The notes under the pieces are model-generated. The model saw only the letters and a program-made list of their open reading frames with translations, was not told the origin of the DNA and searched no databases. The position numbers were made by a program, and so were the translations under genes. DNA of 32,000 nucleotides, taken from an archaeon. Its GTDB lineage: Archaea > Asgardarchaeota > Thorarchaeia > Thorarchaeales > Thorarchaeaceae. This document shows, in pieces, positions 1 through 32,000 of this stretch (positions are counted from its first letter, which is position 1; each line of letters begins with the position of its first letter). The DNA lies in assembly GCA_024275415.1 (NCBI GenBank), contig JAJRZD010000051.1, positions 62,074 through 94,073 of the forward strand, read 5' to 3'.

Positions 1-288
1 ATCACTCATAAGGATGATTCAATGGCATCCGGTTGGGTTGACTATGCAGCACATATAAGTTATGATCTTTATTATCTTGTTGATGGTGATGATGGAGATG
101 ATGATTATCTTGCTGCTTCCTCATACCTTCTTAAACTTGCAGTTCAGTTATGTGCTGGAGTAATCAAATTTTTCTGGGACACAAATAATCCTGAAGACAA
201 TAATCCTGAACCTATTCCAGGGCCAGAGCCACCTCCGATTCCAACTCTGAATTCCTTTCAAATACTAGCCTTGAATTCCAAAGAATGA
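1..288 (+). CDS. 3' part (5'-truncated by the window edge) of a Zn-dependent phospholipase C/P1-nuclease-like protein ending in a Pro-rich tail
   Basis: The frame is open from base 1 (ITHKDDS-MASGWVDYAAH...). It shares GWVDYAAH and the downstream L(C/S)AGxI helix with the C-terminal part of the catalytic domain of 760..2031. It ends in NNPEPIPGPEPPPIP. Hand count gives about 39% GC, with about a quarter of codons ending in G/C. Confidence 0.7.
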   Translation: MTHKDDSMASGWVDYAAHISYDLYYLVDGDDGDDDYLAASSYLLKLAVQLCAGVIKFFWDTNNPEDNNPEPIPGPEPPPIPTLNSFQILALNSKE

Positions 289-299
289 ATTACTTGTGA

Positions 300-335
300 A
301 AGGGAAATCATGTTTCCCTTTCTTCTTATTTTTCA
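300..335 (+). terminator. Hairpin plus T-rich tract after the 1..288 gene
   Basis: aagggaaa-tcatg-tttccctt (8-bp perfect stem, 300-320) followed by tcttcttatttttc, 11 nt after the stop codon. Confidence 0.55.
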
Positions 336-660
336 CAAACGAATTGTGCATACTCCCTTTCCTGCTGTTGGATTAGTCTTGTTGTTACCACGAGGCAAGA
401 TGATCAAAAGCTTGAAAGAATATCTGGGCCGAACAATTCGAGCAGACATGAGTGCCTTTGAGTCAAGCACATTTCTCTGCGCTATAACCATAAGTAATGT
501 AAGACATAGCAATCATATAAGCGGTTGAGTGGACGACACAATATATTTTCGTACGTGCAAGGATAAGGGACAGTCAAATTACTCAACCCATTATTACGTG
601 GGCACAGTTGGAAGTCCATGTACTTGACCTGTTGAAGCGGCTCGGATTTTTTGTGTCATG

Positions 661-717
661 GGATAGAAAGAAATGTGAGAAATGCCGTTCAGTAAGGGAG
701 TCAACACATTTCTCACA
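661..717 (-). terminator. 11-bp inverted repeat with a pyrimidine tail downstream of the 760..2031 gene
   Basis: tgtgagaaatg (674-684) and catttctcaca (707-717) are perfect reverse complements. On the minus strand the stem is followed by tttctttct. Confidence 0.5.
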
Positions 718-759
718 ACCGGATGTTAAGCTAGTAACCAACATTTAGAGTTCCGATAC

Positions 760-2031
760 CTACGGAACAAATATTGGATCCGAAGGCGGTAGTGGATTGG
801 ATCCTGGACTACTTGACGGATCCAATGGATCAGTTCCTGCATCTACTTCATCCTTGTCAGACCAGCCATCACTGTCTGTGTCATACAGGATAGGTATTGT
901 GCCGTAGACATAGACCTCGCTGTAATCAGATAACCCATCGTTATCGGTATCTGCGTTCAAGGGATTTGCATGGTTCGAGTATTCCAAATAGTTCTTCAAA
1001 CCATCCCCATCAGGGTCAGAGTACTTGTCTGATGCGGACAATGGATTGAGGTTGTAGGATACTTCCCAGCCATCAGACATGGTATCGCCATCGGTATCGC
1101 TGTCCTTTGGATTAGTGCCGTAAAGATACTCCCTGTAATTTGATAGATTATCCCCATCAGGGTCAGAGTACTTGTCTGATGCGGACAATGGATTGAGGTT
1201 GTAGGATACTTCCCAGTCATCAGGCATGGTATCACCATCAGTATCTGCGGTCCATGGGAACGTTCCGATTTGCACCTCATCCGAATATGTTAGTCCATCA
1301 CCATCGACATCAACATTGGGCCTCATCTGATGGTATGCCCACAGGATGAATCCTGCTGAGAGTTCAATTGTAAAAGGAACTAACACCCTCGCTGCTGCTC
1401 CGAAATAATAGTTCCGACACTCATCGACATATTGACTCGATTTATGTGCTGCATAATCGACCCATCCGAAGGGAGTGTCTGGGTTGTGATGTGAGGAGTC
1501 TTCATCGAAAGTGTAAATTGGTGTTGTCGCCAGTCCGCTGTAAGTATCGTAGTTGGAGTCAATCCATGATTCGTAGTCCTCATGGTAAGTAAAACCCAGA
1601 GTGAAAATCTGTGTATGACAGGGCGTACACAAGTCTTGAACATGATGCAATGCAAACCCAAGCCAGAAAAAGGCTCCACTCACATTACCCTGTGAATAGT
1701 GATCGATTGCTTTCTGGATACCCTCATCTGCAACCTCAGCAGCCGATCTCCAAACACCTTCAAGACCCAGATGTGAATCAGGAGCATGAAAATGACACTT
1801 TCTGTCAGGGTTCTCGTTATCATTGTCAGCCCAGAAATTGCCATTTTTAATCGAACTCCTGTAAGTGTAAATCTCGTTCACCGACAGCTCTGATCTCAGC
1901 AGATCGATAGCGTCGTATGTAAAGTTTTGATGCGATCCGCCATAAGCGGCAACGGGTTGCGCCACGCTTGATAGAATCACTACCAAGAATAATGGCACAA
2001 GAATCGTCTTTATTCGTTTCCGGTAACTCAT
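760..2031 (-). CDS. Secreted Zn-dependent phospholipase C/P1-nuclease-family protein with C-terminal Ca-binding (TSP3-like DxDGDG) repeats
   Basis: Signal peptide (MSYRKRIK plus hydrophobic stretch plus AQPVAA). Tri-zinc ligand pattern of the B. cereus PLC/P1 fold: YGGSH, WAD, HFH, LHHVQD, PCH, HEDYE. About seven DxDGDG(L/M)xDxxE...G/NxNP units follow. A GGAGAGG ribosome-binding site precedes the start. Confidence 0.85.
   Translation of the reverse strand: MSYRKRIKTILVPLFLVVILSSVAQPVAAYGGSHQNFTYDAIDLLRSELSVNEIYTYRSSIKNGNFWADNDNENPDRKCHFHAPDSHLGLEGVWRSAAEVADEGIQKAIDHYSQGNVSGAFFWLGFALHHVQDLCTPCHTQIFTLGFTYHEDYESWIDSNYDTYSGLATTPIYTFDEDSSHHNPDTPFGWVDYAAHKSSQYVDECRNYYFGAAARVLVPFTIELSAGFILWAYHQMRPNVDVDGDGLTYSDEVQIGTFPWTADTDGDTMPDDWEVSYNLNPLSASDKYSDPDGDNLSNYREYLYGTNPKDSDTDGDTMSDGWEVSYNLNPLSASDKYSDPDGDGLKNYLEYSNHANPLNADTDNDGLSDYSEVYVYGTIPILYDTDSDGWSDKDEVDAGTDPLDPSSSPGSNPLPPSDPIFVP
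1003..1245. repeat. Intragenic tandem duplication, 147-bp (49-aa) period
   Basis: 1003-1069 is identical to 1150-1216 (67 bp), and similarity continues with a few substitutions for about 30 bp. It encodes WEVSYNLNPLSASDKYSDPDGD twice. Confidence 0.95.
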
Positions 2032-2041
2032 TAACCTCTCC

Positions 2042-2178
2042 TGCTTTATTGTTTTATTAATAAAGCAATATTTTCATTAGGTAATTGTGATATAAATATT
2101 TCTTCGCAATGGCCCTGTTTGAAAGGTACCAACAGATAGAACAACCTAACACAGCAGGTTGAATTGCTATACATTCAA
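2042..2178. promoter_or_regulatory. Divergent promoter region with three spaced inverted repeats
   Basis: tgctttatt-N8-aataaagca (2042-2067), caacct-N8-aggttg (2142-2161) and ttgaat-N8-attcaa (2159-2178). An AT-rich TATA-like stretch lies at about 2090-2100. Confidence 0.45.
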
Positions 2179-2218
2179 ATGGCATGATGGCATTTTATTC
2201 GTGGAGTAGTAACGAGAA

Positions 2219-3988
2219 TTGGAAATAGCGGTATCTCACCAGGAGAAGAAAATGACCGGGAGCTTCTATACTCCAAATCAGGTAGCAGGAGATATCGTCA
2301 AGAAAGCACTTTCCCATTGGATTAATAGGTCAATCCAACAGTACAGAATCGAGAAACAGCAAGAGAAGGATCTGGATGGTCTTAAGATACTGGATGATAT
2401 TCGAATCTTGGATCCAGCAGTAGGAGATGGTGTGTTCCTCATTGAATGCGGAGAGCATCTGTGTTCTCTGCGGAAGGCATTGGGGGATTATAGAGAAGAA
2501 CACGAAATCCGCAACGATATTGCGAAAAGGAACCTCTATGGCGTAGATATTCAACAACATGTTGTCGATAAGTGCAAGATTACAATCAGGAAGTGGGTTT
2601 CACGGAAGGGTAGCCAATCAAGAATGCATACAAAGATCAATATACGACAAGGGAATAGTTTAATCGGACGGATCAATGGACAATCTCGCAATCATGAATC
2701 AATACCATCCGACATGAGACCATTCAACTGGAGAAATGCATTTCCAGAGGTATTCTCGAACAAGTCATCAGGATTTGATATCATCGTAGGAAACCCGCCT
2801 TACGGCAACATCCTAACAGATCAAGAGAAGGAAACTCTACGGAGGTCGCTGGGTTATGATGTGATGTCGGGAAGGACAGGGTCTTGGAATGCAGCGCCAC
2901 TCTTCATCGTGCGTGCCAAGGAACTGCTCAACCAACAAGGGGTATTAGGGTTCTTGATTCCGAACAGTATACTACGAGTTGGTCAATTCACGAAGACCCG
3001 TGAGTTCATCCGTGACCAGCTCGGACTATGGTGTATCATCGATGAAGGGAACCCATTTGATGGTGTCACACTTGAGATGGTGAGCATCTTCTGTTATGGA
3101 AACCCGAAAAGCCGGCCTCAGGATATAGAGGTCATCTCACACAGGAATGGATCAAACAGGTCCCACGTGATCCCAAGAAAAGCACTTCAAGGGAGGATCA
3201 TTTCAATATACTATGACTCGTTCTTTGCACACATAAAAAAGAAGGGGACATCCAACCTATTGACAGCATCAAGAGGGAGGGACATCCCTGCGGTGCACAC
3301 AAGCGAACGGTCAATTCAAGGGTACGAGATACCGTATGCAACGAAAGGACGGAGCGTCAGACGGTACCGATTCAATGAGGACTACCTAATCTACACGAAC
3401 GAGTGGTTCGAGCACGATGTTGCCATGTCCGAGTCCTATTCCAACGAGTTTCTCGTAGCGACCAAGAACCTGATGTATCCACGGTGTGTAATGAAACCAA
3501 AAGGGGTCATTCATGGTGGGGGAGTGGTCAGGATCATACCTCTAATTGATGACCTAGACATCAAGGCGATAGGACTAATCCTCAACTCCAAGCTCGTACA
3601 ATACGTTTCACGGAGATACCTGACGAACTATTCGCAGTTGACCACATGCCTCAATACTGGGATTATGGAAGAGATTCCTATCGTACTCCCAGATGATACT
3701 AGACCAATGACATACCTATTCGATATCTTGCAGGAGATACATTCTGACGGGAAGAGCAAGGGGGATGGCGCATTAATCGAAAGCTTTGTGGACGCATTGG
3801 TGTATTCGTTATACGTCCCCGATGTTGATTACTTGCAAGGACAAGTCATAGATATTGCATGGTCACTTTTACGCAAGAGCGCCGAAAGATGTATAGAAAT
3901 GCTAGGTCATGAGGACATCCTACACATGCTGGAGGGGATAAGAGCGATCCCTGTCATACAGAAAATCGAAACGGCAACGGCAAGATGA
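2219..3988 (+). CDS. N6-adenine DNA methyltransferase (TaqI/Eco57I-like gamma class), apparently solitary
   Basis: GSFYTP, motif I ILDPAVGDGVFL, LYGVDI, GNSL, motif IV FDIIVGNPPY, LGFLIPNS, and a TaqI-C-like C-terminal region (AIGLILNSKLV...IPIVLP). There is no N-terminal nuclease domain and no adjacent endonuclease. TTG start at 2219 or ATG at 2252. Confidence 0.9.
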   Translation: MEIAVSHQEKKMTGSFYTPNQVAGDIVKKALSHWINRSIQQYRIEKQQEKDLDGLKILDDIRILDPAVGDGVFLIECGEHLCSLRKALGDYREEHEIRNDIAKRNLYGVDIQQHVVDKCKITIRKWVSRKGSQSRMHTKINIRQGNSLIGRINGQSRNHESIPSDMRPFNWRNAFPEVFSNKSSGFDIIVGNPPYGNILTDQEKETLRRSLGYDVMSGRTGSWNAAPLFIVRAKELLNQQGVLGFLIPNSILRVGQFTKTREFIRDQLGLWCIIDEGNPFDGVTLEMVSIFCYGNPKSRPQDIEVISHRNGSNRSHVIPRKALQGRIISIYYDSFFAHIKKKGTSNLLTASRGRDIPAVHTSERSIQGYEIPYATKGRSVRRYRFNEDYLIYTNEWFEHDVAMSESYSNEFLVATKNLMYPRCVMKPKGVIHGGGVVRIIPLIDDLDIKAIGLILNSKLVQYVSRRYLTNYSQLTTCLNTGIMEEIPIVLPDDTRPMTYLFDILQEIHSDGKSKGDGALIESFVDALVYSLYVPDVDYLQGQVIDIAWSLLRKSAERCIEMLGHEDILHMLEGIRAIPVIQKIETATAR

Positions 3989-4046
3989 ACACCTACCCAG
4001 ACACTGATGCTTATATAGGTCAGTCTAGTGTGGAATTTGACACGCA

Positions 4047-4676
4047 ATGACAAATGAAGAACCTGTTAAGGAAGAGGCTGACGAGCTGGCCGAGGCAATA
4101 GTAGAGGCTGTTGAAGATGAACGCAGCACCCTGGAGGATGAAGATGCATTTTCCAAAAAAGAGCGTCAGGCCGAGCTTGATAAGGAACAGGAACGAATCA
4201 GACGTGCAAAAGAATTGCGAAAGCAGCTCCGGCGACGAGAGCTGGGTCTCTTGTACTATCGCTGGCCTGCTGCTGTGTTGCTCCTGAGCGGTATTCTCGC
4301 AATCTTCACAGAGTTCTTGGTAATCTGGGTGCAAGAAGAGCCTGTGTACGGTTTCAACTCCTTCTGGGAAGCATTCGTGTCCACTACGCCCTCCAGCATC
4401 TTCTGGTTATTCCCGCTCATCTCAGGTGTGGTCATGATTACCCTCGCATTCTTCGCGTATTCACGGCCGAAAACAACATTCGTGGCAATAATCCCAGCCA
4501 TGATGATGGTGATGTCAGGGTCGCAGGTCTATTTCCTTGTGACTGCTGCACATACCGCAGCGTATCTTGCAGGCGTTCCTATTGAATTCTATTTCGCAGC
4601 GACTGGAACACCTATCCAAATGGTGGTGGTCGGATTGCTCGGATTGCTTGCAATTGCCATTCGTGAGAAAGAATGA
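4047..4676 (+). CDS. Hypothetical membrane protein: charged N-terminal coiled coil plus about four transmembrane helices
   Basis: Acidic/charged helical first ~70 aa (ERQAELDKEQERIRRAKELRKQLRRRE), then four hydrophobic segments. A TATA-like cttatata lies upstream at about 4010-4017. Confidence 0.75.
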   Translation: MTNEEPVKEEADELAEAIVEAVEDERSTLEDEDAFSKKERQAELDKEQERIRRAKELRKQLRRRELGLLYYRWPAAVLLLSGILAIFTEFLVIWVQEEPVYGFNSFWEAFVSTTPSSIFWLFPLISGVVMITLAFFAYSRPKTTFVAIIPAMMMVMSGSQVYFLVTAAHTAAYLAGVPIEFYFAATGTPIQMVVVGLLGLLAIAIREKE

Positions 4677-5249
4677 TCACATATCGAGGACATAGTCGTC
4701 CAGCTTTCCTTCATCCTCAAGCTGTGTCATCCAGTCAATCCTAGAGGGTTTCTTCTTGGAGATGAGCCGCTGGAGTATCTTGTTCGCCGTTTCTTCAGCG
4801 GATTTGTCAGTAGTGTCAATCTCATAGACCTTCTCCTCTCCAAATGCATCTATTGCGTCAAGCTGGCAAACTCCAAACACCTCTGCCTCGACATTCTCTC
4901 TCACCTTGCTCGTATCCCAGTTTCGTTCAGTAAGACGCTTCATGAGGGTATCCGGGTGAGTCCTCAGTACGAATACCTTCTCCACGGGTCGGCTAGGAAC
5001 AAGGTCGATGTAATGCCCTTCAATGACGAGATCGGAGTCAGCCTCCTCCAAGTATTCCTCCACTGCAAAAACAAGGCAGTCCTCATCGATCACTTGCGTT
5101 TGGCGCTCATCATCGTGTTCCCTTATACAATTCCCGTCCAGTGCAATCTGTCCAAGGTTGACGACCTTGCGCTTGAGCCTTTTTCTTAGTATCTCAGCAA
5201 CAGCGGTCTTTCCTGTGCCAGGCGTGCCGCCGATAAGGACTATTTTCAT
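4677..5249 (-). CDS. Adenylate kinase 6/Fap7 (CINAP)-family nucleotide kinase
   Basis: P-loop GGTPGTGKT, LVIEGHY, VLRTHPDTLMKRLTERNW, KVRENVEAE and YEIDTT. The true start is MKIVL at 5249; the 42 upstream codons in the ORF track are not homologous. Confidence 0.9.
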   Translation of the reverse strand: MKIVLIGGTPGTGKTAVAEILRKRLKRKVVNLGQIALDGNCIREHDDERQTQVIDEDCLVFAVEEYLEEADSDLVIEGHYIDLVPSRPVEKVFVLRTHPDTLMKRLTERNWDTSKVRENVEAEVFGVCQLDAIDAFGEEKVYEIDTTDKSAEETANKILQRLISKKKPSRIDWMTQLEDEGKLDDYVLDM

Positions 5250-5377
5250 GAAGCGAGAGCCAGAACAATTCAGAGATAAGCTATTTGATGTAGCAGAAAG
5301 TGCAGAGCTATAATTCCTTATAAGATAACAATCAATGGTAATACTTGCAAAAAGACATAAGCTGAGTGATGTCATAG

Positions 5378-6127
5378 ATGAAACGGAGCATGATAAATCC
5401 CAATAGCATTGCTACAATTACATTTGCAATGATTCTCGCCGGAGTCGCATTATGGGGCACGAACACTGTGGCTTCGGTGGTTGTCTTTACGATTGCATTG
5501 GCGATAATCACGATTACAATTTGGGATGTCTTTGTTTCGAGGATAGAACTCGAAACAGGATTTGCTACAACGAGATACAATAAACAAGCACTCTCTCCAA
5601 ATTCGCTAATAGACATTGAGAGGAAGATGCAATCAAAGCTTGAACAGATTGAAAGGGGTTATGACCAATTCCTAGAAGATGTCGATGACCCGGACCTCAT
5701 CGAGAACACTATTGAGGATTACGATGCGGAGATACCAATCGAGTTGCTAGATGGTATTAGTGGGGAGATCTGCGAAAGAATCGAGAGTATCGGAATTCTG
5801 GATATCGACGAGCTGGCGATAGCAGACCCGGACGAGATTGCAGAGGCTGCAAGAGTGCCCAAACAGATCGCAGAACAATGGGTCTTAGACGCCAAGGCGT
5901 TGTTTGTTGGTGCTCAGTTATCGAGTCTAATCCCTCTATCAATGGCTGAGGCAAAGGATGTTTTGAGGAGCATCGAGGAATCGGTTATCTCAGGAATGCT
6001 GAAGATGCCTGTGGATTACGAGCTGCCTATAACAAAAGTCGAGAAGTGGATTAATAGGGCAAACAAGCTGGTTTCATCTTTTGATGTGTCTGAGATTCAG
6101 AAGCTCCTTGAAGAAGAGGAACACTGA
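5378..6127 (+). CDS. Membrane-anchored helix-hairpin-helix (DUF4332-like) protein
   Basis: Two N-terminal hydrophobic helices and a coiled coil, then LLDGISGEICERIESIGILDIDELAIADPDEIAEAARVPKQIAEQWV, followed by a degenerate second copy ending VEKWINRANKL. Confidence 0.7.
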   Translation: MKRSMINPNSIATITFAMILAGVALWGTNTVASVVVFTIALAIITITIWDVFVSRIELETGFATTRYNKQALSPNSLIDIERKMQSKLEQIERGYDQFLEDVDDPDLIENTIEDYDAEIPIELLDGISGEICERIESIGILDIDELAIADPDEIAEAARVPKQIAEQWVLDAKALFVGAQLSSLIPLSMAEAKDVLRSIEESVISGMLKMPVDYELPITKVEKWINRANKLVSSFDVSEIQKLLEEEEH

Positions 6128-6223
6128 GGAACAAACTACAACGTCCGAGCTCAGCGTATAACAACTGATAAAAAGAAGTCAATTTCTGTCTTGGCGATGA
6201 CAAAAGCCTGAAAGTGCAGAAAT

Positions 6224-6739
6224 ATGAGTGATGACTATACTATCCGCCAATTCCAACGTGAAGATATACGGGCAGTTGTCAATATTAACAAGTCTTGCCT
6301 TCCTGAGAACTACCCTGACCAGTTCTTTCTGGGCCTGCATCATCATGCACCAAAGTCGTTCCTTGTTGCCGAGTGTGATGACGAGGTCTGTGGCTACATC
6401 ATGTGTCGAATCGAACGCGGGATTTCCAGTTTTAAGAAGGCTCCAGTGAAGAAAGGACATATTGTTTCTGTGGCCGTAAGACACGAATACAGGAACAAGG
6501 GTATCGGAACCCAATTGATCCGGGCTGCAATCGAAGGAATGAGAGAGTATGGAGCATCTGAGTTCTTCTTGGAGGTACGGAAGACAAACGAGGCGGCCAT
6601 TGCGGTCTACGAGAATCTCAGTTTTGAAATCAAGCGCGTCCTGAAAGGGTACTACCGGGATGGGGAAGATGCATACCTGATGGCACGTCAGAGTGGACTT
6701 GATGAGGAGGAATCTGATACTGGCGAACAAACCAATTGA
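6224..6739 (+). CDS. ard1: Archaeal protein N-terminal acetyltransferase (Ard1/RimI family)
   Basis: INKSCLPENY, VCGYIMCRIE, GHIVSVAVRHEYRNKGIG (acetyl-CoA motif), FLEVRKTN and YYRDGEDAYLM. Confidence 0.9.
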   Translation: MSDDYTIRQFQREDIRAVVNINKSCLPENYPDQFFLGLHHHAPKSFLVAECDDEVCGYIMCRIERGISSFKKAPVKKGHIVSVAVRHEYRNKGIGTQLIRAAIEGMREYGASEFFLEVRKTNEAAIAVYENLSFEIKRVLKGYYRDGEDAYLMARQSGLDEEESDTGEQTN

Positions 6740-6740
6740 T

Positions 6741-7637
6741 GTGCATCTAATCCCCGAATGTGCTCCTTGCATCATGAAGAGCTTGCAGATATTAGTCCCA
6801 CTCCTTGAAACTGAGAATGAAGCCCAGATGAAACTCTTTGCACATGCTTACAAAAGGTTGGCAGAGGGATATGCGAAAAAGATTCCTCCGGTCATTCTTT
6901 CCATCAAGCTGTACCAAGAACTCTATGAGATGGGAAACACCTACGACCCCTACAGGAAGTTGAAGGATCAGAGTATAGCAGCAGCAGAACAGGCGCTTCC
7001 ACACGTCGAGGCTGAGATTGGTAAGTACGAAGGTTACCAGAAGCTTCGTGCCGCACTGGCTGCATCTATTGCAGGGAACCTGATTGATTTCAACACGGCA
7101 TATCATGAGCCAGAGCTGGACGCACTCAATGATGGGTTTATGAATATCATAAGAGAAGGATTCGCGCTGGACGACTCACAGCACCTCTGGAATCGCATCA
7201 CAGCAGCATCAGGGACTGTAGCGGTTCTTGGGGACAATGCCGGAGAAACCCTCTTCGATATCCCGCTCCTAGAAATCCTTCACGCCAAGGGCTGGGATAT
7301 CGTGTACGTGGTAAAGGCAAGACCGATGATCAATGATGCGACAAGGGAGGATATTAAGGGTTCTAGAATCCCAGATTTGGCCACTATTGCAGATAATGGC
7401 GGATGGGCACATGGTGTCCCTCGACAATTTGTTTCACTGGAATTCCTCGATACAGTCGCAAATAGTGACCTTGTCCTGTCGAAGGGGCAAGCCAACGTTG
7501 AAACTTTCCCTGAGATCCAGAAGGAGCTGGGCATAGAAACATACTACATCATGCGGGCCAAGTGTCCACACATTGCCAATGCATTAGGTGCAAACGTCGG
7601 TGACAATGTCATTGCACGCAGACCACAGATTATGTGA
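6741..7637 (+). CDS. DUF89/ARMT1-like metal-dependent damage-control phosphatase
   Basis: PECAPC at the N-terminus, YDPYRKLK, ASIAGNLIDF, LGDNAGETLFD, PMINDAT, SKGQANVET and AKCPHIA. A GTG start at 6741, 1 nt after the ard1 stop, is preferred over 6693. Confidence 0.9.
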   Translation: MHLIPECAPCIMKSLQILVPLLETENEAQMKLFAHAYKRLAEGYAKKIPPVILSIKLYQELYEMGNTYDPYRKLKDQSIAAAEQALPHVEAEIGKYEGYQKLRAALAASIAGNLIDFNTAYHEPELDALNDGFMNIIREGFALDDSQHLWNRITAASGTVAVLGDNAGETLFDIPLLEILHAKGWDIVYVVKARPMINDATREDIKGSRIPDLATIADNGGWAHGVPRQFVSLEFLDTVANSDLVLSKGQANVETFPEIQKELGIETYYIMRAKCPHIANALGANVGDNVIARRPQIM

Positions 7638-7702
7638 TTGTGCCACTTGGCAACCTTTTTATTCGTGCTCCGCAGCCCAGCTAGCTGCCAACCATGTCCT
7701 AA

Positions 7703-7717
7703 GACAAGGTTTAAATA
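7703..7717 (+). promoter_or_regulatory. Archaeal BRE/TATA promoter of the thermosome gene
   Basis: gacaagg-tttaaata about 100 nt upstream of the ATG at 7815, following the T-tract (7656-7660) that ends the DUF89 gene. Confidence 0.6.
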
Positions 7718-7814
7718 AAATCAACCGGAGTCCATGTACAGTTTTATCCAGAACTGCAGAGGACATTCACGATGCGGTCTGGATTCTTAAGAAATGTTCC
7801 GGAGGAACTTGAGA

Positions 7815-9449
7815 ATGAGTCAACAACCAGTGATAATATTACGAGAGGACACTGAGCGTACGAGAGGCAGAGATGCCCAACGGAATAACATCATGGCTGC
7901 AGTTGTGATTGCTGAAGCTGTCAAGTCGGCATTAGGTCCCAAGGGTATGGACAAGATGCTCGTAGATAGTTTTGGAGACGTCACTGTCAGTAATGATGGT
8001 GCTACCATCCTGAAAGAGATGGACGTAGCCCACCCAGCAGCCAAAATGGTCATTGAGGTTTCAAAGACCCTTGACGCTGAGGTTGGCGATGGAACCACTA
8101 CAGCTGCCGTACTGACTGGTACTCTGTTGAAAGAGGCAGACACTCTACTTGACCAGAAGATCCACCCAACGACTATAATCAGCGGGTACAGGAAAGCAAC
8201 CGAGAAGGCGTTGAAGGTTATTGACGAAGTTGCAGAAGAGGTTGACCCTTCCAGTCCATCCTTCAAGAAGATCCTAACAGATGTGGCAAAAACCTCGATG
8301 TCGAGCAAATTCGTTTCTGGCTCCAAAGACCAGCTGGCAAAATTGGTAGTTGAGGCAGTCTTGTCCGTCGCAAAAGAGAGGACGGGCGATGAAGACATCA
8401 ACATGGACGACATCCCACGCCAGAAGCAGAAGGGCATGCCTGTTACCAGCACAGAACTCGTGAAAGGGATCGTGTTGGACAAAGAGATCGTCCACCCAGG
8501 AATGCCAAAGAAGATCGAGAAGGCAAAGATTGCTCTCCTAGAGGCTCCAATCGAGATTACAAAGACTGAGTTTGATGCAAAGATTGCTATAACCAACCCA
8601 GCAGCTATGCAACAGTTCCTTGATGAGGAAGAAAGGATGCTTAGAAACCTGACTGACAAGATCATCGAGGCTGGTGCCAACGTTGTGATTGCCCAGAAAG
8701 GTATCGATGACGTAGCCCAACACTTCCTTGCAAAGGCCGGCATTCTGGCGGTTCGAAGGATTAAGAAATCCGATATCGAACGCTTGCACAAAGCGACTGG
8801 TGCTACTATCGTGTCCAAGATTCAGAACCTGACCAGCGATGATCTAGGCGAGGCTGCGATTGTCGAGCAGCGGCAGGTCGGAGAGGACAAGATGCTCTTT
8901 GTAGAGGGAACCCCCAAGTCATCTGTTGTCACAATCCTTGTTCGAGGAGGCACTGACCACGTAGTTGATGAGGTAGACCGTGCATTGAACGATGCACTCT
9001 ACGTAGTCAGAGATGTGCTCATCCATCCAGCAATTACCTACGGAGGTGGGTCACTTGCCAGCGTTATCGCGAAGGAACTCAGGGAATATTCGGCAAAACT
9101 TGAGGGACGTGAGCAGTACGCTGTGAACTCCTATGCGGACGCAATAGAAGTGCTACCAGCAACATTGGCAGAGAATGCTGGCTTGGATCCTATCGATATC
9201 CTCGTTGACTTGAGGTCTGCACATGCTGAGGGTAAGGTCACCTATGGAGTAGACATAGGAAAAGGTAAAGTAGGGGACATGAAGAAGGCAAAGGTTGTAG
9301 AATCAGCCCTTGTCAACAAGCAAATCGTCATGTCCGCAGCCGAGGCAGCACAGATGATCCTCAAGATAGATGATGTCATTAGCTCCAAGAGCTCTGGCGG
9401 TCCGGGCGGCGGAATGCCTGGCGGCGATAGTGACTCTGACGACGAATAG
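7815..9449 (+). CDS. ths: Thermosome subunit (group II chaperonin)
   Basis: LGPKGMDKM, VSNDGATILKEM, EVGDGTTT, VKGIVLDKE, ILVRGG, GGGS, LAENAGLDP, ILKIDDVI and a GGMPGG tail. GGAGGA at 7801-7806 precedes ATG 7815. Confidence 0.97.
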   Translation: MSQQPVIILREDTERTRGRDAQRNNIMAAVVIAEAVKSALGPKGMDKMLVDSFGDVTVSNDGATILKEMDVAHPAAKMVIEVSKTLDAEVGDGTTTAAVLTGTLLKEADTLLDQKIHPTTIISGYRKATEKALKVIDEVAEEVDPSSPSFKKILTDVAKTSMSSKFVSGSKDQLAKLVVEAVLSVAKERTGDEDINMDDIPRQKQKGMPVTSTELVKGIVLDKEIVHPGMPKKIEKAKIALLEAPIEITKTEFDAKIAITNPAAMQQFLDEEERMLRNLTDKIIEAGANVVIAQKGIDDVAQHFLAKAGILAVRRIKKSDIERLHKATGATIVSKIQNLTSDDLGEAAIVEQRQVGEDKMLFVEGTPKSSVVTILVRGGTDHVVDEVDRALNDALYVVRDVLIHPAITYGGGSLASVIAKELREYSAKLEGREQYAVNSYADAIEVLPATLAENAGLDPIDILVDLRSAHAEGKVTYGVDIGKGKVGDMKKAKVVESALVNKQIVMSAAEAAQMILKIDDVISSKSSGGPGGGMPGGDSDSDDE

Positions 9450-9485
9450 AAAGAGTCAAACGTGCTTGAGTAGGTGGACGAACTC

Positions 9486-10166
9486 ATGTCTGAAGACCCC
9501 GAAATCAAACAACCAACTGAAGAGGAAGAAACCCCGGATACACTAACGCCAGCAGAGCTGGTAAACATTCTGACGAACATCCAGGGTGTTGGTCCTAAGA
9601 ACGCTGAGAAGTTAGTAGAGCAAGGATACGATTCCATAAGCAAGGTCGCAGAGGCTGACCCTGAGGAATTAGCTACTGCGATCTCTGGATTCAGCGTGTC
9701 CAAGGCAGAAGGGATTATCGAGAAAGCAAATGCCCTTCTAGAGCTCATCAAAAGTGGGGTCGTCGATGTTACGGGGAAGGTCAAGAAGACAAAGAGAAAG
9801 AAGGCTCCTGAACCAGACCCGGTAGTACACGAGTTGCCACCTGGAGAAGATATCAAGGCAGTGATGGAGAGAGATTCACTTCTGACCGGTCGTGAGCAAG
9901 AAAACGTCGAGATAGGAATCCCTACAGGTCAGAAATGGCTGAGCAAATTCGAAAAGGCAAGAATCATTGGTGCTCGGGCACTTCAGATCTCGATGGGTGC
10001 CCCCATTCTCGTAAACGCCTCGAAAGCTCCATCGGGGCTCTTCGAAATTGCAGAGATGGAGCTTCGCTCGGGGGTACTTCCCATGACGATCAGAAGAACT
10101 CTCCCCACTGGCAAATACTACGACATCCCTCTATCAGTTCTATTGAAGCACACGCGACTGGACTGA
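9486..10166 (+). CDS. rpo6: RNA polymerase subunit Rpo6 (RpoK/RPB6) with an N-terminal tandem helix-hairpin-helix domain and Lys-rich linker
   Basis: C-terminal LSKFEKARIIGARALQISMGAP...IAEMEL...LPMTIRRTLPTG is Rpo6/RPB6. N-terminal LTNIQGVGPKNAEKLVEQGYDSISKVAEADPEELA...ISGFSVSKAEGIIE is an (HhH)2 module. AGGTGG lies upstream of ATG 9486; GTG 9474 is an alternative start. Confidence 0.9.
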   Translation: MSEDPEIKQPTEEEETPDTLTPAELVNILTNIQGVGPKNAEKLVEQGYDSISKVAEADPEELATAISGFSVSKAEGIIEKANALLELIKSGVVDVTGKVKKTKRKKAPEPDPVVHELPPGEDIKAVMERDSLLTGREQENVEIGIPTGQKWLSKFEKARIIGARALQISMGAPILVNASKAPSGLFEIAEMELRSGVLPMTIRRTLPTGKYYDIPLSVLLKHTRLD

Positions 10167-10195
10167 GCTAGTCCAGTCATCCCTCTTTCTTTTCG
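10156..10195 (+). terminator. Hairpin spanning the rpo6 stop codon, followed by a pyrimidine tract
   Basis: gactggact-gagct-agtccagtc (9-bp perfect stem, 10156-10178) then atccctctttcttttc. Confidence 0.6.
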
Positions 10196-10254
10196 TCATA
10201 GCACGCCTTAAATATCGAATATTTCCTCTGTTCTGGTCTGGATAGTGAGATTAG

Positions 10255-11598
10255 TTGCAAAGTGGACTAGAATTACTCAGCGCTGATTTGATCCTCAGAC
10301 TGGCTGTTGGCTTCTCAGTCGGAGGGCTCATTGGTCTAGAAAGGCAGAAGAAGCAGGAACACGACAGGACAATTGGGGTACGCTCTTTTGGACTGCACAG
10401 CCTTCTCGGAACCCTGGCCGCATATTCATTCCATGTTTCTGGGAATCCGATAGTCCTAATCTATGCAACAGCCATCTCAATCATGATAGTCGGCGTATAT
10501 CTCTATCAAAAGATCATCCGGTCTATGCGAAAGGGAATGACCACATCCATTGTGTTTGCGATGTCATACGTCCGTGGGACATTGGTAGGTATCGATATGC
10601 CTCCCGAGGGCCAACTCCTAGGAACCCTTCAGATTCTCGCAATGACAGTTTCATTCATGGTCTTTCTTGTCCTTGGGTTCAAGCAGGAGCTCTCCACCGC
10701 ACTTGCAGGTGTTACTCATGATGAAATGATTAGCGCTGCTGAGCTAGGTGTGGTGATACTGTTCTTCTGGCCCCTTATCCCACAGACGGTGCCAGCTCCC
10801 GGGTTGCCGAATGGATTCCCGATTTTCACCACTTATCTCCTAGTGGTCATCCTGCTATCAATCAGCTTCGTGAACTATATCTTGGTCAAGAAATACAAAG
10901 ACCGAGGCGAATATTTCTTTGGCTTCTTCGGAGGGTTTGCTAACAGCGAGGCAACAGTCACAAGCCTGACAGAGAACTACGTGAAAACCGAAAGGAAAAA
11001 GGTCGGTCTCACATCAGTATCGACAATCTTTGCAAATCTGGCAATGGTGATCCGTAACGGAGTGTTGGTCATCATCCTCGACCCTACATTGAGCATATTC
11101 AGATACTACCTCATCCCCTTTGGGATACTCTTTGTCGTAGGTGTATTCCGGTTCATCTACGAGCACAGGAATAGAGATGTGGATAGGAAACAGGAGCTGG
11201 ATGCCAAGCTCGTTTCGCCTTTCGAGTTCGGTGCAGCACTACGGTTTGCGCTGGTCTTCGGTGCGATCCTCTATGTTTCCTTGGTGGCACAGGAACTGGC
11301 AAGCGATGTCGGGTTCCTTGCTGCCGCGACTATCGGTGGGCTCGTAAATGCTGGCGCCGTGGTCACGACAGCTGCGATAGCATACAATCAGGGAGCTGGA
11401 AGCATATCATTGGTCACTGCTGCGTATGCTGTAATCATCGCCACCACAATGGCTGTCATGAACAAGATCATCTTCGTGTATCAAGCAGACAGGGATACCA
11501 AACTAGTGAAAGTGATTGCCCGTGATGCCCTGCTCATGGCTTCGGGAGTCATCATTTACCTCCTGCTCATCTTCACTGGAGCTATTCAAGGAATCTGA
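10255..11598 (+). CDS. MgtC/SapB-family membrane protein with DUF4010 domain
   Basis: GGLIGLERQ, IGVRSFGL, ISAAELGVVIL, LSISFVNYI, GFFGGFANSEATV, SPFEFGAALRFA and many transmembrane helices. TTG start. Confidence 0.85.
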   Translation: MQSGLELLSADLILRLAVGFSVGGLIGLERQKKQEHDRTIGVRSFGLHSLLGTLAAYSFHVSGNPIVLIYATAISIMIVGVYLYQKIIRSMRKGMTTSIVFAMSYVRGTLVGIDMPPEGQLLGTLQILAMTVSFMVFLVLGFKQELSTALAGVTHDEMISAAELGVVILFFWPLIPQTVPAPGLPNGFPIFTTYLLVVILLSISFVNYILVKKYKDRGEYFFGFFGGFANSEATVTSLTENYVKTERKKVGLTSVSTIFANLAMVIRNGVLVIILDPTLSIFRYYLIPFGILFVVGVFRFIYEHRNRDVDRKQELDAKLVSPFEFGAALRFALVFGAILYVSLVAQELASDVGFLAAATIGGLVNAGAVVTTAAIAYNQGAGSISLVTAAYAVIIATTMAVMNKIIFVYQADRDTKLVKVIARDALLMASGVIIYLLLIFTGAIQGI

Positions 11599-11770
11599 GG
11601 TAGGAAAAAGCCCATCTCAGTTGCCATGAAAACACTTAAAGAACGAATATAGCGAGGGACATATGGTGACGAAATATGAAAGATGGTGGACTCGTTCATC
11701 TACTTTTTGGATAATCTTGCAGAAGACGCCATCATAGCCGTTACTGTCGAATCGTATGGAGGATTCAGAT

Positions 11771-13090
11771 ATGGTTGATATGAGAACAGTCAGGGGTATG
11801 AGAGACCTCATGGGAGATGAGATGAGAGCGAGGAATTTTCTCGTCAGTCAGGCAACGCGAGTTTTCGAGTCCTTCGGATATGAGCCGTTGGATTCGCCAG
11901 TAATGGAGCTATGGGAAACTCTCTCTGCCAAAGGTGGAGAGGACGTCGAGGCTGAAACATTCAAATTCACTGACAAGGGAGCGCGCGAGGTCGGGCTGAG
12001 GTTCGACCTCACAGTACCGCTTGCTCGGATTGTCGCATCGAACCCCCATCTACGAAAGCCCTTCAAGAGATACGCCATTGGAAAGGCGTGGAGATATGAT
12101 AGGCCTCAAGCAGGGAGATACCGCGAGTTCATGCAGGCAGATGTTGACATCATCGGAGCTGCTAGTCCTGTCGCGGATGCAGAGGTCGTATTGGTGGCTT
12201 TGGAATTTCTTAGTCGAACACTGAAAGAGAAGTACATTATCAAAATCAATAACCGGAAAGTATTGAAGGGGCTGACAGAAGTGGCTGGCGTCGAGGACAG
12301 TCTTGCTCACGAATGCTTCCGATCCATTGACAAGCTTGATAAGATCGGGAAAGATGGCGTGCTAGAGGAACTAGCATCGAGGGGGATTCCGAAGGACGCC
12401 ACTCAGACCCTGCTAGATGCGCTGGACATCGGTGGCTCGGGTAATAACGCCCTTGAGGAATTCGCAGAACTTCTTGCCAATTCAGAGGTAGGGAAAGAGG
12501 GGGTCGGGGAGCTGAAGGTCATGTCCGATGTGTTCGAGGAGGTAGGGGTGTCTGACCTGATTCGGTTCGAGATGTCGCTCGCGCGTGGTTTGGACTATTA
12601 CACTGGTCCTGTGTTCGAGGGGCGGTTTTTGGGAAAGCCTAAGGTCGGCTCAATCTTAGGAGGAGGACGATATGACCACCTGATAGAGAAGTTCTGTGGC
12701 ACACCTACCCCAGCCACGGGAATCTCATTGGGGATAGACCGCATTATCGATATCATCATTGCAAAAGGACTCCCAGATAAGCTCAGCAAGGGGTTGGATG
12801 TGTTCATCGCTCCATTGAGAAAGAACCTTGCAAGCAAAGGCATGAAGGTAGCAATCCAGCTTATCAAGGAAGGAATGAGCGTAGAGGTCGGTCTATTAGG
12901 TAGGTCTCTAGGGAAGCTCCTTGAATATGCGGAATCGAAAGGCGCAAGGTACACAATCATTATCGGGCCCAAAGACATTGAGAAGAATTCTGTGAGTGTA
13001 CGAGATATGAAAGAGAAAGACACCCGTCAGGTTGGCATCGATGAGGTTGTCGGGTTCTTCAAGAACACTGAAGATAAACTAGAATGGTGA
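11771..13090 (+). CDS. hisS: Histidine--tRNA ligase
   Basis: TVRGMRD, LRFDLTVPLAR, motif 2 WRYDRPQAGRYREFMQADVD, LARGLDYYTG, GGGRYD, motif 3 GISLGIDRI and an anticodon-binding C-terminus. GGAGG precedes ATG 11771; 11756 is an alternative start. Confidence 0.97.
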   Translation: MVDMRTVRGMRDLMGDEMRARNFLVSQATRVFESFGYEPLDSPVMELWETLSAKGGEDVEAETFKFTDKGAREVGLRFDLTVPLARIVASNPHLRKPFKRYAIGKAWRYDRPQAGRYREFMQADVDIIGAASPVADAEVVLVALEFLSRTLKEKYIIKINNRKVLKGLTEVAGVEDSLAHECFRSIDKLDKIGKDGVLEELASRGIPKDATQTLLDALDIGGSGNNALEEFAELLANSEVGKEGVGELKVMSDVFEEVGVSDLIRFEMSLARGLDYYTGPVFEGRFLGKPKVGSILGGGRYDHLIEKFCGTPTPATGISLGIDRIIDIIIAKGLPDKLSKGLDVFIAPLRKNLASKGMKVAIQLIKEGMSVEVGLLGRSLGKLLEYAESKGARYTIIIGPKDIEKNSVSVRDMKEKDTRQVGIDEVVGFFKNTEDKLEW

Positions 13091-13147
13091 GAGCAAGAAA
13101 AAGAAACCCTTTTCTCACACAATGCCGATAGTGAAACGGAGATAGAG

Positions 13148-13987
13148 ATGACAAGACTTCCTGTAGTTGCGGGTCGCTTCTATGAAGGGACAGAAGAATC
13201 ACTTCGCAAACGGATTACGGAATGCTTTCTTGGTCAGCTGGGCCCAGGAAGGTTGCCCGAGGGAGAACCAAGTTCTGTGCGTAGAATCAAGGCTTTGATA
13301 GCACCTCACGCTGGATACGTCTATTCAGGAATGCCCGCGGCGCATAGTTACTTGGAATTGTTCGAGGATGGCAAGCCTGAACACATAGTCATCATCGGCC
13401 CCAATCACACCGGAGTTGGAGCACCAGTCGCAGTATGCAATGACGACTGGGAAACACCACTGGGCTTGGCTAGGTTCGACGCTGGGCTTGGACACTTGAT
13501 TGTTGAGAACAACGAGTATGCCACAAACGATTGCATCGCTCATAGCTCTGAGCATTCCATAGAGGTGCAGATTCCTTTCCTGCAATTCGTCTTTGGTGAG
13601 GGTGTCAGTTTCGTTCCCATCTGCCTTGGCGACTACCGGTATGAAGTGGTAGAGTCACTTGGGAAGACCATAGCGGATCTGGCGAAAGATATGGACATAC
13701 TGGTCATTGCAAGCTCTGACTTCACTCATTTCGAAAGCGCCCAGAGTGCCAAGATGAAGGACAATCAGGCAATGGAGTACTTGGAGTATCTGGATCCAAA
13801 AGGGTTCCTAGAATTCGTGAAGCGTCACAAGGTCAGTATCTGTGGCGCGGGACCGATAGCTGTTTCCCTTGTGTTTGCTAGGGAGCTTGGAGCAACGAAC
13901 TTCAGACTTGTCAAATATACTACTTCTGGGGATGTCACTGGGGACAATAACAGCGTGGTCGCGTACGTATCCGCAAAGTTCGTTTGA
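13148..13987 (+). CDS. MEMO1-family protein (AmmeMemoRadiSam protein B)
   Basis: RLPVVAGRFY, IAPHAGYVYSG, GPNHTG, EHSIEVQIPFLQ, ASSDFTH, SICGAGPI and VVAYVS. Confidence 0.93.
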   Translation: MTRLPVVAGRFYEGTEESLRKRITECFLGQLGPGRLPEGEPSSVRRIKALIAPHAGYVYSGMPAAHSYLELFEDGKPEHIVIIGPNHTGVGAPVAVCNDDWETPLGLARFDAGLGHLIVENNEYATNDCIAHSSEHSIEVQIPFLQFVFGEGVSFVPICLGDYRYEVVESLGKTIADLAKDMDILVIASSDFTHFESAQSAKMKDNQAMEYLEYLDPKGFLEFVKRHKVSICGAGPIAVSLVFARELGATNFRLVKYTTSGDVTGDNNSVVAYVSAKFV

Positions 13988-14030
13988 AACAAAGACTGAC
14001 ATTCCGGAGCCAGCACTAATCTAAGACACG

Positions 14031-15296
14031 TTAGCTCAGCGGTTGTGTTTCTACTGGCATGTGCCTTTGCACTGTCCGAGGCAATCCGATGGCAGCCGTG
14101 ACTCCACCGGCTACTGAAACGACAACTGCAACTGCTAGGGATGATGCAGCATTGCCAGTTGTATCGAATAGCACCCCTCCCAACAATGGGCCGACCACAT
14201 AGGCACTGTTGCTTACTGCGCCCATGACACCCATTATGCTCCCGTAAGATTGCACATCTGTCAGATCAGCAGTAAGTGCTTGGATTGTCGGGCCTCTCAT
14301 GGAGATGGCAATACCAAGCACGGCACCGCCGAGGTAGAAGCCCACAACGTCTGTGGCAATCATAAATAGATACAACGATAATGCACCAATGAAAGACCCC
14401 ATGACGATGAGCCACTTCCGGCCTAGTTTGTCGGACATCTTCCCGAATATGATATTACCAATGATGGTGATGACACCCAGCACGCCGAAGAATATCCCGA
14501 TCTCCAAAGGGGAAATCCCATAGATAATCACAATCTCAAGCGTGAAAGCGACTTCTAGGATTCCAAGAGCGAACATGTTTGCGAACATCGCGACACCTAA
14601 GGTCGAGTACGCTTTCGGGTTCCGCCTGAGAATGTCGATCACGGGAGGACGCGTGGCAGTCGCTCTCGTGCCTTCGGGTGTAGGTCTATCAGGTTCCTTG
14701 ACAAAGACAACAATTGCAAGAAAGGTGACTAAAGAGCCGATTGCAGCGATGATGAAAGGTAAGCGTATTCCGAGGAACTGGGCAAGAATTCCCCCAATTG
14801 TAGGACCGATTACGAAACCAAGCATATTGCCCATACTGATGTAGCCCATGGCAGTTCCCCTATTCTTTGGTGTTGTCATATCTGAAACATATGCGTTGGC
14901 AGAGGGGTAGAACCCAGCAGATATTGCGCCTTCAATGGTACGGGCAAGGATCATCACTACGATATTCTGCGCGAAGGCATAGACCACATTAGCCAGTGCG
15001 AAGCCGACCATCGAGAACATCAGGATTGGTCTGCGCCCAGTCTTGTCGGAAAGGCGACCCATAGGACCAGCAAGCACGATGCGGGTCAATGCAAAGGAGG
15101 CTGCAAGAATCCCAAGATCCAAGGCACTAGCACCAAGATTGACAACATAATAGGGGAAGATGGGTGTGACTATCCCAAAGCCAATTTGAAGGATAGTCAG
15201 AGAAATTGCCAGAGTAATGACCTGTCGCATTCCTTTTTCTGAGACTGAGGTATCACGAAACTCCAAGAAATCATCAGTTCCAGAGGTCTGTTCCAT
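14031..15296 (-). CDS. MFS transporter (DHA1/TetA-like)
   Basis: 12-helix pattern, motif A GRLSDKTGRR and its repeat GKMSDKLGRK, LARTIEG, RGTAMG and GPTIGG. Confidence 0.92.
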   Translation of the reverse strand: MEQTSGTDDFLEFRDTSVSEKGMRQVITLAISLTILQIGFGIVTPIFPYYVVNLGASALDLGILAASFALTRIVLAGPMGRLSDKTGRRPILMFSMVGFALANVVYAFAQNIVVMILARTIEGAISAGFYPSANAYVSDMTTPKNRGTAMGYISMGNMLGFVIGPTIGGILAQFLGIRLPFIIAAIGSLVTFLAIVVFVKEPDRPTPEGTRATATRPPVIDILRRNPKAYSTLGVAMFANMFALGILEVAFTLEIVIIYGISPLEIGIFFGVLGVITIIGNIIFGKMSDKLGRKWLIVMGSFIGALSLYLFMIATDVVGFYLGGAVLGIAISMRGPTIQALTADLTDVQSYGSIMGVMGAVSNSAYVVGPLLGGVLFDTTGNAASSLAVAVVVSVAGGVTAAIGLPRTVQRHMPVETQPLS

Positions 15297-15358
15297 CTTA
15301 CGTTACGCCCTGACCACCGCAATGATGTGGGCGCTTTTTCAGTCTTACTAGGAGGAAT

Positions 15359-15883
15359 TCACTTGTCTATGATGACCCTGCTGACACCTCGAATCGCAGT
15401 CAGAGTTTCAATTACTCTGCCAGGAAGCGGTTCGTGAGTTATGACCTTCATGCAAGGCTCCTCGTAGATTGCAACATCTTCTGCAAGGACTTGCCTGATT
15501 GCGATGCCGTGTCCAGCAATGCTAGAGGTAACCTCAGACAGTATCCCAGGGGTTTCGGGGGACTCGACATAGATGGTAACGACACCATAACCGAGATAGC
15601 GGCTTGCCTTCTCCAATGACGGACCGGCTGGAAGCAGCGACGAGAAGAAATTGTAGAGTTCAGGAATCTGACATATGTCCTCGGTGGTCGCCCTCACCGT
15701 TCTTCTATCGAACCCAAGTGCGTCACCAATCGACTTGAGAGGGACACGTATACGTCCGCATTTCACAATACCTGGGCCTTCGACTTTGAACCCATGCCTG
15801 ACGATGGCCTGAGCGACAGCAAGTCTACTTGGCGAATCCTTGAAGTGATCCACAATCTTCCGCCACACACTAACCGCATCCAT
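15359..15883 (-). CDS. Archaeal HTH plus ACT-domain regulator of amino-acid metabolism (COG2150-like)
   Basis: N-terminal VAQAIVRHGFKV and helix-turn-helix-like KSIGDALGFDRRTV. C-terminal ACT fold PGILSEVTSSIAGHGIAIRQV. Confidence 0.8.
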   Translation of the reverse strand: MDAVSVWRKIVDHFKDSPSRLAVAQAIVRHGFKVEGPGIVKCGRIRVPLKSIGDALGFDRRTVRATTEDICQIPELYNFFSSLLPAGPSLEKASRYLGYGVVTIYVESPETPGILSEVTSSIAGHGIAIRQVLAEDVAIYEEPCMKVITHEPLPGRVIETLTAIRGVSRVIIDK

Positions 15884-16419
15884 TAGACTATGAGCTTCTC
15901 CATAAGAACCTCATTGATATATCCCTTTGGCATAAGAAAATGTTTCTCCCTCATGCCAACTATATGATATCCAAGCGATTCATACAATCCTAGAGCAACA
16001 TTGTTGGATTCAAAAGTGCTGAGGACAATCTTCTCATATCGTTGTATTCGTCCAGCTTCCTCAACTGCGAGCATCAACGCCCTTCCGACACCTTTGCTTC
16101 TGTAGTGCTTTCTAACGATAATGCCTAAACGTGCAACGTGTTTTGATGCATGCCACTCCTCAGGTTGGAGGCTGACATGTCCGGCATACTCGCCCTCGAC
16201 TCTGGCAACGAGCAACACTTCGCGGTTCGAATAGGTTCGCTGAATCCAGCGTGCCCACTCGCTTTGATTGGAACTCGGCTTTGTTGTGGGTAGCCACTTT
16301 CCTTCCTGTACGACCTCACAGAAGCAATGGAACATCTCTGATGCGTCCGCAACCTTAGCATGTCGAACCACGACAGACTTCTGATCCTTTGTCAAGAAGA
16401 CCCATTCATCCACACTCAT
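15883..16419 (-). CDS. GNAT-family N-acetyltransferase
   Basis: VVVRHAKVAD, LGIIVRKHYRSKGVGRALM, LSTFESNNVALGLYESLGY. Overlaps the ACT gene by 1 nt (TAATG). Confidence 0.9.
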   Translation of the reverse strand: MSVDEWVFLTKDQKSVVVRHAKVADASEMFHCFCEVVQEGKWLPTTKPSSNQSEWARWIQRTYSNREVLLVARVEGEYAGHVSLQPEEWHASKHVARLGIIVRKHYRSKGVGRALMLAVEEAGRIQRYEKIVLSTFESNNVALGLYESLGYHIVGMREKHFLMPKGYINEVLMEKLIV

Positions 16420-16434
16420 TCCCCCAATGAAAGG

Positions 16435-17259
16435 TCAGTTGGAACTCGTAAGAGGGATATCTATTCGAGCCCCGGGCCTCGGGAGCGAGCAGACATAGAC
16501 ACGATCGACCTCAACCATGGCAGTATTCTCGTCCAGTTCCCTGAATGTACCTTTCATCTGGAAGACGGCAGGTTCAAGGGTGACAAGTGAAACCGCTACC
16601 CTTTGACCATCGGAGATGTTGTACCCTCTTTTCTGCTCTTGAGTCCGTTTCATGACAATGCGATTCGAATGTACAGGAAGCATCCCGAACTCTGGAAACC
16701 CTACTGGATAGCCATCTTCGTCAATGAATGAGAGTATCTTTACCGCAGCAAGCTCACGAAACCGCTTAATGATTGGAAATGACATGTTGCCCTCACGAGT
16801 TTCGACATGGGGTACTTTCTTGGCGGCCATCTTTGCCTTGACAAAGCTGGACAATACGCTTATCTTAGAGATAAGGTGTTTCGCACTCACGGAAACAGGA
16901 TTTGCTAGGCCAGCAGCCCGTGCATTAGTGTACTGACTGTACCTAAACAAGGGCGTCATGGCCATGAACTCAAAGACATCATCGTTCCGATGGTATGACT
17001 CGAATTCGGCCTTTATCAACCAGCTCTCAAGATCCATCGTGAGCACAAGAATCGACATCTCACGGTTCCCGTCAAGAAGGTTAAGTCTAGACTTGTAGGT
17101 CATGAAATCGCCATATACAAGCTGGGACTTGTTGTAGACAGTCCATGACATCACTAGAGCACTGTTTGGCTCATTGTTCTTGTCCTTCGTGAACATGAAC
17201 TTCGGGGTTTCAAATACACACATTGCATCTACCAAATCGGATGGTAATAGTCTATCCAC
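16435..17259 (-). CDS. Tandem pyridoxamine-5'-phosphate-oxidase-like (split-barrel, FMN-binding-type) protein
   Basis: Two related halves: PKFMFTKDKNNEPNSA...KSRLNL...MSILV and VKILSFIDEDGYPVG...RVAVSLV...FQMKG. GTG start overlaps the activase stop, with GAGGTGA upstream. Confidence 0.7.
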   Translation of the reverse strand: MDRLLPSDLVDAMCVFETPKFMFTKDKNNEPNSALVMSWTVYNKSQLVYGDFMTYKSRLNLLDGNREMSILVLTMDLESWLIKAEFESYHRNDDVFEFMAMTPLFRYSQYTNARAAGLANPVSVSAKHLISKISVLSSFVKAKMAAKKVPHVETREGNMSFPIIKRFRELAAVKILSFIDEDGYPVGFPEFGMLPVHSNRIVMKRTQEQKRGYNISDGQRVAVSLVTLEPAVFQMKGTFRELDENTAMVEVDRVYVCSLPRPGARIDIPLTSSN

Positions 17260-18229
17260 AAGTATTCACCTCTCTCTGTGGTGTTGATGGTTGTGACCCG
17301 CGGTCTAGTTTTGTCATACCGGACCAGACAACATTGACGACACCTTCGCTCCGGGCTACACGGGCCAGTTCTTCCATGTGATCCCTTTCAATCAGGTCGT
17401 AATCCTTCAATGGATATTCCAGCCCAAAGAGTCGGTATTTCTCAACACACATCTTGTTGAACGCGAGAAGGTCGTAGCGTTCTACATTAGGCAACTCAGA
17501 GCTGATAAAACGTGCGATGGCACGGATGTTGTCTTTCGAGTCAGTGTGCATGGGGATGATTGGTGTCCGCACCCACACAGGAATGTCAGTCGAAGCAAGA
17601 GTCCTTATGTTAGCAAAGATACGTTCCAGAGGGATACCAGTGAACTCTGTATGCTTCTCAGGATCCAGATGTTTCACATCAAGAAGCACAAGATCCATAT
17701 TGTCAATGACCTCTCGCCACACTTTGTCACTAGCATAAGCCGTTGTGTCCAGTGCAACATGAATGCCCTGAGACCTCAGATTCTGAGCGAGACGCACTAC
17801 GAAATCAGCCTGTAGTAGGGGTTCACCACCAGAAATAGTCACGCCACCATCTGAGGTATCAAAGAACACCTTGTCACGTATCAGTTCTTCTGCAAGTTCA
17901 TTGACTTCACGTGACCGTCCAATGAGTTCCAACGCACCTGTTGGACAGACCTCTTCACAGATCCCGCAGACCTTGCATCTCTCGCGGTCAATCATCATGC
18001 CTTCGTGTGTCAGGTTCAGTGCCTTTTCAGGACATGCATCAACACATGCTCGATCACCGATGCATTTGCTCCCATGCCATACAAGGCGTGGTTCGGCGTC
18101 TATCGTTTCGATATTGTGGCACCAGACACATTTCAACGGACAACCCTTGAGGAACACTGTTGTTCGGATGCCGGGCCCATCCTCGGTCGAACAACGTTGA
18201 ATGTTTGTGATAATCCCTGTTTCGCTCAT
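17252..18229 (-). CDS. Glycyl-radical enzyme activating enzyme (radical SAM, with ferredoxin insert)
   Basis: STEDGPGIRTTVFLKGCPLKCVWCHN (CxxxCxxC), ferredoxin insert CIGDRACVDACP / CKVCGICEEVCP, GGVTISGGEP, VALDT, LLDVK and VRTPII. Confidence 0.96.
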   Translation of the reverse strand: MSETGIITNIQRCSTEDGPGIRTTVFLKGCPLKCVWCHNIETIDAEPRLVWHGSKCIGDRACVDACPEKALNLTHEGMMIDRERCKVCGICEEVCPTGALELIGRSREVNELAEELIRDKVFFDTSDGGVTISGGEPLLQADFVVRLAQNLRSQGIHVALDTTAYASDKVWREVIDNMDLVLLDVKHLDPEKHTEFTGIPLERIFANIRTLASTDIPVWVRTPIIPMHTDSKDNIRAIARFISSELPNVERYDLLAFNKMCVEKYRLFGLEYPLKDYDLIERDHMEELARVARSEGVVNVVWSGMTKLDRGSQPSTPQREVNTCG

Positions 18230-20655
18230 TACAGACTGTGCTCCGTACGTCTGATAATCTCCTCTTGGAGCTCTCTTCCGATTTGCGTAAAGAACGCATT
18301 GTAACCGGTGACTCGAACCAAGAGATTGGAATACTTGTCTGGGTTCTTCTGTGCATCTCTGAGGGTTTCTGCATCGATGATATTGATCTGTAGAGCCGTA
18401 CCGCCCACCTCGTTGTAGGCACGTAAGAAAGCGGCAAGTTTCTGAAGATGCTCGGGAGTACGAACCATCGAGGGGCTGATAGTGATAGTATGTGATGCGC
18501 CATTGGGGATGGTGCGTAATTCGAGCTTGCCAACAGACCGAGTCGAGGCAGTGGGTCCCTTCGAATCCATGCCTTGGACTGCTCCCACACCGCCGGAGAG
18601 AAATTCGCCTCGTCTTCTGCCATCGGGTGTCGCTGCGGTAATCGGGGCGAGAGGAATAAAGTAGTTCCAGCTTAGATAACCAGCACGGAACTTTCGTCCT
18701 GTGTACGGATTCTCGTACTTGCGGACCTCGGTCGCCCAGAAGGTGGAAAGGTCATGAGCTATCGAGTCTGCATAATCATCATCATTTCCGTACTTCGGTG
18801 CCTTCTGCCGGAGCAGCTGGCGCAATTCGTCATAGCCTTCAAAGTTTTTCCGAATGGCGTCCAACAGTTCCTTCATCGATACCCTGTTGGTTTCGTACAC
18901 CATCTTCTTGACAGCACTTACCGAGTCAGTCAACGTGGCGATGCCCATGCCCTCCATGGTGTTGAAGTTCCAGATGGTGCCGCCTTCATTGATGTCCTTG
19001 CCATTTGCAGCACAGCCATCCATCAACGCGCTCAGGTATGGAGTAGGTTGCCACTTTGCCCTGATGGTGTCAGCCATGTTCCCTGCATTCACAAGCAATC
19101 GCACCATCTCTGCGAGTTGTGCCTTGACAGCGACAAGGAACTCTTCGTAAGTTGTGAAGGTCATAGGGTCTCCTGTACGTACACCCACTTGCTCGCCAGT
19201 TTCCAGATCGCGTCCGTCATTCAATGCAAGCTCGACAGCCTTGGCAAGATTGATGTTCACATCGACAGTATCTGAGCGGTCACAGCCTTGCATCGTGTTC
19301 TCAAGACAGCCGACAATGCCGTAATCCCACGCTTGCTCACGAGGGACTCCTTGCCAGACGAGACCTTCAATACTGTGCTCATCGAAGTTGAGCAGGAACG
19401 GCGAGCCCTGCGCCTTTGAAAGTATCTCGCAGATTCGTAGGAGCAGGTCATCTGGGGTGTTCCGGTGAATGCGGATGTTCGGCTTAGGCTCCAGCAGGTT
19501 CATCTCCTCGATGACTTCGAGGAGCAGCCATGTGAGCTCATTTGATACGTCCTCACCGTTGGGCCCACAGCCCCCTAATGTCACCAGTTGCCCAAAGCTA
19601 GAGTTGATTCCCTGATTGATTCCGAGCCGTCCTTGAAAATCATACACATAGTTGTGTTTTATCCAGTAACACTGCAAAAGTTCCTTTGCCTCGTCACGGG
19701 TAAGCTCGCCCGACTCGATGCTTGCCTTGTAAAAGGGATACATATACTGGTCGAACCTTCCATGTGATAATCCTGCACCCGGGTAAGATTCGGCAGCCAT
19801 GACCAGGATGTGCGTTGTCCAGAGCGCTTGGAGGGCTTCCCACCACGTTTCAGGTGGTTCCCACGGCACTTTCCTGCAGATCCTCGCTATCTCCTGAAGT
19901 TCAGCCCTCCTTTTCGAGTCAGGTTCTTTTGCAGCAAGAAACTTTGCCTTTTCGGCATATCTCACGTTGAAATCACGGGCGGTTTCGCAGCTGAGGATCA
20001 ATGATTGGACGAACTCCCTGTGGCTTTCAGAGATATCAGAGTTGAGAATCTCCTCAAACTCCTTGACAAGTCCTTTCATTCCGATACGCATTACCTTTGC
20101 ATAGTTTGGTATGATGTGCCCTGGAGCGGAGGATGCAGTCCCGACGCCCACACTGTTAAGACGTTTGGCTTCTTTGAACCATTTTTGCATTTCCTTGTTC
20201 CGAATCTTGGTTTCGGACTTCGTGAGAGACTTTGACAGGGCGGTATTGAAATGAAATCCGACGATGAGTTCGCCATCGATGATCTCGATCGGTATGTACT
20301 TGGTCATGACCTCGTAGAAGAAGATAGCCCGTCGCATGGGCAGACCATGGTCATAATAGTCATCGGGCAGGTCAACATGGATTGCCATGGCTTGCAAGGT
20401 CGCATCAATCGAAGCGAAAAACTGGTATATCGCAGGCTCGTTTGCCCAGTCGTGGTAGGAGTATACCTCATCCCACTCGTCCCCAGAGGTGAAGGAGATG
20501 ACCTCATTGGTGAGATCACGTTCGTGGAATGAATAGAAGTGATCCCTGAGCTTCTTCACTCTTTCAGTCAAGTCTTCAGAAGGGGACCAGATAGAAACCA
20601 TATCAGCATCGTGGTCAAGTGTCATGTAGCATTCTTCCCATCGGGCGGTACTCAA
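18229..20655 (-). CDS. Glycyl radical enzyme (PFL2/eliminase-like), substrate unknown
   Basis: C-terminal Gly-radical loop LLVRVTGYNAFF, Cys loop YGIVGCLEN, SHGRFDQYMYPFY, QLVTLGG, KYGNDD and ATPDGR. Start uncertain (TTG 20655, ATG 20625 or ATG 20601). Confidence 0.95.
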   Translation of the reverse strand: MSTARWEECYMTLDHDADMVSIWSPSEDLTERVKKLRDHFYSFHERDLTNEVISFTSGDEWDEVYSYHDWANEPAIYQFFASIDATLQAMAIHVDLPDDYYDHGLPMRRAIFFYEVMTKYIPIEIIDGELIVGFHFNTALSKSLTKSETKIRNKEMQKWFKEAKRLNSVGVGTASSAPGHIIPNYAKVMRIGMKGLVKEFEEILNSDISESHREFVQSLILSCETARDFNVRYAEKAKFLAAKEPDSKRRAELQEIARICRKVPWEPPETWWEALQALWTTHILVMAAESYPGAGLSHGRFDQYMYPFYKASIESGELTRDEAKELLQCYWIKHNYVYDFQGRLGINQGINSSFGQLVTLGGCGPNGEDVSNELTWLLLEVIEEMNLLEPKPNIRIHRNTPDDLLLRICEILSKAQGSPFLLNFDEHSIEGLVWQGVPREQAWDYGIVGCLENTMQGCDRSDTVDVNINLAKAVELALNDGRDLETGEQVGVRTGDPMTFTTYEEFLVAVKAQLAEMVRLLVNAGNMADTIRAKWQPTPYLSALMDGCAANGKDINEGGTIWNFNTMEGMGIATLTDSVSAVKKMVYETNRVSMKELLDAIRKNFEGYDELRQLLRQKAPKYGNDDDYADSIAHDLSTFWATEVRKYENPYTGRKFRAGYLSWNYFIPLAPITAATPDGRRRGEFLSGGVGAVQGMDSKGPTASTRSVGKLELRTIPNGASHTITISPSMVRTPEHLQKLAAFLRAYNEVGGTALQINIIDAETLRDAQKNPDKYSNLLVRVTGYNAFFTQIGRELQEEIIRRTEHSL

Positions 20656-20786
20656 TGGATTAACGCATGGGCTAATATATCTCCTGTTCGTACACCTTTC
20701 AAACTGGCGCTAGCCTTAAAAGTGGTATAATTTCTTGTGGCGCATCCGCCCGAAACATATCAATTGGGTACTAGGAAGGCTTCAGA

Positions 20787-22340
20787 ATGAAGAGAGTGAA
20801 TCTGGTAACAATACTGATAGTAACTTTGATGATTGTCGGCACGTTTAGCATTGCCCCCAATTCATTGGCAACCCATGAAAAAGTAGCTGAAGCACCGGTA
20901 TTACCAGTTTCTACAGCAGGGTTTGATTCCGATAACATTTCCGTGACATTAATCTCGCCTGCGAACAGGAGTACGCTTGTAGGGACTGTTGACCTGAATG
21001 TGACCATTACATCAGTGAACGGCCCCCTTAACCTGACGCTCTTCGTAGATGATGAAGTCTACTTCTCCGACTACAACAAGACCGAGATCACGCCGGGTTC
21101 GATGAATCTCACACTAGATACGACACTACTCCCCGAAGGAGATCTGAACTTCACACTCCTCCTTGAAGACAACAGTTCAGGCATCGTTGACAAGGAAACC
21201 TACTATCTCGTATTTACAGTCGATAATCACGGTGCACCTTCAATCGAGTTGGTATCTCATGTGGCCGGTGATACGTTCACGGGGATGGACAACCTGACCC
21301 TCAATATCACAGCAGACTATGCAGAAGTCTACCTCAACATCAGTGTGGATGGGGATCTGGTTCCAGAGTACAACGCTACCTTAGTTCCAGCAGGTCTTGG
21401 TAATTTCACGATAAATGGCACACGATATGAGAATGGGCATCACCTCATTGATATCACAGTCTACACCGAAGAGGGATTAGAGGATACATTGTCGATTCAG
21501 TTGATCTTCTTGGACTATATCAGATTCTATCTGAATGACATCACAGAATATGCCCAGATAGCAGGAGATTACGAGTTCGACATCTCTATCGAATCACCAT
21601 CTGACAATGTGACAATCAACGTATACGTCGACGGAACCTTTGATTCTTCGTGGGAATTCAAGGTATCGAATGAGAGCGTGATCCTCAAAGTCGATACTAC
21701 AAAGTACTCGGAAGGTGAGCACAACTTCACATTCATCGCTGATGACGATGCCGGACATAAATGGATACGAAGGTGGGTCTTCACCATAGATAACCACGGA
21801 ACTCCTACCATTGAGATTGTTTCACCAACGGAGGATGTCGTGACAGGTCTTGCGGCATTCACAGTAAACATTGAGAGTACTTGGGATACTGTGACTGTGA
21901 GAGTCTATGTCGATGACGAGTCTGTCGCAAACTATACAGATGTTGCACCTGGAGAATTCACATTTTACCTAGATACGACCCCATTCACCAAGTGGGAACA
22001 TACCCTCAGAGTGGTTGTTGAAACTGAGGAGAACGAAACTGCTGAGGTGGAGGAGGTCTTTGGCTTTGCGAACATCAGAATAGAAGAGATAGTCAGTCTG
22101 GCAATCCTTCTGGGAATCGCAATCGTCATCCCGCTCATCAGAAAGAAAGGTGGTGAGCCCCTCAGACCAATCCTCATCTTAGATGTGATATACCTACTAG
22201 TGGTGGCAGCGGGCTTTCTGATAGCCGGGGTAACTACAATCCCATTTGCGCTCTGGCACTTCAATCTTGGAAGCATTTGGATCCTAGGCGGAATCCTAGT
22301 CGTCCTCAATTGGGTGTACCCACTGATAACAGAGGAATGA
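20787..22340 (+). CDS. Cell-surface glycoprotein: signal peptide, four Ig-like beta-sandwich repeats, three C-terminal transmembrane helices
   Basis: Repeats begin xI/LxSP and end DTTxxxEGxH-like. FTVDNHGAPSIELVS and FTIDNHGTPTIEIVS mark a two-fold internal duplication. There are 19 NxS/T sequons and a hydrophobic C-terminus. Confidence 0.8.
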   Translation: MKRVNLVTILIVTLMIVGTFSIAPNSLATHEKVAEAPVLPVSTAGFDSDNISVTLISPANRSTLVGTVDLNVTITSVNGPLNLTLFVDDEVYFSDYNKTEITPGSMNLTLDTTLLPEGDLNFTLLLEDNSSGIVDKETYYLVFTVDNHGAPSIELVSHVAGDTFTGMDNLTLNITADYAEVYLNISVDGDLVPEYNATLVPAGLGNFTINGTRYENGHHLIDITVYTEEGLEDTLSIQLIFLDYIRFYLNDITEYAQIAGDYEFDISIESPSDNVTINVYVDGTFDSSWEFKVSNESVILKVDTTKYSEGEHNFTFIADDDAGHKWIRRWVFTIDNHGTPTIEIVSPTEDVVTGLAAFTVNIESTWDTVTVRVYVDDESVANYTDVAPGEFTFYLDTTPFTKWEHTLRVVVETEENETAEVEEVFGFANIRIEEIVSLAILLGIAIVIPLIRKKGGEPLRPILILDVIYLLVVAAGFLIAGVTTIPFALWHFNLGSIWILGGILVVLNWVYPLITEE

Positions 22341-22341
22341 A

Positions 22342-23205
22342 CTAGAGTATCCTAGTGACCGGGATAAGGCGTGATTCGTCAACAGACCACCGAGCAGTTT
22401 TCTTGAACCTCGCGAGTTGGTCTTTGGGAATCATTCCTTTCACTTTCTTTATTCTCAGCACCTTCACTGCGGACAAGACCTTCGCAGCAATCGCTTTGAG
22501 ATGGTCATCGTCCCGAGTGGTGATATCAACCGCAAAGGCTCCAGTGGTTGCATCTAGCTTCACTATCACTCCTGCGCCCACAACACGGTTCTTCTGATAT
22601 AGCTCATAGACACGTCCCTTGTGGCCCTTGGTAACAATCATGTCCAAGAGCTCGCACATCTTGCCGGGTATAGCTATGTTCGAGAAATTAAGCGTGGGAG
22701 GAACCTTCTGGATGTCCTTCAGCTGTTTCAGACGAAGTCCCTTTATCAATGGCGTTTTTATCCTTGAAGGGGTAGTGGAAATCTCCAGAATTGACCCTCT
22801 CGCAAAGTAATCAATCTTCATCCAGTAGTTGTAGGCTTCTGGAGGCGTGAGCGATACTACGCGAGGCACCTTCTTTTCTTTGAATACCGTTTCGGCTGTC
22901 CGTGTGAGCAGCGTACCGATACCTTGCTTTTGGTTTCGCACATCCACGTCTAGGTTGCGGATGATGCCAACTTTCCCGATCACAGGATTCTTTTCAATGC
23001 GGAACACAATCTCTCCTACGACAGAGCCCTCTTCTTCAGCAACGAACCAGCCCCAGTTCCTGAAGCATATGCCCTTGTGTTCGTTCTTGACTTCTTCAAC
23101 GGTCTGGTAGCCTCCTTCCTTGGTTCTGTAGAACCACCGAGTCGTCTGATAGACAGTAAGCAGATCCTTGCAGTCACGTATCCTACCTTTTCGTATTATG
23201 ACCAT
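22342..23205 (-). CDS. GNAT-family acetyltransferase with a degenerate second GNAT-like domain
   Basis: IIRKGRIRD, WFVAEEEGSVVGEI, LDVDVRNQKQGIGTLL, AYNYWMKIDY. The C-terminal half is basic (YELYQKNRVVGAGV). Confidence 0.8.
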   Translation of the reverse strand: MVIIRKGRIRDCKDLLTVYQTTRWFYRTKEGGYQTVEEVKNEHKGICFRNWGWFVAEEEGSVVGEIVFRIEKNPVIGKVGIIRNLDVDVRNQKQGIGTLLTRTAETVFKEKKVPRVVSLTPPEAYNYWMKIDYFARGSILEISTTPSRIKTPLIKGLRLKQLKDIQKVPPTLNFSNIAIPGKMCELLDMIVTKGHKGRVYELYQKNRVVGAGVIVKLDATTGAFAVDITTRDDDHLKAIAAKVLSAVKVLRIKKVKGMIPKDQLARFKKTARWSVDESRLIPVTRIL

Positions 23206-23282
23206 TGAGCATCAGTTCCGTGTCAGTGTTTATCTAAAATCAGGTTCGGGTCAGGTATAAACTGATGTAACACACAGTATGT

Positions 23283-24206
23283 CTACTGCAAACGCGAACT
23301 CATTTTCTGTGCAAGCTGTCCTAGTTCATACGCAGACTTGCCGAAGATGTATAAGATAGGTTCCACTCCGACGCCACCAGGGACATTAATCCCCAACGTC
23401 CCCTTGGGACTTGAGGTTCTAGTCTTGAAGACCTGTTTTGCAATCTCATCGACTTCACTGACTGAAGTATCCAAAGATATTATCCGGACGCCTTCATTCC
23501 TTGCCACATCGATGACAATGTCTTTCCCGCTAAGACACAAGCATGCTCTATAGCGCGACCAGCGTTTCTTGACTTGCAGCAATAAAGAGGCTGTATGCCT
23601 AGAAGCTCCGAATTGGGGAGCTACAAAGGCTCTTGCCTTTCCATCCACCAGTGTAATCCTCCCCGGAACGCCAGCGACATCTTGTATTCCCTTTGCGTCC
23701 TTTGGACATGCCACAAGATTCGCCCTAACTTCAGGTACAAGAAGGGAAAACCCCTTGGAGTCTTGAATGACATGAAGTGCTCTCTGGATATCCAGAATGA
23801 CCATCGAACGAGCACTCAGCTCGACATCAGAGCCCCCAATGAGCTCCGAACAGATCGAACAATCCTCTTCTTCGAGAAACGGGTAAGAGCGTTTGTGCAT
23901 CAGGCATATTTCCGACCCGACCCTCAAAGACATACAGGTGCTACACACTTCTTTCAATATCTTTGATTTAGAATGTGATTCGTTAACAAGCTGGTCTACC
24001 AAGCGTTCTGCAAGGCTCTGAGCCTCTGTGTCAATTCTCCGTTTTCCTTCGTGCTGGCGCATGTATTTGCTTACAGCTGCTTGGGTCAAATCAAGTCGCT
24101 CTGCGATCTCGACCTGCGACAGTCCTCGCTCACTGAGCAGTCGTGCCAATGTTCCTCTGAGCGAAGGAAGGAATTCACGTTGTACAATCTCACATGGGGG
24201 ACGCAA
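23283..24206 (-). CDS. thiR: ThiR-type transcriptional regulator (HTH plus ThiN-like thiamine-phosphate-binding domain)
   Basis: RPPCEIV, HTH GLSQVEIAERLDLTQAAVSKY, Cys/His cluster, and ThiN-like VPEVRANL, VAGVPGRI, FGASRH and GVEPILYIFG. TTG start at 24206 with GGAGG upstream; the ORF-track extension to 24326 overlaps thiB. Confidence 0.88.
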   Translation of the reverse strand: MRPPCEIVQREFLPSLRGTLARLLSERGLSQVEIAERLDLTQAAVSKYMRQHEGKRRIDTEAQSLAERLVDQLVNESHSKSKILKEVCSTCMSLRVGSEICLMHKRSYPFLEEEDCSICSELIGGSDVELSARSMVILDIQRALHVIQDSKGFSLLVPEVRANLVACPKDAKGIQDVAGVPGRITLVDGKARAFVAPQFGASRHTASLLLQVKKRWSRYRACLCLSGKDIVIDVARNEGVRIISLDTSVSEVDEIAKQVFKTRTSSPKGTLGINVPGGVGVEPILYIFGKSAYELGQLAQKMSSRLQ

Positions 24207-24245
24207 TGCATGGCCTCCAAGGCAATCTATATATGATGGTTCCTT

Positions 24246-24277
24246 GTTATAACTCTGTTGTATAACAGCGATATAAC
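24246..24277. promoter_or_regulatory. Candidate ThiR operator between thiR and thiB
   Basis: Imperfect palindrome TATAAC-tct-GTTGTA (24248-24262), with TATAAC repeated at 24248, 24261 and 24272 within an ~83-bp divergent gap. Confidence 0.55.
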
Positions 24278-24289
24278 TATTCGGTTGTG

Positions 24290-25414
24290 ATGAACATGTC
24301 TGCTTATTCAAGCCATAGAAATCCAAAAGTGACTATAGCTGCGATAGCAATCGCGGTTGTCATCATTGTAGGTGCATACGGGTTAGTGTTCTGGCAGGCC
24401 CCTAAGCCAACGCTCACAGTCTACACCTACGATAGTTTCATGCTTTGGGGAAGTGATCCCGACAATATCGATGAAACAGTCTTCGGGCCATTTGAGGACG
24501 AATACGGCATCGAAGTGAGGATCGAACGACTCAATACAGATGCCAACGGCATTATCTCCAAATTGGTCGCCGAGCAGTCCAATCCTGTTGCAGATGTGGT
24601 CATCGGCATCGATAACATCCTCATTTTGCAGGCTCAAGCAAAGCAGGTTCTGGAACAATATACACCCTCCAACATCGACTTGGTTGAGCATTCCATCATT
24701 GATGCATTAGATCCCGACCACTATGTTACACCATTTGACTTCGGTCTTGTGACGCTTATCCATAGAACATCAGAATTGAATGCAACTGTAAATCCGGGAA
24801 TCGAGAACCTCACACTTACCAACTTGGTAGATATGGCGTCTATGCTTGTGACTGAGAACCCACATTTCAGTAGTCCAGGACTCTCATTCCTCTTGAGCCA
24901 GATAGCGGTCTATGAAAAGCTCATGAACGCAGATTGGCGTGATTGGTGGCGTGCGGTCAAGGACGACATCGATGTGCAAGAGGGATGGACCGAGGCATGG
25001 ACAAAATGGGACAGTGACTCCGCTCGCAAGATACTGGTAAGCTATGGCACAGACCCAGCCTATGATGCATCTTGGACAGGTGGCGCTCCTGATACAGCTG
25101 TCGCACCAATCTATTATGATGGCGTGGATTATGCATGGATGCAGGTTGAGGGGATTGGTCTTGTGAAGAATGGACCGAATCCTACCCTCGCCAAGGCGTT
25201 CATAGACTACTGCCTCACAGCCGCTGTCCAAGACAATATTGCTCTCAACCAGTGGATGTTCCCTGCCAATACCAACGTTGAACTCGACCCAGTATTCGAC
25301 TACGCACTGCAACTAGACGATGTTAGCCTTTTGAACGAGCTGCTGACAGGAACTGAGATAGCGACAAACCTCGAATCATGGCTGAATGCCTACGACGAGA
25401 TCATGTTGGGATAG
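24290..25414 (+). CDS. thiB: Thiamine ABC transporter substrate-binding protein
   Basis: N-terminal membrane anchor, LTVYTYDSF, ADVVIGIDN, PFDFG, SSPGLSFL, GWTEAW, VSYGTDPAY, QVEGIG and NQWMFPA. Confidence 0.93.
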   Translation: MNMSAYSSHRNPKVTIAAIAIAVVIIVGAYGLVFWQAPKPTLTVYTYDSFMLWGSDPDNIDETVFGPFEDEYGIEVRIERLNTDANGIISKLVAEQSNPVADVVIGIDNILILQAQAKQVLEQYTPSNIDLVEHSIIDALDPDHYVTPFDFGLVTLIHRTSELNATVNPGIENLTLTNLVDMASMLVTENPHFSSPGLSFLLSQIAVYEKLMNADWRDWWRAVKDDIDVQEGWTEAWTKWDSDSARKILVSYGTDPAYDASWTGGAPDTAVAPIYYDGVDYAWMQVEGIGLVKNGPNPTLAKAFIDYCLTAAVQDNIALNQWMFPANTNVELDPVFDYALQLDDVSLLNELLTGTEIATNLESWLNAYDEIMLG

Positions 25415-25427
25415 ATGAGGCGATTGG

Positions 25428-27074
25428 ATGAGAAGGGGAGGTGCCTTAAGGTCATCCTTGATGCTAATCCCCTTCATCCTTTTGATTGGGTTCCTAGTAT
25501 ATCCTGTTGCAATCGTCCTGATCCAAGGGCTGTTACAGCCTACGGGGTCATCCTTCCAAGAGGTAGTCGGCTCGTCGTTGACACAACGGATTATCCTGTT
25601 CACTGTTGGGCAGGCACTGGTCAGTACAATGGTGGCGATGGTACTTGGAGTGCCAGGAGCCTTTGTCTTGACCAAGCTCCAGTTCCGGGGGAAGAATACG
25701 ACCCGTGCATTGATGACCGTGCCCTTCATACTTCCACCAATTGTCGTGGTCGTAGGGTTCCTAGAGGTGTTCGGACCAGGAGGCATCATAGACTCGATCT
25801 TGATGGCACTGCTCGGTTCAGATACATCCATGTTCAACATCGCTACTGGGTACATCGGCATTATATTGGCTCATGCGTTCTACAATGCCCCTTTGTTCAT
25901 ACTCATGGTATCGGCATCTCTAGAAAGGCTGAACCCGGATATCGAGGAAATGGCTCAGATTCACGGGGCCACGTTCACTCAGAGGTTGAGAAGAATTATC
26001 GTCCCTCATATCAGGATCTCGATCCTAGCAGCATCCATTCTCACATTCCTTTTTAGCTTCATGTCATTCCCCATAGTCCTCGCTCTTGGAGAGGGAAGCT
26101 TCATGACAATTGAGGTTCAGATATGGAATGCCTTCAGGTTCTTTGATTATGGCGAGGCTGCATCCCTTGCAATCATCCAGTTGCTAATCACCATGACGCT
26201 TGCTTATGCATACATTAGGACAGGGGTTCGAGAAAGAGAGGTGACCGGCAGAACCTCATATGTTCGAACGGTGAACATCGCTGACCTCTCTACCCCCACA
26301 AAGATCCTTCTCATAGTATACTCTTCGATCCTGTTGATTCTGCTTGTCGGACCAATCCTTGCTATCATCCGTTCGGCGGTATATGACCCGAACACTCATG
26401 TCCTGACATTGCGAGGCTTTGAAAGCTTGCTCAACCCAGGAATGGATGGCGGCTTGATTCCGATGGTAAATTCATTGTTCTACGCCAGCCTTGCAACAGT
26501 CTTCTCAGTCATCCTTGGACTCCTATTAGTCTTCTCACAACAATCCAAGATGAGATTGATTCCAGACCTTACATCAATGGTCACGCTATTACCGCTTGGG
26601 GTTTCTGCCATTACCATCGCCTACGGATTGATGATCGCTATAGCTGTGCCCTTGGGTCTAAGTACCAATCCCTGGCCACTGATTGTGGTCGCCCAGACGT
26701 TGATAGGTGTGCCATTCAGCGTTCGGGCAATCGAGATTACACGATCCAAAATCGACCCAGCAATTCTCGAACAGGCAGAATCCCTAGGAGCCAGTGCATT
26801 GCATAGAGTGTTCTTCGTTGAACTGCCCTTGCTCGCACCAGGCATTCTCGTGGCAGGGTTCTTTTCCTTTGCTATGGCGATAGGTGAGATGTCGGCCACG
26901 ATATTCCTTGCACGTCCTGAGAACTTCACCCTCGCAATCATAATCTATAGGTATTTATCGGTAAGGAAATTCGTTGAGGCTGGTGCAGCATCACTTTTCC
27001 TCGTGGTTATGTGTGTGGCAGCGTTCATCATAATGGAACGCATCTCTGAGAATGGATATGGAGGCACAGTCTGA
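25428..27074 (+). CDS. thiP: Thiamine ABC transporter permease
   Basis: Duplicated permease: FTVGQALVST, PFILPPIVV, LAHAFYNAP, EAA-like loops (EEMAQIHGA, EQAESLGA) and AIGEMSAT. Confidence 0.92.
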   Translation: MRRGGALRSSLMLIPFILLIGFLVYPVAIVLIQGLLQPTGSSFQEVVGSSLTQRIILFTVGQALVSTMVAMVLGVPGAFVLTKLQFRGKNTTRALMTVPFILPPIVVVVGFLEVFGPGGIIDSILMALLGSDTSMFNIATGYIGIILAHAFYNAPLFILMVSASLERLNPDIEEMAQIHGATFTQRLRRIIVPHIRISILAASILTFLFSFMSFPIVLALGEGSFMTIEVQIWNAFRFFDYGEAASLAIIQLLITMTLAYAYIRTGVREREVTGRTSYVRTVNIADLSTPTKILLIVYSSILLILLVGPILAIIRSAVYDPNTHVLTLRGFESLLNPGMDGGLIPMVNSLFYASLATVFSVILGLLLVFSQQSKMRLIPDLTSMVTLLPLGVSAITIAYGLMIAIAVPLGLSTNPWPLIVVAQTLIGVPFSVRAIEITRSKIDPAILEQAESLGASALHRVFFVELPLLAPGILVAGFFSFAMAIGEMSATIFLARPENFTLAIIIYRYLSVRKFVEAGAASLFLVVMCVAAFIIMERISENGYGGTV

Positions 27075-28135
27075 TGGTCAATGTGACAATTGATGGGATG
27101 TGGAAGGAATTCTCAGATGGAACCGCAATAGGGCCAATCGATCTTGAAGTCAGAGACGGCGAGTTGATTGTGCTCCTTGGACCCAGCGGGTCGGGAAAGA
27201 CCACGACGCTTCGGATGGTTGCGGGGTTCATTCGCCCGGATCGAGGAAGGCTGTTGTTCGATGATGTCAATGTCATGCATGTCCCACCAAATGAGCGAAA
27301 GATTGGAATGGTTGTCCAATCAGTGGCACTTTTCCCGAACATGGATGTCTTCCAAAACATAGCATTCGCACTTGAAGTGAGAGAATGGCCGCACGAAAAG
27401 GTGGTAAGGAGAGTAGAAGAACTGTCCGACCTAGTTGGGATCCGAAACCTCCTGCATAGAAAAATTACCGAGATCAGCGGTGGCGAAGGGCAACGGGTTG
27501 CATTGGCTAGAGCACTGGCCCACGGGCCTGAGCTGTTGTTGTTGGACGAGCCTCTTTCTGCACTAGATCCCAACCTTAGAGAAAGCCTTCAGATGGAGAT
27601 CCGACGCATCCAGAAAGAGCTGCGGGTCACTACTATTTACGTTACTCACAACCAAGACGAGGCATTCGCGATTGCTGACCGGATCGCTGTCCTGAACGAA
27701 GGAGTCATCAACCAGGTCGGGACACCCTCGGATCTTTACGACCGCCCCTTGAACAGGTTTGTGGCCACCTTTCTTGGAAGAGGAAGCATCCTGGGTGGAG
27801 AAGTGACCAGTTGCGATGACAAGGGGTTCGAGGTCTCATTCGATGGACAAACTATGCACCTCCCAGGATATCAAGAGGTCGGCAATATCATTGAACTCTC
27901 AGTGAAGCCCGAAGACATCACAGTTACAAGGTTCGGTGATGACGGACTTGAAGCCACAGTGGAGTCCATTGTATCTCAGCCCGGACGATATAGGGTACAG
28001 CTGAAGATAGGAAAGCATAGCCTTCACACCTTCATCTCAGCCAACACCCTGCCAGAACAGTTCCGTCCCGGTGAAAGGATCCGCATCACAATTGACCCGA
28101 TGGAAGTTGCCATTCTAGCGGATACGAGTCCCTAG
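27074..28135 (+). CDS. thiQ: ABC transporter ATP-binding protein (ThiQ/PotA-like, with TOBE domain)
   Basis: Walker A GPSGSGKT, signature ISGGEGQRVALARAL, Walker B LLLLDEP and H-loop VTHNQ. Overlaps thiP by 1 nt (TGATG). Confidence 0.92.
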   Translation: MVNVTIDGMWKEFSDGTAIGPIDLEVRDGELIVLLGPSGSGKTTTLRMVAGFIRPDRGRLLFDDVNVMHVPPNERKIGMVVQSVALFPNMDVFQNIAFALEVREWPHEKVVRRVEELSDLVGIRNLLHRKITEISGGEGQRVALARALAHGPELLLLDEPLSALDPNLRESLQMEIRRIQKELRVTTIYVTHNQDEAFAIADRIAVLNEGVINQVGTPSDLYDRPLNRFVATFLGRGSILGGEVTSCDDKGFEVSFDGQTMHLPGYQEVGNIIELSVKPEDITVTRFGDDGLEATVESIVSQPGRYRVQLKIGKHSLHTFISANTLPEQFRPGERIRITIDPMEVAILADTSP

Positions 28136-29901
28136 AGGGGGATAGACGCACCAAAGCACTCCTCCAACTCTCGGAGAACCTTCCTCTTGATTTCCATTAC
28201 ATTGGTACCTTTACATTCTATGACCAGATCTTGAAGAACTCCATTCTTTCGGTCATAGGTCAAAGTCACTGTTGCCTTTTCTATCTCGCTAGCATCGAAC
28301 AGGTAGTGCGTACGGACGACCTCGCGCTTGTCCTGGACTTCTTCATCCACAGAAACTACCACCTTGTCGGCCAAATATCCCTCGATCTTTGCTGGGTCGC
28401 ATCTTATGTTCAGTGATTGCCGGATCATATGTTCTTTCTCAATCCTTCGACCCAGAAAATCCATGGCCTTCTTCAGACCTATAACTATCACTACCCACAG
28501 TATTATTGCACAGAGAAAGAATAGCAGAGGATATTCCAATGAGAGTTGTGCAAGTGGAGTGGTATACTCACCGGTGAAGGCCATGATGATATCGAAGGCA
28601 ATAGTCCCCGATAGGACAAGCTGAATCACATCAAGCACATCACCTGTCCGCTCACTGGCCTTGATGACCTCGCTAGTACTTCGGGTATTGTCACGCAGGG
28701 CACTGTATAGGCGACGCATCTGCTGCTCGATCTGAGTCGATAACAGAGTTTGAAGCCCTTCGACCTCACTCCTGATGCTATTCAGAACCAAGTCTATGTC
28801 GCGGATGCGGTTGAGTAGTGCCATGAAGCCATCGTCTATCGCAACTAGTGAGAGAAGGTCTGAGTCAATACTATCCTTTGATTTGCTCCATTGTTCATTT
28901 ATCAGACCAAAACCGCGATCCAGATAACCCCCTGTTGAATTCAGGATTGTATAATTAGCAGTTGCCTCGGTCAAGAGATTCTGGGCTTTAGTAATTACCG
29001 AGTAGTCGCCTTCTGTTGACCGCTCAATGAGGTTTCTGGCTTCATTCAACTCATCATTCAGAAGGGATATCCTGTTGAACAGTGCATCAACGAATAGCTC
29101 TGCGCTTCTAAGTAAGCAGTAGTAAATGACGAGGGATTCGTATTTCCGCCAATCAGGAGAAACAAGGAGTATCCCACCCTCGCCAATCATGATAAGGGTT
29201 CTATCTGTCGAAACCTCCTGCACGCTTCGGATATCATCCAGCACCTGCTCCAACTCGTTCTGGTAATCCTCGCCATCAAGGTATAACGAGACCTCGTCAA
29301 ACGCTGGAGAGATTGAGGAGGCGATGAGCCCTACGAATTTGTATCTATTGTTGGCGGTTCCTTTGAAGACACAGTCCAAGATGCTTCGTTGATGATGTGT
29401 CAACAGAGTATCTATGAGCAGCGACGAGTCATACATGATATCTGGGATTACTCGTGAGATGAGGTCTAGAGAAGCAGTTGGGTCTTTGCCAATCTCTTTC
29501 CCTGTAATGTGTGTGATGCGGCATCCATAGATCATGTTCCCCTCGTGGCTGAGGCGCATCCCTATCATCTCGTCCTGCACAATCGTATCTTCAGGATCCT
29601 GCATTGTTGCCTCGCATTGTATATACTCGGATGGCTTGTACTCGATGATTCGAACAGCACTACACTTCTTTTCGGATTGGAAAATTGCACGCTCCGGCCA
29701 GCTGTCCATCAACATCGTTACGAATTTACCTTGCATGGATTTCTTGGCCATCAGTTTCTGATTGATAGACTCCAAGCTGTTCCGGTCACAGGGGATATAC
29801 TCACTGAGGATCAACCTCACATCGCCCAGCTTGACGAATTCCTCCAGCTCATCTTTGATCTGACTTTTTGATGTCACTCTTGATATCCTCCTTTTATTCA
29901 A
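28132..29901 (-). CDS. Uncharacterised membrane protein with CorA-like architecture (soluble N-domain, long coiled coil, two transmembrane helices, extra C-domain)
   Basis: Long heptad helices (FNRISLLNDELNEARNLIE; LNSIRSEVEGLQTLL...RRLYSAL) lead into two hydrophobic helices. TGEY occupies the position where CorA has GMN. TTG start. Confidence 0.55.
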   Translation of the reverse strand: MNKRRISRVTSKSQIKDELEEFVKLGDVRLILSEYIPCDRNSLESINQKLMAKKSMQGKFVTMLMDSWPERAIFQSEKKCSAVRIIEYKPSEYIQCEATMQDPEDTIVQDEMIGMRLSHEGNMIYGCRITHITGKEIGKDPTASLDLISRVIPDIMYDSSLLIDTLLTHHQRSILDCVFKGTANNRYKFVGLIASSISPAFDEVSLYLDGEDYQNELEQVLDDIRSVQEVSTDRTLIMIGEGGILLVSPDWRKYESLVIYYCLLRSAELFVDALFNRISLLNDELNEARNLIERSTEGDYSVITKAQNLLTEATANYTILNSTGGYLDRGFGLINEQWSKSKDSIDSDLLSLVAIDDGFMALLNRIRDIDLVLNSIRSEVEGLQTLLSTQIEQQMRRLYSALRDNTRSTSEVIKASERTGDVLDVIQLVLSGTIAFDIIMAFTGEYTTPLAQLSLEYPLLFFLCAIILWVVIVIGLKKAMDFLGRRIEKEHMIRQSLNIRCDPAKIEGYLADKVVVSVDEEVQDKREVVRTHYLFDASEIEKATVTLTYDRKNGVLQDLVIECKGTNVMEIKRKVLRELEECFGASIPL

Positions 29902-30433
29902 GGGATGGAAAATACGGCTCGGTCAAATAACTGACATCTTCGATGAAGCCCATTGAGGTTTCTAGTTTGAACGTGCAGGTCGAACAAACAAAAGAGATGT
30001 CATCAGGGGAAAACAGTACTTCGTAGTTGCATCCACACTCGTGCTGTATCAGAGAGTAAACCTCATCCTTTAGTTCTGGAGTAAGTGAAGAAAGAACCTC
30101 TCCTACCAGAACAGTAGGTTTGTAGGCGGTCATGTACCCATACTGAGATGTGCTGAGGCGTAAGATTGCAATCAATTGGAGATTGATGAGATCCTCGATG
30201 TCGTCCTTCCCTTCCCGACTAATATTGAGCCACCTGCGAGTGCCATCAAGCATTGGAACACTGGTAGGGCTGTAGTCATAGCTCTTGAACACGCCCTTGA
30301 CAATGCCTTCATGGATTATAGCCAACAAAGGGAGCTCCTTGATCCAGAGGGGATTGTCCTCATCATTTGTCTGAGTGTATTCGGATATGATGAAAAGTAG
30401 TTTCAGCATATCCTCAGTGAGTCCATGAAACAT
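29894..30433 (-). CDS. Uncharacterised winged-helix-like protein with a C-terminal Zn-ribbon-like Cys motif
   Basis: KLLFII...YDYSP...GKDDIEDLINLQLI...MTAYKPT, and C-terminal ECGC-x15-CSTC. GGAGG precedes the start. Overlaps the downstream gene by 8 nt. Confidence 0.6.
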   Translation of the reverse strand: MFHGLTEDMLKLLFIISEYTQTNDEDNPLWIKELPLLAIIHEGIVKGVFKSYDYSPTSVPMLDGTRRWLNISREGKDDIEDLINLQLIAILRLSTSQYGYMTAYKPTVLVGEVLSSLTPELKDEVYSLIQHECGCNYEVLFSPDDISFVCSTCTFKLETSMGFIEDVSYLTEPYFPSLE

Positions 30434-30653
30434 CGTTCAAACCTCCAATGTGTCTGGAATTGAATGGGAATCATAATGATAAGAGTTACTAGTTCTCTCA
30501 GCGGCTCACACACTTGATAATGGACGAGTTCATTTAGTTTGTGAACGCGAATACAACACAGCAACAGTATTAAACCCTTAAACGAGATAAACGAATATCA
30601 CTCAAAGCTAGCAAAATAACGTTAGCAATCAATCCTTGGCGTAGTGATGAGTA

Positions 30654-31598
30654 ATGGTTATCGGGTACGAGGTTTCCGAGGACGGAACTTTACAAGAGGT
30701 AGAATTGACGAAGGAGAGCCTTGATTCTACAAAGGTTGTTTGCGTGGTTGATGACGAAACAAAGAGCATCTACCTTTGGAAAGGGATTCAGGCGGGGGTC
30801 AGGAAGAAATTCATTGGAGCCAGAGTGGCTACTAATCTCAGAACCGAGTATGGTTTTCATTTCAAGGTGCGCTCACTGGATGAAGGTGAAGAACCCCCAA
30901 CATTCTTCACGGCTTTAGACGGTACAACTGCAGCGACTAAAGTGATAAAGCCAGGAGAACCAAGGGCGCCTCCAAAGCCACCGAAAGTAAGTGCATCTGC
31001 TACTCCAGCTGCAGAAACAAAGCACGTCGAACCTGCAGCGGTCAAACCTCCACCGCCGAGGAGAGAAACCGGTACTACAGCACCACCCCCCAAACCCAAG
31101 ACTACAATGCCTCCCCCAAAGCCTCCTGTAACGAAAGCGGTTACGAAAACACCTCCTCAAGATGCGACTGTTTCTACATCCATGGTTTCACAAAGTGTCA
31201 TTGATGAGATGATTGCAGAACTTGAGAACGAGTCACCTCCCGAAGGGTACCGCCGAGAACTCCTGATCGTCTACAACGAGATATACACTGTTGCAGAACA
31301 TAAGATATCAGTATTCGGACAGGAAAAGATCGAACACCGGTTTGAGAAGGTGAAAGACCCGCCGGAGGGAACGTTCATGGCAGAAGGGTTCATCCCACGA
31401 GTGATTGTGAAAGACGGTAGGGTCTTAGGAATAGAGCTTCTCAAAGGAACGCCTGATGCTATTCTCAGTCCCATCAAGACAGAGATGAAGGAACGGCTAG
31501 GAGACCTCATAAGCTTCTTCAAATCTGAAGTAGAAGAAGCAGAGAGCAAAGCAGACAAAAAGAAGTCTGCCTCGAAGCGGAAATTGGTTGCAAAATAG
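30654..31598 (+). CDS. Gelsolin-domain protein (single gelsolin repeat, Pro-rich linker, uncharacterised C-terminal domain; 1DGelX-like)
   Basis: SLDSTKVVCVVDDETKSIYLWKG...RKKFIGARVATNL...VRSLDEGEEPPTFFTAL matches the gelsolin/villin repeat consensus. An ~85-aa Pro/Thr/Lys linker, a globular domain and a Lys-rich tail follow. Confidence 0.85.
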   Translation: MVIGYEVSEDGTLQEVELTKESLDSTKVVCVVDDETKSIYLWKGIQAGVRKKFIGARVATNLRTEYGFHFKVRSLDEGEEPPTFFTALDGTTAATKVIKPGEPRAPPKPPKVSASATPAAETKHVEPAAVKPPPPRRETGTTAPPPKPKTTMPPPKPPVTKAVTKTPPQDATVSTSMVSQSVIDEMIAELENESPPEGYRRELLIVYNEIYTVAEHKISVFGQEKIEHRFEKVKDPPEGTFMAEGFIPRVIVKDGRVLGIELLKGTPDAILSPIKTEMKERLGDLISFFKSEVEEAESKADKKKSASKRKLVAK

Positions 31599-31611
31599 GA
31601 GGAAACATTGA

Positions 31612-31998
31612 ATGTCCACCATCGATCCAGAAAAAGAAAGGGAACTCGTTGAGCTCCTTATGGGACTAACAAACTATGCCGACCTTGATGCCATTGCTGT
31701 TGTGAGCAAGCAAGGAGTCAAGCTTGCATACTTTGCCACTGAAGAGTCAGATGCCGATCCCGACTTGATGGCTGCCGTGAGTGCTGCGCTTCTTGTACAA
31801 GGTGAGATGGCAGCAGAGAAACTTTACCTGAACGAACTCTACGAAGTGATTGTGAGGGGCAAAGAAGGATTCGTCGTACTTTCCCATGCAGGCGACTTTC
31901 TGATCATGGGTTCAGCAAGAGACCTCACCTCTATGGGACTTGCCGTCACCCAGATGAGAAAATACGCCATGGAGATTGGCAAGCTCCTGAGTAAATGA
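31612..31998 (+). CDS. Roadblock/LC7 (MglB-like) domain protein
   Basis: LDAIAVVSKQGVKLA, LMAAVSAALL...EMAAEKL...LYEVIVRGKEGFVVLSHAG and MGLAVTQMR. AGGAGG overlaps the gelsolin stop codon, 13 nt before the ATG. Confidence 0.9.
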   Translation: MSTIDPEKERELVELLMGLTNYADLDAIAVVSKQGVKLAYFATEESDADPDLMAAVSAALLVQGEMAAEKLYLNELYEVIVRGKEGFVVLSHAGDFLIMGSARDLTSMGLAVTQMRKYAMEIGKLLSK

Positions 31999-32000
31999 AA

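Follow-up and report, generated by a model that had tools for sequence, protein, structure and literature searches.

Organization of the locus

Six open reading frames, all on the minus strand, running in one direction and tightly joined, occupy positions 14031-20655 of the window (the whole 32-kb stretch of Asgard archaeal DNA that was analysed). Their coordinates were checked on the sequence and are, in the order of reading:

18229-20625, minus strand: glycyl radical enzyme (GRE), 798 aa from ATG 20625 (the longest ORF starts at TTG 20655); PF02901 and PF01228
17252-18229, minus strand: GRE activase, radical SAM; TIGR02494, CPLKCVWC cluster motif, ferredoxin-like insert
16435-17259, minus strand: SB, tandem split-barrel protein, 274 aa; assigned by predicted fold and structure matches
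15883-16419, minus strand: GNAT N-acetyltransferase, 178 aa; PF00583
15359-15883, minus strand: TrpY-like transcription regulator, 174 aa; HTH and a weak ACT-like C-terminal half; NF053754
14031-15296, minus strand: MFS transporter, 421 aa; PF07690

The start of the GRE is probably ATG 20625 rather than TTG 20655, because its homologues are 798-799 aa long and align from the former. Reading of the sequence revealed a TAATG junction with a 1-nt overlap at 18229 between the GRE and activase genes, and the GTG start of SB at 17259 gives an 8-nt overlap with the TAG stop of the activase (17252-17254). SB and GNAT are separated by a 15-nt gap, GNAT and the TrpY-like gene are joined by a second TAATG with a 1-nt overlap at 15883, and a gap of 62 nt precedes the MFS gene. 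Overlapping stop and start codons are the usual signature of co-transcription, and the last three genes are probably transcribed together with the first three. The direction of the six genes and all five junctions agree with the initial annotation, the domain calls of which also hold, although the ACT signal of the regulator is weak (E 0.013). Its statement that dehydrogenase, microcompartment-shell and small Fe-S subunit genes are lacking was confirmed across the 32-kb window. For HiPIP-like beta/gamma subunits the operon has neither an ORF nor room, and none lies beside it.

The GRE, its activase and the SB protein

The GRE, an oxygen-sensitive radical enzyme, matched PF02901 (506.9 bits) and PF01228 (94.9 bits), and it has the barrel domain and the C-terminal glycine-radical domain with RVxG motif by which the PFL-like GRE superfamily is recognized. 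Its glycyl motif reads RVTG774Y, and its thiyl loop, which contains a single Cys, is of the CXE type (Cys440-Leu-Glu442-Asn-Thr). G439-C440-L-E442, His170 and Gly774 were invariant in 22 members of the clade. His170 is the equivalent of His164 of the glycerol dehydratase GD, a residue that is given together with Cys433 and Glu435 in a 2026 review of GREs (PMC13450708). The CXE motif is described there as the hallmark of GRE eliminases and isomerases, the Glu bonding the substrate hydroxyl, and His164 of GD as protonating the leaving group. By its motif the GRE falls into this class of CXE-type eliminases and isomerases, the corresponding activity being a prediction.

The GRE scored below every NCBIfam equivalog cut-off. 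It reached 547.2 bits against a cut-off of 678.2 for the PFL2-3 subfamily (TIGR01774), 497.3 against 1100 for HypD (NF043068), 435.6 against 1050 for CutC (TIGR04394), and 478.9 and 417.4 against 1000 for the HpsG/HpfG models NF048011 and NF048009, membership of the sulfonate enzymes being judged by score. For PFL itself (TIGR01255) 115.8 bits were obtained against a cut-off of 994, and the loop VGCLEN has no Cys-Cys pair. The best solved relative was GD (1r8w) with 431 bits, compared with a self-score of 1855; IslA (7kq3) gave 333.6 bits, and the X-succinate synthases MasD (MASS) and TutD (BSS) gave 247.3 and 220.8 bits.

The substrate pocket of GD (structure 1r9d) includes, besides His164, the residues His281-Ser282, Tyr339, Asp447 and Tyr640. 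These four sites carry Ala/Pro284, Gly285, Gly345, Val454 and Leu651 in the GRE clade, all of them invariant or almost invariant (the present protein has Ala284), and among the listed GD residues only His164 is retained, as His170. Pairwise alignment places Ala284-Gly285 at the position of Asp278-Ala279 in HypD, whose Asp278 contacts the amine of the substrate. The motifs ESYPG[AP]G.S, NQGI[NT]S[GS][FY]GQL and VGCLENT..G.DRSGTVD are found in the clade in place of the pocket residues of GD, PD and HypD. Because the equivalog cut-offs are missed and the pocket residues differ from those of GD, PD and HypD, the GRE is placed, on its sequence, in a clade outside every characterised family, with a predicted pocket unlike that of every studied enzyme. 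This supports the initial annotation, which took the enzyme to be uncharacterised. The clade is monophyletic with respect to two other Asgard GREs (SH-aLRT 100). Another GRE of the same genome is of the GD type and has the motifs GHSMS and GCVEP.

The activase scored 323.8 bits with TIGR02494 (cut-off 174.35) and carries the CX3CX2C motif of radical-SAM proteins (CPLKCVWC). Since it is the only match above this cut-off in the genome (G000), that is, the only GRE-type activase, it is probably common to several GREs and serves the two others of this genome as well.

SB had no Pfam match above cut-off, PF01243 (PNPOx) giving 18.6 bits against a gathering score of 28.1. Its predicted fold consists of two split barrels in one chain (pLDDT 85.1, pTM 0.85), which assigns it by fold to the FMN-binding split-barrel (PNPOx-like) superfamily even though the Pfam score is below gathering. 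Residues 1-129 matched 3in6 (Z 17.0), HupZ (16.1), YviC-FMN (14.4) and the Desulfovibrio FMN-binding protein 1axj (14.4), and the N-terminal half has a G-x-P-N ... T-R-x-N stretch in common with HupZ. The second half was matched to a split barrel by Foldseek and weakly by Pfam. A C-terminal tail is conserved (Y255, P260, P262, G263, R265) and modelled with low confidence. The family is small, with 381 clusters among 1.84 billion. The modelled fold suggests that SB probably binds a flavin.

A conserved cassette and a separable module

SB followed the GRE in 37/37 Thorarchaeota-type loci and in 29/29 other loci with room upstream. The activase was present in all 37 of the former and in 26 of the 29 latter, the remaining three having no adjacent activase. 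GRE and SB occur together in Thorarchaeota, in other Asgard lineages and in several bacterial phyla, with hosts in the Anaerolineae, Polyangia, Deltaproteobacteria, Thermodesulfobacteriota and Jordarchaeales, and roughly 120 of the 301 Asgard genomes sampled contain the GRE clade. Clustering of the ORFs from 30 diverse loci recovered GRE/activase in 29 loci and SB in 29, the next best family in four; no 1,3-propanediol or aldehyde dehydrogenase recurred beside the cassette in these 30 loci. This indicates that the conserved unit consists of GRE, activase and SB alone. The initial annotation had left it to recurrence beside homologues whether the partners of the GRE belong to it. SB passed this comparison and the other three did not, GNAT, ACT regulator and MFS transporter being found at none of the 25 loci outside Thorarchaeota.

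Within the cassette the inheritance of SB follows the GRE and not the activase. The same eight supported groups appeared in both trees, that of the GRE and that of SB, and genomes without this GRE were also without SB. SB is missing from G027, G037, G063 and G069 (91-99% complete), four genomes that possess a genuine activase (310-321 bits) and another GRE. The syntenic locus of G027 and G037 runs up_517, activase, GNAT, TrpY, MFS, the flanking GRE and SB both being absent, and in these two and in G116 the orthologous activase is in place with SB gone. The genomes without GRE and SB are few, related (three genera) and MAGs, and the polarity of the pattern is unrooted, so that it may reflect loss as well as gain around a resident activase. 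Conversely, SB adjoins the GRE without an activase nearby at L012 and L096, and at L026 it lies between GRE and activase.

The three downstream genes are of a different kind. GNAT is a member of PF00583 (64.4 bits, gathering 20.7); its nearest curated families are acetyltransferases of amino-acid analogues (ArsN1/PAT type), all far below cut-off (71 bits against 170 for ArsN1a, NF040503). The regulator is named TrpY-like only, because it scored 155.8 bits over its full length against the 180 of NF053754 (TrpY_fam). The transporter matched PF07690 (223.6 bits, gathering 33.4) and TIGR00880 (154 bits, cut-off 131) and is nearest to drug:H+ antiporters and Tet-type efflux pumps. No curated equivalog was reached by either GNAT or the transporter. 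Of the 31 Thorarchaeota loci with room downstream, 25 have the set GNAT-TrpY-MFS behind the trio, compared with 0/25 loci elsewhere. All three genes were absent from L077-L079 (3 of the 31), and L066, L068 and L071 had GNAT and TrpY without MFS. The set also persists where the GRE does not: GNAT and the TrpY-like gene were retained without it at L035, L036, L037, L101 and L102, all three genes are in place in four genomes that lack this GRE (G027, G037, G116, G236), and in G075 (98% complete, with nothing that matches a GRE at E<=1e-100) they occupy the same site, GRE, activase and SB all being missing. Unrelated flanking genes (Memo, HisRS, an Ig-like protein and a ThiN regulator) are equally syntenic in Thorarchaeota, and the conservation of the three genes there is therefore a reflection of shared descent. 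GNAT, TrpY and MFS thus form a separable, Thorarchaeota-specific module that neither needs the GRE nor is needed for it. It plausibly serves to acetylate an amino-acid-like compound and to export it. In Thorarchaeota a lineage-specific link with the cassette may exist, for instance if the TrpY-like protein regulates the operon as a whole, given the 15-nt gap between SB and GNAT and the arrangement in 25/31 loci.

Interpretation and relation to known systems

From the gene content, motifs, fold, co-occurrence, co-phylogeny and loss patterns observed, we infer that the locus is likely to consist of two joined units. One (20625-16435) would be a self-contained cassette of GRE, radical-SAM activase and a GRE-specific SB; the other (16419-14031), comprising GNAT, the TrpY-like regulator and an efflux-type MFS transporter, would be independent of it although downstream and probably co-transcribed. 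In the cassette the activase would install the radical on Gly774, Cys440 would become the thiyl radical and abstract a hydrogen from a hydroxyl-bearing carbon, Glu442 of the CXE loop would deprotonate the substrate hydroxyl, and His170 would aid the departure of the neighbouring leaving group. The predicted outcome is cleavage of a C-O, C-N or C-S bond by 1,2-elimination or a ring-opening isomerisation, on a substrate different from those of the other CXE enzymes. SB would act with the GRE itself and not as a general electron donor to the activase, whether as an accessory subunit bound to the GRE or as a redox enzyme dedicated to the GRE's substrate or product.

Other assignments of the GRE fit these data poorly. 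That it is a hydrocarbon-activating alkyl- or benzylsuccinate synthase, or a pyruvate or 2-oxoacid formate-lyase, is extremely improbable. In public records homologues do carry the names 'pyruvate formate lyase family protein' or 'formate C-acetyltransferase', archaeal PFL-like genes with a single Cys have been assigned to Ass/Bss in Hermod- and Thorarchaeota (PMC8163825), and 2-oxoacid-formate lyases have been invoked in Asgard catabolism (PMC7015854). However, the CXE motif is typical of eliminases and isomerases, the thiyl loop and the PFL score argue against a formate-lyase, and BSS (220 bits) and MASS (247 bits) lie far below the eliminases (431 bits), the synthase being further opposed by the lack of an ORF or room for beta/gamma subunits. 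A divergent glycerol/diol dehydratase, with SB as an unrelated small flavoprotein that hitch-hikes, is very unlikely. GD is the best solved match, and the enzyme keeps both the CXE loop and the equivalent of His164, but the remaining pocket residues are replaced, the genome already has a GD-type GRE and the cassette is accompanied by no 1,3-propanediol or aldehyde dehydrogenase in the 30 loci. Moreover, hitch-hiking would leave the matching trees across domains and the joint loss of GRE and SB unexplained.

The initial annotation had proposed a new radical pathway in which all six genes take part, the transporter moving a compound derived from an amino acid or an amine, which the GRE cleaves and the ACT-type regulator senses, and GNAT N-acylating the substrate or product. 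The single strand, the very short junctions, the arrangement in 25/31 Thorarchaeota loci and the relatedness of GNAT to enzymes that acetylate amino-acid analogues are in keeping with such a pathway. Nevertheless it is unlikely, since the three genes are absent from 25/25 cassette loci outside Thorarchaeota and from L077-L079, are no more syntenic than their unrelated flanks, and stand in G075 without any GRE and in G027 and G037 with the activase only; the transporter, besides, resembles efflux pumps rather than importers. The proposal of a new radical pathway is retained for the trio, while N-acylation, amino-acid sensing and substrate transport find no support, and the caveat that GNAT, ACT and MFS genes could be passengers turned out to be the better reading. 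It is unlikely that SB replaces flavodoxin as a low-potential flavoprotein that reduces the [4Fe-4S] cluster of the activase, which would make it a part of the activation machinery. At this locus and many others SB starts in overlap with the activase stop, its nearest structures are small FMN-binding proteins of the electron-transfer type and the PFL activase of E. coli uses flavodoxin (PMC13450708). Against this role stand the four related genomes that do with a genuine activase, another GRE and no SB, the orthologous activase kept without SB in G027, G037 and G116, the gene orders at L012, L096 and L026, and the SB tree, which follows that of the GRE. Within the preferred reading of SB as a partner of the GRE, a bolder and speculative possibility is that SB represents a new, flavin-based class of GRE accessory protein that binds the enzyme and supplies it with electrons, or withdraws them, in the course of turnover. 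The reaction would then be a net redox one, e.g. a reductive C-X cleavage like ribonucleotide reduction, and not a redox-neutral elimination. If so, no PFL-like GRE known so far would share this type of reaction, which would take place in Asgard archaea and sediment bacteria alike.

GREs catalyse demanding anaerobic reactions, and the assignment of each new clade has brought a new pathway to light; whole clades, above all archaeal ones, were still unvalidated in the review of June 2026 (PMC13450708). The present cassette moves between domains with its three genes together. Databases label such genes pyruvate formate-lyase, and metabolic models of Asgard archaea have interpreted similar archaeal genes as 2-oxoacid formate-lyases or as synthases that activate hydrocarbons. 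All three labels are contradicted by the motifs. The biochemical target is narrowed from six genes to three.

In common with DhaB1/DhaB2 (Clostridium butyricum GD; 1r8w/1r9d), PD, HypD, CutC, IslA/IseG, HpsG/HpfG, HplG and PflD/YbiW, the GRE has the 10-stranded barrel fold family and the RVxG motif. It resembles the CXE eliminases and isomerases in its single catalytic Cys in a CXE loop, in the GD His164 equivalent and in the adjacent gene for a dedicated ferredoxin-insert radical-SAM activase. It differs from them in scoring at most 431 bits with any solved member (self 1855), in missing the curated equivalog cut-offs, in lacking dehydrogenase or microcompartment genes and in having an obligate SB partner peculiar to it; where GD, PD and HypD contact their substrates, the clade has invariant residues of its own. 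PFL2 of Archaeoglobus fulgidus (2f3o), the one archaeal PFL-like GRE that has been studied structurally, is likewise a single-Cys enzyme of debated function and gave 398 bits, comparable to bacterial eliminases, but its thiyl loop reads GCVEIAPFG instead of GCLENTMQG and it belongs to a different clade.

SB can be likened to the small subunits of HPAD, BSS and MASS, as an extra small protein that goes with one particular GRE, in gene position and in inheritance, and not with the activase. The small subunits given for GREs in the 2026 review (PMC13450708) are Fe-containing only, HiPIP-like or rubredoxin-like, and no partner of the SB kind is described there. SB, in contrast, a putative subunit of 274 aa, has a tandem split barrel of the FMN-binding-protein/HupZ type and lacks any Cys cluster motif, a type of partner not described for any GRE. 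Its halves superpose on Swol_0183 (3in6), the Desulfovibrio vulgaris protein 1axj, YviC (7eg5) and HupZ (5esc/7kpz) over about 120 aa (Z 14-17, rmsd 1.8-2.4 A). Whereas these are single-barrel homodimers, none of them linked to a GRE, SB combines two diverged, fused barrels in a predicted asymmetric pseudo-dimer with a conserved C-terminal tail, and it is tied to a GRE.

Gene order and content of the locus

Between 14031 and 20655 the minus strand carries six ORFs arranged head to tail:

18229..20625, minus strand: glycyl radical enzyme (GRE), with domains PF02901 and PF01228 (Pfam)
17252..18229, minus strand: activase, matching TIGR02494 at 323.8 bits (NCBIfam cut-off 174)
16435..17259, minus strand: 274-aa tandem split-barrel protein (SB)
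15883..16419, minus strand: GNAT protein, PF00583 (Pfam)
15359..15883, minus strand: 174-aa TrpY-like protein (155.8 bits, short of the 180-bit cut-off); its ACT signal is weak
14031..15296, minus strand: efflux-type MFS transporter (Pfam, NCBIfam)

The start of the GRE is likely the ATG at 20625 rather than the TTG at 20655, because GRE homologues measure 798-799 aa. Reading of the sequence confirmed the junctions described in the initial annotation: TAATG between GRE and activase, an 8-nt overlap of activase and SB, a 15-nt gap before the GNAT gene, TAATG between GNAT and TrpY-like genes, and 62 nt before the MFS gene. The contig that bears the window (C30) belongs to a 3.5-Mb MAG that is 92.9% complete, and close homologues carry Thorarchaeota labels. 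Elsewhere the window encodes housekeeping proteins, namely a thermosome, HisRS, Memo, MgtC, an ABC transporter and a regulator of the ThiN type; three other genes were also noticed there:

760-2031: protein combining a Zn-phospholipase-C domain with bacterial TSP3 repeats
2219-3988: Eco57I/MmeI-type N6 DNA methylase
9474-10166: ORF joining a helix-hairpin-helix domain and an RNA polymerase Rpb6 (RpoK) domain

Genes for a dehydrogenase, a microcompartment or a small Fe-S subunit, already reported as lacking, were not present in the gene content of the 32-kb window.

Conservation and probable natural deletions

The initial annotation had proposed a new radical system spanning all six genes. A candidate of this kind exists and comprises three of them (GRE, activase and SB, hereafter the cassette), whereas the GNAT, TrpY-like and MFS genes proved separable, as judged from the loss patterns and from the absence of these three genes outside Thorarchaeota. 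Full-length relatives of the GRE were searched for in 301 Asgard genomes. Identity was at least 70% in about 43 genomes, all of the same family, 57-59% in 5, 52-55% in about 16 and 44-49% in about 54; below about 39% the alignment was restricted to the core and the matches are other GRE types. Neighbourhoods were compared over about 19 kb around 20 representatives and at 56 loci in named genomes found with SB, and the six window proteins were scored against all of them; the counts are not fully deduplicated (L014 and L095 are one contig). SB was the one partner besides the activase that recurred. GRE and activase preceded the SB gene in 37/37 Thorarchaeota-type loci with room upstream, and at the other loci with room upstream the GRE was found in 29/29 and the activase in 26/29. 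GNAT, TrpY-like and MFS genes were all present at 25 of the 31 Thorarchaeota-type loci with at least 2.7 kb downstream; three lacked only MFS and three had none of them. Not one of the 25 non-Thorarchaeota loci with room downstream had any of the three. Their conservation within Thorarchaeota is weak evidence by itself, because the unrelated flanks of the locus are equally syntenic.

Probable natural deletions separate the genes further. In G075 (98% complete) the search gave no GRE match anywhere in the genome (E<=1e-100), and its locus retains GNAT, TrpY and MFS between the same flanking genes without GRE, activase or SB gene; the earlier caution that these three could be passengers was well placed. 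G027 and G037 (98-99% complete) show the order Ig-like protein, activase, GNAT, TrpY, MFS, Memo, in which the orthologous activase (58% identity) stays and both the GRE on one side and SB on the other are missing. The same activase-GNAT arrangement occurs in G116, where a cassette of a different subclade lies on another contig, and in G236 an activase remnant alone is left. Using the family profile, SB was not detected in four genomes that have a genuine activase together with a different GRE. The deletions and the SB-less genomes together indicate that the SB gene goes with the GRE of this clade and not with the activase, and that the GNAT/TrpY/MFS module goes with neither.

The GRE clade is monophyletic with respect to two other Asgard GREs, and archaeal and bacterial sequences interleave within it. 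The SB tree gives the same eight supported groups as the GRE tree, with branches about 2.5-3 times longer. The agreement of the trees argues that the two genes have been inherited and transferred jointly. Among the named hosts are Anaerolineae, whose GRE is 60% identical, Polyangia, Deltaproteobacteria, Thermodesulfobacteriota and Jordarchaeales. When all ORFs of 30 diverse loci were clustered, no neighbour beyond the cassette recurred in more than 4 of the 30, and the cassette is therefore self-contained. The neighbours gave no clue to the substrate: urocanase with imidazolonepropionase (L038) and sugar ABC transporters (L005) were each unrepeated.

Several loci depart from this layout. One genus of the same family (L018 and L019, in G155 and G116; L036) bears on another contig a cassette of a different subclade (53-55% GRE identity), and an orphan activase is left at the ancestral activase-GNAT-TrpY-MFS locus. 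The subclade of L018 and L019 groups in the tree with other Asgard families. This suggests replacement of the cassette by transfer. Directly 5' of the GRE in three bacterial loci (L092:2886-3623, L094 and L097) lies a 244-249-aa ORF that may be a regulator. In a 518-aa ORF (P0387; L041:7001-8557, also L042), part of a GRE with 61% identity to the window GRE (residues 203-629 of the latter) continues into the C-terminal half of an SB protein. The ORF lies on a bacterial contig (CtsR and a sigma-70 factor) and has the appearance of a degraded cassette whose parts were joined by a deletion.

The glycyl radical enzyme and its activase

Comparison with the characterised families placed the GRE outside all of them, since it fell below every curated equivalog cut-off (NCBIfam) and its pocket residues differ. 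It scored 497 bits against the model for hydroxyproline dehydratase (HypD; cut-off 1100), 479 against HpsG (1000), 436 against CutC (1050) and 116 against PFL (994); the PFL2-3 subfamily model gave 547 bits (678). The closest solved relative is glycerol dehydratase (GD; 1r8w), at 431 bits compared with a self-score of 1855. Pairwise and clade alignments showed that the catalytic elements Cys440-x-Glu442, His170 (the counterpart of GD His164) and Gly774 are retained. The Cys-x-Glu thiyl loop (CXE) is the hallmark of eliminases and isomerases, whose Glu bonds the substrate hydroxyl (PMC13450708, a 2026 review). The substrate-shaping positions differ from those of GD and HypD, yet are conserved within the clade: Ala/Pro284-Gly285 stands where GD has His281-Ser282 and HypD has Asp278-Ala279, and Gly345, Val454 and Leu651 take the places of GD Tyr339, Asp447 and Tyr640, respectively. 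Clade signatures are ESYPG[AP]G.S, NQGI[NT]S[GS][FY]GQL and VGCLENT..G.DRSGTVD. A further Cys in the loop (GCLENTMQGC) was considered as part of a redox pair and rejected, since clade members have Cys, Lys or Asn at this position. The supported reading is that of a CXE-type radical enzyme which, once activated by a shared activase, would cleave a C-X bond of a hydroxyl-bearing substrate.

Two further GREs occur in the same genome, one GD-type (GHSMS, GCVEP) and one HypD-like. Neither (L001, L002) has an activase within 1.5 kb, and the cassette activase (17252-18229) is the genome's only one of the TIGR02494 class, for which reason both probably depend on it. In the HypD-like enzyme (L001, G000:C23) Thr replaces the CXE glutamate (GCVT), and its gene contains one in-frame TAA. 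In related genomes the activase stays at its site after the apparent loss of the GRE.

The split-barrel protein and known radical systems

No Pfam or NCBIfam family matched the 274-aa SB ORF above cut-off. Its fold, predicted from a 16-sequence alignment, is confident (pLDDT 85, pTM 0.85) and comprises a pair of split barrels, of which the first superposes on 3in6 (Z 17.0), HupZ (Z 16.1), FMN-bound YviC (Z 14.4) and a Desulfovibrio FMN-binding protein (Z 14.4). Foldseek returned the same families (small FMN-binding proteins and HupZ), and an SB profile run against solved sequences found HupZ and 3in6. The original naming as a tandem split barrel is therefore right. A wide search (VIA-align) for a single-chain two-barrel relative aligned the first barrel alone in nearly all rows; PilZ-type proteins (Foldseek) were set aside as whole-length relatives at an rmsd of about 15 A. 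The family is small: at 50% identity it makes up 381 clusters in a set of 1.84 billion proteins, and almost every member has the length of two barrels. The last 16 residues (window 16435-16480) are predicted to be disordered (pLDDT below 50). Y255, P260, P262, G263 and R265 in the C-terminus are invariant across Bacteria and Archaea. This tail is suggested to cap a cofactor or to dock a partner.

That SB is specific to the GRE of this clade is supported, and it could act as a bound subunit or as a dedicated redox enzyme, and may bind a flavin. A predicted complex of GRE 73-798 with full SB (alignment inputs, without controls) gave ipSAE values of 0.00 and 0.01, which count neither for nor against binding. 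A literature search found no paper joining GREs with a split barrel, and none on Asgard GREs or GRE similarity networks that characterises this clade.

The public names of GRE homologues, 'pyruvate formate lyase family' and 'formate C-acetyltransferase', are contradicted by the single-Cys CXE loop. In Hermod- and Thorarchaeota, archaeal PFL-like genes with a single Cys have been interpreted as alkyl- or benzylsuccinate synthases (PMC8163825), but the GRE studied here is about half as similar to BSS and MASS as to eliminases, and beta/gamma subunit genes are absent. 2-Oxoacid-formate lyases have been invoked for Asgard catabolism (PMC7015854). The single-contig 4.4-Mb Asgard genome G213 (L099, L100) has only a HypD-like and a cassette-type GRE, neither with the Cys-Cys loop of the PFL type, which bears on such assignments if G213 is the cultured strain. 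Characterised PFL-like GREs are all bacterial, the archaeal clades being without validation, and accessory subunits are listed for HPAD, BSS and MASS only, all of them Fe proteins (PMC13450708). The initial proposal of a new radical system is partly supported: the three-gene cassette is a candidate system uncharacterised in the literature, and a partner of the SB type has not been described for any GRE.

Follow-up and report, generated by a model that had tools for sequence, protein, structure and literature searches.

The 32,000-nucleotide stretch of Thorarchaeaceae DNA analyzed here (referred to as the window; positions are counted from its first letter) contains at 30654–31598 an open reading frame that is very likely the single-copy Thorarchaeota ortholog of 1DGelX, a modular and calcium-independent actin regulator. 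There is little doubt about its identity as a 1DGelX ortholog and its actin function, taken jointly. Its product consists of a gelsolin domain, a 78-aa proline-rich linker, a globular C-terminal domain (referred to as domain X), and a polybasic tail ending in KLVAK (Table 1); all four parts had been read from the letters in a preliminary description, and all are present. The facts about 1DGelX as an actin regulator are already published, and the protein described here adds another member. The analysis provides a domain X model of high confidence, including its conserved loop, along with a conserved set of proline motifs, a matching host profilin, and a conserved Roadblock neighbor.

Table 1. 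Features of the 1DGelX ortholog and its downstream neighbor in the window.
Feature	Residues	Positions	Strand	Basis or location
1DGelX ortholog, 314 aa plus stop codon		30654..31598	+	ATG-started open ORF
Gelsolin/cofilin-type domain	1–100	30654..30953	+	PDB profile matches
YLWKG signature	40–44	30771-30785	+	Inside gelsolin domain
Conserved junction (K/R)V(L/I)KPGExAPPPxPPK, includes proline motif 1		30939..30986	+	Column conservation
Disordered Pro/Thr/Ala/Lys-rich linker	101–178	30954..31187	+	pLDDT <50 in full-length model
APPKPPK	105–111	30966-30986	+	Sequence read
KPPPPRR	131–137	31044-31064	+	Sequence read
PPPKPK	144–149	31083-31100	+	Sequence read
PPPKPP	153–158	31110-31127	+	Sequence read
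Domain X core, N-terminal helix and five antiparallel strands	179–266	31188..31451	+	AF2 model
PxGYxRE family signature		31236-31259	+	Domain X core
Loop PEGxFxAExYxPR, family signature		31356-31400	+	Domain X core
Long C-terminal helix	267–300	31452..31553	+	AF2 models
Polybasic tail ending KLVAK	301–314	31554..31595	+	Ortholog alignment
KKKSASKRKLVAK	302–314	31557-31595	+	Sequence read
TAG stop overlapping GGAGG ribosome-binding site		31596..31611	+	Sequence read
Roadblock/LC7 gene, 128 aa		31612..31998	+	Pfam Robl_LC7 E 1.1e-11; PDB Roadblock chains 9JUE, 7F8M

Identification of the 1DGelX Ortholog

The 314-aa protein has 318 homologs, nearly all labeled Thorarchaeota, with full-length identities of 65–75%. 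KXH72031.1 of Thorarchaeota SMTZ1-83 is 70% identical to it over 94% of the query. Judging from sequence, we identify KXH72031.1 as the probable 1DGelX of Akil et al. (2020, PNAS; PMC7444086), based on its SMTZ1-83 source, its family membership, and the identity of its gelsolin domain to ProGel (31 of 88 positions against 7C2F chain B, or 35%, as counted from the alignment), which matches the 35% published for 1DGelX (PMC7444086). The profiles of the N-terminal domain and of domain X both match the 314-aa protein, in this order, placing one gelsolin domain before domain X. Each Thor-family genome has exactly one copy of the domain X gene. The host genome also encodes actin (G000:C73:101853-102956), profilins, two ProGel-like genes, and one 2DGel, and among its gelsolin-domain ORFs only that at 30654–31598 carries an extension. 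The protein shares with the SMTZ1-83 1DGelX its architecture and its single-copy family, and the gelsolin domain, domain X, and the KLVAK end are nearly invariant between them, but it comes from another species and has another linker sequence, with one PPPP run. The proline motifs noted here go unmentioned in the main text of PMC7444086.

The preliminary description was right in calling the protein a modular actin regulator: its ortholog 1DGelX binds rabbit actin with a Kd of 7.7 uM and, independently of calcium, binds G-actin, nucleates filaments substoichiometrically, sequesters actin at 1:1, and severs filaments, while GFP-1DGelX in cells associates weakly with filaments (PMC7444086). ProGel, by comparison, has an about 44-fold lower affinity for actin than 1DGelX and does not sever filaments, and 2DGel is calcium-dependent (PMC7444086); 1DGelX is the most active among the minimal Asgard gelsolins. 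Thorarchaeota ProGel and 2DGel (7C2F, 7C2G, and 7C2H) have a homologous gelsolin domain, ProGel at about 35% identity, but they have no linker, domain X, or basic tail.

Gelsolin Domain

The gelsolin repeat is real, as the family profile reaches Thor ProGel (7C2F chain B) at E 2.4e-16, although Pfam Gelsolin (PF00626) does not match the 314-aa protein at the gathering score. The same profile also matches the 2DGel chains 7C2H, 7C2G, 7WHF, and 7WHG (Thor, Heimdall, and Loki) at E 7e-9 to 1e-4, with the two Thor chains (7C2G/7C2H) at E 7e-9 and 3e-7, and the SMTZ1-83 ortholog matches villin and gelsolin at E 1e-6 to 1e-5. Since PF00626 was built mainly on eukaryotic repeats, its miss is a limit of sensitivity; a distant family member (P0182) passes it with 26.2 bits (cut-off 21). 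Across 28 orthologs the domain is nearly invariant. It is poorly modeled by full-length AF2 from a shallow 28-sequence alignment (pLDDT 26–56 over residues 1–100), and a fold search with that full-length model returned only single-helix matches. Matches of the 314-aa protein to Pfam Ku_C and DUF7904, and of the linker to NCBIfam BimA (19 bits, with the cut-off at 600), were compositional or sub-threshold.

Domain X and the Basic Tail

The globular domain that had been claimed after the linker was borne out by fold prediction: using an 89-sequence alignment, AF2 yields for domain X a high-confidence model (pLDDT 94.4) in which a helix is followed by a sheet of five strands and a long helix. A coiled coil was predicted for this domain in PMC7444086, whose authors could not produce it, whereas in our model only the C-terminal part is a long helix. 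As modeled, domain X thus appears to be a compact, Asgard-specific domain placed after a disordered tether, and more than the published coiled coil. Throughout the family, two residues of the conserved loop, G239 and R249, are nearly invariant. The C-terminal helix is amphipathic and invariant in its first half and acidic and variable in its second, with residues 267–292 nearly invariant.

No match to a domain X profile was found among Pfam and PDB sequences, and a Foldseek search of the model against PDB gave nothing significant (best E 0.35). Against a structure atlas, the model matched Asgard clusters and Cache/HAMP sensors at a TM of about 0.5, which does not justify a fold assignment, and the long helix may have masked fold matches. 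A language-model atlas search with domain X returned only unnamed Asgard clusters (0.79). Domain X was also considered as a Roadblock/LC7 homolog, and this was rejected at an hhalign probability of 0.2% against the neighboring Roadblock family. The domain X family comprises 114 clusters at 50% identity, for which the lineage names rest on few labeled proteins, and is present in 131 of the 151 sampled Asgard genomes; in nearly all near-full-length clusters (about 250 aa or more), domain X lies behind an N-terminal gelsolin domain.

The basic tail read from the sequence is likewise present. Of 120 orthologs, 73 end in KKLVAK and 40 in RKLVAK, and the last 16 aa of the Thor orthologs have a mean net charge of about +7. 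A single gelsolin domain would need a second contact to sever and nucleate filaments, and we infer that domain X and the tail may provide it, be it to the side of the filament, to a further actin subunit, or to an anionic surface. With the new results, the question of how severing and nucleation arise from one gelsolin domain comes down to a few mutants and binding tests.

Conserved Proline Motifs in a Variable Linker

The linker had been placed at about 30925–31180, close to the extent given in Table 1, and the four proline motifs named in it are all present. It has 22 prolines among its 78 residues, and the linkers of its orthologs (56–79 aa) are 34% proline; no nucleotide tandem repeat underlying the linker was found. 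The best-conserved part is the junction with the gelsolin domain, where K99, P100, G101, P106, P109, and P110 are invariant and P105 is at least 90% conserved, and 108 of 111 orthologs carry a PPx(1-2)PP motif within 16 residues of the linker start. Further downstream, P145, P146, P148, and P155 reach a conservation of 90% or more. Eight linker prolines thus stand at 90% conservation or higher, some of them invariant, in a linker that varies elsewhere. PPP[KR]P occurs 1.57 times per linker among the 111 Thor orthologs compared to 0.11 times in composition-preserving shuffles (14-fold), and PP[KR]PP 1.17 times compared to 0.10, although the relatedness of the genomes makes such conservation and co-occurrence counts overstate independent support. 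The motif content, PPP(K/R)P(P), is therefore conserved and enriched within Thorarchaeota, so that the refuting case named in the preliminary description, a linker with unconserved motifs, does not apply. Proline runs reach a maximum length of 3 in 98 of the 111 linkers and of 4 in the other 13, and none of the linkers contains PPPPP or GPPPPP-type motifs.

Across the 1DGelX family as a whole, linkers range from 3 to 37% in proline and from 14 to 248 aa in length, and that of Odinarchaeum 1DGelX is proline-poor (9–13%). With such a range, proline richness is a lineage-specific trait, and the proline motifs appear dispensable for the core function. Other lineages have short conserved linker motifs of their own, such as GPLYTGE and HPLRxKxIF in families f9 and f24, which suggests that linkers of the 1DGelX family carry linear motifs.

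Candidate Readers of the Proline Motifs

Formin FH1, Ena/VASP, and WASP are proline-rich actin regulators that recruit profilin, whose high-affinity ligands typically have proline runs longer than 3–4, and proteins of the Abp1/drebrin type combine an ADF-H domain, a proline-rich region, and a small C-terminal domain. The 1DGelX ortholog resembles these regulators in having an ADF/gelsolin-type domain, a disordered proline-rich region, and a small C-terminal domain, and its Thor host has a proline-binding profilin, as is the case with eukaryotic profilin-recruiting regulators. However, it shares no homology with them beyond the gelsolin domain, its domain X differs from the SH3 domain, its proline runs are 3–4 in place of the at least 5 typical of FH1/VASP-type regulators, and no SH3, WW, or EVH1 reader was found.

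Of two host profilins that match thorProfilin 7PBH, one (G000:C7:9050-9427) does so at E 1.8e-64 and its paralog at E 2.3e-18. Both were found by a tandem-paralog screen and PDB matches; Pfam Profilin finds nothing in the host genome, even at E 10. Among proline readers of eukaryotic type, profilin alone is shown to occur in the host genome. ThorProfilin binds a PPPAPP-containing peptide weakly, with a Kd of 0.2–0.5 mM (PMC8410842), and polyproline binding was absent from Loki and Odin profilins in published work. Profilin as the reader of the linker motifs is a tentative proposal, and we consider it somewhat unlikely to hold.

A docking role of the linker is plausible from its sequence, and whether its motifs are functional or the linker is a plain spacer is about an even question. 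Selection would be acting on the PPP(K/R)P(P) motifs of the Thorarchaeota linker, three or four in number; most plausibly, they may offer host profilin weak multivalent sites or extend the actin interface beside the gelsolin domain. The plain spacer, for which we see just short of an even chance, would be an extended connection between the gelsolin domain and domain X, with PPPKP reflecting a stiff polyproline-II composition that has no partner. This agrees with the varying sequence and length of the Thor linkers, in which most columns are unconserved, with the family-wide spread of proline content and length, with proline runs that never exceed 4, with the failure to find SH3-type motifs above chance or an SH3 or WW domain in the host genome, and with a Pro/Thr/Ala-rich composition that is also typical of inert extended spacers. 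It does not agree with the 14-fold excess of PPP[KR]P over composition-matched shuffles, with eight prolines that are kept while their neighbors drift, or with the conserved f9 and f24 motifs. Alternatively, and in our judgment unlikely, the junction belongs to the actin interface itself and is not a docking site for a third protein. It would then act like the WH2-like LRRV segment located after domain 1 in both 2DGel and gelsolin (G1), through which 2DGel contacts actin directly after D1. The position of the junction, abutting the gelsolin domain, its standing as the best-conserved part of the linker, and its nearly universal PPx(1-2)PP-bearing stretch fit such a role, but the resemblance to WH2 is loose, and the distal PPPKP motifs would be left unexplained.

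Docking to SH3, WW, or EVH1 domains in the eukaryotic manner, as in WASP, Abp1, and Ena/VASP networks, is extremely improbable. Of the ortholog linkers, 80% contain PxxPx[KR], but the SH3 class II and class I motifs occur at the frequency expected from shuffles (0.98 compared to 0.92 and 0.88 compared to 0.91 per linker, respectively), and PPxY and [FWYL]PPPP are absent from the ortholog linkers. In the 92.9%-complete host genome, Pfam SH3_1 found nothing and Pfam WW gave one weak sub-cut-off match (E 0.66), with models that may miss divergent archaeal forms. The "repeated docking motifs" of the preliminary description are thus half supported: the motifs are conserved and enriched within Thorarchaeota, but SH3-type motif counts are at chance, neither SH3_1 nor WW domains were found in the host genome, proline runs are 3–4 long, and proline contents range family-wide from 3 to 37%. 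If the motifs recruit profilin, the proline-guided recruitment of eukaryotic actin assembly would already exist in Asgard archaea; if they do not bind, the linker is an ordinary tether on a known protein.

A Conserved Roadblock Neighbor

The start codon of a Roadblock gene follows the 1DGelX stop after a gap of 13 nt, and no terminator-like site was found on the + strand between the two genes, which are probably co-transcribed. A Roadblock gene lies directly downstream of GelX in nine Asgard families (f1, f2, f3, f9, f10, f12, f15, f21, and f24). Across the 151 genomes, domain X and Roadblock occur together in 128, domain X only in 3, Roadblock only in 4, and neither in 16. The Roadblock protein is a probable partner or regulator of GelX. 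A complex prediction of domain X with two Roadblock copies, run without controls, gave no answer (score 0.00), which speaks neither for nor against binding.

Roadblock dimers, described for Asgard archaea, are GTPase platforms (PMC10933270), and the gelsolin-like domain of Sec23 contributes to Sar1 GAP activity (PMC11914678). Together with the gene pair kept in nine families, its co-occurrence across genomes, and the weak association of GFP-1DGelX with filaments in cells (PMC7444086), this would fit a module for small-GTPase regulation whose gelsolin domain assists GAP activity as in Sec23, with the severing of rabbit actin filaments as an in vitro side activity. We regard this as very improbable, as there is no GTPase gene in the operon of the Thor contigs read, the closest solved sequence relatives are actin-bound Asgard gelsolins, ProGel first, 1DGelX acts robustly on actin (PMC7444086), and the host has actin, profilins, ProGel, and 2DGel. 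A broader proposal is that 1DGelX would be a pre-eukaryotic counterpart of formin/VASP logic, with the linker motifs gathering profilin-actin beside the gelsolin domain while domain X and Roadblock couple severing and nucleation to a GTPase-type switch. This is improbable too, but if true, it would place both the recruitment of profilin through prolines and the control of actin by GTPases before the eukaryotes.

MglA-MglB works with MreB in Myxococcus. The 1DGelX operon of the Thor contigs read differs from systems of the MglA-MglB type in having no GTPase gene, and its domain X is not homologous to Roadblock. It resembles the Roadblock/MglB platforms tied to actin-like cytoskeletons in that a Roadblock-fold gene closely follows a cytoskeletal regulator, an arrangement kept across the nine Asgard families.

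Identity of the window gene

The 1DGelX open reading frame (listed below) starts with ATG and encodes 314 residues; all motifs quoted in the preliminary description, the terminal KKKSASKRKLVAK included, are found in its translation. A search of 5.8 billion proteins returned 318 relatives, the labelled ones nearly all from Thorarchaeota with full-length identities of 65-75%. Across 28 aligned relatives, residues 1-100 and about 186-292 hardly change, linker sequence and length differ, and the K-L-V-A-K end is fixed. Despite the lack of a match between the Pfam Gelsolin model and the window protein, the N-terminal domain is best assigned as a gelsolin domain, as previously proposed, because the family profile matches the solved Thorarchaeota ProGel (7C2F chain B, E 2.4e-16) and next the Thor, Heimdall and Loki 2DGel structures, and because the orthologue from SMTZ1-83 also matches villin and gelsolin (E 1e-6 to 1e-5).

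Features of the window 1DGelX, its neighbours and the host profilins
Feature	Position	Strand	Remark
1DGelX ORF	30654-31598	+	ATG start, 314 residues
Linker	residues 101-178		22 Pro in 78 residues
Linker motif APPKPPK	residues 105-111		
Linker motif KPPPPRR	residues 131-137		
Linker motif PPPKPK	residues 144-149		
Linker motif PPPKPP	residues 153-158		
Domain X, N-terminal helix	residues 180-191		AlphaFold2 model
Domain X, five antiparallel strands	residues 199-206, 209-220, 223-232, 247-253, 256-265		AlphaFold2 model
Domain X, 14-residue loop	between strands 3 and 4		AlphaFold2 model
Long C-terminal helix	from residue 267		AlphaFold2 model
PPEGYRRE segment	31236-31259		before strand 1 of X
DPPEGTFMAEGFIPR segment	31356-31400		before strand 4 of X
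Terminal tail KKKSASKRKLVAK	residues 302-314		
Roadblock/LC7 gene	31612-31998	+	128 aa, starts 13 nt after 1DGelX stop
Upstream divergent gene pair	28132-30433	-	179 aa and 589 aa, 8-nt overlap
First host profilin gene	G000:C7:9050-9427		host genome contig
Second host profilin gene	G000:C7:9516-9857		host genome contig

Three Thor architectures have been defined, namely ProGel, 2DGel, and 1DGelX, the last consisting of one gelsolin domain and domain X, and the 1DGelX studied originates from SMTZ1-83 (Akil et al., 2020; PMC7444086). The SMTZ1-83 protein KXH72031.1 (P0047) is a member of the window protein's family, and its gelsolin domain is identical to ProGel at 31 of 88 positions counted from the alignment (35%), the value reported between 1DGelX and ProGel (PMC7444086). 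Thor-family genomes each encode domain X exactly once, and the host genome contains only four gelsolin-domain genes (the window 1DGelX, two ProGel-like, and one 2DGel). On these sequence relationships, we conclude that the window gene is orthologous to the 1DGelX already characterised. Published work covers this class of proteins, their activities on actin, and the "gelsolin plus X" architecture, and the window copy is an additional member.

Proline-rich linker

In 111 Thor orthologues, the linkers are 56-79 aa long and consist of 34% Pro, 17% Thr, 17% Ala, and 10% Lys. PPP is present in all 111 and PPP[KR]P in 81%, while the longest proline run is three residues in 98 linkers and four in 13. 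Relative to composition-preserving shuffles of these linkers, PPP[KR]P (1.57 per linker vs. 0.11 shuffled) and PP[KR]PP (1.17 vs. 0.10) are enriched, whereas SH3 class I (0.88 vs. 0.91) and class II (0.98 vs. 0.92) motifs occur at expectation. The junction (K/R)V(L/I)KPGExAPPPxPPK is found in 108 of the 111 sequences; within it P106, P109, and P110 do not vary, and P105, like P145, P146, P148, and P155 farther along, is conserved to at least 90%. Proline conservation in the linker is positional, and, as no nucleotide tandem repeat was found beneath it, the motifs are not a product of slippage. Together, enrichment and positional conservation argue, within Thorarchaeota, against a linker unconserved in motif content.

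Family-wide, linker length ranges from 14 to 248 aa and Pro content from 3 to 37%, so that proline richness is a lineage-specific solution rather than a defining feature of 1DGelX. Pro content is 9-13% in Odinarchaeum (P0126, WEU39881.1; family f3 of the 151-genome Asgard sample) and in family f9, which has large genomes with many paralogues, 10% in a Heimdallarchaeota AB_125 copy, and 30% in a Helarchaeota copy. Pro-poor linkers have conserved peptides of their own, GPLYTGE and HPLRxKxIF...PRPAEGM in f9 and f24 (loci L044, L054, and L056) and AKMGAPGNRPxPxILxAL in f5 (loci L053 and L060). The recurrence of such lineage-specific peptides suggests that 1DGelX linkers generally carry short linear motifs, lineage by lineage.

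Possible readers of the proline motifs

The motifs had been proposed as docking sites, like those that recruit SH3 or WW domains or profilin in eukaryotic actin regulators. The SH3/WW part is not sustained: the SH3 motifs are at shuffle level, and in the 92.9%-complete host genome Pfam SH3_1 has no match and WW a single weak one below the cut-off (E 0.66). For the profilin part, the host does possess the gene. The Pfam Profilin model found no match in the host genome, and a tandem-paralogue screen located two adjacent profilin genes (locus L062:250-1054), which match the Thorarchaeota profilin 7PBH at E 1.8e-64 and E 2.3e-18, respectively. Three codons before the ATG of the first gene there is an in-frame stop, so that this host profilin has no room for the ~19-residue N-terminal extension present in the 7PBH construct, a point relevant to the annotation caveat of PMC8410842. 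ThorProfilin binds the VASP peptide PPPAPPLPAAQ by NMR with a Kd of 0.2-0.5 mM, with or without this extension, and Loki and Odin profilins show no polyproline binding (PMC8410842). Given this published binding, the 7PBH-like host gene, and the lack of SH3_1 or WW domains in the search, profilin would be the only plausible eukaryote-type reader.

The Pro-rich Thor and Pro-poor Odinarchaeum linkers match the profilin-binding pattern, on very few and non-independent points, and the Pro-poor f9 linkers would match as well if f9 is Lokiarchaeia. Profilin would bind the linker with low affinity, and having three or four motifs might raise avidity. Alternatively, the first motif could be an extension of the actin interface rather than a docking site, a role played in 2DGel by the WH2-like LRRV segment after domain 1. 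Overall, we consider the chances that the Thor proline motifs are functional to be roughly balanced, and profilin as their reader to be rather unlikely.

Domain X

Of the 151 Asgard genomes, 131 carry domain X (including 70 of the 72 of high quality), as do 22 of the 27 families; copy number is one in the Thor family and reaches six in another. Its profile matched 114 clusters among 1.84 billion representatives. Nearly all of those near full length (about 250 aa or more) span 270-320 aa and run from an N-terminal gelsolin domain through a linker to a C-terminal X; many shorter clusters have no gelsolin match and may be fragments. Pfam and PDB sequence searches with domain X matched no family and no structure.

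Earlier attempts to crystallise 1DGelX and to produce domain X failed, and an I-TASSER model of X was a coiled coil (PMC7444086). The proposed C-terminal globular domain is upheld by AlphaFold2, which, with an 89-sequence alignment, predicts a compact domain at a mean pLDDT of 94.4. In contrast to the coiled-coil model of Akil et al. (2020), the predicted long helix is confined to the C-terminal extension, and X would be a compact alpha/beta domain, generic in its "helix-sheet-helix" look and without a demonstrable known relative. The loop between strands 3 and 4 is an obvious candidate binding site, because the family signature PEGxFxAExYxPR sits there and G239 and R249 are nearly invariant across the whole family.

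Two segments of X start with PPEG, and may be a trace of internal duplication of a beta-hairpin unit. The nearest shape to the model in the ESM Atlas (TM 0.55 over 97 residues, rmsd 2.8) belongs to an Asgard-only cluster of 387-aa proteins; Rho_N, SAP, or HeH motifs are found in 38-54% of its members. X-like domains may also exist outside the gelsolin context.

Polybasic tail and proposed mechanism

The basic tail noticed earlier is widely shared, with KKLVAK or RKLVAK as the last six residues in 113 of 120 orthologues and a net charge of about +7 over the last 16 in Thor orthologues. Lysine-rich tails end the protein in several other lineages too, while in others it stops straight after the last strand or ends differently (FKIKYQK, DLTKLGI, and MFEIEIG). 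In the 430-aa P0182, from the representative search, about 230 residues of coiled coil, with weak Pfam matches to Fez1, crescentin rod, and ATG16, follow a gelsolin domain, a short linker, and domain X, an arrangement that points to oligomerisation as one route of family extension. The polybasic end could bind the acidic F-actin surface or anionic membranes; GFP-1DGelX is located at the ER and nuclear envelope (PMC7444086), which leans towards membranes as a candidate target.

Actin binding, nucleation, sequestration, and calcium-independent severing have been shown for the orthologue (PMC7444086). The contrast to ProGel, together with the almost constant association of domain X and a gelsolin domain, leads us to infer that the part after the gelsolin domain may supply a second contact, making severing and nucleation possible, with the conserved X loop and the basic tail as candidates. 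These findings make one-domain gelsolin severing and the role of domain X directly testable, and hold no surprise yet for specialists. What is new is that motif conservation has been quantified, SH3/WW-type docking excluded, the host proline-binding profilin identified, X predicted with confidence as a non-coiled-coil domain with a candidate functional loop, and the conserved Roadblock pairing confirmed.

Roadblock neighbour and gene surroundings

The GGAGG ribosome-binding site of the Roadblock/LC7 gene overlaps the 1DGelX stop codon TAG, with no terminator-like site between the two genes, and the pair is kept in other Thor contigs even where genes further downstream differ. Comparing coordinates of domain X and Roadblock-orthologue matches in the 151 genomes, we found Roadblock immediately downstream in nine families (f1, f2, f3 (Odinarchaeum), f9, f10, f12, f15, f21, and f24) and roughly 80 genomes, and both genes present yet apart in f5, f6, f13, f16, f18, f19, and f22. 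Of the 151 genomes, 128 have both genes, 3 only X, 4 only Roadblock, and 16 neither, counts that relatedness inflates. The pairing, of which the literature searched makes no mention, is clearly old. Gene order suggests that Roadblock may be a partner or regulator of 1DGelX; the Thor contigs read have no GTPase gene in this operon. Domain X was also considered as a Roadblock domain and rejected, not being one itself.

Twelve genomes of f17 and f20 (66-91% complete) have neither a domain X gene nor a dedicated Roadblock orthologue, suggesting a possible joint loss. No Pfam or NCBIfam model matches the upstream divergent pair significantly; its place, between thiBPQ and the 1DGelX gene, is taken in other Thor contigs by one unannotated gene of 369-390 aa.
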